64,000 bases of DNA, taken from Heptranchias perlo (taxonomy: Eukaryota). The stretch's first letter is position 1. Each line of letters starts with the position of its first letter. The DNA lies in contig NC_090331.1 of assembly GCF_035084215.1 (NCBI RefSeq), positions 32,488,001-32,552,000 on the forward strand. The letters run 5' to 3'. The notes under the pieces were generated by a model that saw only the letters and a list, made by a program, of their open reading frames with translations, did not search any database and was not told the origin of the DNA. The position numbers and the translations under genes are program-made. Positions 1 to 64,000 of this stretch are shown here, piece by piece.

Positions 1-11977: not shown

Positions 11978-14159
11978 TTACTTTTTTTGCTCTCAGTTAG
12001 GGCAGTGGTTTAAACTAAGAGCTGGTAGACTGTAACTTGCTATTGCTTTATTAAATTAATAACTTAAGCTAGATAAACTAATTAGTTAATAAAACAAAAT
12101 ATCAAATGAATAAAAACTTTAACTAATTAAATGTATAAAACAAGGTTAGATAGGGTTGGCAGGGCAGGTGGTGTGTCATAACTGCAGCAAGTGGGAGTTG
12201 GTGGAGACCAGTGAGATCCCGAGCAGCCATATCTGCAGTAAGTGTCTGCAACTCGAGGAACTTCGGCTCAGAGTTGTTGAGCTGGAGTCCGAGCAGGAGA
12301 CATTGCGAAGCATCAGAGGGGAAGAGTTACCTGGACACTTTGATCCAGGAGGCAGTCACAGCTCTTAGGTTAGGTAGTAGTTTAGATTTGCTTAGTGGTC
12401 AGGGACAGAAGGCTGTGACTGCAAGTCAGGCAGGTATGGGGACCCAGGATGCAGTGATGGAGGAGCCTCAGCCTTTGACCCTGTCCAACAGCTACAAGGT
12501 ACTTGCTACCTGTGTGGATGAGAAGAAAGACTTCAGGGAGGATGGGCAATTTGATCACAGTACCTTGGTACAGGAGGCCATTCAAGTGGGGGAAGTAAAA
12601 AGAAATGTGGTAGTGTTAGGGGATAATAGTTAGGGGGTAGATATTGTTCTCTGCAGCCACAACCGGGAGTCCCCGAAGGCTGTGTTGTCTGCCTTGTGCT
12701 AGGGTTAAGGATATCTCCTCGTGGCTGGAGAAGAACTTGGAACATGAGGGGGAGGATCCAGTTATCGTGGTCCATGTAGGAACCAACCACATAGGCAGAA
12801 CTAGGAATGAGGTTCTGCTGAGGGAGTTTGTGGAGATAGGGTCCAAATTAACAAGCAGAATCTCAAAGGTAATAATCTCTGGATTACTACCAGAGCCACG
12901 TGCAAATTGGCATAGGGTCACACCGATCAGAGCGTGGCTCAAAGGAGTGGGAGACAGGGGTTTCAATTCAAGGGGCACTGACACTAGTACTGGGAAAAGA
13001 GGGAGCTATTCCGTTGGGGCGGGTTCCACTTAAACTGGGCTGGGACCGGGGTCCTGGCGAATCAAATAACTAGCGTGGTCGATAGGGCTTTAAACCAAAA
13101 AGGGGGAGGGGGGGGTTCAGGTAAGGGTAAATTTATAAATCCAAAGAAAAAAGTCAAGATCATAGAGCAGTGCAGTGATCTGGGTAAAGATAAGCAGAGT
13201 GTGTCAGGAAGGGACAGAGAGTTTAACAGTAATAGCGTATCAGTGAATAAGCTCAAATCAGGGAAAAATAGTAAAAAGTTAAAATTAAAGGCACTTTATC
13301 TGAATGCATGAAGTATTCGTAACAAGTTAGACGAACTAATGGCACAAATAGAGATAAATGGGTTTGATCTAATAGCTATTACTGAAATGTGGTTGCAAGG
13401 TGACCAAGGTTGGGAACTAAATATTACAGGGTACTTGACTTTTAGAAGTCAAGACAAAATGGAAAATGAGAGGGCAGGGGGTAGCCCTGCTAATAAAGGA
13501 TGGCATAAAGGCAGTAGTGAGAAAGGATCTTGGCTCAGAAGATCAGGAAGTAGAATCAGTATGGGTGGAGATAAGAAATAACAAGGGACAAAAAACACTA
13601 GTGGGAGTAGTTTATATGTCCCCTAATAGTAGTTATACTGTTGGACAGAATATTAATCAAGAAATAAGAGGAGCTTGTAACAAAAGTAATGCAATAATCA
13701 TGGGGGACTTTAATCTTCATATAGACTGGGCAAATCAAATTGGCAAAAGTAGTTTGGAGGACAGTTTCCTAGAACAATACGTTGTGGAACCAACCAAGGA
13801 ACATGTTATTTTAGATTTTATCGTGTGCAATGAGACAGGATTAATTAGTAATCTCATAGTAAGGGATCCTGTGAGGAAAAGTGATCATAATATAATAGAA
13901 TTTCACACCGAGTTTGAGAGTGAAGCAGTTAAGTCTGAAACTAGAGTCTTAAACTAAATCAAAGCCAATCACATAGGTATGAGGGGCAAGGTTGATTGGG
14001 AAATTAGATTAAAAGATAAGCAATGGCGAACATTTAAACAAATATTTCATAATTCTCAATGAATATAAATTCCATTGAGGAATAAACACCCAGGGGAAAA
14101 GTGATCCGTGGTTAACTAAAGAAGTTAAGGCTGGTATTAGATTAAAAGAGGCTTATAAT

Positions 14160-14242
14160 CATAGAAATCATAGAATCATAGAAAGGTTACAGCACGGAAG
14201 GAGGCCATTCGGCTCATCGGGTCCGCGCCGGCTCTATGCAAG
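14160..14242 (-). mobile_element. ~83-bp CR1 3' stub nested in ORF2 of the larger CR1
   Basis: Reverse complement resembles 8264-8341 (tail plus hairpin); the host sequence gaggcttataat|gttgccaag resumes afterwards. Confidence 0.88.
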
Positions 14243-16859
14243 ATGTTGCCAAGAAGAGTTGTAAGCCTGAGAATTGGGAGTGTTTTCGAAACCAGCAAAG
14301 GATGACTAAAAAATTGATAAAGAGGGAGAAAATAGAATGAGAGTAAACTTGTAAGGAATATAAAAACATATTGTAAGAGCTTCTACAAAAATGTAAAATG
14401 AAGAAAGTAGTGAAAGTAAACGTGGGTCCCTTAGCGGCTGAGATAGGGGAAATTATAATGGAGAATAAGGAAATGGCAGAGACGTTAAACAAATATTTTG
14501 TATCTATCTACACAATAGAAGACAAAAAAAAATCAGAAATAGTAGGGAACCAAAGGTCTAATGAGAGTGAAGAACTGGAAGTAATTAATATTAGTAAAGA
14601 AAAAGAACTGGAAAAATTAATGGGATGAAAAGCCGACAAATCCCCTGGATCTGATGGCTTACATTCTAGGGTTCTAAAAGAGGTAGCTGCAGAGGTAGCG
14701 GATGCATTGGTTGTGATCTTCCAAAATTCCCTAGATTCTAGAACACTCCCAGTGGATTGGAAGGTAGCAAATGTAACCCTGCTATTCAAGAAAGGAGGGA
14801 GAGAGAAAACAGGGAACTACAGGCCAGTTAGCCTCACATCAGTAGTCAGGAACATGCTGGAATATATTATTAAGGACATGGTAACAGGACACTTAGAAAA
14901 TCATAATAATATGATTAGGCAGAGTCAACATGGCTTTATGAAAGGGAAAACGTGTTTGACAAATCTATTGGGGTTTTTTTGAGGATGTAACTAGTAGGAT
15001 AGATAAAGGGGAACCAGTGGATGTAGTATATTTGGATTTTCAAATGGCATTCGATAAGGTGCCACACAAAAGGTTGTTACACAAGATAAGAGCTCATGGG
15101 GTTGGGGGTAATATATTAGCATGGATAGAGAATTGGTTAATGGACAGAAAACAGAGTAGAAATAAACAAGTCATTTTCAGGTTGGCAGGCTGTAACTAGT
15201 GGGGTGACGCAAGGATCAGTACTTGGGTCTCAGCTATTTACAATTTATATTAATGACTTAGATGAAGGGACCGAGTGTAATGTATTCAAGTTTGCTGACG
15301 ATACAAAGCTAGGTGGGAAAGTAAGCTGTGAGAAGGACACAGAGATATAGACAGGTTAAGTGAGTGGGCAAGAAGGTGGCAGATGGAGTATAATGTGGGG
15401 AATTGTGAAGTTATTCACTTTGGTAGGAAGAATAGAAAAACAGAATATTTTTTAAATGGTGAGAAACTATTACATGTTGGTGATCAGAGAGACTTGGGTG
15501 TCCTGGTACACAAAACACAGAAAGTTGACATGCAGGTACAGCAAACAATTAAGGCGGCAAATGGTATGTTGGCCTTTACTGCAAGGGGGTTGGAGTACAA
15601 GAGTAAGGATGTCTTGCTGCAATTGTACATGGCTTTGGTGAGATCACATCTGGGGTACTGTGTACAGTTTTGGTCTCCTTACCTAAGGAAGGATATACTT
15701 GCCTTGGAGGCGGTGCAACGAAGGTTCACAAGATTGATTCCTGGGATGAAAGGGTTGTCCTATGAGGACAGATTGAGTAGAATGGGCCTATACTCTTGAG
15801 TTTAGAAGAATAAGAAGAGATCTCATTGAAACGTATACGATTCTTAGAGGGCTTGACAGGGTAGATGCTGAGAGGCTGTTTCCCCTGGCGGGAGAGTCTA
15901 GAACTAGGGGGTCATAGTCTTAGCATAAGGGCTGGCCATTTAGGACTGAGATGAGGAGAAATTTCTTCTCTGAAGGTTGGGGAAATTTGGAATTCTCTAC
16001 CCCAGAGGGCTGTGGATGCTTAGTCATCGAGTATATTCAAGACTGAGATCGATAGATTTTTTTGACTCTTAAGGGAATCAAGGGATATGGGGATCGGGTG
16101 GGAAAGTGGGGTTGAAGTCGAAGATCAGCCGTGATCTTATTGAATGGCGGAGCAGGCTCGAGGGGCCGTATGGCCTACTCCTGCTCCTATTTCTTATGCT
16201 CTTACGTTCTTATGACCTTGCTGACAGATGTAGAGAAACGAACATTTCCAGCAAAGTTTTGACTATGTTTTACTTTAGCGGAGACAGTTTAAATTTTAAA
16301 AAAAAGTTTGAAATTATACTGAAAATAGACCAAACACATTTACAGCAATGGTAATAAATCCTCCAGCTGACATCATGGGAATACATTCATTTAACAAAAT
16401 GAATATACATACATATATATAAAAATGTTTGGAAAGAAAAAATGCCTGTTACAGATCTAGGTGCAAGTGATTAATCACAGCACTTAACCTTGCAGTTATC
16501 TATTCCTTTAACAGTCTAAATATACAATATATTAAACTACACTTCCTTACTCCACTCTTGAGCAACGTGTAGTTTAATAAATACACTGCCGGTTATATTA
16601 TTTTGGAAATTAAACTATTTACACCCCCAGCTAGAGGGACAGGACCTTTTTAGCTTGCAGAAGAATATTTGGAATACAGCGAGCGAACCATCTCATTTTG
16701 TTATTCCAACTCTCAGTAAAAATATACCACCTAGTGGCCTAGCTGAAAATAGTTTAGTATTATCCCAAATATGAAAAGTGACAGGCAGCCTGTGGACAAG
16801 AACTTGGATATACCCGACTGAGATGTGACTTTTTTTAAAATTTAAAGATGAAAATGAGA

Positions 16860-18960
16860 CAAGGGTATGGGTACAGTTATTGGCTATTCACAAAGTAATT
16901 GAACAATGTAAAACAGTGATTGAACAATGGGAGGCCTTCAAGGAGGAGATGGTTTGGTTACAGAGTAGACACATTCCCACAAGGGGGTAAGGGCATCCAA
17001 AGCCAGAGCTCCCTGGATGACTAAAGAGAGAGAGATTAAAATGAAACCGTAAAAGGGGGCTTATCATAAATGTAAGATTCATAATATAGTAGAGAACCAA
17101 GCTGAATACAGAAAGTACAGAGGAGATCTAAAAAAGGAAATAAGAGGGTCAAAGAGAGAGTATGAGAATAGATTAGCAGCTAACATAAAAGGGAACCCAA
17201 AAGTCTTTTATAAACATATAAATAGTAAAACAGTAGTCAAAGGAAGAGTGGGGCCGATTAGAGATTAAAAAAATTGTCTTCTGGAGGCAAAGGGTATGGC
17301 TGAGGTAATAAATGAATACATTACATTGGTCTTCATTAGGGAAGAGGATGCTGCCAATGTAGCAGTAGAGGCGGAGGTAGTAGCAATATTGGAGAAGATA
17401 AAAATAGATAAAGAGGAGGTACTTAAAAGGTTGGCAGTACTCAAAAATAGAAAAGTTACCTGGTCCAGATAGGATGCGTCCTAGGTTACTATAGGAAGTG
17501 AGGGTGGAAATTGCAGTGGGTCTGGCTACAATCTTCCAATGCTCCTTAGACATGGGAGTGGTGCCAGAGGACTGGAGGACTGCAAATCTTACACCCCTGT
17601 TCAAAAAAGGGGAGGGGGATAAACCTGGCAATTACAGGCCAGTCAGCATAACGTTGGTGGTGGTGAAACTTTCAGGGACAATAATCTGGACAAAATTAAC
17701 TGGCACTTGGAAAAGTATGGACTAATAAATGAAAGTCAGCACGGATTCATTAAAGGAAAGTCGTATTTGACTAACTTGATTGAGTTCTTTGATAAAGTAA
17801 TGGAGAGTGTTGATGAGGGTAGTGCAGTTGATGTGTATATGGACTTTCAAAAACCTCTTAGCAAAATTAAAACCCATGGGATTAAAGGGACAATGGCAGT
17901 GTGGCTACAAAATTGGCTAAGGGACAGAAAGCAGAGAGTAGTGGTGAATGGTTGTTTTTCAGACTGGAGGGAAGCATACAGTGGTGTTCCCCAGGTGTCA
18001 GTATTAGGACCACTGCTCTTTCTGATATATATTAATGACCTGGACTTGGGTATAGAGGTATAATTTCAAAGTCTGAAATAACATGAAACTCAAATGTAGT
18101 AAACAATGTGGAGGATAGTAACAGACTTCAGGAGGACATAGACAGACTGGTGAAATGGGCAGACACATGGCAGATGAAATTTAACGCAGAGAAGTGTGAG
18201 GTGATACATTTTGGTAGGAAGAAGGAGCAGAGGCAATATAAAATCAATGGTATAATTTTAAAGGGAGACCTAGCAGTGTATGTACACAATTTTTTGAAGG
18301 TGGCAGGACAAGTTGAGAAGGCCATTAAAAAAGCATATGGGATCCTTGGCTTTATAAATAGAGGGATAGAGTACAAAAGCAAGGAAGTTATGCTAAACCT
18401 TTATAAAATACTGGTTAGGCCTCAGCTGGAGTATTGTGTTCAATTCTGGGCACCACACTTTAGAAAAGATGTCAAGGCCTTAGAGAGGGTGCAGAAGAGA
18501 TTTACTAGAATGGCACCAGGAATGAGGGACTTCAGTTATTTGGAGAGATTGGAGAAGCTGGGGTTTTTCTCCTTAGAGCAGAGAAAGTTAAGAGGATATT
18601 TGATAGAGGTGATCAAAATCATGAACGGTTTTGATACAGTAAATAAGGAGGAACGGTTTCTAATGGCAGAAGGGTCGGTAACCAGAGGACACAGATTTAA
18701 AGTGATTGGCAACAGAACCAGAGACGACAAGAGGAAACTTTTTTTTATGCAGCAAATTGCTATGATCTGGAATGCACTGCCTGAAAGGGTGGTGGAAAGA
18801 GATTCAATAGTAACTTTCAAAAGGGAATTGCATAAATACTTGAAGGGAAAAAAATTACAGGGTTATGGGGAAAGAGCAGTGGAGTGGGATTAATTGGATA
18901 GCTCACTCAAGAGCCAGCACAGGCAAGATGGGCCGAAAGGCCTCCTTCTGTGCTCCACCA
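16860..18960 (+). mobile_element. 5'-truncated CR1 LINE
   Basis: ORFs 17498-18893 with RT and C-terminal CR1 motifs ending ..GYGERAVEWD. Confidence 0.93.
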
Positions 18961-19034
18961 CGAAAGTTTCCAGTCTATGTTACCAACAAGACTAAACAGG
19001 GATATATATTTTGATTATAAGAGGGTAGTTTTAA

Positions 19035-19190
19035 GGGGATTGGCTGGTGCAGTGGATTAGACAATGGCCTTTAACCTTCCAGGCTTGGATTCAAATTTAA
19101 TGAGAATTTCCACTGTCTCCTGGCTGAAAGGGCCCTACATGAAATGAGTTTGTGCAGCCTCAATCCAGTACCTACTGATCATGAAGTTAA
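19035..19190 (+). mobile_element. LF-SINE-like tRNA-derived SINE fragment
   Basis: A/B-box-like head, then ggccctacatgaaatgagtttg..ctcaatccagtaccta, resembling the LF-SINE body as recalled. Confidence 0.5.
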
Positions 19191-19261
19191 GTGCAGATAT
19201 GGATCTTGTTTAACAGAAGCAGTGCAAGCTTCATACTGGATGCAGTGTAACTGAACTTAAA

Positions 19262-19510
19262 AATCACAAGTTTACAGCACAGAAAAAGGCCCTTCAGTCC
19301 ATCGTGTTTGTGCTGACTCTATGCTAGAGCAATTGCAAATTAATCCCACTGCCCTGCCCTCTCCCCATAGTCCTGTATCTTCCTCTGCTTCAAATATGTA
19401 TCCAATTTACCCTTAAAAAATGCAATGGTGTCTGCATCACCAGTCTCTATGGTAAAGCATTTCAGGTTCCAACAACACTCTCCGTAAAGAAATCTCGTCA
19501 AGCTTCTCTT
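19262..19510 (-). mobile_element. CR1 3' fragment
   Basis: acagcacagaaaaaggcccttcagtccatcg end motif plus ORF2 C-terminal remnant. Confidence 0.75.
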
Positions 19511-19644
19511 TCTCCTGGTAACATGAAGTGAATTTTAAGTTTCCATGTTTCAACAGCTTTGTAAACTTTATTTCTTTATTATGTTAATAAAAAGCATACT
19601 TGTTGACTTTTTACTACCATCAACAGCTAAAAGACATATAAACA

Positions 19645-22096
19645 TCTCCATCTCAACTCATCATGCTCTCTCTCCTCTGACTTCACTGTCCTCCTATCCT
19701 CCTTTAATCTCTCCCTCCATATAAACTCCCCTACCCATATTCGTGGCCACCCCCTCGACCTTGCCATCTCACGTGGCCTCTCTACTCCCATTGTGTCAAT
19801 CACGGATAAGGCCATCTCTGATCACTTCCTTGTATCCCTCTCCACTCACATCCCCTCCTGACTCAACTTCCTTCTGTGTCTACCCCTGGATAAAGCTTAC
19901 CCCCAGATCACTTACAACGGCACTTTAAAATTCCCAACTGTCTAGCCTTTGGCCCTCCATTCACCATGACATTTCTGCAGCTACCAACCTGCTCAATCGC
20001 ACCCTCACCCCAACCTTTGATGCCCTTGTCCCCATTAAAATCATTACTCTCTCTCACCCCGATCATTCCCCTTGGTACCGCTCTCATCTCCACTCCCTTC
20101 ATTCCAAGGGATGTTGACTTGAATGTTTATGGTAGACAACTGGTTTAGCCAATCATCAACAGAACTGGCTGGATCACATAAAGCACTATCGGGTCCTACT
20201 CTCCTCTGCCAAAACTGCTCACTATTCCAGGATCATCCTGGAATGCAAATATAACACCCGGCTTCTCTCCACTACAAACAGTCGTCTTAAACCCCTCTCC
20301 TCTGCCCCCTCCACCCTCACCTCCAACGAAAAGCGCGAGGAGCTCATGGACTTCTTTGTCACTAAGATTGAGACCATCCGTTCAGCTGCCTCTGCCGCTT
20401 CCCTCCCTTTCCGTAGTCCACCAAGCCAAATTTCCTCTACAGTTCCCCCCTGCCCTAGCCCTTAACTCGCATCTTTCTCTAGTTTCCTTCCTATCTCTCC
20501 CCATGTCCTCTCTGAGCTCATCTTGACCGTGAGTCCCACCTCCTGCTCCCTCGACCCTATTCCCACTAAACTGCTGACCACCCAACTTCCCTTCCTAGCC
20601 TCCATGTTAGCTAATATTGTTAACAGTTCCCTCTCCTCAGGTACTGTCCCCCTCCCCTTCAAATCTGCCGTCATCACCCCTCTCCTCAAAAAACCCACCC
20701 TTAACCCCTCCGTCCTTGCAAACCATCGCCCCACCTCCAACCTCCCTTTCCTCTCTGAAGTCCTTGAACGTGTTGTCGCCTCCCAAATCCGTGCCCATCT
20801 TTCCTACAACTTCATGTTTGAATCCCTCCAATCAGGTTTCCGCCCCACCACAGTACTAAAACAGCCCTTATCAAAGTCACAAATGACATTCAATGTAACT
20901 GTGACCGTGGTAAACTATCCCTTCTCAATCTGTCTGTAGCCTTTGACACGGTTGACCACACCATCCTCCTCCAACGCCTCTCCTCCGTCATCCAGCTGGG
21001 TGGGACTGCGCTTTGCCTGGTTCCATTCTTATCTATCCAGTCGTAGCCAGAGAATCACCTGCAATGGCTTCTCTTCCTGCTCCTGCACTGTTACCTCTGG
21101 AGTCCCCCAAAGTCCCTTGGCCCCCTCCTATTTCTCATCTACATGCTGCCCCTCGGCGACATCATCTGAAAACACGTCAGATTCCACATATCTGATGACG
21201 ACATCCAGCTCTACCTCACAACCATCTCCTTTGACCCCTCTACTGTCTCATTTGTCACATTGCTTGTCCGACATCCAGTACTGGATGAGCAAAAATTTCC
21301 ACCAACTAAATAGTGGGAAGACTGAAGCCACTGTCTTTGGTCCCCGCTGCAAACTCTGTTCCCTAGCTACCGACTCCATCCCTCTCCCTGGCCACTGTCT
21401 AAGGCTGAACCAGATCGTTTGCAACCCTGGCATCTTATTTGACCCAGAAGTGAGCTTCCAACCACATATCCGCTCCATCACCAAGGCCACTTAATTCCAT
21501 CTCCCAGCGCCCGTCTCCAGCCCGCCTCAGCTCATCTGCTGCTGAAACCCTCATCCATGCCTTTGTTACCTCCAGACAGGACTATTCCAATGGTCTCCCA
21601 TCTTCCACCCTCCATAAATTTGAGCTCATCCAAAACTCTGCTGCCCATATCCAATCGCGCACCAAGTCCTGTTCTCCCATCACCGCTGTGCTCGCTGACC
21701 TACAATGGCTCCCGGTCCGGGAATTTTAAAATTCTCATCGTTTTCAAATCCCTCCGTGGCTCGCCCCTCCCTATCTCTGTAACCTCCTCCAGCCCTAAAA
21801 CCCTCCAAGATCTCTGCGCTCCTCCAATTCTTGTCTTTTGCGTATCTCCGATTTTAATCGCTCCACCATTGGCAGCCGTGCCTTCAGCTGCCAAGGCCCT
21901 AAGCTCTGGAATTTCCTCCCTAATCCTCTCCTCCTTTAAGACGCTCCTTAAAACCTACCTCTTTGACCAACTTTTGGTCACCTGTCCTAAAACCTCCCTA
22001 TGTGGCTCGGTGTCAAATTTTGTTTGATAACGCTCCTGTGACGTTTTACTACGGTAAAGGCTCTATATAAATGCTAGTAGTAGTTGTTGTAGTTGT
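19645..22096 (+). mobile_element. L2-clade LINE, 5'-truncated
   Basis: PTSCSLDPIPTKLL..KKPTLNPSVLANHRPTSNLPFLSEVLERVVASQ; C-rich plus strand; tail tatataaatgc(tag/ttg)n. Confidence 0.9.
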
Positions 22097-22203
22097 AAAT
22101 AGAAACAGTACTGCGATAATATAACTCAGCACTTCTGGCTTCAAGAAAGTTCCAATTTTAAATCAGTACTTGCAGTATGCGTAACCATAAAAAGAAAAAA
22201 TAC

Positions 22204-22358
22204 CTCTGAATGCGATGCTTCCTGCATATAAATGCAAATATCCGCCTTAGGCCAACCATTACTGGATCCCAGTTATTATAGTGGCATAAAAGAGTTGCAA
22301 TGAAAAAAGATAGAAAGACTGGAACCGATCCTGCAAATAATAACCATGAAAACTCCAC
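22204..22358 (-). CDS. SLC35F5: SLC35F5 coding exon ([52 protein letters not shown])
   Basis: 155-bp exon, ttctAG / GTattt; lies within ORF 22158-22358. Confidence 0.97.
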
Positions 22359-22850
22359 CTAGAAAATTAAAAAAAATAAGAACTTATAAAAGGATGCAAT
22401 CTTTTCCCCCGAGTTTACTTTTTAAATTTTAAAAAAGATAATTTTTGATTTATAAAAGCACTTCTTGCTCAGCCTCATTTTACTCTTTTTATTTTTAAGT
22501 TAAACTGTTTTTAACAGCTTTTGCCAAGATATATTTTTACAGTTTTACACAGAGTTATATATAATACACATATACATTACGTTTTTTTATTAGAAAAACT
22601 GCTCTGATATAACATTTTTTATTACAATAAAAGATTTGGCATCAACTGCTATAGTTATTGTGAATGACCCCATTTTGCTCAATGAAGGACAGCAGAACTT
22701 TAAGGGTGAATGTCAAGTGTTAGCAATTCTCACAGAATTACATAGAATCTACAGCACAGAAACCGGCCATTTGGCCCAACTGGTCTATGCAAGTGTTTAT
22801 ACTCCATTCGAGCCTCCTCCCGCCATGCCCCTGTATCCCTCTATTCCCTT

Positions 22851-23582
22851 CTCCCTGGCCACTGTGAGGCTGAACCAGACCGTTCGCAATCTTGGCATCC
22901 TATTTGACCCTAAGATGAGCTTCCGACCACATATCCAGTCCATCACCAAGACTGCCTACTTCCACCTCCGTAACATCACCTGTCTCTGCTCCTGCCTCAG
23001 TTCATTTGCTCCTGAAACCCTCATCGATGCCTTTGTTAACTCTAGACTTGACTATTTCAATGCTCTCCTAGCGGGCCTCCCACTTCCACCCTCCGTAAAC
23101 CTGTGCTCATCCAAAACTCAGCTGCCCGTATCCCAACTCGCGCCAAGTTCCGTACATCCACCAGCCCTGTGCTCGCTAACTTACACTGGTTCCCGGGAAC
23201 GTGTTGATTTTAAAATTCTCATCCTTGTTTTCAAATCCCTCCATGGCCTCAGCCCTCCCAATCTCTGTGACCTCCTCCAGCCCTACAACCGTCAGAGATC
23301 GTTGCACTCCTCCAATTCTTGTCTCTTGCACATCTCTGATTTTAATCGCTCCACTATTGGCGGCCGTGTCTTTAGCTGCCTAGGCCGTAAGCACTAGAAT
23401 TCCCTCCCTAAACCTCTCCGCCTCTCTCTCCTCCTTTTAAGACGCTCATTAAAATCTCTCTCTCAACTGTCCTAATACCTCCTTATGTGGCTCAGTGTCA
23501 AATTTTGCTTGATAATCGCACCTGTGAAGTGCCTTGGGACGTTTTACTATGTTAAAGGCGCTATATAAATGCAAGTTGTTGT
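22851..23582 (+). mobile_element. L2 3' fragment nested in CR1
   Basis: Homologous to 21383-22096; tail gcgctatataaatgcaagttgttgt. Confidence 0.9.
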
Positions 23583-24736
23583 ATGCATTATGCCTCCCTT
23601 AAATGCATCAATGCTATCTGCTTTAACCACTCCATGTGGCAGCAAGCTCCACATTCTAACCATGCTGTGTAAAGAAATTCCTCCTAAATTCTTTATTTGA
23701 TATGTTGGTGGCTATCTTATATTCATGCCCCTTGTTCAGAACTCACCAACAAATGGAAACAGTTTCTCCAAATCCAGTCTATCAAACCCCATTGTAATTT
23801 TAAACTTATGTATCAGATCACCTCTTAGTCTTCTCTTTTCCAGAGAGTAAGAGCCCCAACCTGCTTAATCTTTCCTGATAGTTGGAACTTCTCAATTCTG
23901 TTAACTTCCTTGTAAATCTTTCCTGCACTTTCTCCAGTGCTTCACGGTCCTTTCTGTAGTATGGTGACAAGAACTGCACACAGTACTCTAAGTGTGGTGC
24001 AATCAAGGTTCTATATAAATTTAATATTATTGCCTGCTTTTGTATTCTATTCCGCCAGAAATGAATCCAGTTTGCACACTTTATGGTCTTATCAATTTGT
24101 GTTGTTAATTTTAGTGATTTATGTATCTGTATTCCTACCTCTCTCTGCTCTTCTACCCCATTTAGTTTCTTACCTTCCAAAGAATAAGTGGCCTTATTCC
24201 TCCTACCAAAATGAACCATTGTACTCTTCGTTATATTGAATTTAATTTGCCATTTATCTGTTTGTGTCTTTCAGTATTTTGGTGCAGCTCTCCACATTAA
24301 TAGTTATACCCCCTCCAATTTGGTATCATCTTCAAATTTTGACACCATACCTTCAAATTCTGAGTCGAACTAATTTATGTATATGGTGAACAATAGTAGT
24401 CCCAACACGGAACCCTGTGGGACACTACTTTCCACTTACTGCCAGTCTGAGAAACTTCCCTTAACTCCCACCCTCTGTTTTCTGTTTTGTAGCCATCTTT
24501 CAATCCAGTCTACTACCTGACTCCATACACCTTGACTTTTGTTATGAGTCACTCATATGGCATGTTATTGAAGGCCTTCTGAAAGTCCATGTATACTACA
24601 TCCACTGTATTGCCCTTGTCTACTCTGTTATTTCTACAAAGAATTCAATAAGGTTGGTTAAACATGACCTTTCTTTTAGAAATCCATATTGACTATTTTT
24701 AAATTATATTCTCTGTCTCCAGATGTTTTATTATCT

Positions 24737-25460
24737 GGGGGCAGAGTGTCTGCTCGTTTCCGCCAGTAATATCAGCGCAATTCGGGCGCAATCAGCCAAA
24801 CCAGCGCAAAAGATCGGGGAATTTTAAATGTAAGTGAATTACGCCCAAAACCACTTACGTTCGTGTTTTCCGTGATCTTTCACGCTGGTTCAATTTGCCT
24901 GCATCAGGCCCTGCCCACAGAACGGGACACACCCCCAGGTCCAATTTGCAAGATTCCGCTGATTAGGGAAGGCTCTTCAAATTGCACTCGTTTTCTTAGG
25001 CGCACAGGCACTAGTAGGCACGTTTCAAAAGTTTTTACATATCAAAAAATATTTAATTTACTAAGAAACTGACTAGTGTACACAATGAAACTAGTAAATG
25101 GTTCAGCATAATTTTTTAAATCATTTTCAGTGATTTTAAATCAGGTTGCTCACAGGTGGAGGACTGGACACTCTTATTAAAAATGCTTATTTTTGCTGAT
25201 AAACCTATTTTCAGCCGTATTAATAAAACTGCACCAGATTACCATTCTTAAACACATCAAGGAATACTTTTTAATGGAAACATAAAGAAACGATTACATT
25301 CTATTACACTGCCCGATTGCGCTGGTTCGTGGATGATTGCACATTTGTGGTTATGCTAATAAATTTTAGAGGAAACTTGGAATGTAACCTAACCAGCTCA
25401 ATTTCAAGTGCATTTTGGGCCCAATTTCCCGATTGCGCCCAAAGCGGAAACTCTAACCCC
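24737..25460. mobile_element. TIR-bounded non-autonomous DNA transposon (Harbinger-like) nested in CR1
   Basis: gggggcagagtgtctgct versus reverse complement of the right end ggggttagagtttccgct; subterminal gggcgcaatc / gattgcgccc. Confidence 0.7.
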
Positions 25461-27827
25461 TAGTCTTTTAGCAAAGATTCTAGTATCTTTCCTGCCACTG
25501 ACGTTAACCTAACTGGTCTTTAGTTCCCTGTGTTAGTTCTATTTCACTTTTTGAAGACAGTAATTACATTTGCTAGTCCTCTGGCACTATTCCTTTTTCT
25601 ATTCAATTTTTATGTATGGATACTATTGCCTGTGCTATTTCTCCCTAGTTTCTTACACTGCATCCGTGGATACTAAATCTGGTCCCGGGGCTTTGTGCTC
25701 CTTAAGTTTGGGTAGTTTGTCTAATATTTCCTTTCTTTCTACCTTAACTGTTGCATTATCCCTCCTGACTTCTTCTACTGTTGTCCAGACCTCCGGTAGC
25801 CTCTATGGTGAAAACTAAGGTAAAGTATCTTTTCAGTATCCCTGCCATTTCAGTATCATCTCCTATAAGTTTATCTTGCTCATCTCTTAGTGACCCTATC
25901 CCTATCTTAGTTCTCCTTTTGCTACTTATGTGCCAATAGAATACTTTATAATTTTGTTTTATATTCTTTAGTTTTTTTTATATTCTTTTTATATTTTCAT
26001 TTTATATTTTTTCTTTGCCTTCTTAATTGTCTTTTTAACCTCTGTCCTAAGCTCATCACATTCTCTTTTGTCATGGTCTCCTTTATTGTTAATGTACTGT
26101 GTGTGTGGCTTTTTCTTCAGATTCAATTTTATCCTCATCTTTTTATTTATCCATAGCATCTCACTCTTGGCTAGTTTGTTCTTTTTTAGCGGAACATATT
26201 TTTCCTGAACTCTATTAATCTCCCCTTTAAATATTGCTCACTGTTCTACTTTTTTGTCCATCAACGTTGTTCTCCAGTTTACCTTCCTCAGCTTCATCTT
26301 CATTCCCTCATAGTTGCATTTATTCCAATCTATTACTTTAGTCTTTGTACTATCTATATTTCCGTTAATCATTATTATATTGTGATCACTGCTCCCTAGA
26401 TGTTATCCCACGCTTACTTCTATTATCTGCTCCTGTTCATTTCCCATTACTAGGTCCATCAGTGTTTCCTCCCTTGTTGGGCTTCTTATATATTGGGTCA
26501 GAAATGAGCCTTGTACACACAATACAAGCTCCATCCTGTTCTCCTGCTTCACCCCTTTTCCCTGCTAGTTTATATAGGGGTTGTTGAAATCCCCCATGAT
26601 TATGAAATACCACCTTGAAGGAGCAGATTTGGTTCTAGAAGACATTCCAAACATGATCACCAAAGGAAATACTAGGATGATAAACATTAATTCACACAGA
26701 CTATTCATTTTAGGGAAATAAAATTATTGCACTTTATTTCACCATTTCTTTGACAAGAGTCATATTAAGGTAGCAGCAGATGAAAGGATGGGCGTGTATG
26801 CTAAAGTAGGGTACAGCAGATAAAAACAGAGAGCAAGCCGTTTACCAGGCTACTGTCTTGTCCAGGACTGGTGGCATAGAGGCTAGATTATGGAGTTCAT
26901 TGAAACATCTGTCTATGACTGACGGCTGCATCATTTCTCATCATCCTCTTTTGGCAATGGATGGATCTGTGCCTCTTCTTTCTCCTGCTGCATGGTAACA
27001 CCTCTTTGTATTGCAAATGTAAATAATCTTACAACACCAGGTTATAGTCCAACAAATTTATTTGAAAATTTGTATTGCAAAGTTGTGCAACATGCAGCAG
27101 ACAATGATGATTTTGGATACACTTGTTGGGCTATACAGGAGGAACCCCAATTGGTTCAAGCACCTATCTTTTTTGTCCCCTCATGAACTGATCTTTCTCC
27201 TCCAAATCTTGGGAGTTCTATTGGAAAACCAAAAGGAATTCCCACTCTGACCACTTTGCTTGCTGGAAGCAAGATTGTTGTGTTTAAGATCAGAAGGAAA
27301 AAAAAAATAACACACAACATTTTCATTGTTTTGGACAAATAGCACTCCCAAATTTACTTCTTAATCTACATCTATGTTAGATATCTTTCACTTTTCTATT
27401 TTTTAAACTGAAATGCATTCTTTGATTTCTCAATATTAAATCTCTTCTACAAAGTGTCTACAGCTCTTACTTTTAAAAGCATAATATCTTCCTTTCCTGC
27501 ACAACTGGGACATTCTATTTATAACATTCTAATAAGGATCATTAATACCTATAAGCAGCAGGAATTCCAGAAACTCCACTGGTCACAGCTATCCAATTAG
27601 AACTATATCATTCAGAACTATCCTCAATTTCCAATTATCTAGCTGGTTAATAATCCAATTTCCACTTTAATCTTGGATCCCATGAGCTTTTACTTTAGTT
27701 ATAAATCTTCCGTGAAGAACCTTATCAAGTTTACACCTATGATAAAGCTATCAGAAAATTCTGTTAAAATAAAGATATTCTTGCTCTAAACTTACAAATA
27801 CACACATCAGGAAATAAATATCATAAA

Positions 27828-27942
27828 TAAAACAGAAAATGCTGGAGACACACAGCAGTTCAGTTGGCATTTGACCTGCAATGAATGTATTTCCAACATT
27901 TTCTGGTTTATTTCAAATTTCCAGCATTCAAGTTTTTTTCTT
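27828..27942. repeat. Short palindromic repeat (aaaacagaaaatgctgga..tccaacattttctgg), possibly Penelope-associated
   Basis: Inverted arms visible directly; family assignment from recall only. Confidence 0.45.
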
Positions 27943-28557
27943 CTTTCTCTTAATGTATATCATATCTAGGACAAGAAAATTCCACTCACCAGCTAGTGTA
28001 TTAATTTCCAGTTTTAATGAGCTGAAAAGCCATGCTCACCAGCTAGGGGTAACACAACTGTATTCATCTCACTATCTCCAACCTTCCTCTACTTCTTTCC
28101 AGAGACCTGATTCCCTAATGGCCTGTTGCAGTGCATTCCTCCTTCACCTAATTACTCTTTAATTAGGCTTCGTGCTTCCTTTTTCACAGAAATTTCAAAG
28201 CAAGCTTTGGCAAGTGACAAGATAATTAGATGAGTTTTGGAAAGTCCTAGTCTACTAGTTTTCAAACGTTTCTGTGTGAGGGACCCTCCTATAATAATGA
28301 CACATTCCCAGGGTCTTCCTGTAAATATTGACACATACCCAGAGACCCTTGTCCTAATTGTAGGAACTACCCAAAGGAAGCAGAAAATATTTGTTAGTGT
28401 ATAGCAACAGACATAATACACCAATAAGTCAACAGATTAAGAAAAATACAGAAATCTGATGACTTATGTCCTAATCGTGAAATAGTAACTTTCAAAATAA
28501 ATGTTCTAGCATTGATCATACTATTTACATACTGTTTTCAAAAACTGACTGAATTAC

Positions 28558-28648
28558 CTTTTTCATATAGATGTCTGCTATCATGGAGAGAGGTATTGTG
28601 AGGCTTAATGCAAGTGTACCAATCAGTGATGATGTAAGAAAACAGCCC
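28558..28648 (-). CDS. SLC35F5: SLC35F5 coding exon ([30 protein letters not shown])
   Basis: 91-bp exon, tttcAG / GTaatt; translated by hand, phase consistent. Confidence 0.96.
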
Positions 28649-28844
28649 CTGAAAAATAAAATTCATTTTGAATTCATAAATATAAAAAAATGAGCTGGTT
28701 AAATTCAAGTTGTATTGTCAATTGGTCCTAAGAGGTAAAAGAATAGTGCCCCAACCCACTATGCTACCAACTCTCCATATGGTGGAATATTCTAAAATAC
28801 TGAGCTAAACTACACTATACAGATAAAATGCAAGAAGGAAGATG

Positions 28845-30021
28845 AAAGGTTCTGAGTGTAATGTATCCAAGCTTGCTGACGATACAAAGTTAGATGGGAA
28901 AGTAAGCTGTGAGGAGGACATAAAGGGGGTGCTTTTAACCCCCAAGAACAGGCGGGTTGAGGGCAGGTAGGAGTTGAAAATAGTTGTTTTTTTGGGTCAC
29001 GAACGCAACCTGGCTTCACTTCTGGGTTTAACATGGGCAGTAAAAGTCCAGGCTTCCCACTAGGAATGCAAAGTCCGAACATTTTGCAGTTGCGACCCCA
29101 AAAAACAACTATTTTCAACTCCCACTGGGGGTTAAAATTACCCCAAAGAGTCTGCAAAGGGATATAGACAGGTTAAGTAAGTGGGCAAGAAGGTGGCAGA
29201 TGGAGTATAATGTGGGGAAATGTGAGGTTATTCACTTTGGTAGGAAGAATAGAAAAACAGAATATTTTTTAAATGGTGAGAAACTATTAAATGTTGGTGT
29301 TCAGAGAGATTTGGGTGTCCTCGTACAAGAAACACAAAAAGTTAGCATGCAGGCACAGTGAGCAATAAGGAAGGCAAATGGCATGTTGGCCTTTATTGAA
29401 AGGGGGTTCTAGTACAAGAGTAAGGAAGTCTTACTACAATTGTACAGGGCTTTGGTGAGATCACATCTGGAGTACTGTGTGTAGTTTTGGCCTCCTTACC
29501 TAGGGAAGGATATACTTGCCTTAGAGGAGGTGCAACGAAGGTTCACTAGATTGATTCCTGGAATGAGAGGGTTGTCCTATGAGGAGAGATTGAGTAGAAT
29601 GGGCCTATATTCTCTGCAGTTTAGAAGAATAAGAGGTGATCTCATTGAAACATACAAGATTCTGAGGGGGCTCGACAGGGTAGATGGTGTGAGGTTGCTT
29701 CCCCTGGCTGGAGAGTCTACAACAAGGGGGCATAGCCTCAGGATAAGGGGTCGGACATTTAGGACTGAGATGAGGAGGAATTTCTTAACAGAGGCTTGGG
29801 ACTCTTCGGAATTCTCCATCCCAGAGGGCTGTGGATGTTGAGTTGTTGAATATGTTCAAGACTGAGATAGATAGATTTTTGGACTCAAGGGGAATCAACG
29901 GATATGGGGATCGGGCAGAAAAGTGGAGTTGAGGTCGAAGATCAGCCATGATCTTACTGAATGGCGGAGCAGGCTCCAGGGGCCGTATGGTCTACTCCTG
30001 CTCCCATTTCTTAGGTTCTTA
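28845..30021 (+). mobile_element. CR1 3' fragment, same subfamily as the 10.2-16.2 kb element
   Basis: Aligns closely with 15270-16200; ORF 29530-29841. Confidence 0.93.
28925..29144. mobile_element. 220-bp MITE with long TIRs nested in CR1
   Basis: ggggtgcttttaacccc..ggagttgaaaatagttgttttttt mirrored at the right end; flanking aaa duplicated. Confidence 0.9.
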
Positions 30022-30034
30022 AAACAAATTTAAA

Positions 30035-30443
30035 GCAATAATGATTTATCAACTCTTTCAAACATCCCAAACTGTTTCACATATAATCCATTATTCTGAA
30101 GTGCTGGTATTGTTGTTATGTAGGCAAATACGGTGGCCATTTTGGCCATAAACTGCAATGAAGTGTATGTTTTTCTGATGTTAAGATAAGAATGTTGGCC
30201 AAGACACCAGGAGAACTTTAGTTTTCTTGGAATATTGTCATCGGATCTTTAACGTCCACCTGAACTAGTGGAACAGGCAGACGTTTTAATGTTTAATTTG
30301 AAGGACAAGATTTCCAACAATACCGCATTTCCTCAGTATTGCACTCAAGTGTCAGACTAGATTTTGTGCTTAAATCCTGGAACAGGGCTTGAACCCACAA
30401 CCGTCTGTGTCAGAGGTGAGCGTGCTACCCATTTAGCCAAGCT
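30035..30443 (-). mobile_element. SacSINE1/DeuSINE-like SINE
   Basis: Homologous to 822-1182; tRNA-like head with A and B boxes at 30385-30443. Confidence 0.75.
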
Positions 30444-31917
30444 AACAAGCTAACTGATCAGCAGCAAACGTCATAAGAAAGCTGGATTTGGAAAGTCATC
30501 ATTTCTGAAAAATTGTCAGGTTAAACTAATATAAAATAGAGCACAAAAGAACACATTAGAAAATCTACAAAATTTCTTAAAGAAAACGCTCAGCTTTACC
30601 TGAACAACTCTTCAAAAGTTAAGAAGCAAATTACTTGTTTGTTAAATACGATATGTAAATAGGAAACACATTAGAGGTATGCGTTAGAGAGATTTGGGTA
30701 GCTGCAGAAAGACTCGGTCCACAGAAGAGAACCTAGCGTTTCTGGTGAGAAGCTAGGAGGGAAGAAGGAAATAGGAGTGACAATGAGGCTAATCAAGGAA
30801 AATGTTGAACAGTGCAGTTGAATGATACAGCCTTCGCATTGCAGAACCATCTACATTGGAGCTGATTTCAGAGCTTTGGCAACAATGGAGTAACAACCAT
30901 GCATGAGCAAGATTGCATACAGGCAGAGGTTTAAAAGGTATGAAAATTACTTTAATTTTCTGGCTACAGATCTTCAGAGGCCAACAATGTAATGATTACT
31001 TTGCTGGCCTATATGGGAATGCTGAATGCTGAACCAACTGCAGCCTGTAGGAATGGTGGCCAGAGCTGCTTGTGGCAGTGACTTACATTTTGCTGCCAGC
31101 AGAGCTTTGTCCTGGAAAAACCATCACTGGATGCAGGAGTGCTATCTCATTTATATTACAGCAATACTGCTGAAACCTGGGCTGCCATTGGAGGCAGTGC
31201 TGTAATATGAAGGGGGCACGAGTTGAAGTGGATAAATTTGTACCACATGCCAAAATTATATTTTCCAGAGGGATACGTTGGTAAAGTTGAATGAGAATAC
31301 ATGCAACTTGGAGACTGACAAGCAATATTCTTTGTGTAGTTGTGGCTAATTGAATTGGTGATTTGTCACTGAAAAAATGTATAGATTGCATTTGTATAAT
31401 CTGAGATTTTATCAATTCAATGAACTGCAATGTTGTAGCAGAGATCTCTCTAGATATCTCTTATCTAAACACTGATCACAGCTTACTTCTCAGATATTTC
31501 ATTTTAGATTCCCAAACTTAAAACAATCTGATGTCAGCTTAAGAAATGGCTCATTGTACAATTATGTAAAATATATCAACTGCATTACAAATAATTATTG
31601 CCTTTGGAAAAAATTATAGCATTATTGTATTTTAAACATGACATATAGGGCCTGATATTAGGAGGCCAGCGGGTTCGCAGCAGGGGGGGGGGGGGGGTCG
31701 ACTGGGCGCGTGGGTAATGCGCCCAGTGAAATCGGTGGGTTTGGCACGCAATCGCAGGCTAATTGCAGCCACTTACCTTTGCTTCCGGGTTTCGCGCTGG
31801 AAAGCTGCGCAGCGGGCGGACTGCGCATGCGCAGCATAGGCGGTCAGCTGGCGGAGCCCTGTTTAAAGGGGCAGTCCTCCATTAACTGATGCTGCAGAAA
31901 ATAAGCAAAATTACAGC

Positions 31918-32163
31918 ATGGAGCAGCCCAAGGGGAAGGCTGCTCCCAGGTTTAATGATGCCTCACTCCAGCTATTATTGGATGGGGTGAGGAGGAGGGG
32001 GAGGACAGAGATCTTCTCCCTGGCAGGTGGGAGGAAGTGGCCTGCCTCTGCCACCACGAAGGCCTGGCTCGAGGTGGCAGAGGAGGTCACCAGCACCACC
32101 AACATATCGCACACCTGCATACAGTGCAGGAGGCGCTGCAATTACCGAAGTAGGTCAGCTGAA
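31918..32163 (+). pseudogene. Harbinger Myb/SANT-like protein, first exon
   Basis: APRFNDASLQLLLDGV..KAWLEVAEEV..IQCRRRCN motif followed by donor GTGAGT at 32164. Confidence 0.8.
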
Positions 32164-32702
32164 GTGAGTACACTTACTCATTCCCCTACACTCCGTCTGC
32201 CACATCACCACCCATCACCACCCCCACCCCACATCTCCTTCTGCACTGCCAACACTACTCTGTCACATCACCCCTCACACCCACTCAAACCTCATCCTCA
32301 TCTTACCTGCATTTACTCACCTCGCCAGTACTCATCCCGCCACTACCACTCAACCCAATCCTCATACAATTTCATGGCTCTGTCTCATACTCACCCTCTC
32401 ATGCATCTCTTTCACTGTCAGCCTCACTCAACCTGCCACTACCTGAGCTGCAGCCACAGGGCATGCATCACATATATGCAGTAGGAAGCGTAAGGCAAAC
32501 GTGTCGTGAGCATGAAGGGGATGCACAAGGGTGTTTGAGGGTTTGTCATGGTTTTTACTTATATTTAATTTCTGATCAACTCACATCACATATTATATTG
32601 TCACCACTACTGCCACGTCTTTGCGAATCTTGTCTGGTTTGTGCAATATTGCCCTTTCCTGAGGATCGCTATGAAGACCCACAACTGATGCCACCCATTG
32701 TG

Positions 32703-33218
32703 TCACTGCAGAGTGGGTGTAGGTGTATTTGCAGGGCTCTTTTGTGCAGATTGAGAGATGTCGGCGATGTCCCCGGTGGCATCCTGGAAGGATGCGAAGA
32801 AGTTGTTGAGGGCAGTGGTGACTTTGACAGCGACAGGTAAGATGATGGTGGTCAGGCCAGCCTGGAGCAGCTCGGCATGAAGGAGGCTGCAGATGTCCAC
32901 GACTACATGTCGAGTGACTCTGAGCCTCCGTGTGCACTGCTGCTCAGAGAGGTCCAGGAAGCTGAACCTCGGACTGTAGACCCTGTGGCGAAGGTAGTGC
33001 CTTCTGCGACGCATCTCTCTCTGTGGTTGCCCTCCCTCCTGCTGTGCAGGTGGATGTGTCACAGCACTGTGTTGTGGAGCTCCAAGTGTCAGAGGTGGAC
33101 GGCGTGGCCGGCGATGTTGCTCGTCCTTCGGGGAGGTCATGACTGCAGCTACGGCGGCCCCCACCCGGAAGATGTACATCTGAGGGGGTCTGCAAGGTAG
33201 GTAAATGTGTCTGGACAC
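32703..33218 (-). pseudogene. Harbinger (HARBI1-like) transposase N-terminal fragment
   Basis: RVYSPRFSFLDLSEQQCTRRLR..LPVAVKVTTALNNFFASFQDATGDIADISQSA; DDE core absent. Confidence 0.8.
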
Positions 33219-33803
33219 CGGGGTAAGTGTGCAAGTTTGTGAATTTTATTGTTAGGAGGAGGGTGGTGAAGGCCAAACTTTATCCAAAGTGACAGAGTGG
33301 CCTCCGTCAAAAGGACCTTTGCAGCTGCCACAGGCTGATGGCTGCAACACGTCCATTTCAACTGGGAGTGTTTCCCCCAGTACGGGAAACAGTCCCAGTT
33401 GACTTGAAAATCCCACCCCTCTTAAAATATCACGTTAATCAGGTCTGTAAATGACCTGAAGTACCTAAATAATTACCTTAAGTGGCATCCCGCCGGGGCA
33501 TGTAAGCGCGTCACTGGGGAAACCGGAAGTGGGCGGATTGGAGCCGGGCTCCGGACCCGCCCCGGGAATCCCCGATTTTTGCAGCCCCCCCGCCACGAAC
33601 GCACCCGCTCGGGGGTGCGAAAATCGAGCCCATAGTGTATTTAATACATGATCTAATAAATTTAAGCTTTTTGTGCAGATGTTGGAAAATACTGGAGTAA
33701 TTAGTAAATTAGCAATTTGACAGATATTGCAGAATTTATCTGTGGTTTTCCTTTAAATGAGCATTTCTTTACTTTACAAAAATAAATTATAACAAAATCA
33801 TAC

Positions 33804-33963
33804 CACAACCAGAGAAATTCAGACAGCACTGTTCCTATAAGGCCGTTAATAAGGATGTACATCCATACAGTTTTCGTTGGAAATTCGAAAGCCTCAAATC
33901 CTGTATAGTGAAGCAAGAAAAACCCAGGCCATAGCAGCAGGAGATTAAATAATCCCACAAACC
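33804..33963 (-). CDS. SLC35F5: SLC35F5 coding exon ([54 protein letters not shown])
   Basis: 160-bp exon, tacAG / GTatga; overlaps ORF 33701-33958. Confidence 0.97.
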
Positions 33964-36379
33964 CTGTACAAAGAAAGGCAAAATAAAGAAAAAGTGAAAT
34001 CCAGAATTAGTTTAAACTAATAATTTAATGGTAAAAAGTGAAGATACTTATTATTCCCATTAATATCTTAAGAATTTTTTTAAGGTATTATATCTCATAG
34101 GGTAAATTCAGTGATCACATGTTCCCAGTGTTGTGCTGCATCTGAAGGGAACGTGTTCAGAGGACAGCAGCAAGAATAATTCTGATTCAGCCTTGATGAG
34201 ATTCTTAGCAATGAGCCTGTTTTCATTGGAGGAAAAGGAAAATTCGGGATGATGTAGTGCAGGTATTTAAAATGCTGCTCTCTCTGACTTGTGCTCCTTT
34301 CAAGCACAGCACAATGCTGGATGCTTGGGATCACTGAATTTACCTGCACAATAATCAGACATTACAAAACAAGGATGATATGTTACACTACTATAGAGTT
34401 AAACAACATACATTAATTTTTAAAAGCTATCAAAAAAAATTCCAGGAATGACCAATTCCAAGTGTTAAAACTTGATTCTACGCACAATAGCTTATTCTCA
34501 AAATACATTCATTTTGCTACCTACATAAGATAGAATTTTAATGTTCATTAGTCTTTACTGTTTGCAACTCATGAAACCTACCTCATGGGGCAATGCAATG
34601 CCAATGTGAAAACATTTTTAAGTTTCATGTATCTTATCTCCATATAGGTGTTTCTATGTGCTGCTAGTTATATGATCCTGCAAAAGAGAGTAGAACCGTA
34701 GAAAATTTTATATTTAGGTCTGTTGAATGGAAGAAATGTCACACAATGGAGCTGCAGGGGAAATCTTTGCTTTACAGAATGATAGTGTAGAAACAGTTAT
34801 TAAAGCTTGTAAGAAGCCTGTGAAATAGGAAAGATGTGGTGCAGAATTACATTAAAAATCCAAACAAAAAGAAATGTTATCAAAAATAATGTGAATACAG
34901 GAAATGAAGACTAATATAGTCTAAGACTGATTATAGGTTATGTTGATAGAAAAGCATTTTCTTTCAAATCAAATCTTGATGGTACGAAATTGGAAAATGG
35001 ATTTTAGTAGCAATCCTGCAAAAAAAGGATTCAGTGAAGCATGTTATTGCTTTCATTGTCGAAACTTAATATATATATAGCAGAAGTTTATAATACATTG
35101 CTAGAAGTACTGTTTTAATACAATATCTCCTTGCAGAAAGAAAAAAAAAATATTTGTTCTGCTGATTGAACCTACGCATTTTGGGAAAGCGGAGTGGCGG
35201 GGGAAGCCACCTGACTAGTTTGGTAAAATTCTTTGATTTGCAAATGCCACAAGCTAAAGCAATCATCTCTTAACAGAGAAAGAAAAATAGCTTTTTAATA
35301 TGCATAAACTAATGATTTCATGTTAGTGAGGTCATTAGCACTGTGTACTGTAGTCCAATAAAGCTAGAGATTTATTTTTGAAGGATGCTGTATTTGATGG
35401 TACAGAAGTGGTATCACTATAATCATGCAAAGAATGCCCTGTTTACTTAGTTAGGTTTTTTTTCCCGCTTCCGTCCATTGAATAGAAACCCTAACAATGT
35501 AACTGTAAACTGAATGCTCCTATACCACGGTGAGTAGTTCACTCTTAATTGCATCCGATTCAGTCTGCAGGGCTGACTAGTGGCAGATAGTACTAAATTT
35601 GATCACAGATCCAAAAATGTCAACAACTTTAAAGTTTAATCTACAAATATATAATTATTTAATAATCTAAATTGTTTAATTTATAAGTCTATCTGTTCTA
35701 CAAGGCCATAATTCATTTTAAGCATATCGTTCTAGTGTGTGTGCTGAAAGTCAACTTAAAAAATGGGATTTTTGATCTGCTTTATTGTTCTGTAAAACAG
35801 GGTGGTTTATTATTCAATGATTACCAGTGTAGTGAATGTTATATCTGAGTTAATAATGCTATATTAAACATTCCTACTACCAAAACTAAAAAACATTTTT
35901 CTAGAGCTCTTTCTGATGCAGCTTAATTTATATGTAGTGCCATAGATAATAAATACACAAAACAATTGACTATCCACTATACTCTTAAGAGTGAATAGCA
36001 TGATTTGAAAATGCTTCAGATTTAGACAACTTTGCAATCTCAACTTCCCTTCAGTCCACTTCTTAAGACACATGAGGATCAATTGTTTTAACAATGCAAG
36101 GAAGCACAGAAGAAAAGTCTTTGTGTCAAAGCCATTTATCCATAATTTCTCTCTTCACGGATTGTACTCAACCTGAACGCAGGCCGTCTGAAGTTTCTTT
36201 CCCCATCCCCCCACCCCCCCCCCCCCCAAAACAAAAAAACCCAGGCCACAGCAGCAGGAGTTTCAAATGAGTGAAATTCGAGATTATTCTAAATTATTCA
36301 ACTCTGATGGTTTGTATTTCTTGGCATGACATTTTTATGTGCCCTGCAGCACAGGAAGCATTATTTTCTGCACAGCATT

Positions 36380-36800
36380 TGGCCATCTAGATCTATCCTT
36401 ATAACCCTCAATTTAATTTCTAACCAGATAGTCATCTTACATTATTAGCTGCTTTCCTGGGAACATATTGCACATATTCCCTGATCTGTGGGGAAACGCT
36501 TTCTAATTTTAAAACTTGTCTGAGGGCAGTTATTGTACTCTTGTCCCCTTGTTCTATGCTTAGACTCCATGTTAAATAACTTGCATGAATCTACATCATC
36601 TCTTCCTATCAGCATTTCAAATACCCAGACCACATCATCATTTTCTTTTCCTCCAATGGAAACAAGCTCAATTCTGAGTTTCTCATCACAGCTGAATTAG
36701 AATTATCCTTGCTGCTTTCCTCTGAACATTTGGAGATAGGTTTTCCAAAATGTCTCACAATATATAAAAGGTAGTCTCACCACTGATCTATATAAAATTA
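36380..36800 (-). mobile_element. Old CR1 3' fragment
   Basis: ORF 36445-36633 resembles the CR1 C-terminus (KLF..RTRG..). Confidence 0.5.
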
Positions 36801-36809
36801 GAATGCTTA

Positions 36810-36914
36810 AGCCTAGATTTTTTTGATTAGTGTTATTTTAATACCGGCATTAACCCATTGATTTTCAATGGATTAGCACAGCATTAAAATAACTTCAATT
36901 GTAAAATCTAGGCT
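36810..36914. mobile_element. 105-bp palindromic MITE
   Basis: agcctagatttt..gttattttaat..ccattgattttcaatgg..attaaaataac..aaaatctaggct. Confidence 0.8.
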
Positions 36915-38233
36915 CTTGTTTCCCTAGTCACATGCTCTCAGATGTATCTCAGTATTTGATTACCCTTCTTGATTTACATTGACTACTTTCAGTAATAAGT
37001 CAATAATCACACCCAAATCTTTTCTTTTTTAACCTTTGTTAATGTTTCCTGCTCAAATATGCATTTTGTTGGGTAGATCCACATTAAAATCCACGTCCAG
37101 TTCCTTTCACCCACTTAATTGGTTTATGATCCTTTGAATATCAATTTTTCCTAACTTCTTGTTCTTCTATGTTCACTACTTCAATTTCTATTTCTTACTT
37201 ATCCTGTTTATTTAAATTATTTATTTTATGTCAAAAATCTAAAATCTAACTTTTCACCTTTGCCCCCTCCCCAAATTGCTTTCTGACTGACTGAAAACTG
37301 GTTCCAAAGGTAGTTTTCCAGCCAATCAGGGAACTGAACATAAAAAGTTTGACATGGTCACATCATTAGTGACCACTTCATGTCATTATTGACTGTCAAA
37401 TCTTAACTTCTTTTACAAGCTCCACCTCACACATGCAAAATGACTTGACAAGATATCTCAGCAGTGGCCTGGGGAGTAGGAGTACTAAATTCTCTTGACA
37501 GTAATCTGTGTGGTAACAATTAAAACAGGAAATAGTATACCAATCTATTTCACTCCATCACCTCTGCAATTATACATGCAATATTTTAATACACAATTAA
37601 ACTACTGAAAATAAATTGACATGACTCTGATACGAATTTTTATTATTGCACATAATGTAATTGTAGAGTAGGATGGACTAAATGAAATTGTGCATTACAT
37701 ACCATACTTGGGATTTGAAAAGTTAAAAGATTTCAAAATGCACACCAATTCTATGATAGACCTTCCAACTCACTGGGATTTCTACATAACCATGTGCACA
37801 TGTGCATATTCTCAATCATCTGACAGACTATGGTATGGTTATCCATGTGTCAGCTCATGCAGGAGGCAGATGACAGTGCATGTGAGATTGCTCAGAAATG
37901 CAATTTAATCTTGAAATTAGAGAATGTTGGTAGGTCCAACAGCATCAGATTTAGATCATATGAATAGCTCCATATATTTTACATAACATAAATTGAATAA
38001 CCTTGAATTTAAAAAAATAACCAAGATTGTTCAAACCCTCTCAGAAGTCCACAAATTTTAAGGTTCCCATTATTTTAATCTGAATATAGTTATAAACATG
38101 GACACATGTAACCATAAATGGTACTATAGTAAAACTTGCAGGAGTAAACTGTAATTATGACAGAATAGGTAATGATAGCTGGTTTTATTATTAAAGAGAA
38201 TTATACAGTATACTGTGTGACCGTCATCCTTAC

Positions 38234-38338
38234 CAAAAAACATGGGTATGTCAAGTTTGTCTTCTCGGTCAACTTTTCTTTTAATCATGACTATGTAGAC
38301 AGCATATAATACTGCTCCTGTTAATGACCACAATGAGC
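38234..38338 (-). CDS. SLC35F5: SLC35F5 coding exon ([35 protein letters not shown])
   Basis: 105-bp exon, tgcAG / GTaagg; lies within ORF 38124-38390; near-identical to SLC35F5 as remembered. Confidence 0.97.
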
Positions 38339-38753
38339 CTGCAATAAAATAACAAGTTAAGGCTGTAGACAGTACTAGGAGAAATGTCATTTTTAAAGAG
38401 GGTCTCTATTCATTCTAAAATTTGAGATCTATTTACATATTTTTGTTTTTGATGTGCATTCCTGCACCGGAGATCAGTCTCCAATTGACCCTCAGGGTGA
38501 GTAGACATCCTGTTCCCAAACCTCTGCCAATTAAGTTTTATATATGGCCATTATACGTGCAAGACCACCCCCCCCCACCCCATTTAACTGGTAATTCAAA
38601 TTTCCCCGAGATCCCCAAACCTTGCTTTATATTTATGTAGGCTGTTGCACAAATACAGCAAAATTGTCTTGTGATCATACTGAATTCTAAACCAAATTTG
38701 TGAAGAATAAGATGATTCTCATCAATAGCATCAGCAATCACCTACCAGATCAA

Positions 38754-38912
38754 GGGGGTGAAATTGGAAATGGGTGGGGACGCAGAACATTGGTTGCCTG
38801 TTATATGTTCCGCACGATATTCAGTTCCATTGACTTCAATAGTCAATGTATGTCGTATAATGGGTGGCAAATTCGAATCCACCGGTTTTGCTTCTCCACT
38901 CAATTTCACCCC
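38754..38912. mobile_element. 159-bp MITE
   Basis: TIR ggggtgaaattg / caatttcacccc, caa TSD, central ccattgacttcaat. Confidence 0.85.
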
Positions 38913-38989
38913 CAATGTCTCTGAAAAGCTTTTAATTGGTCATTAATGCTGTATAGGTAGGATTGCTTGGCAATTATTACACAAATATT

Positions 38990-39805
38990 GAAGCAGCCCA
39001 TGGCAGCCTACATCAGGACCTGGACAACATCCTGGCTTGGGCTGACAAGTGGCTGGTAACATTCGTGGCACAAGTGCCAGGTAATGACCATCTTGAACAT
39101 GAGAAGGCCCAACTAGCTCCCCTTGACTGTCAGTAAAATTATGATTGCCAAGTTCCTCACCATCAACATCTTTGGGGTTACCAATGACCAGGATCTTAAT
39201 TGGACTGCCATATCAAAAACAGGGCAAAGGTAGGGTACCCTGTGACAAGGAGCTCACACCCGTGCCTAAAAGCCTTTCCACCATTTACAAGGCTCAAGAC
39301 AGGAGTGTGATGGAACACTCACTACTTGCCTGGATGGGTGCAGCTGCAACAATACTCAAGAAGCTTGACACCATCTAGGACAGAGCAGTTTATCTGATCA
39401 GCTCTCCTGCCATTGGACTCAATATCCACCCCCTCCATCACCAATGTAATACAGCTGCAGTTTGTATGATCTACAAGATATATTGCAGCAGCTCACCAAG
39501 ATCACTTTGATAGTGCTTCCCAAGCCCAGCAACCTCTACCACCAAGAAGGATAAGTGCAGCAATGTTGTGGGAACATCATCACCTCAAAGTTCTCCTGCA
39601 AGTCAAACTACATCCTGATTTCGACACATATTGCTTTCCCTTCATTGATGCTGGGTCAATATCCTGGAAGTCCCTAGCCAATACGATGGTGACAACGCCA
39701 TCAGCACAAGGAGTGCACCGGTTCAAGAAGAAAGTCCATCAGCGCCTTCTCAGGGCAAATAGGGAACAGGGCCTTGCATTTCAGAGAATAAATGTAAAAA
39801 AAATC
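38990..39805 (+). mobile_element. 3' fragment of the LINE family seen at 60400-61830
   Basis: LSTIYKAQDRSVMEHSLLAWMGAAATILKKLDTI versus LFTIYKAQVRIVMEYSPLAWMSAAPTTLKKLDTI. Confidence 0.85.
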
Positions 39806-42800
39806 TGAATACTGAGGGTTTACAGTGTAGCATTTTATATATGGGTATTGCTCTATACCTAAAGGCTATGTAACAGAGGTGTTACAAGAAGACTAAAGCT
39901 ATGGTTAAGTACTGCTATCCGATAGATGAACATTATATTGATTGATCTAAAATTATATTTGAAAGTGGCTTTCAGATTTTGTGCAAGATTTTGACATAAA
40001 AATAACTAACTTTCCTTATTCCCCAATTATTTGCATTTCACTTAAACAATTACTTCTGTTGTGAAATTTTTAGCTCGTTTACACATGGAAAAATATTTTT
40101 AGAAATTTACATAAGAGGAAAGTATTAGGCAAATTAACACACCCAAATTCTTATAGGTATACATTTTAATGTAACATTAAAAATAATATTTCTAACAGCT
40201 AATACTCAATTTCACCTATTTAAAATTAAACAATCTAAAATTTACTGAGGTTAAAATATGTAGCTCTAAAGTGGTTTTGTTAAAAAGTTTTTAAGAATTA
40301 ACTGAATTTTTACAGGACAGCTTCTATTCACTGATATTAAAAAAGGATACCTCATGATTAACAGCTTTTAAAAATTAGAATCATGAATCTTTAAAGTTCT
40401 AATTCTGTTGATTCCCAGAAGAGTTTTGATTAAACAGTTTATGTTAACTCTGTAGAAAACGAGATCTGGCCGAGTTAGAAAGCATGAAAGTGCAAGGGAG
40501 CTAAGTTAAAGAAACAACCATCAACCCTGGGTGCGACAGCAATCTTGTCACTTCAGTGGTTTATGGTAATTCAACTCTTGTACATGTTTAGGTGTAGAAA
40601 TTTCAGTCAGTTCCTCTGATTATGGCTTCAGCAGTTTTTAAACAAAAAGAGATATACATGGGCAAAAATATTAATCAAGATTATTTTTAATTGATTTGAA
40701 TACGGATATTGAGAATCTCCTTTGAGATTTCCATAAATACAGTTTGGATCGCTGTTACTTTGTAGAATACTGCTAAGATCCTATTCGCTAAACACAAAAT
40801 AACAGAAATTGTAGCATGGAAACAGGACATTCTGCCCAACCAGTCCTTGCTGATGTTCATCCAATTTCTATTTATCCTCTACTAAATCAGAGGTCCTACC
40901 TCACACTTAACGATTCTCTTTTTACTGATATATGTGTAGAATTCTTCACTGTTTGTTTAAATTTTTTTAGATTCTCTCCTCATTCTGCATATTTGCTTTC
41001 CTTATCCCTGTCGTAACTTCGTTCCTTATTTTCTTGTATTCACTCTTATTTTTAATCATACCTATTACCTCTCATATGCTCTCTTCAATTTTACTTTGTT
41101 TCTAACCTTTTTAGAAATATCTACACTAACAGAATTAGTAATGGATGGAGAATAATCTCAATGGTGAGTCTACAAAGATTTCAAACCATGTTCCAACGAC
41201 TTTGATGAAATCAAAATTTCTTCTACCACATTCAGGAAAAGAAACTTCAGTGTTTAAACAGTAATTTTACATAATAGTCCTGCTTTCATGTACACTATAC
41301 AGAAACACAGAAAATAAAGGGTAGTCATTCAGAACTACAGAATGGTAATTAAAGAATATATAGTTTCAAAACAGAAAATCTACATTTATGAGTTTTAACA
41401 CCAGAACTCTATTCAGCTGCAATGACCTCTGGTATCCAGGAAACAGACTATAAACAGGACAGTCTATCTGACCAAATTTAAAAGTTGGATACCCAAGTAA
41501 AGAGGTCTATATTAGACACAGAGCAAAGGTGGCAAGGCCCAAAGCACAGCATGCAGGAAAAGGCAGTATACCATGTCAGATCAGCACAGACTACCAGAAA
41601 CCAATTTTGCTCAACAAAGGGCACTTGAGATTCAAATAGAACAGGGCTTCCAACAGCACTGTACTCATGAGTCTCTTGAGCTCATGGGGAAAGTCCATCT
41701 TTGAATATCTATTGACCTTTAACCTCCTGATAACTATGGTGTATATCTGATCCTGGAAACATACCTAGGGATGCAATACACTCTCCTAGGATGGTTGACG
41801 ATATGTCCCACCTTGCTGTCATGTGGGCATTAAGGAAAGAAGAACCAGGTTGTTAGAAATGTGACAAATACTAATGCAATGTGGTGTTAATATGGACATG
41901 GGTCATCTCAAGGATGCAGCTACTGCAATTCAAATCCATGCAAAGCATCACTGAAGATCAAAATTTAGTGAATAGCACCTGACGAATATCCAAATGAATA
42001 GTTAATTTTGGTATTCAACTACATTTATAGCTCTGCGCCTTTATTTGTGTTATCTCAGCACAGTATTCTTCAGACTTGCAGTACTTTATTGCATTCTCGT
42101 AGTACTGAAGTTTGTGAATACCCTGCAAATTCAAAACATTCAAGCATGTAGGTGTTCTGCTCAAAGTTTATGAATAACTGGCAGTCTGATGCTTCACAGA
42201 AGCTTAGAGAAGGTGGCTGTATATTGTTTATTAGTATTAGCCTGTGTTCATAAAAAAAAATTTAAAACTACAAACAGAACTAGAAATGAAGTATAAAAAA
42301 TGATAAAGGAGAATCAGAAGATGAAGCACAGATCGTTGTAGAAAATAAGGCACAACAGCTGATTACAATCAACAGTGATTAACAAGCTTAATTTAAAGTT
42401 ATGGGCTGATCATATTCATGATGAAATTACACAATCAATTACTGTGCCAATCATGCCTTGATTAGCCAGGGAATAGTTCTGATGTATTAGCATATAAATT
42501 TGGTTTAGTTGCATCTAGCCGAGGTACTTTAACCTTGAAAAATGAGGACATTAAATGGGTTGTATTACAATATCAAACACTATAAGTAGTGCAGAAATAA
42601 ACAGGAAATATATTATTGCTTTAGAATTCCATGATTATAAGTAGATTGGTATATAAAATAATTTGATAACATTTCATGAAGCAAAATTCAGAAAAATTGG
42701 TAGTCATTGCACATTAAAAAAACATTGTTATTGTGAGTTAGGTTCCTGAATAGAATGATGGCAACCCTAAAGTACACAACTACAATATTACAGTTTCAAA

Positions 42801-42809
42801 AAGATGCAG

Positions 42810-43255
42810 TTTTGAAAGGGAGGGAGACAGTACTTGAGGAAAGGGAACCATTTACAATATCAGCTAGCATGGGGGTCAGGAAGGAAAGTCTGATGGCTGG
42901 CAGTTAAATGGGAACGGGATCTAGTAAGCAGGAGGTGGGAGATTGCATGAGGGGAGATAGGAGAGAAATGTGAAAAAATGTGATATCAAGATTGGGCAGG
43001 AGAGAGTCTGGGGAACAGTTTGACTTGGTGAGCAAGGAGAAGGAGCACAGGCAGTGAATGGATAGGCTCAATCTTAGTGAGAAACAAGTCCATGAGCTCC
43101 TCACACTTGTTAGAGATGAGAGTCGAGGGGACAGGGGATAGGGGTTTAAAAGGAAAAAAGTAGTCGGGGGTTATCTTTGCTCTCCAGGATGATCCTGCAG
43201 TAAGCGGTCTTGGCAGAAGAGAGTGATACCTGATAGCACTTGTTGTGGTCCAGCC
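42810..43255 (-). mobile_element. L2 internal fragment
   Basis: PTSCLLDPVP motif; reverse-homologous to ~20170-20670. Confidence 0.75.
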
Positions 43256-44031
43256 AGATCCAGTGATGGACAGCTAAACCATCCATCCAATGCACTGCTT
43301 GAGGAAGTTTTGTTATAAATATACAAACATACTACTTGAGGAAGGAATACAGCAGACATTTTAGGAATTCAATTCTCTATTTTCCATTAACTCACTCCCT
43401 GTCTCAAACAATAGGTAACTAAAATCACCTGGAATAATAATTTTGTTATTCCTCTAATTTCCCTGATCTGTCTACAGATTTCCTCTTCCATTTCCCACTC
43501 ACAATTAAGGGACCATGGTACAATCCCACTAATGTAAAAATCCCTTTTCATTTTTGATCTCTAGCCATCTCTATTCTGTCTGAACCTCTTTTCTGTACCT
43601 CAGTCTTCTATACTGCATATATTCCCTCTTTCACCAATATTGCCACTCCTCGTCCTTTCTTACCTATTCTATCTCTCCTAAAAATATCATAACCAGATAT
43701 GTTTATTTTCCAATCCTGTCCAGTTAGTATGCCAAACATGGACATCTATGAATGGTCTTGGGCCATCAAAAGCAGAATTGTAACCACCACAATCTGTAAT
43801 CTTATGGTCAGACATGTTTCTCACATCACCATCAAGCTGAGAGATCAACCCTAGTTCAATGTGGAGTGTTGAAGGGTGTGCTAGGAGCAGCACCAAGCAT
43901 ACATTAGAATGAGGCAGCAGCCTAACGAGGTTACAACACAGGGCTACCTGCAAACTAGATACCAAAAGCAGATGGATACAATCAGAGCTAAATGGTTCCA
44001 TAACCAACAAATCAAAACAAGGCTGTATACC

Positions 44032-44461
44032 ACGTATGGTTAGGAACAGGAGTAAGCCATTCAGCCCCTCGTGCCTGCTCCGCCACTTGATAAGATCATG
44101 GCTGATCTGTGATCTAGCTCCATATACCTGCCTTTGGCCCATATCCCTTAATACCTTTGGTTGCCAAAAAGCTATCCATCTCACATTTAAATTTAGCAAT
44201 TGAGCTAGCATCAATTGCCGTTTGCGGAAGAGAGTTCCAAACTTCTACCACCCTTTGTGTGTAGAAATGTTTTCTAATCTCACTCCTGAAAGGTCTGGCT
44301 CTAATTTTTAGACTGTGCCCCCTACTCCTAGAATCCCCAACCAGTGGAAATAGTTTCTCTCTATCCACCATATCCGTTCCCTTTAATATCTTATAAACTT
44401 CAATCAGATCACCCCTTAACCTTCGAAACTCTAGAGAATACAACCCCAATTTGTGTAATCG
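44032..44461 (-). mobile_element. CR1 3' fragment
   Basis: ORF 44114-44527 LGLYSLEFRRLRGDLIEVYKIL..GYGPKAGIWS. Confidence 0.92.
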
Positions 44462-44549
44462 ACAAAGGTAGTCGACAATCAGACAAATAACAGGAGCAGG
44501 AGGCTCCAAGAGCATCCCTATCCTCAACCACAGCAGAGCTCAGCACAGG

Positions 44550-46967
44550 GATAAGAGCAGAGTTCAGGTCACAAACAGTGCTCTAGATACCCCAGGTAAA
44601 GGGAATACTAAAATAACCAAACTAGTTACAGCAGGAGCGACAAATAAGAAACGTGTTAAGTTATAAGGTGTGAGAAAGACAGCATCAGGGCAAAAGAGCA
44701 GGTTAGGGTCTCTTGCCCAAATAAGAGTTTTATATACTAACGCACAGAGTATAAGAAATAAATTGAGTGAATTCGAGGCTCAAATGCAGCTTACAGGGTA
44801 TGACATGGTGGCTATTACTGAGACATGGCTGCAAGCTGGTCATGATTGGGAGTTAAATATTCCAGGTTGTATGGTCTTTGGAAAGGATAGGGAAACTGGA
44901 AGAGGAGGGGTAGTCTTATTGATTAAAGATACGATTACAACATTAAGAGAGAATATAGGTAAGGGAAAGCAATCAGCGGAAACTCTATGGTTAGAATTGA
45001 GGAATAAGACAGGACTTAAAACTGTAATGGGAGTTGTCTACAGGTCTACTAACAGCAGCAATGAAGTGGCAAAAAGAATTAATTCAGAGATTATAGAGGC
45101 TTGTCGCAAAAGCAGAGTTGTTTTAATGGGAGACGTTAATTTTCATATAGATTGGGAAGAGCCAGAGTAGCTCATCAAAAAGGTAGTGAATTTCTTGAGT
45201 GCATTCAAGATAGTTTTCAAGAGCAATATGTTCTAGGATCAATAAGAGGGCAGGCCATACCAGATTTAACAATAAGTAATGAGGAAATGGCAGACTTGTT
45301 GAATAATTACTTTGTGTCAGTCTTCACAGTAGAGGAAGGGGATAACATACCTGACATTTCAAGGAAACTAATAATGAATCAAGTACTGGAACTCACTGAA
45401 GTTAATGTAAGGAAGAAAACAGTATTAGAAAAAATAATGGCATTAAAGGCTGATAAAACCCCAGGGCCTGATTGTTTCCATCCCATGGTTTTAAAAGGAA
45501 GTAGGTGAGGAAATTGCAGCTGCTTTAGCCATAATCTTCCAAAGCTCTCTCGATTCAGGAATTGTCCCTTTAGATTGGAAAATTGCAAACGTAACTCCAT
45601 TATTTAAGAAAGGTAAGAGAGAGAAAGCAGAAAATTATAGACCTGTTAGTCTAATATCTGTTGTGGGAAAGTTATTGGAATCTATAATTAAGGACAGAAT
45701 GACTGAGCACTTAGAGAAATTTGAGCTGATTAGAGAGATTTGTAAAGGGTAGGTCATGTCTAACGAATCTAATTGAATTTTTTGAGGAAGTAACTAAAGT
45801 AGTAGGCAAGGAAATGTCTATGGACTTCCAGAAGGCGTTTGATAAGGTTCCACATATAAGGTTAGCTAAAATTAAAGCTTATAGAATTGAAGGAAAATTA
45901 TTGACCTAGTTAGGAGATTGGTTAGGTGGTAAATGACAGAGAGTAGGGAGAATAGGTATATACTCAAATTGGGAGGAAATGACTAGTAGTGTCCCACTTG
46001 GGTCTGTGCTGGGGCCTCAACTATTCACTATATTTATTAATGACTTAGATAACACAATAGAGAGCCATATATCCAAGTTTGCTGATGACACAAAGATTAG
46101 TGGCATAGTATGTAGTGTAGACAGGAACATAACATTACAAAGAGATATTGATAAATTAAGTGAGTGGGCAAAAAACTGTGGCAGATGGATTTCAAAGCAG
46201 GTAAATGTGAGGTCATCATTTTGGACCAAAAAAGGATAGATCTGTGTATATTTTAAATGGTGAAAAGCTAGCAACAGTGGAGGTCCAAAGAGGTTTCGGG
46301 GTCCATGTACACAGATCACTAAAATGTAATAGTCAGGTACAAAAAATAATCAAAAAGGCTAATGAAATGTTAGCCTTTATAACCAGAGGGCTGGAATATA
46401 AAGGGGAGAATGTTTTGCTACAGCTATACAAAGCCCTGGTTAGACCACGTCTGGAGTACTGTTCTGGGCACTGCACATTAGAAAGGATATATTGGCCTTG
46501 GCAGGAGTCCAGCACAGATTCACCAGAATGTTACCAGGACTCCAAGGATTAAATTATGAGGAGACTTTACATAAACTAGGCTTGTATTCCCTGGAATATT
46601 GAAGGCTAAGGGGTGATTTGATTGAGGTTTTTAGGATTTTGAAAGGAATTGATAGGGTAGATAGAGAGAAACTTTTTCTGCTGGTGGGTAGACAAGGGGA
46701 CATCATCTTAAAATCAGTGCCAGGCCATTTAGGAGAGGTTAGGAAATGCTTCTTTGCATAAAGGGTGGTAGAAGTGTGGAACTGTCTCCCACAAAAAGCA
46801 GTAGATGCTAGCTCAATTAATAATTTTAAATCTAAGATCGATAATTTTTGCTAGCCGAGGGTATTAAAGGATATGAAGCCAAGGCGGGTGGATGGAGTTA
46901 GGATACGGATCAGCCATGATCTCAGTGAATAATGGAACAGGTTTGAGGGGCTGAATGGCCTACTCCT
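44550..46967 (+). mobile_element. Decayed CR1 ORF2 with internal deletion
   Basis: LYTNAQSIRNK, AITETWL, MGDVN, FADDTK; endonuclease joined directly to the pre-RT region near 45275. Confidence 0.9.
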
Positions 46968-47854
46968 GAGTGTAAGAGACAAGGTTGAAGGGGTTTTCAA
47001 GAGTCTTCAGCCATAAGTGCCAAATGGATGATCGTATTCAGCCTCTTCCAGAGGAGCGCACTACCTTAGATGCTGCTATCCAGCCAATTTGGTTCATTCT
47101 GCATGACTTTAAGAAATGAGGGTACACTGGACACAGTGAAGGCGATGGATCCTGACAACATCTCAGCCAAAGTGCTAAAGATCTGCGCACTCTCTCTAGC
47201 CAAGCCTTTTTAGTGCAGCTATGACACTAGTATCTTCCCAAGAATGTGAAAAATTGCCCACATATGTCCAATCCACAAAAAGCAGGACAAGTCTAGTGTA
47301 ACTACTTACCACCCTATCAGCCTCCTCCCAATTATCAGCAATTCAACTGAAGAAATCATCAACATTGCCATTATGCAATACGCATTCACCAATAATCTGC
47401 TCACTGACGCTCAGTTCAGGTTCTGCCAGAACTACTTACCTCCAGACATCATCACAGCCTTGATCCAGACATGGACACAAGAGCTGAATGCAAATGGAGG
47501 GGTGAGAATAACTGCCCTTGACATCAAAGCAGTATCTGACTGAGTATTGCACCAATGAGTCCTAGCAAGACTGTGATCAGTGGGGGTGAAGGAGAAAACC
47601 CCCAGTAGTGGAATCATACTTGACACGCAGGAAGATGGTTGTGATTACTAGAGGCCAATCATTACAGCCATAAGACATTGCTGCAGGAGTTGCTCAGGAC
47701 AGCGTCTTTGGTCTATCCATCTTCAGCTGCTTCATCAATGATCTTCCTTCTATCATAAGGTCATGAGTAGGTGCTGCTCGCTGATGATTGCTGGGAATGA
47801 GTGTCCAAAAGGGGTTGAAGTGCTAGATAAGTGAATCCAAATATAAATTAAGAG

Positions 47855-48237
47855 CCAGCATTTATATCGTGGCTTTCCACGACCTCAGTATGTCCCAAAG
47901 TGTTTCACAGCCAATTAATTACTTTTGAAATCTATTGTTATGTAGGCAAATGTGACAGCAAATCTATGCAAAAACAAGGTCCACCAAATAGCGAATGAGA
48001 TTAATTAGTTTTTGCTGATGTTGGTTGAGGGATAAATGTTGGCCTGCTCTTCTTCAAACAGTGCCATGGGATCTTTTACATGCACCTGAATAGGTAGCTG
48101 GGACCTTGGTATAACATCTGATCAGAAAGACAGCACCTCTGACAATGCAGTATTCAGTACTGCACTGAATAGCCTAGATGATGTGCTCAAGTTCTGGAGT
48201 GGGGCTTCAACCCACAGTCAGAGATAAGAGTGCTGTC
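47855..48237 (-). mobile_element. SacSINE1/DeuSINE-like SINE
   Basis: Third homologous copy; gcatttatat end is the reverse complement of the L2 tail. Confidence 0.75.
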
Positions 48238-49867
48238 ATGAACAACTTAAACATTTTTAAAAGAATTTTAAAGATACTGAAAACGTTTAGTGTAATTAGA
48301 ACATAGTAAGCAGGGTTGGTTTACAGAAAACCAGTGCTCATTTTCTGGTCAAATTTTCCTTAAATCAAGCAAGATATCAGCACTCAGCTGCTGCTGCCAC
48401 CTCCCCCCCCCCACCCCAAAACAAACTATTTTTTGACCCTTAACTCTCCCACTGAGTAAGAATTCCCTTTACACAATGGCTGGCAGATCCATGCCTTAAT
48501 TCCACTAGTCCCCATCCTTAGTCCCTCCCCTTTCTCTTCCCCTTCCTGTTCCCCTCTGCTCCCTACTCCCCATTCCTTGTCCTCAGTGCCTTCCTTCTCC
48601 CCCCTCTCTCCTATTTGCCTCTTTCACCTCCTCTCTCGCTCTTGTCCCTCCCCGCTCCCCACATTGGTTCCATTATGTCTGATCACCTTGTCCTACTTGA
48701 CATGAAAAATTAAAACTGGTCTTGCCTGCCCACGTACAGCACACAGGAGATTTGACTAGTAATTATTGTAAATTTACATCAATCAAATGTATTAATTTGG
48801 AAATAGTTAAACTTGGGAAGGGACCATCTAGACAAGTCCAAGACTCACAAACGATAGCCATTATCTATAGCAAAATGGAAATTGCAGGAAAAGCACTTTC
48901 TCCCGTTGCATGGAGTGAAATAATTCTCACAGCAAATAAAATTAGTTAAATGCACTCCATCAGTGTTCAAATAAGCCTTGATTAGATAACTTGCAAGGTT
49001 CCAACCAATGTATGCGAAATATTTTTATAGCTCCCAAAATTCAAATTGCTTAATTAAATTAATTGAAGTTTTATACATATTTAATTTGATTATAAATTTT
49101 TATACGTGATTGGTGTGCCATTAGGCCAAGTTGATTATTTGCGTAGCTTGATAACTACTTGGATATGCAGAAGCTTTTTTAAAAAAAAACTTTGTTGAAA
49201 TATTTCATTGAAGTAAGAATAAACAGCATGGTTCAGAATGCTGGAGTGTAAACCTGCAACACAACAAAGTGGTGGGGTGCAGCTGTGGTCCTAAACCACA
49301 GCTCCCAATCTCAGCTGCGCTGCTGCAGGAAAGGGTGCAAGGCAAATTAAGGGAAAGTCCTTAAAGGGAAGTACGTCTCATAGCAAGCTGCAAGAGCAGC
49401 ACTGGTGGTGGACTAGATGCCCTTTTGGATGCAGAAAAAGCCTGGGGGGTGGGGGCGGGAGAACAGGGAGAACCATAATTAACCAGGGGAAATGATTGGC
49501 AATGAAAGGTTACATTAAAAAAAAATCATGGAACAAGCTGGTTTAAACACCTAGCTTCAATAATAAAGTACTGGAAACCATTTCTTACTTTGTGTTTCTT
49601 GTTTATCGCTTCTCTTTGACTTTGAAGACTCCAGGAGACCCTAATCTGAAAACATCTTGAAGTCTTTGAATGTGTCTGTCAAAGCAGACGATGCACATGG
49701 GTCCAGCCAAGATCATACTAGGCGCTGGGCTAAAGCCTTTATTGAGGCTTAATGTGCAGCCTAAACAAAATCAAGGCTGATTGTGTGACAGAGTTTCACT
49801 TGTAGAGTGACCTGAAATTCCTTGCAGAAATATTTATCATGTTGCACAGCTATTATTCTCCATTTAT

Positions 49868-50282
49868 CGAGTTACATCGAAGCTACAGCACAGAAACAGG
49901 CCATGTGGCCCAACTGGCTTATGCCGACGTTTATGCTCCACATGAGCCTCCTCCCTCTCTACCTCATCTAACCCTATCAGCATGCTCTTCTATTCCTTTC
50001 TCCCTCATGTGCCTATCTAGCTTCCCCTTAAATGTATCTATGCTATTTGCCTCAACTGCTCCTTGTGATAGAGCGCTCCAGATTCTTACTATTCTTTGGG
50101 TAAAGAAGTTTCTCCTGAATTCCCTATTGGGTTTATTAATGACTATTTTATATTTATGACCTCTATTTTTGGACTCCCCCACAAGTGGAAACATTTTCTC
50201 TACATCTACCCTATCAAACCCTTCAATTATCTTAAAGGCCTCTATCAGGTCACCCCTCAGCCTTCTCTTTTCTAGAGAGAAA
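49868..50282 (-). mobile_element. CR1 3' fragment, same subfamily as 1-580
   Basis: ORF 49964-50194; aligns with 3-398. Confidence 0.9.
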
Positions 50283-52194
50283 AATTATGACAATTGTGTT
50301 GACAGAAAAACAAGTTAATTCTCATTCTTTATCTGCCTACCTGGACATTAGGAATTATCTTACTACCAGGACCCCAAAGTCTATGCTCTTGTGCTATTCT
50401 AATATTAGCAACACATATTGCACAAGCTGTTCAACTTAGCTAATGAGAATTTATGTAAGTGGAAGATTTTGATGGTTTTATTTTACAAAAAGTAAAATTT
50501 TCCTCTCGCTTTCCGAGTACTGTTGCTGATATGTGTTTATAATTTATATTGCAGCTAAGCTCCTTATACTGCTTTGGTTTCATATCACTGCATCAAAAAC
50601 AGTTACAATGCAGCCGATGTAACTGCACATATCATTATGACATCCAGATCCCGTGTACATATGTAGCAGTGCGTCAAAGATTGTAACTGAACTCCAATAA
50701 AGTGCTGCAAGTAGACATTCATTCATTCATTCACTCACATGAACTTAACTGAAATTGGAATTTATGTCAAACTAGTTCAAGTAATGGAACTAAAGCATCA
50801 GTTCTGGATAGGTTGATTTGCCCATTCCTTTCATTCAGTTGCTTTTCACTGGGTATCACTATATGTCCTCTTCAGACTTCCAATATCTCAATATTTACTT
50901 CACTGATTCGCAGACCAAGGCAGCGAGCTTCGCAACTCTAAGCCCTTAAGTGCTTCTGAAGAGGCCGCTCAGCAAATCTTGAGGCCTGAAAGCAAAGAGG
51001 GAGTGGGGCAGAATGAAGTCAAAGACCTCCCCCAAGCTCAGGACTAGTTCCATTCTTCTACTGTTACTTTTTTTTCCCCCTTTACTCACTCAATCATGCA
51101 TACACACTAGCACATCAAGATTTCAGGTGGTAGAACACTGGGCGAGCATAGAAAATAAGGTGGAGAGCCTTTCCATTGGTTCCCCTCTACTACTTTCAGA
51201 AGTGACAGTGGATATTGAATATGCCTTCCCAAACGTGGGAGGGTATATTCAAATTACATGTCAATAGAGGGAAAACATCACATTCTGTATTTTCTGTCAT
51301 TAACACAATAGCAATGTTGAACACTTGGCACACCGATGAGTTCCTGGTGTCCAAAATTACCATGGGGGTAGAGGGGGGAGGGTTAAATTTTAAACCAGGC
51401 AAATGACTGGACTTGGCCAATGCACCAATTCTAAAATCTCCTTCACTTCTTCAGCAGCCCCAGAGGTAGCCAGCCAGTTTCCACTGCTGGAGGTGCTCAA
51501 GGCTTGCAGTGTGATATTCCTCACCCTCTCTGCCCTTGGTAGGATTCCTTGCACTGGTAGAAATATGAGCTGAAGCCCTCTAAAAAAAAATGCTGGGGTC
51601 AGCATTGGAAGCCATAGGAGGGCACACTCTGTTGCAGTTCTGTGGAATTCCCACCAGAGGAAAATTGACACCAAAGTCCCAATAATTCAGCCAATCTTTG
51701 CACTAAAATATGAACTACACAATACTTTAAACTAAACAATGTAAATAACACAGTAAAGTGCAAATTTGGTGCTAAAAAATGGAATTAAGCAACTTTGAAT
51801 TGAGTAGACTTTGGTCACATATATAGTGTTTGAAGGAGTGTCTTGCACCCAACATACGTTGAAGGTGCTCCCTAAGAACATGTTCCTGTGCCATGTAATG
51901 AATTCAGTAACTCACAGCACCCTGTGTCACTCACTCCACCTGTAATAAGCACTCTGGGGGTTTGAGAAGGACGCACTGGTTGAATCACAGAGCACAAGTT
52001 AGTAGGAATGCACGATGATGGCAGTGGAGGTACAGGCTAGAAGGCTGGCTCGAGACCTCCTCAGCTGAACAGCCCTGGGATTTGAACCTCATGAGGCCTG
52101 CCTTTGAAAGAAGGCTACTATCTAATTATCAATGTTTTATTTGGTCACTTGAGAGTGTGCAAAATATCGTGAAACATCTTCTGGTGACTGGAAA

Positions 52195-52500
52195 AAGCAC
52201 AAGAAGGGATAGTGCACCATGGTCACAGTCACAAAGACTGTCACTGGTGACTGTGATCAAGGCAAACTTGAAGCAATAAGTGGGGCGGAAGCCGGATTAA
52301 AGGAATTTGAAGAAGGAGTGATGGATGAAGACACATGGAGTTGGATGGCAGAGACATTCAAGGACTTTGAAGAAGGTAAAGCTGGAGATAAGGTGTTTAT
52401 TGGACAGGGCAGAGGGATTAATGATAGTTTTCTTTGAGGAAGGTAGTGATGACAATCTTGAAAAATGGTGGTACAGAGCTTGAAGGGAGAGAGTAATCAA
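52195..52500 (-). mobile_element. Old L2 fragment
   Basis: Reverse-homologous to ~20620-20910 (KKT..NPS.L.N..ISS..F.KVLE). Confidence 0.55.
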
Positions 52501-54023
52501 CAATATAAGAGAACACTCGGCGAAGCAGTCACACATGACCGCTCTCTAACTCACGATGGAGCACAAGGCAACTCTTGGGACATGTGCAGCAGAGCCCCAA
52601 TAACGGAGATATTGCAAACAGTGAGATAATCTCTTGTCACTGCTCACACTGCTGCTGTGGAGGCCTGGGACTGGAATCTCCAAGAGGCTGTTCCAACATG
52701 CTAAGGTGTCGGATGGTGGGAACCATTAGACTGGGCTTTATAAATCCAACATATTCTCAGTGGTTTGCTTCCACTCAAAATTCTGCCAAACGAAAGTCCA
52801 GCAAGGAAAAACCCAATGAAAAATTACACTATGAAAAATTCTATTATAAAAAAAAATCCACCTATCAGAAATTTTGCAGTTCACATTTTAACAAGCAATT
52901 TCCTCAAAGGCTAGAAAGTGCCTCATCTTCATTGATCATTTTGTATGTACAAGACGGGCACTCAGTGTATTCACCACAAGAATAATCAGGGAATTGTATG
53001 CAGTCTCATGTAAATACAATTTTTGTCTATTTCAATATTAAAATGAAGCTTACACAGCATGCACCTTAGGCTGGCCTACAATTTTAAGCATGGTGGGATT
53101 TGAACTGGAATCTGGTGATATGGATTTCTGTGCCCTTGCTTGCTAGTTCTGTGTGGTGTGAATAATCTCACTGCTAGAAAGTGTACTCTATAAATCCTTT
53201 GTGAGCCTGTACCCCATTCTAACATTTTAATTAATTGCTCACTTATCATCCTAACTTTCTGGCACAATTTCTGTGCTGAATCTGAAAAGTATGATGGTCA
53301 CTAGCCATATTAAAACCTTATCCAAGATTGTCCTGTGCAACAACAACACCACCAAGTTCACGTCACAGTATTTAAAAAAAAACACAGGCATATACAAATA
53401 ATTGTTAATAATTACAGCAACAGGCACAAATTTGGATAGTGAAATGGTCAAAATAATTTAGTTGTGGCACTTAAATGTCTTTTATTTCATGTGGTCCAAA
53501 GTTGCTCCAATTATGTTAGATATTGCACCCATGCAGGTTATCTTACATATATACATGCAGCAAAGCTAACAGTATAAAATAGCATGAATGGTAGAGGCAA
53601 CAAATGTGAAACAAAACTTGATCTGAAAACTAAAAATTTGCATTTCTGTTTAACACAGAATTCTCAGACAAAGCATAAGATGGAACTATTCTTTCATTGA
53701 TGAGCAAACACAAAATATAAACCTATAAATTGCTGTCGGTGATATTAACAAGCACTTAATCCAATCACAGGACATGCCTGTCAGCTATTTTAGCAAAGGC
53801 ATTAACCCATTTAAAATAAACAGGTTTCCAGCAAAGTGACTTGAAAAGAATTGCTGATCCCACTTGTGCACATTCTTGCTTATATTATGCTACCAACGCC
53901 AACAGATCAAGGTCCATTTTTAATGTTATTTTTGTTAGACAAAGAACTGAATCAGATCTTATTTTCTTTGCACGAGTGCTTTCGTGGCATGCCAGAAGCA
54001 ACACCTGTAAGTGCTTTTGCATT

Positions 54024-54082
54024 TCATAGAGTCATAGAATGGTTACAGCACAGAAGGAGGCTGTTCGGCCCATCGAGCCCAT
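54024..54082 (-). mobile_element. CR1 3' stub
   Basis: tcatagagtcatagaatggttacagcacagaaggagg.. Confidence 0.75.
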
Positions 54083-54187
54083 GTCATATGCTGATGCTCA
54101 TATCCAGTTATATTTTGCTTTGCAGAACTAAATCAAAAACATTTTCCTAAATTTAAGACAAGGCCTTTTCATAATAAATGTTTGTGT

Positions 54188-54788
54188 CAAGGATGTCTTA
54201 CTGCAGTTATACAGGGCCTTGGTGAGATCACACCTGGAGTATTGTGTGCAGTTTTGGTCACGTTACCTAAGAAAGGATATACTTGCCACAGAGGGAGCAC
54301 AGCGAAGGTTCACCAGACTGATTCCTGGGATGGCAGGATTGTCGTATGAGGAGAGATTGGGTCGACTAGAGTTTAGAAGAATGAGAGGCGATCTCATTGA
54401 AATGTATAAAATTCTGACAGGGCTAGACAGACTGGATGCAGGGAGGATGTTTCCTCTGGCTTGGGGGGGGGGGTCTAGAGCGAAGGGGTCACAGTCTCAG
54501 GATATGGGGTAGGGCATTTAGGACTGAGATGAGGGGAAATTTCTTCACTCAGAGGGTGGTGAACCTGTGGAATTCTCTACCACAGAAGGCTGTGTAGGCC
54601 AAGTCACTGAATATATTTAAGAAGGAGATAGATAGATTTCTAGACAGAGAAGGCATCAAGGGGTATGAGGAGAGAGTAGGAATATGGTATTGAGATAGAG
54701 TATCAGCCATAATCATGTTGAATGGCAGAGCAGGTTTGAAGGGCCAAATGGCCCACTCCTGCTCCTATTTTCTATGTTTCTATGTTCT
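54188..54788 (+). mobile_element. CR1 3' fragment
   Basis: ORF 54219-54512; tail ttctatgtttctatgttct. Confidence 0.92.
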
Positions 54789-54799
54789 GAAGGTGATAT

Positions 54800-55155
54800 T
54801 TATGCTGGGGTATAAAACCACAAACAGCCAAAGCCTTCCACTACCTCGTCCAAGTGACCATTCTTGTATAGTGAGGTTAGATACTGAGTGTCAGACAGCT
54901 ATTTGACTACAGGTAGCATAGGTGGAGGACAGTTATGTGGAAACTGGATCATAGCCAACTCTCATTTGGCATCTATACATGTGCACTTTCAACGTGGGTT
55001 GTTGGATAGTAATAATTTACTTTAATAGTAGGCAGCACTGCTAACTTTTCCTTCTTTAACCAGGGATGCTAAGGCTGACTCATCAGAGACCAGAAATTGG
55101 GCCTGGAACCTTCATGGTCTGTGTGGCTTAGTACCAAACTGTGATGCATTTAGTT
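54800..55155 (-). mobile_element. Degenerate SINE (family of 9490-10132)
   Basis: Shared blocks with 9490-10132; tRNA-like head remnant near 55090-55150. Confidence 0.5.
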
Positions 55156-55347
55156 GCTTAGCCATCAGGGAGCTCTGGTTCACTATTACTTCAGTAATGT
55201 CTTTTAGGACAAATAATTTCTGTTGTGACAAAAATGTACCTTTTGGCTGTGTTGAATTTTTAATTTGTATTTTGTATTGCTAAAAACAACACTGAAGGTT
55301 ACGCAAAGTACTTCTCATCAGAAAAGCCATCAGCTTAGCCGTCACAT

Positions 55348-55411
55348 CTGTGGAATTCTCTACCACAGAAGGCTGTGTAGGCCAAGTCACTGAATATATT
55401 TAAGAAGGAGA
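55348..55411 (+). repeat. 64-bp exact duplicate of 54565-54628
   Basis: ctgtggaattctctaccacagaaggctgtgtaggccaagtcactgaatatatttaagaaggaga is identical at both sites. Confidence 0.97.
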
Positions 55412-55703
55412 ACAGCTGAGAGGAGCCGAGCCGAGCGGAGGGAGCGTCCGATAAAAGGCGGGATTTCAGAGCGCTGAGAACAGCTGAGAGGAGCCGAGCC
55501 GAGCGGAGGGAGCGTCCGATAAAAGGCGGGATTTCAGAGCGCTGAGAACAGCTGAGAGGAGCCGAGCCGAGCGGAGGGAGCGTCCGATAAAAGGCGGGAT
55601 TTCAGAGCGCTGAGAACAGCTGAGAGGAGCCGAGCCGAGCGGAGGGAGCGTCCGATAAAAGGCGGGATTTCAGAGCGCTGAGAACAGCTGAGAGGAGCCG
55701 AGC
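55408..55703 (+). repeat. 68-bp tandem monomer array (4 identical units plus a partial) at the CR1 5' end
   Basis: Unit gaacagctgagaggagccgagccgagcggagggagcgtccgataaaaggcgggatttcagagcgctga starting at 55410, 55478, 55546, 55614 and 55682. Confidence 0.98.
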
Positions 55704-55725
55704 GGAGCTGCGACCGAGTTCGAAG

Positions 55726-55795
55726 TGACGTCAGGAATCAGATCGGGACGCGACACAGGGGAGGCACCTGATTGGTGAGTAGGTTCAGGTGAGTA
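55726..55795 (+). promoter_or_regulatory. CRE + inverted CCAAT + splice-donor-like cassette
   Basis: TGACGTCA 55726-55733, ATTGG 55771-55775, GTGAGTA 55775-55781, CAG/GTGAGTA 55789-55795. Function inferred. Confidence 0.5.
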
Positions 55796-56025
55796 TTTCT
55801 CCTTATCTACAGTAACTGAAGTAAAAGGAAAGGGAAGGTCTGCAGGTCTTATAGGAAGTAGCGTTTATTTTTTAGTGAATCAAGGTCCCTAGTGTAGTTA
55901 ACATTCTCTAAATTGAGAACAATTTAAAGGAGTAAACTCCTTAAAGGGAGTGGTAAGTAGTTTTTCTTTCCTTTTTTTTTCTCTTGACATTGTAGTTGTT
56001 CTTAAGCTAATTTAAGGGTTAAGTC

Positions 56026-56973
56026 ATGGCAGGAGATCTCAGCGCCGTGTCATGTTCCTCTTGTGGGATGTGGGAATTCAGGGCTCCTTCCTGTATCCCT
56101 GATTCCTTCACCTGCGGGAAGTGTGTCCAGCTGCAGCTATTGTTTGACCGCTTGACGGCTCTGGAGCTGCGGATGGACTCACTTTGGAGCATCCGCGATG
56201 CTGAGAAAGTCGTGGATAGCACGTTCAGTGAGTTGGTCACACCGCAGATAAAAATTACTGAGGGAGATAGTGAATGGGTGACCAACAGACAGAGGAAGAG
56301 TAGGAAGGCAGTGCAGGGGTCCCCTGCGGTCATCTCCCTCCAAAACAGGTATACCGTTTTGGATACTGTTGGCGGAGATGGCTCACCAGGGGAAGGTGGC
56401 AGTGGCCAGGTTCATGGCACCGTGGCTGGCTCTGCTGCACAGGAGGGCAGGAAAAAGAGTGGCAGAGCTATAGTGATAGGGGACTCGATTGTAAGGGGAA
56501 TAGACAGGCGTTTCTGCGGACGCAACCGAGACTCCAGGATGGTATGTTGCCTCCCTGGTGCAAGGGTCAAGGATGTCTCGGAGCGGCTGCAGGACATTCT
56601 GGAGGGGGAGGGTGAACAGCCAGTTGTCGTGGTGCATATAGGCACCAACGATATAGGTAAAAAACAGGATGAGGTCCTACAAGCTGAATTTAGGGAGTTA
56701 GGAGTTAAACTAAAGAGTAGGACCTCAAAGGTAGTAATCTCAGGATTGCTACCAGTGCCACGGGCTAGTCAGAGTAGGAATGACAGGATAGCTAAGATGA
56801 ATACGTGGCTTGAGAGATGGTGCAAGAGGGAGGGATTCAAATTCCTGGGCCATTGGAACCGGTTCTGGGGGAGGTGGGACCAGTACAAATTGGACGGTCT
56901 GCATCTGGGCAGGACTGGAACCAATGTCCTAGGGGGAGTGTTTGCTAGTGCTGTTGGGGAGGGTTTAAACTAA
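56026..56973 (+). CDS. CR1 ORF1p: zinc finger, coiled coil, SGNH/GDSL esterase-like domain (315 aa)
   Basis: CSSC..CGKC, leucine heptads, GDSIV, HIGTNDI, DGLHL. Confidence 0.93.
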   Translation: MAGDLSAVSCSSCGMWEFRAPSCIPDSFTCGKCVQLQLLFDRLTALELRMDSLWSIRDAEKVVDSTFSELVTPQIKITEGDSEWVTNRQRKSRKAVQGSPAVISLQNRYTVLDTVGGDGSPGEGGSGQVHGTVAGSAAQEGRKKSGRAIVIGDSIVRGIDRRFCGRNRDSRMVCCLPGARVKDVSERLQDILEGEGEQPVVVVHIGTNDIGKKQDEVLQAEFRELGVKLKSRTSKVVISGLLPVPRASQSRNDRIAKMNTWLERWCKREGFKFLGHWNRFWGRWDQYKLDGLHLGRTGTNVLGGVFASAVGEGLN

Positions 56974-59908
56974 TGTGGCAGGGGGATGGGAACCGATGCA
57001 GGAAGTCAGTGGGAAATAAAGTGGTGACAGAAACAAAAGGCAGTAAGGGAGAGTGTACAGAACATGACCGGACAGATGGTCTGAGAAAGCAGGGCAAAGA
57101 CCAAGGGAAGACTAGATTAAACTGCATTTATTTCAATGCAAGAAGTCTGATGGGCAAGGCAGATGAACTCAGGGCATGGATGGGTACATGGGACTGGGAT
57201 GTTATAGCTATTACTGAAACATGGCTAAGGGAGGGGCAGGACTGGCAGCTCAATGTTCCAGGGTACAGATGCTATAGGAAAGATAGAGCAGGAGGTAAGA
57301 GAGGAGGGGGAGTTGCGTTCTTGATTAGGGAGAACATCACGGCAGTAGTGAGAGGGGATATATCCGAGGGTTCACCCACTGAGTCCATATGGGTAGAACT
57401 GAAAAATAAGAAGGGAGAGATCACTTTGATAGGATTGTACTACAGACCCCCAAATAGTCAACGGGAAATTGAGGAGCAAATATGTAAGGAGATTACAGAC
57501 AGCTGCAAGAAAAATAGGGTGGTAATAGTAGGGGACTTTAACTTTCCCAACATTGACTGGGACAGCCATAGCATTAGGGGCTTGGATGGAGAGAAATTTG
57601 TTGAGTGTATTCAGGAGGAATTTCTCATTCAGTATGTGGATGGCCCGACTAGAGAGGGGGCAAAACTTGACCTCCTCTTGGGAAATAAGGAAGGGCAGGT
57701 GACAGAAGTGTTAGTGAGGGATCACTTTGGGACCAGTGATCATAATTCCATTAGTTTTAAGATAGCTATGGAGAAGGATAGGTCTGGCCCAAAAGTTAAA
57801 ATTCTAAATTGGGGAAAGGCCAATTTTGATGGTATTAGACAGGAACTTTCAGAAGTTGATTGGGAGAGTCTGTTGGCAGGCAAAGGGACGTCTGGTAAGT
57901 GGGAGGCTTTCAAAAGTGTGTTAACCAGGGTTCAGTGTAAGCACATTCCTTATAAAGTGAAGGGCAAGGCTGGTAGAAGTAGGGAACCTTGGATGACTCG
58001 GGAGATTGAGGCACTAGTCAAAAATAAGAAGGAGGCATATGACATGCATAGGCAGCTGGGATCAAGTGGATCCCTTGAAGAGTATAGAGATTGCCGGAGT
58101 AGAGTTAAGAGAGAAATCAGGAGGGCAAAAAGGGGATATGAGATTGCTTTGGCAGATCAGGCAAAGGTGAATCCAAAGAGCTTCTACAAATACATAAAGG
58201 GCAAAAGGGTAACTAGGGAGAGAGTAGGGCCTCTTAAGGATCAACAAGGTCATCTATGTGCGGAACCACAAGAGATGGGTGAGATCCTGAATGAATATTT
58301 CACATCGGTATTTACGGTTGAGAAAGGCATGGATGTTAGGGAACTTGGGGAAATAAATAGTGATGTCTTGAGGAGTGTACATATTACAGAGAGGGAGGTG
58401 CTGGAAGTCTTAACGCGCATCAAGGTAGATAAATCTCCGGGACCTGATGAAATGTATCCCAGGACGTTATGGGAGGTTAGGGAGGAAATTGCGGGTCCCC
58501 TAGCAGAGATATTTGAATCATCCACCGCTGCAGGTGAGGTGCCTGAAGATTGGAGGGTAGCAAATGTTGTGCCTTTGTTTAAGAAGGGCGGCAGGGAAAA
58601 GCCTGGGAACTACAGACCAGTGAGCCTGACATCTGTAGTGGGTAAGTTGTTAGAGGGTATTCTGAGGGACAGAATCTACAGGCATTTGGAGAGGCAGGGA
58701 CTAATTAGGAACAGTCAGCATGGTTTTGTGAGAGGAAAATCATGTCTCACGAATTTGATTGAGTTTTTTGAAGGGGTAACCAAGAAGATAGATGAGGGCT
58801 GTGCAGTAGACGTGGTCTACATGGACTTCAGCAAAGCATTTGACAAGGTACCGCATGGTAGGTTGTTACATAAGGTTAAATCTCATGGGATCCAAGGTGA
58901 GGTAGCCAATTGGATACAAAATTGGCTTGACGACAGAAGACAGAGGGTGGTTGTCGAGGGTTGTTTTTCAAACTGGATGCCTGTGTCCAGCGGTGTGCCT
59001 CAGGGATCGGTGCTGGGTCCGCTGTTATTTGTTATTTATATTAATGATTTGGATGAGAATTTAGGAGGCATGGTTAGTAAGTTTGCAGATGACACCAAGA
59101 TTGGTGGCATTGTGGACAGTGAAGAAGGTTATCTAGGATTGCAACGGGATCTTGATAAATTGGGCCAGTGGGCCGATGAATGGCAGATGGAGTTTAATTT
59201 AGATAAATGTGAGGTGATGCATTTTGGTAGATCGAATCGGGCCAGGACCTACTCCGTTAATGGTAGGGCGTTGGGGAGAGTTATAGAACAAAGAGATCTA
59301 GGAGTACAGATTCATAGCTCCTTGAAAGTGGAGTCACAGGTGGATAGGGTGGTGAAGAAGGCATTCAGCATGCTTGGTTTCATTGGTCAGAACATTGAAT
59401 GCAGGAGTTGGGATGTCTTGTTGAAGTTGTACAGGGCATTGGTGAGTACTGTGTACAGTTCTGGTCACCCTATTATAGAAAGGATATTATTAAACTAGAA
59501 AGAGTGCAGAAAAGATTTACTAGGATGCTACCGGGACTTGATGGTTTGACTTACAGGGAGAGGCTAGACAGACTGGGACTTTATTCCCTGGAGAGTAGGA
59601 GGTTAAGGGGTGATCTTATAGAAGTCTATAAAATAATGAGGGGCATAGATAAGGTCGATAGTCAAAATCTTTTCCCAAAGGTAGGGGAGTCTATAACGAG
59701 GGGGCACAGATTTAAGGTGAGAGGGGAGAGATACAAAAGGATCCAGAGGGGCAATTTTTTCACTCAAAGGGTGGTGAGTGTCTGGAACGAGCTGCCAGAG
59801 GCAGTAGTAGAGGCGGGTACAATTTTGTCTTTTAAAAAGCATTTGGACAGTTACATGGGGAAGATGGGTATCGAGGGATATGGGCCAAGTGCAGGCAATT
59901 GGGACTAG
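56973..59908 (+). pseudogene. CR1 ORF2p (APE endonuclease plus RT), single frameshift near 59445
   Basis: 841-aa ORF (YFNARS, ITETWL, GDFN, SDHN, QGSVLGP, FADD); the C-terminus continues in another frame (ORF 59399-59908). Confidence 0.95.
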
Positions 59909-60252
59909 CTTAGTGGTATAAACTGGGCGACATGGACATGTTGGGCCGAAGGGCCTGTTTCCATGTTGTAACTTCTATGATTCTATGATTCTATCAATCA
60001 CAAACATTGTTAAACCTTGGCGATTCATACAATATGGATGGATAAATTTTCATCCTGGTAATTATTTTAGAGGCAATGACCTCTTGTTTAAGTATAATTA
60101 TCTGCAGTGACGTTTTCAAACCACTTTGACACAGATCAAAGAGTTAGTCAAACCCACTACCCCAGGCTGGTCCTGACAGCTATGTTTGAGATCTTTGAGA
60201 AGGTCGTCGATTGGGTGTCGTCCACTTTGACAAACAGCTCAGTGGCCTGGGG

Positions 60253-61894
60253 TGTTATAAACCAGATAGCCCGATGGTGAAGGATAGAATACTAGAGCCT
60301 GGTCTTCAGTTGCTTCCAAGCCTTTATTCACAGAGCTCCGCATCACACATACCATACCCTAGATAAGCTCTCTCATATATGGATACGAGAGCCCCAATTT
60401 TTTTTTTTAAAATTCGTTCATGGGGTGTGGGCATTGCTGGCAAGGCCAGCATTTTTATTGCCCATCCCTAATTGCTCTTGAGAAGGTGGTGGTGAGCTGC
60501 CTTCTTGAACCGTTGCAGTCTGTGTGGTGAAGGTTCTCCCACAGTGCTGTTAGGAAGGGAATTCCAGGATTTTGACCCAGCGACGATGAAGGAACGGCGA
60601 TATATTTCCAAGGTGGGATGGTGTGTGACTTGGAGGGGAAAGTGCAGGTGGTGTTGTTCCCATGTGCCTGCTGCCCTTGTCCTTCTAGGTGGTAAAGGTC
60701 ATGGGTTTGGGAGGTGCTGTCGAAGAAACCTCGGTTAGTTACTGCAGTGCATTCTGTGGATGGTATACACTGCAGCCACTGTGTGCCGGTAGTGGAGGGA
60801 GTGAATGTTTAGGGTGGTGGATGGGGTGCCAATCAAGCAGGCTGCTTTGTCCTGGATGGTGTCAAGCTTCTTGAGTGTTGTTGGAGCTGCACTCATCCAG
60901 GCAAGTGGAGAGTATTCCATCACAATCCTGACTTGTGCCTTGTAGATGGTGAAAAGGCTTTGGGGAGTCAGGAGATGAGTCACTCGCCGCAGAATACCCT
61001 GCTCTTGTAGCCATAGTATTTATGTGGCTGTCCAGTTAAGTTTCTGGTCAATGCTGACCCCCAGGATGTTGATGGTGGGGGATTCGGCGATGGTAATGCC
61101 ATTGAATGTCAAGATGAGGTGGTTAGATTCTCCCTTGTTGGAGATGGTCATTGCCTGGCGCGAATGTTACTTGCCACTTATCAGCCCAAGCCTGGATGTT
61201 GTCCAGGTCTTGTTGAATGTGGGCACTGACTACTTCATTATCTGAGGGGTAGTGAATGGAACTGAACACTGTGCAATCATCAGCGAACATCCCCATTTAT
61301 GACCTTATGATGGAGGGAAGGTCATTGATGAAGCAGCTGAAGATGGTTGGGCCTAGGACACTGCCTTGAGGAACTCCTGCAGCAATGTCCTAGGGCTGAG
61401 ATGATTAGCCTCCAACAATCACTACCATCTTCCTTTGTGCTAGGTATGACTCCAGCCATTGGAGAGTTTTCCCCTGATTCCCATTGACTTCAATTTTACT
61501 AGGGCTCCTTGGTGCTATACTCGGTCAAATGCTGCCTTGATGTCAAGGGCAATTACTCTCACCTCACCTCTGGAATTCAGCTCTTTTGTCCATGTTTGGA
61601 CCAAGGCTGTTATAAGGTCTGGAGCTGAGTGGTCTTGGCGGAACCCAAACTGAGCATGGGTGAGCAGGTTATTGGTGAGTAAGTGCCGTTTGATAGCACT
61701 GTCGACGACACCTTCCATCACTTTGCTGATGATTGAGAGTAGACTAATGGGGCGGTAATTGGCCGGATTGGATTTGTCCTGCTTTTTGTGTCCGGCCATA
61801 CCTGGGCAATTTTCCACATTGTCGGGTAGATTGAGACACACCACCTGAATACAATTAACACCAATTGATATAAATCACACGGATACAATTAACA
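60253..61894 (-). mobile_element. Candidate ~210-bp solo LTR split by a LINE (60253-60397 plus 61831-61894)
   Basis: tgtta..taaca termini, AATAAA on minus near 60325; no convincing TSD. Confidence 0.4.
60398..61830 (-). mobile_element. 5'-truncated non-LTR retrotransposon (distinct from the CR1 and L2 copies; A-rich tail)
   Basis: KSNPANYRPISLLSIISKVMEG..QFGFRQ.HS..ALDIKAAFDRV; tail tgaacgaattttaaaaaaaaaa. Clade not securely assigned. Confidence 0.88.
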
Positions 61895-63078
61895 AAGGGT
61901 CTTCTATTATGCCTTTATTTTGGGCTTCATGTGTAATTGAAGAATCAATCTAGAGTCAGTATTTCAGTCTTGCAGCAAGCAGCCCAAGAGATCTGTATTT
62001 TAAGTTTTGTCTCAGGCAGATTGAAGCCATAGCATGTGAACTTCTGTTCAATGTTGAGACAAAAAGTGAGTATCCTCTTTATTATTTTATGTACTGAGGG
62101 GAATACAGCAACTTACATTTTACTGTTTACTGTTCATTTAACTGTCTTACATAAATAAAAGCACTTGTTAATTCAAAGTCTGTGGTTCAGTCTCGTCAGC
62201 GTGTGTATTCAATCCATTTTTCAAGGAATGGAGTACCATATGGCAGAACATATGTTACAAGTAGCCAGTAAAAAGCGCTAGAGTTGTCTGTTACAATCGC
62301 TGAGTCTCACTATTATTTATCTAGATATTTGGGCAGAGAGGTACGCTGTGGATTGTTGTAGGTGATGAGAATTCCACTTATGGGAGTAGCCAGTGATGCT
62401 GAACCTGAGAAAATATCTAGTGTAAAAACCAAAAAATATATCACCTCTAACAGTTGCGATAATCTGTTCTGAATACTTCTCTGCCTTGTTGAGTGCCAAG
62501 TGAAGTTTGTACTATAACAGATGCCATGCTTGCTGCAGCAACAGCTTTTATAATAGTGTGCAAGACACTACCATGATGAAACCACTCCTTCAGTCATGCT
62601 TTTTTAGCTCTTCAATTTAAACTTGTTAGTCCCACCAATATAATAAATAATATCTGCTTCAGGAAAATAAATGGTTAAATTTCAGGAGTTAAGAATGAGG
62701 CTAAATAATCCATACACATGTGCCAGTGCCTTGAAGTAAGATGACATAACTGCATTTCTTGGATTTAGAAAATGTCGATGTAGATTTTAAAAATATATAA
62801 TTCACATTATAACTGGAATGTCTATCACTCGAGTTTGGAGTGAAAACTCTTCATTCATTATTGCTGTAATTTATTCTGCAAGTCTGTTATTGTATAGTGC
62901 TAAAATTACAGATGCTGGATCAACTAATAATACTGGCACTGTATTTTGTAACGGGTATGCACATGAATTCAAAAAAATGCATTTTAAACACTGCACAAAT
63001 GGTATGGAAAAGGTAAATAACACATGAAATGGTTATTTTCAAAGCAGTGTTAGCAAAGGAGGGAGCAAAATCCCTTAC

Positions 63079-63140
63079 CTATTGTGCCTTTTCCCTCTGT
63101 ATCATTACTCGACAAACTTACAAGGGTAACACCACCAATG
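63079..63140 (-). CDS. SLC35F5: SLC35F5 coding exon (SIGGVTLVSLSSNDTEGKGTIG)
   Basis: 62-bp exon, poly-T AG acceptor, GTaagg donor; phase fits both neighbours. Confidence 0.92.
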
Positions 63141-63327
63141 CTAAAAAAAAACAAAAGTATGTTCATTTTATGTTGCAGGGGTTACTCCTGTAAGGATGGG
63201 AATAAAGCTGAATTGTAAGAGAAATACTGGAAACATTGTCACTGAATAAAAGGCATTAACTACAATCAAATCAAAAAACTGAACAAAAATGATACGGTTC
63301 AAATTTTACTAATACATCATTACATAC

Positions 63328-63415
63328 CTTAAAATTACTGCCAACAATTTGGATAATGTAAATCTGTCCCCACTGTTGCTAGGAAACATTGCAGCTAGAA
63401 GTAGGGTGAAAAGAC
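63328..63415 (-). CDS. SLC35F5: SLC35F5 internal coding exon ([29 protein letters not shown])
   Basis: 88-bp exon, acceptor tttacAG, donor GTatgt; translation matches remembered vertebrate SLC35F5 ([30 protein letters not shown]). Upstream exons lie beyond the window. Confidence 0.95.
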
Positions 63416-64000
63416 CTGTAAAAGAAAAAAAATCTTCAACCAACCAGCAAATTAGATTGGAAATGTAAAATGATCAAAAGTGTGTATATAGATCTCTTGG
63501 GAATGTATATTAACACAATCAGTTATTAGATTAAGAAGTCTAAATGTGTCTGAATCGTATTTAAAGTTGTAGAGATATAACTCAAAACATTTTTTATAAA
63601 GTTATAATTACTAGTGAATCTCTTATTGTGGTGTTTGTGGGTAGAGGATGCGGAGAGTATAGGCAGAAGGCATGCTGCGTCACATAAGGTGGTGGGAGCC
63701 AGGAAGGATGTTGCTAAGTGGGATTAGGTGGTTAGAGTTGCAGAGGGTGTTAACAGCTAGCTGAGCTGTTTTATAGTGCTCATTTATTTTACAAGTATCT
63801 TAAAAGATGTATCTAGACAAAAACATTAAATTAATAGTTAACAGCTAAAATTATTCAGATAACAGGAATGAATATAGATAGAACATAGTACGATCTTCAA
63901 TATTCCTCATTGAACTGGAGTCAACAATATTCTATTTCTGAAACAAATTTTCATAAAAATCACACCTTACTATTTGGTTTGTATCCTTCATCAGTCTGCA

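Follow-up and report, generated by a model that had tools for sequence, protein, structure and literature searches.

The window analysed here, a 64,000-nucleotide stretch of Heptranchias perlo DNA (contig NC_090331.1, positions 32,488,001 to 32,552,000 of the assembly GCF_035084215.1), is rich in repeats and harbors two plus-strand CR1-type LINEs that reach into their 5' regions, one young and one old (Table 1). Both begin with head-to-tail monomers, 68 bp long and repeated 4.4 times in the young element, 54 bp long and repeated 31.9 times in the old one, with a TATA or TATA-like box in each unit, as an earlier note on this DNA had described.

Table 1. Features of the two CR1 elements and their 5' junctions (positions in the window)
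Feature	Position	Strand	Remarks
Old CR1, whole element	about 10222-16215	+	decayed
11-mer 5' of old array	10210..10220	+	only other plus-strand copy in the window at 11927-11937
Old CR1 5' array	10222..11903	+	32 boxes
Old unique 5' UTR	11904..12155	+	TGACGTCA at 11937, ATTGG at 11963, GGTGAGT at 11970
Old CR1 body	12156..16215	+	decayed ORF1 and ORF2, nested insertion, short-repeat tail
Probable source of filler	54565..54628	+	64/64 identical to filler; located 783 bp upstream of it, within a 3' fragment of an older CR1
Filler at young 5' junction	55348..55411	+	64 bp, templated
Young CR1, whole element	55408-59994	+	esterase-type
Young CR1 5' array	55408..55708	+	period 68, 4.4 copies, 99% matches (Tandem Repeats Finder)
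First young box	55450..55457	+	GATAAAAG, one mismatch to TATAWAWR
Young TATA-like boxes, GATAAAAGG	starts 55450, 55518, 55586, 55654	+	n=4
Young unique 5' UTR (tether)	55709..56025	+	TGACGTCA at 55726, ATTGG at 55771, GGTGAGT at 55774 and 55788; no ATG
Young ORF1	56026..56973	+	open; N-terminal Cys motif and SGNH/GDSL esterase
Young ORF2 (endonuclease and reverse transcriptase)	56949..59908	+	single break, a 13-bp gap with frameshift near 59445
Young 3' tail	59973..59994	+	ATTCTATG repeats, CR1-type

By the features tested, both elements appear to belong to the CR1 clade, judging from ORF1, the tail and a match by eye to CR1-labelled consensuses; the features found are an endonuclease/reverse transcriptase (RT) ORF2, an esterase-type ORF1 and an ATTCTRTG-type tail without poly(A). 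An esterase-type ORF1 is given as a CR1 feature in the accessible text of PMC13343379, and a CR1-type tail of short repeats is described in that of PMC2734521. ORF1 of the young element matches Lipase_GDSL_2 (Pfam, E 4e-13), and its ORF2 matches Exo_endo_phos and RVT_1. In the old element, remnants of ORF1 are recognized by tblastn, and ORF2 by an endonuclease match together with tblastn matches; the body contains 12 stops in 1062 aligned codons and at least 8 frame changes, and the tail is a degenerate short repeat related to that of the young copy. No further element in the window keeps an ORF1. The earlier note took both CR1s to be full-length. Each indeed possesses the esterase ORF1, the endonuclease/RT and the tail, but completeness is unprovable from single copies, neither element has a clear target-site duplication (the best match is 5 bp), and the young ORF2 is broken. 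The two were also said to represent different subfamilies; they are distinct but further apart than that, with 65-70% DNA identity in the three alignable blocks, which makes them different families rather than close subfamilies.

The ORF1 search yielded 81 homologues, of which the named ones come from cartilaginous fishes, amphibians and a bichir; the young ORF1 is 76-78% identical to sawshark proteins, and the other nearest named relatives are from sharks and rays. In the 23 of these 81 homologues that were inspected, no array-derived peptide is present at the N-terminus, and a scan of prokaryotic contigs with the ORF1 alignment returned, from 471 candidates, two weak loci (24-28% identity) with no sign of CR1. 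Two manta ray gene models named transmembrane protein 204 start with CR1 esterase sequence, by exonisation or through an annotation artefact, and an NCBI protein labelled Pseudomonas aeruginosa, encoded on a contig of 4 kb and 62% identical to shark CR1 ORF1, is probably vertebrate contamination in a bacterial assembly. Within the old ORF2, an 86-bp reverse-strand insertion with a CR1-like tail (14158-14243) is 88% identical to 8266-8351. Elsewhere in the window, at about 31645-33635, lies a GC-richer element of 2 kb with two convergent degenerate reading frames, which we take to resemble a PIF/Harbinger DNA transposon; a search of three frames against Pfam produced nothing at E 0.001.

The four full units of the young array are identical to one another, and the array is CpG-rich (observed/expected ratio 1.17). 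Next to the TATA-like box of each unit lies a GC-box-like hexamer, and the unit also includes a CAGCTG E-box. All four boxes read GATAAAAG, with G in position 1, and none of the four is a perfect TATAWAWR; a box with at most one mismatch arises in a shuffled 68-mer with a frequency of 0.032 (20,000 shuffles). In the old array, delimited by Tandem Repeats Finder at 10224-11903 (period 54, 90% matches), 30 of the 32 boxes are TATAAAAG, a perfect TATAWAWR expected in a shuffled 54-mer with a frequency of 0.00085 (20,000 shuffles), and the remaining two are TACAAAAG. In both LINEs, the boxes lie on the sense strand, and they are unlikely to result from composition (P about 0.001 and 0.03). Pyrimidine-purine steps occur at +26, +32 and +36 from the box in the young unit and, in the old array, at +28/+32 in the 54-bp units and at +31 in the 44-bp units and behind the last box. 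For functional TATA promoters with a TATAWAWR box and a pyrimidine-purine step, the accessible text of PMC1779604 gives a TATA-to-start range of 28-34 nt; such a step is found in this range behind 7 of 7 boxes examined, young and old, which is a weak test because these steps are common. The 68-bp and 54-bp units have rather more in common than the earlier note put forward, namely, a second, GA-rich block of about 25 nt, but their overall similarity is borderline (84 of 1000 shuffles are as good). Motifs are labelled here with the conventional names CRE, CCAAT, E box, GC box, NRF1, initiator and splice donor.

The young 5' end was previously placed 26-29 nt from the start of the box of a missing monomer, and this phase was read as a trace of the RNA start site. 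The distance is nearly right, but the end has five possible breakpoints, +26 to +30, because the last 4 bp of the filler that precedes the element are common to the first unit, so that the element starts somewhere in 55408-55412. The only other copy of the filler in the window is its probable source (Table 1). A 4-bp microhomology join to templated filler makes this a repair-type junction rather than a clean start-site marker, and the young end as a clean start site is ruled out by the filler. Flank-copied extra 5' nucleotides and microhomology joins are known for inserts of the L2 clade; according to the accessible text of PMC4245944, they accompany mostly 5'-truncated inserts, and a few full-length ZfL2-1 inserts join in the same manner. 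The young end overlaps the 28-34 range at three of the five possible breakpoints (+28 to +30) and lies upstream of the +32 step. Neither the +26 nor the +32 step is inside this overlap; a TATA-set start would fit the end, which nevertheless singles none out. In the old element, the array begins at +10 to +13 and is not in TATA phase. One of the two 5' ends in the window is in phase, with a chance expectation of 0.2-0.36, and the phase of the young end is not diagnostic of a start site. As an observation in its own right, 55348-55411 is a clean natural case of flank-derived extra nucleotides at a LINE 5' junction. An 11-mer just upstream of the old array recurs exactly at +31 from the last TATA box. 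It may mark a real start site and so bring the old end into line: a template jump could have added the start of a TATA-set RNA, or the 11-mer could represent the genuine 5' terminus of the family, filler or chance.

Taken together with the consensus data described below, the sequence of these arrays suggests that the array is probably the promoter of the element, made of TATA-type core-promoter modules with a start about 30 nt downstream, each unit promoting the next. In each unit, the box would bind TBP and set the RNA polymerase II start approximately 28-34 nt downstream, within the same or the next unit. The resulting RNA would drop the box that made it and retain every downstream box, so that a new copy would still be transcribable. 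Every round would cost at least one box, the most upstream one being lost, and the lost units would be regained in the genome, where the array is a minisatellite subject to slippage and unequal exchange. The conserved block behind the array would be inside every transcript and would probably add activator input. Between families, the units would be replaced fast, with TATA-less units filling the same slot in some.

The main support for this reading comes from Supplementary Table 2 of PMC13343379, which provides curated CR1-group consensuses with the first 400 nt of each, so that longer arrays and later boxes are invisible. The 124 elasmobranch CR1 rows (white shark, 24; whale shark, 16, not counting a possible CR1-1 row; catshark, 23; dogfish, 24; sawfish, 12; stingray, 19; skate, 6), many of them 5'-truncated, were read and counted by hand, with merely partial repeats left out of the tandem count. 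Clear tandem units of about 28-290 bp are present in 20 of the 124. These consensuses span all six elasmobranch species plus skate, and their unit sequences are unrelated. Twelve of the 20 tandem families have a box within two mismatches of TATAWAWR, perfect in six, and eight lack one (white shark 2, 4, 5, 7a and 23; catshark 7a and 7b; dogfish 7). The catshark families ScyCan_CR1-7a and -7b have TATA-less tandem units with an octamer-like motif, joined in 7b by an inverted CCAAT, which is a different promoter type at the same position.

The position of the consensus start relative to the box of the missing unit could be measured in 14 families, namely, the 12 with a box, dogfish 7 (with a three-mismatch box) and whale shark 8 (with the phase borrowed from whale shark 11). 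The starts fall at +29 in HypSab_CR1-12, +32 in RhiTyp_CR1-2a, +34 in ScyCan_CR1-11b and +28 in RhiTyp_CR1-8, followed by +35 in RhiTyp_CR1-7 and SquAca_CR1-15b and +27 in SquAca_CR1-9; the other 7 of 14 miss the window of expected positions (+20, +22, +42, +59, +79, about +100 and +104). The range of +28 to +34 includes the starts of 3 of the 6 families that have a perfect TATA in a tandem of their own (0.43 expected, P about 0.006) and of 4 of the 14 measurable families overall (P 0.015). A wider window of +27 to +36, chosen after seeing the data, captures 7 of 14 (P 0.0002). With one family per lineage, 2 of 9 to 3 of 9 start at +28 to +34, and P ranges from 0.11 for the least favourable choice to 0.015. 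Because the counts were made by hand and the consensus ends were, according to the accessible text of PMC13343379, set by automatic extension and curation, with many first bases being of low confidence, these phase counts are suggestive, not proof. The claim that each unit acts as a promoter for the next is partly supported, mainly by the consensuses in which initiator-like sequence lies some 30 nt behind the TATA of a tandem unit and coincides with the consensus start (7 of 14 at +27 to +36). A TATA box is not required, given the eight tandem families without one.

The clearest case is the stingray family HypSab_CR1-12, with intact ORF2 in 208 of 839 copies. In its 168-bp unit, CCAAT, GC-box-like and NRF1-like motifs precede a perfect TATA, followed at +29/+30 by a pyrimidine-rich initiator-like run; the next unit begins at this run, and so does the consensus. 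A TATA promoter would be expected to give the starts observed behind a perfect TATA at +29, +32 and +34 in three units of unrelated sequence. They are not a prediction of the alternative under which the units are promoter or enhancer modules like those of mouse L1, with starts set by elements around the start or downstream of it (E-box, GA-rich block and GC boxes) and with the A-rich box being incidental or an RNA hairpin loop. We consider this explanation unlikely, even though the eight TATA-less families fit it and the ends of mouse T and G monomers cluster at a YY1 site without TATA (PMC6454616, as far as its accessible text goes). It also draws on the window itself: both 5' ends are located just 5' of the shared GA-rich block, by 5-9 nt and 1-3 nt (noticed afterwards), and the old box lies within a short inverted repeat (for example, 11128-11153), the old unit folding better than shuffled sequence (matched by 1 of 200 shuffles under RNA parameters and by 12 of 200 under DNA parameters). 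In several shark consensuses, moreover, a splice-donor-like motif and its complement flank the box. The young unit, in contrast, does not fold better than chance (142 of 200 shuffles are as good). An RNA structure common to both units is ruled out, given that only the old unit folds.

As for the imperfect box of the young element, the literature contains, as far as we found, nothing on GATAAAA acting as a TATA box. Such a box has reportedly been encountered in the promoter of a chicken globin gene. At the 5' ends of caecilian L2 elements, GATAAAAG and TTTAAAAG alternate in one place, behind a GC-rich run and CRE-like sites, and this swap suggests that the young box is a TATA variant. In individual rows outside the elasmobranch CR1 set, TATA-type boxes are also present inside the 5' ends of alligator, tortoise and hummingbird CR1 and of caecilian and chimaera L2, with a direct repeat visible in tortoise and chimaera, a hint that such boxes reach beyond sharks.

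Behind the arrays, the unique segments of the young and old elements are related (4 of 500 shuffles are as good) and share a block of CRE-like, inverted-CCAAT and splice-donor-like motifs (55726-55794 and 11937-11976), conserved behind unrelated arrays. The same TGACGTCA/ATTGG/GGTGAGT block recurs in many shark CR1 consensuses behind differing units, and the old unique 5' UTR belongs, by eye, to the same family as spiny dogfish SquAca_CR1-3 and -18; SquAca_CR1-3 has no TATA within its approximately 50 upstream nucleotides. The absence of ATG from the young unique UTR is not significant (0 versus 1.9 expected, P 0.11). The block is the only 5' part that is clearly related between the young and old elements, and, because it persists whatever unit precedes it, one can suppose that it is the real internal promoter, that the arrays are exchangeable upstream boosters or passengers and that the shortest active RNA starts just before the block. 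The consensuses of SquAca_CR1-18 and CarCar_CR1-8, which start almost at the block, and the 11-mer at +31 from the last old box, as a possible start just ahead of it, agree with this account. We nevertheless regard it as quite improbable: several ray and whale-shark families have a TATA unit without the block in the same form, and starts within arrays must occur, since a new insertion could not inherit an array located upstream of the start, whereas family consensuses and both copies in the window do carry arrays.

The old array has a history of its own. Its first units, of 42, 44 and 54 bp, are diverged, whereas units 7-31 are all 54 bp and homogeneous, with one private variant in 1350 bp and 10 shared variant types; a 10-unit block is duplicated, with a 233-bp exact match at a 10-unit lag. 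Two of the six boxes in the diverged 5' units are mutated, and these units therefore show no sign of selection on the box. The old body is 12% different from a sibling fragment at 29155-30021, a value that may in part be a subfamily difference; if half of it arose in the old copy, the array should have accumulated about 80 private changes. The homogeneity of units 7-31 against this divergence of the body indicates that the array was amplified or homogenised after insertion. The 32 units as the state of an active element are ruled out, the array being far younger than the body. Rfam yielded no matches; a search of protein sets (8000 candidates) with the old array translated in antisense gave no hit at E 0.01, and a further antisense search returned just 65 repeat proteins of low identity (at most 43%).

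The expansion to 32 units in a dead element raises the alternative that the arrays are neutral minisatellites grown from a single-copy 5' promoter, the multiple copies having no role. Hairpin-prone units, which favour slippage, would fit this scenario, as does the lack of any further copy of either 5' end in the window, the prokaryotic contigs and the protein sets. It is nonetheless very improbable, considering that tandem units of unrelated sequence occupy the same position in 20 consensuses, that 4.4 identical units are already present in the young copy, which is nearly intact, and that a single upstream TATA promoter would be gone after one round. If the array is, as we favour, a stack of promoter modules, expansion could replenish the losses, as the earlier note proposed. 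In-place expansion does occur, in an old dead copy; the resupply of active masters by the same route would be an extension of this observation.

The logic of preserving a promoter in this manner is not new: it is known from mouse L1, and upstream tandems are known from HeT-A and Penelope. In the Loeb 1986 model of mouse L1, as summarised in the accessible text of PMC7778262, tandem monomers preserve the promoter through truncation; mouse L1 monomer promoters are also covered in PMC2894050 and PMC5381506, and very long arrays are ascribed to unequal crossing-over (PMC7778262, PMC6454616; all in the parts accessible to us). Like the A, G/F and T types of L1Md, the CR1 elements described here have tandem 5' monomers in variable copy number that are joined to ORF1 by a unique tether. 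However, L1Md elements belong to the L1 clade and have TATA-less CpG-island monomers of about 200 bp, often YY1-based and with broad starts, whereas the units here are 54-68 bp long, each containing a TATA-type box that is followed at about 30 nt by initiator-like steps, and precede CR1-type ORFs and a CR1-type tail. Most likely, the CR1 arrays work like the mouse L1 monomer system without being members of it, as far as can be judged from sequence comparison. In HeT-A and Penelope, upstream sequence in a neighbouring repeat drives the downstream copy (accessible text of PMC2377424, citing Danilevskaya 1997). The HeT-A promoter is the 3' UTR of a whole upstream element, and the tested Penelope promoter is internal and TATA-less (PMC2377424); here, a short unit is repeated inside one 5' end and has no match to the 3' end of the element, and the stretch of CR1 3' sequence that precedes the young copy is the 64-bp filler.

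Repeats as such have been noted in CR1 5' regions before. Turtle and pufferfish CR1 5' UTRs contain 32-bp direct repeats with E boxes according to PMC2734521, whose accessible text does not mention TATA; PMC13343379 reports repeating subunits of 100-500 bp in some ORF1-less CR1-group elements only, and its accessible main text makes no mention of TATA, promoter or tandem. The arrays described here resemble the turtle and pufferfish repeats in their location in the 5' UTR and in the E box of the young unit but differ from the known CR1-group repeats in that both elements encode an esterase ORF1, their arrays are longer and every unit contains a box. With the vertebrate TATA core promoter, they share the TATAWAWR box and a pyrimidine-purine step 28-34 nt further on, the differences being that the module is putative, recurs every 54-68 bp inside a retroelement and, in the young copy, has one mismatch in the box. 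The view that TATA-monomer arrays were undescribed for CR1 is upheld by the full-text literature, where we found no description; subscription papers, Repbase and Dfam may hold a prior note.

LINE promoters are generally described as internal and TATA-less, and CR1 transcription is poorly known. If the promoter reading is true, a major vertebrate LINE group would keep a conventional TATA promoter through stacked expendable copies; one would expect RNA to start about 30 nt after each box, new copies to have fewer boxes than the copies they came from and activity to depend on unit number. The CR1 group accounts for 22-34% of shark and ray genomes (accessible text of PMC13343379); host genes that receive full-length insertions would acquire core promoters in clusters, along with splice-donor-like sites, and repeat libraries that collapse arrays would miss the promoter. 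A broader generalization, possible but still doubtful, is that much of the vertebrate CR1 group has no internal promoter and instead relies on tandem expendable upstream modules (activator sites, TATA box and initiator), one of which would be spent per retrotransposition, with minisatellite regrowth and with module types swapped between families. Under this generalization, unit number would be a generation counter that limits the spread of a lineage.

Splice-donor-like motifs recur in several contexts. In RhiTyp_CR1-2a, -7, -8 and -11, ScyCan_CR1-6, -16 and -19 and CarCar_CR1-14, the box is flanked by such a motif and its complement; the letters of these arms vary between families while their pairing is kept, and a hairpin around the box could possibly mask the donor site. 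A 5' UTR intron of the young element could end at the pyrimidine tract with AG located at about 55965-55996, and the donor site of the unique block may also act via U1 binding without splicing. In the old array (10546-11903), five unit copies have gained GGTGAGT directly after the box and four have gained an upstream ATG, both gains coming from single variants that spread through the array.
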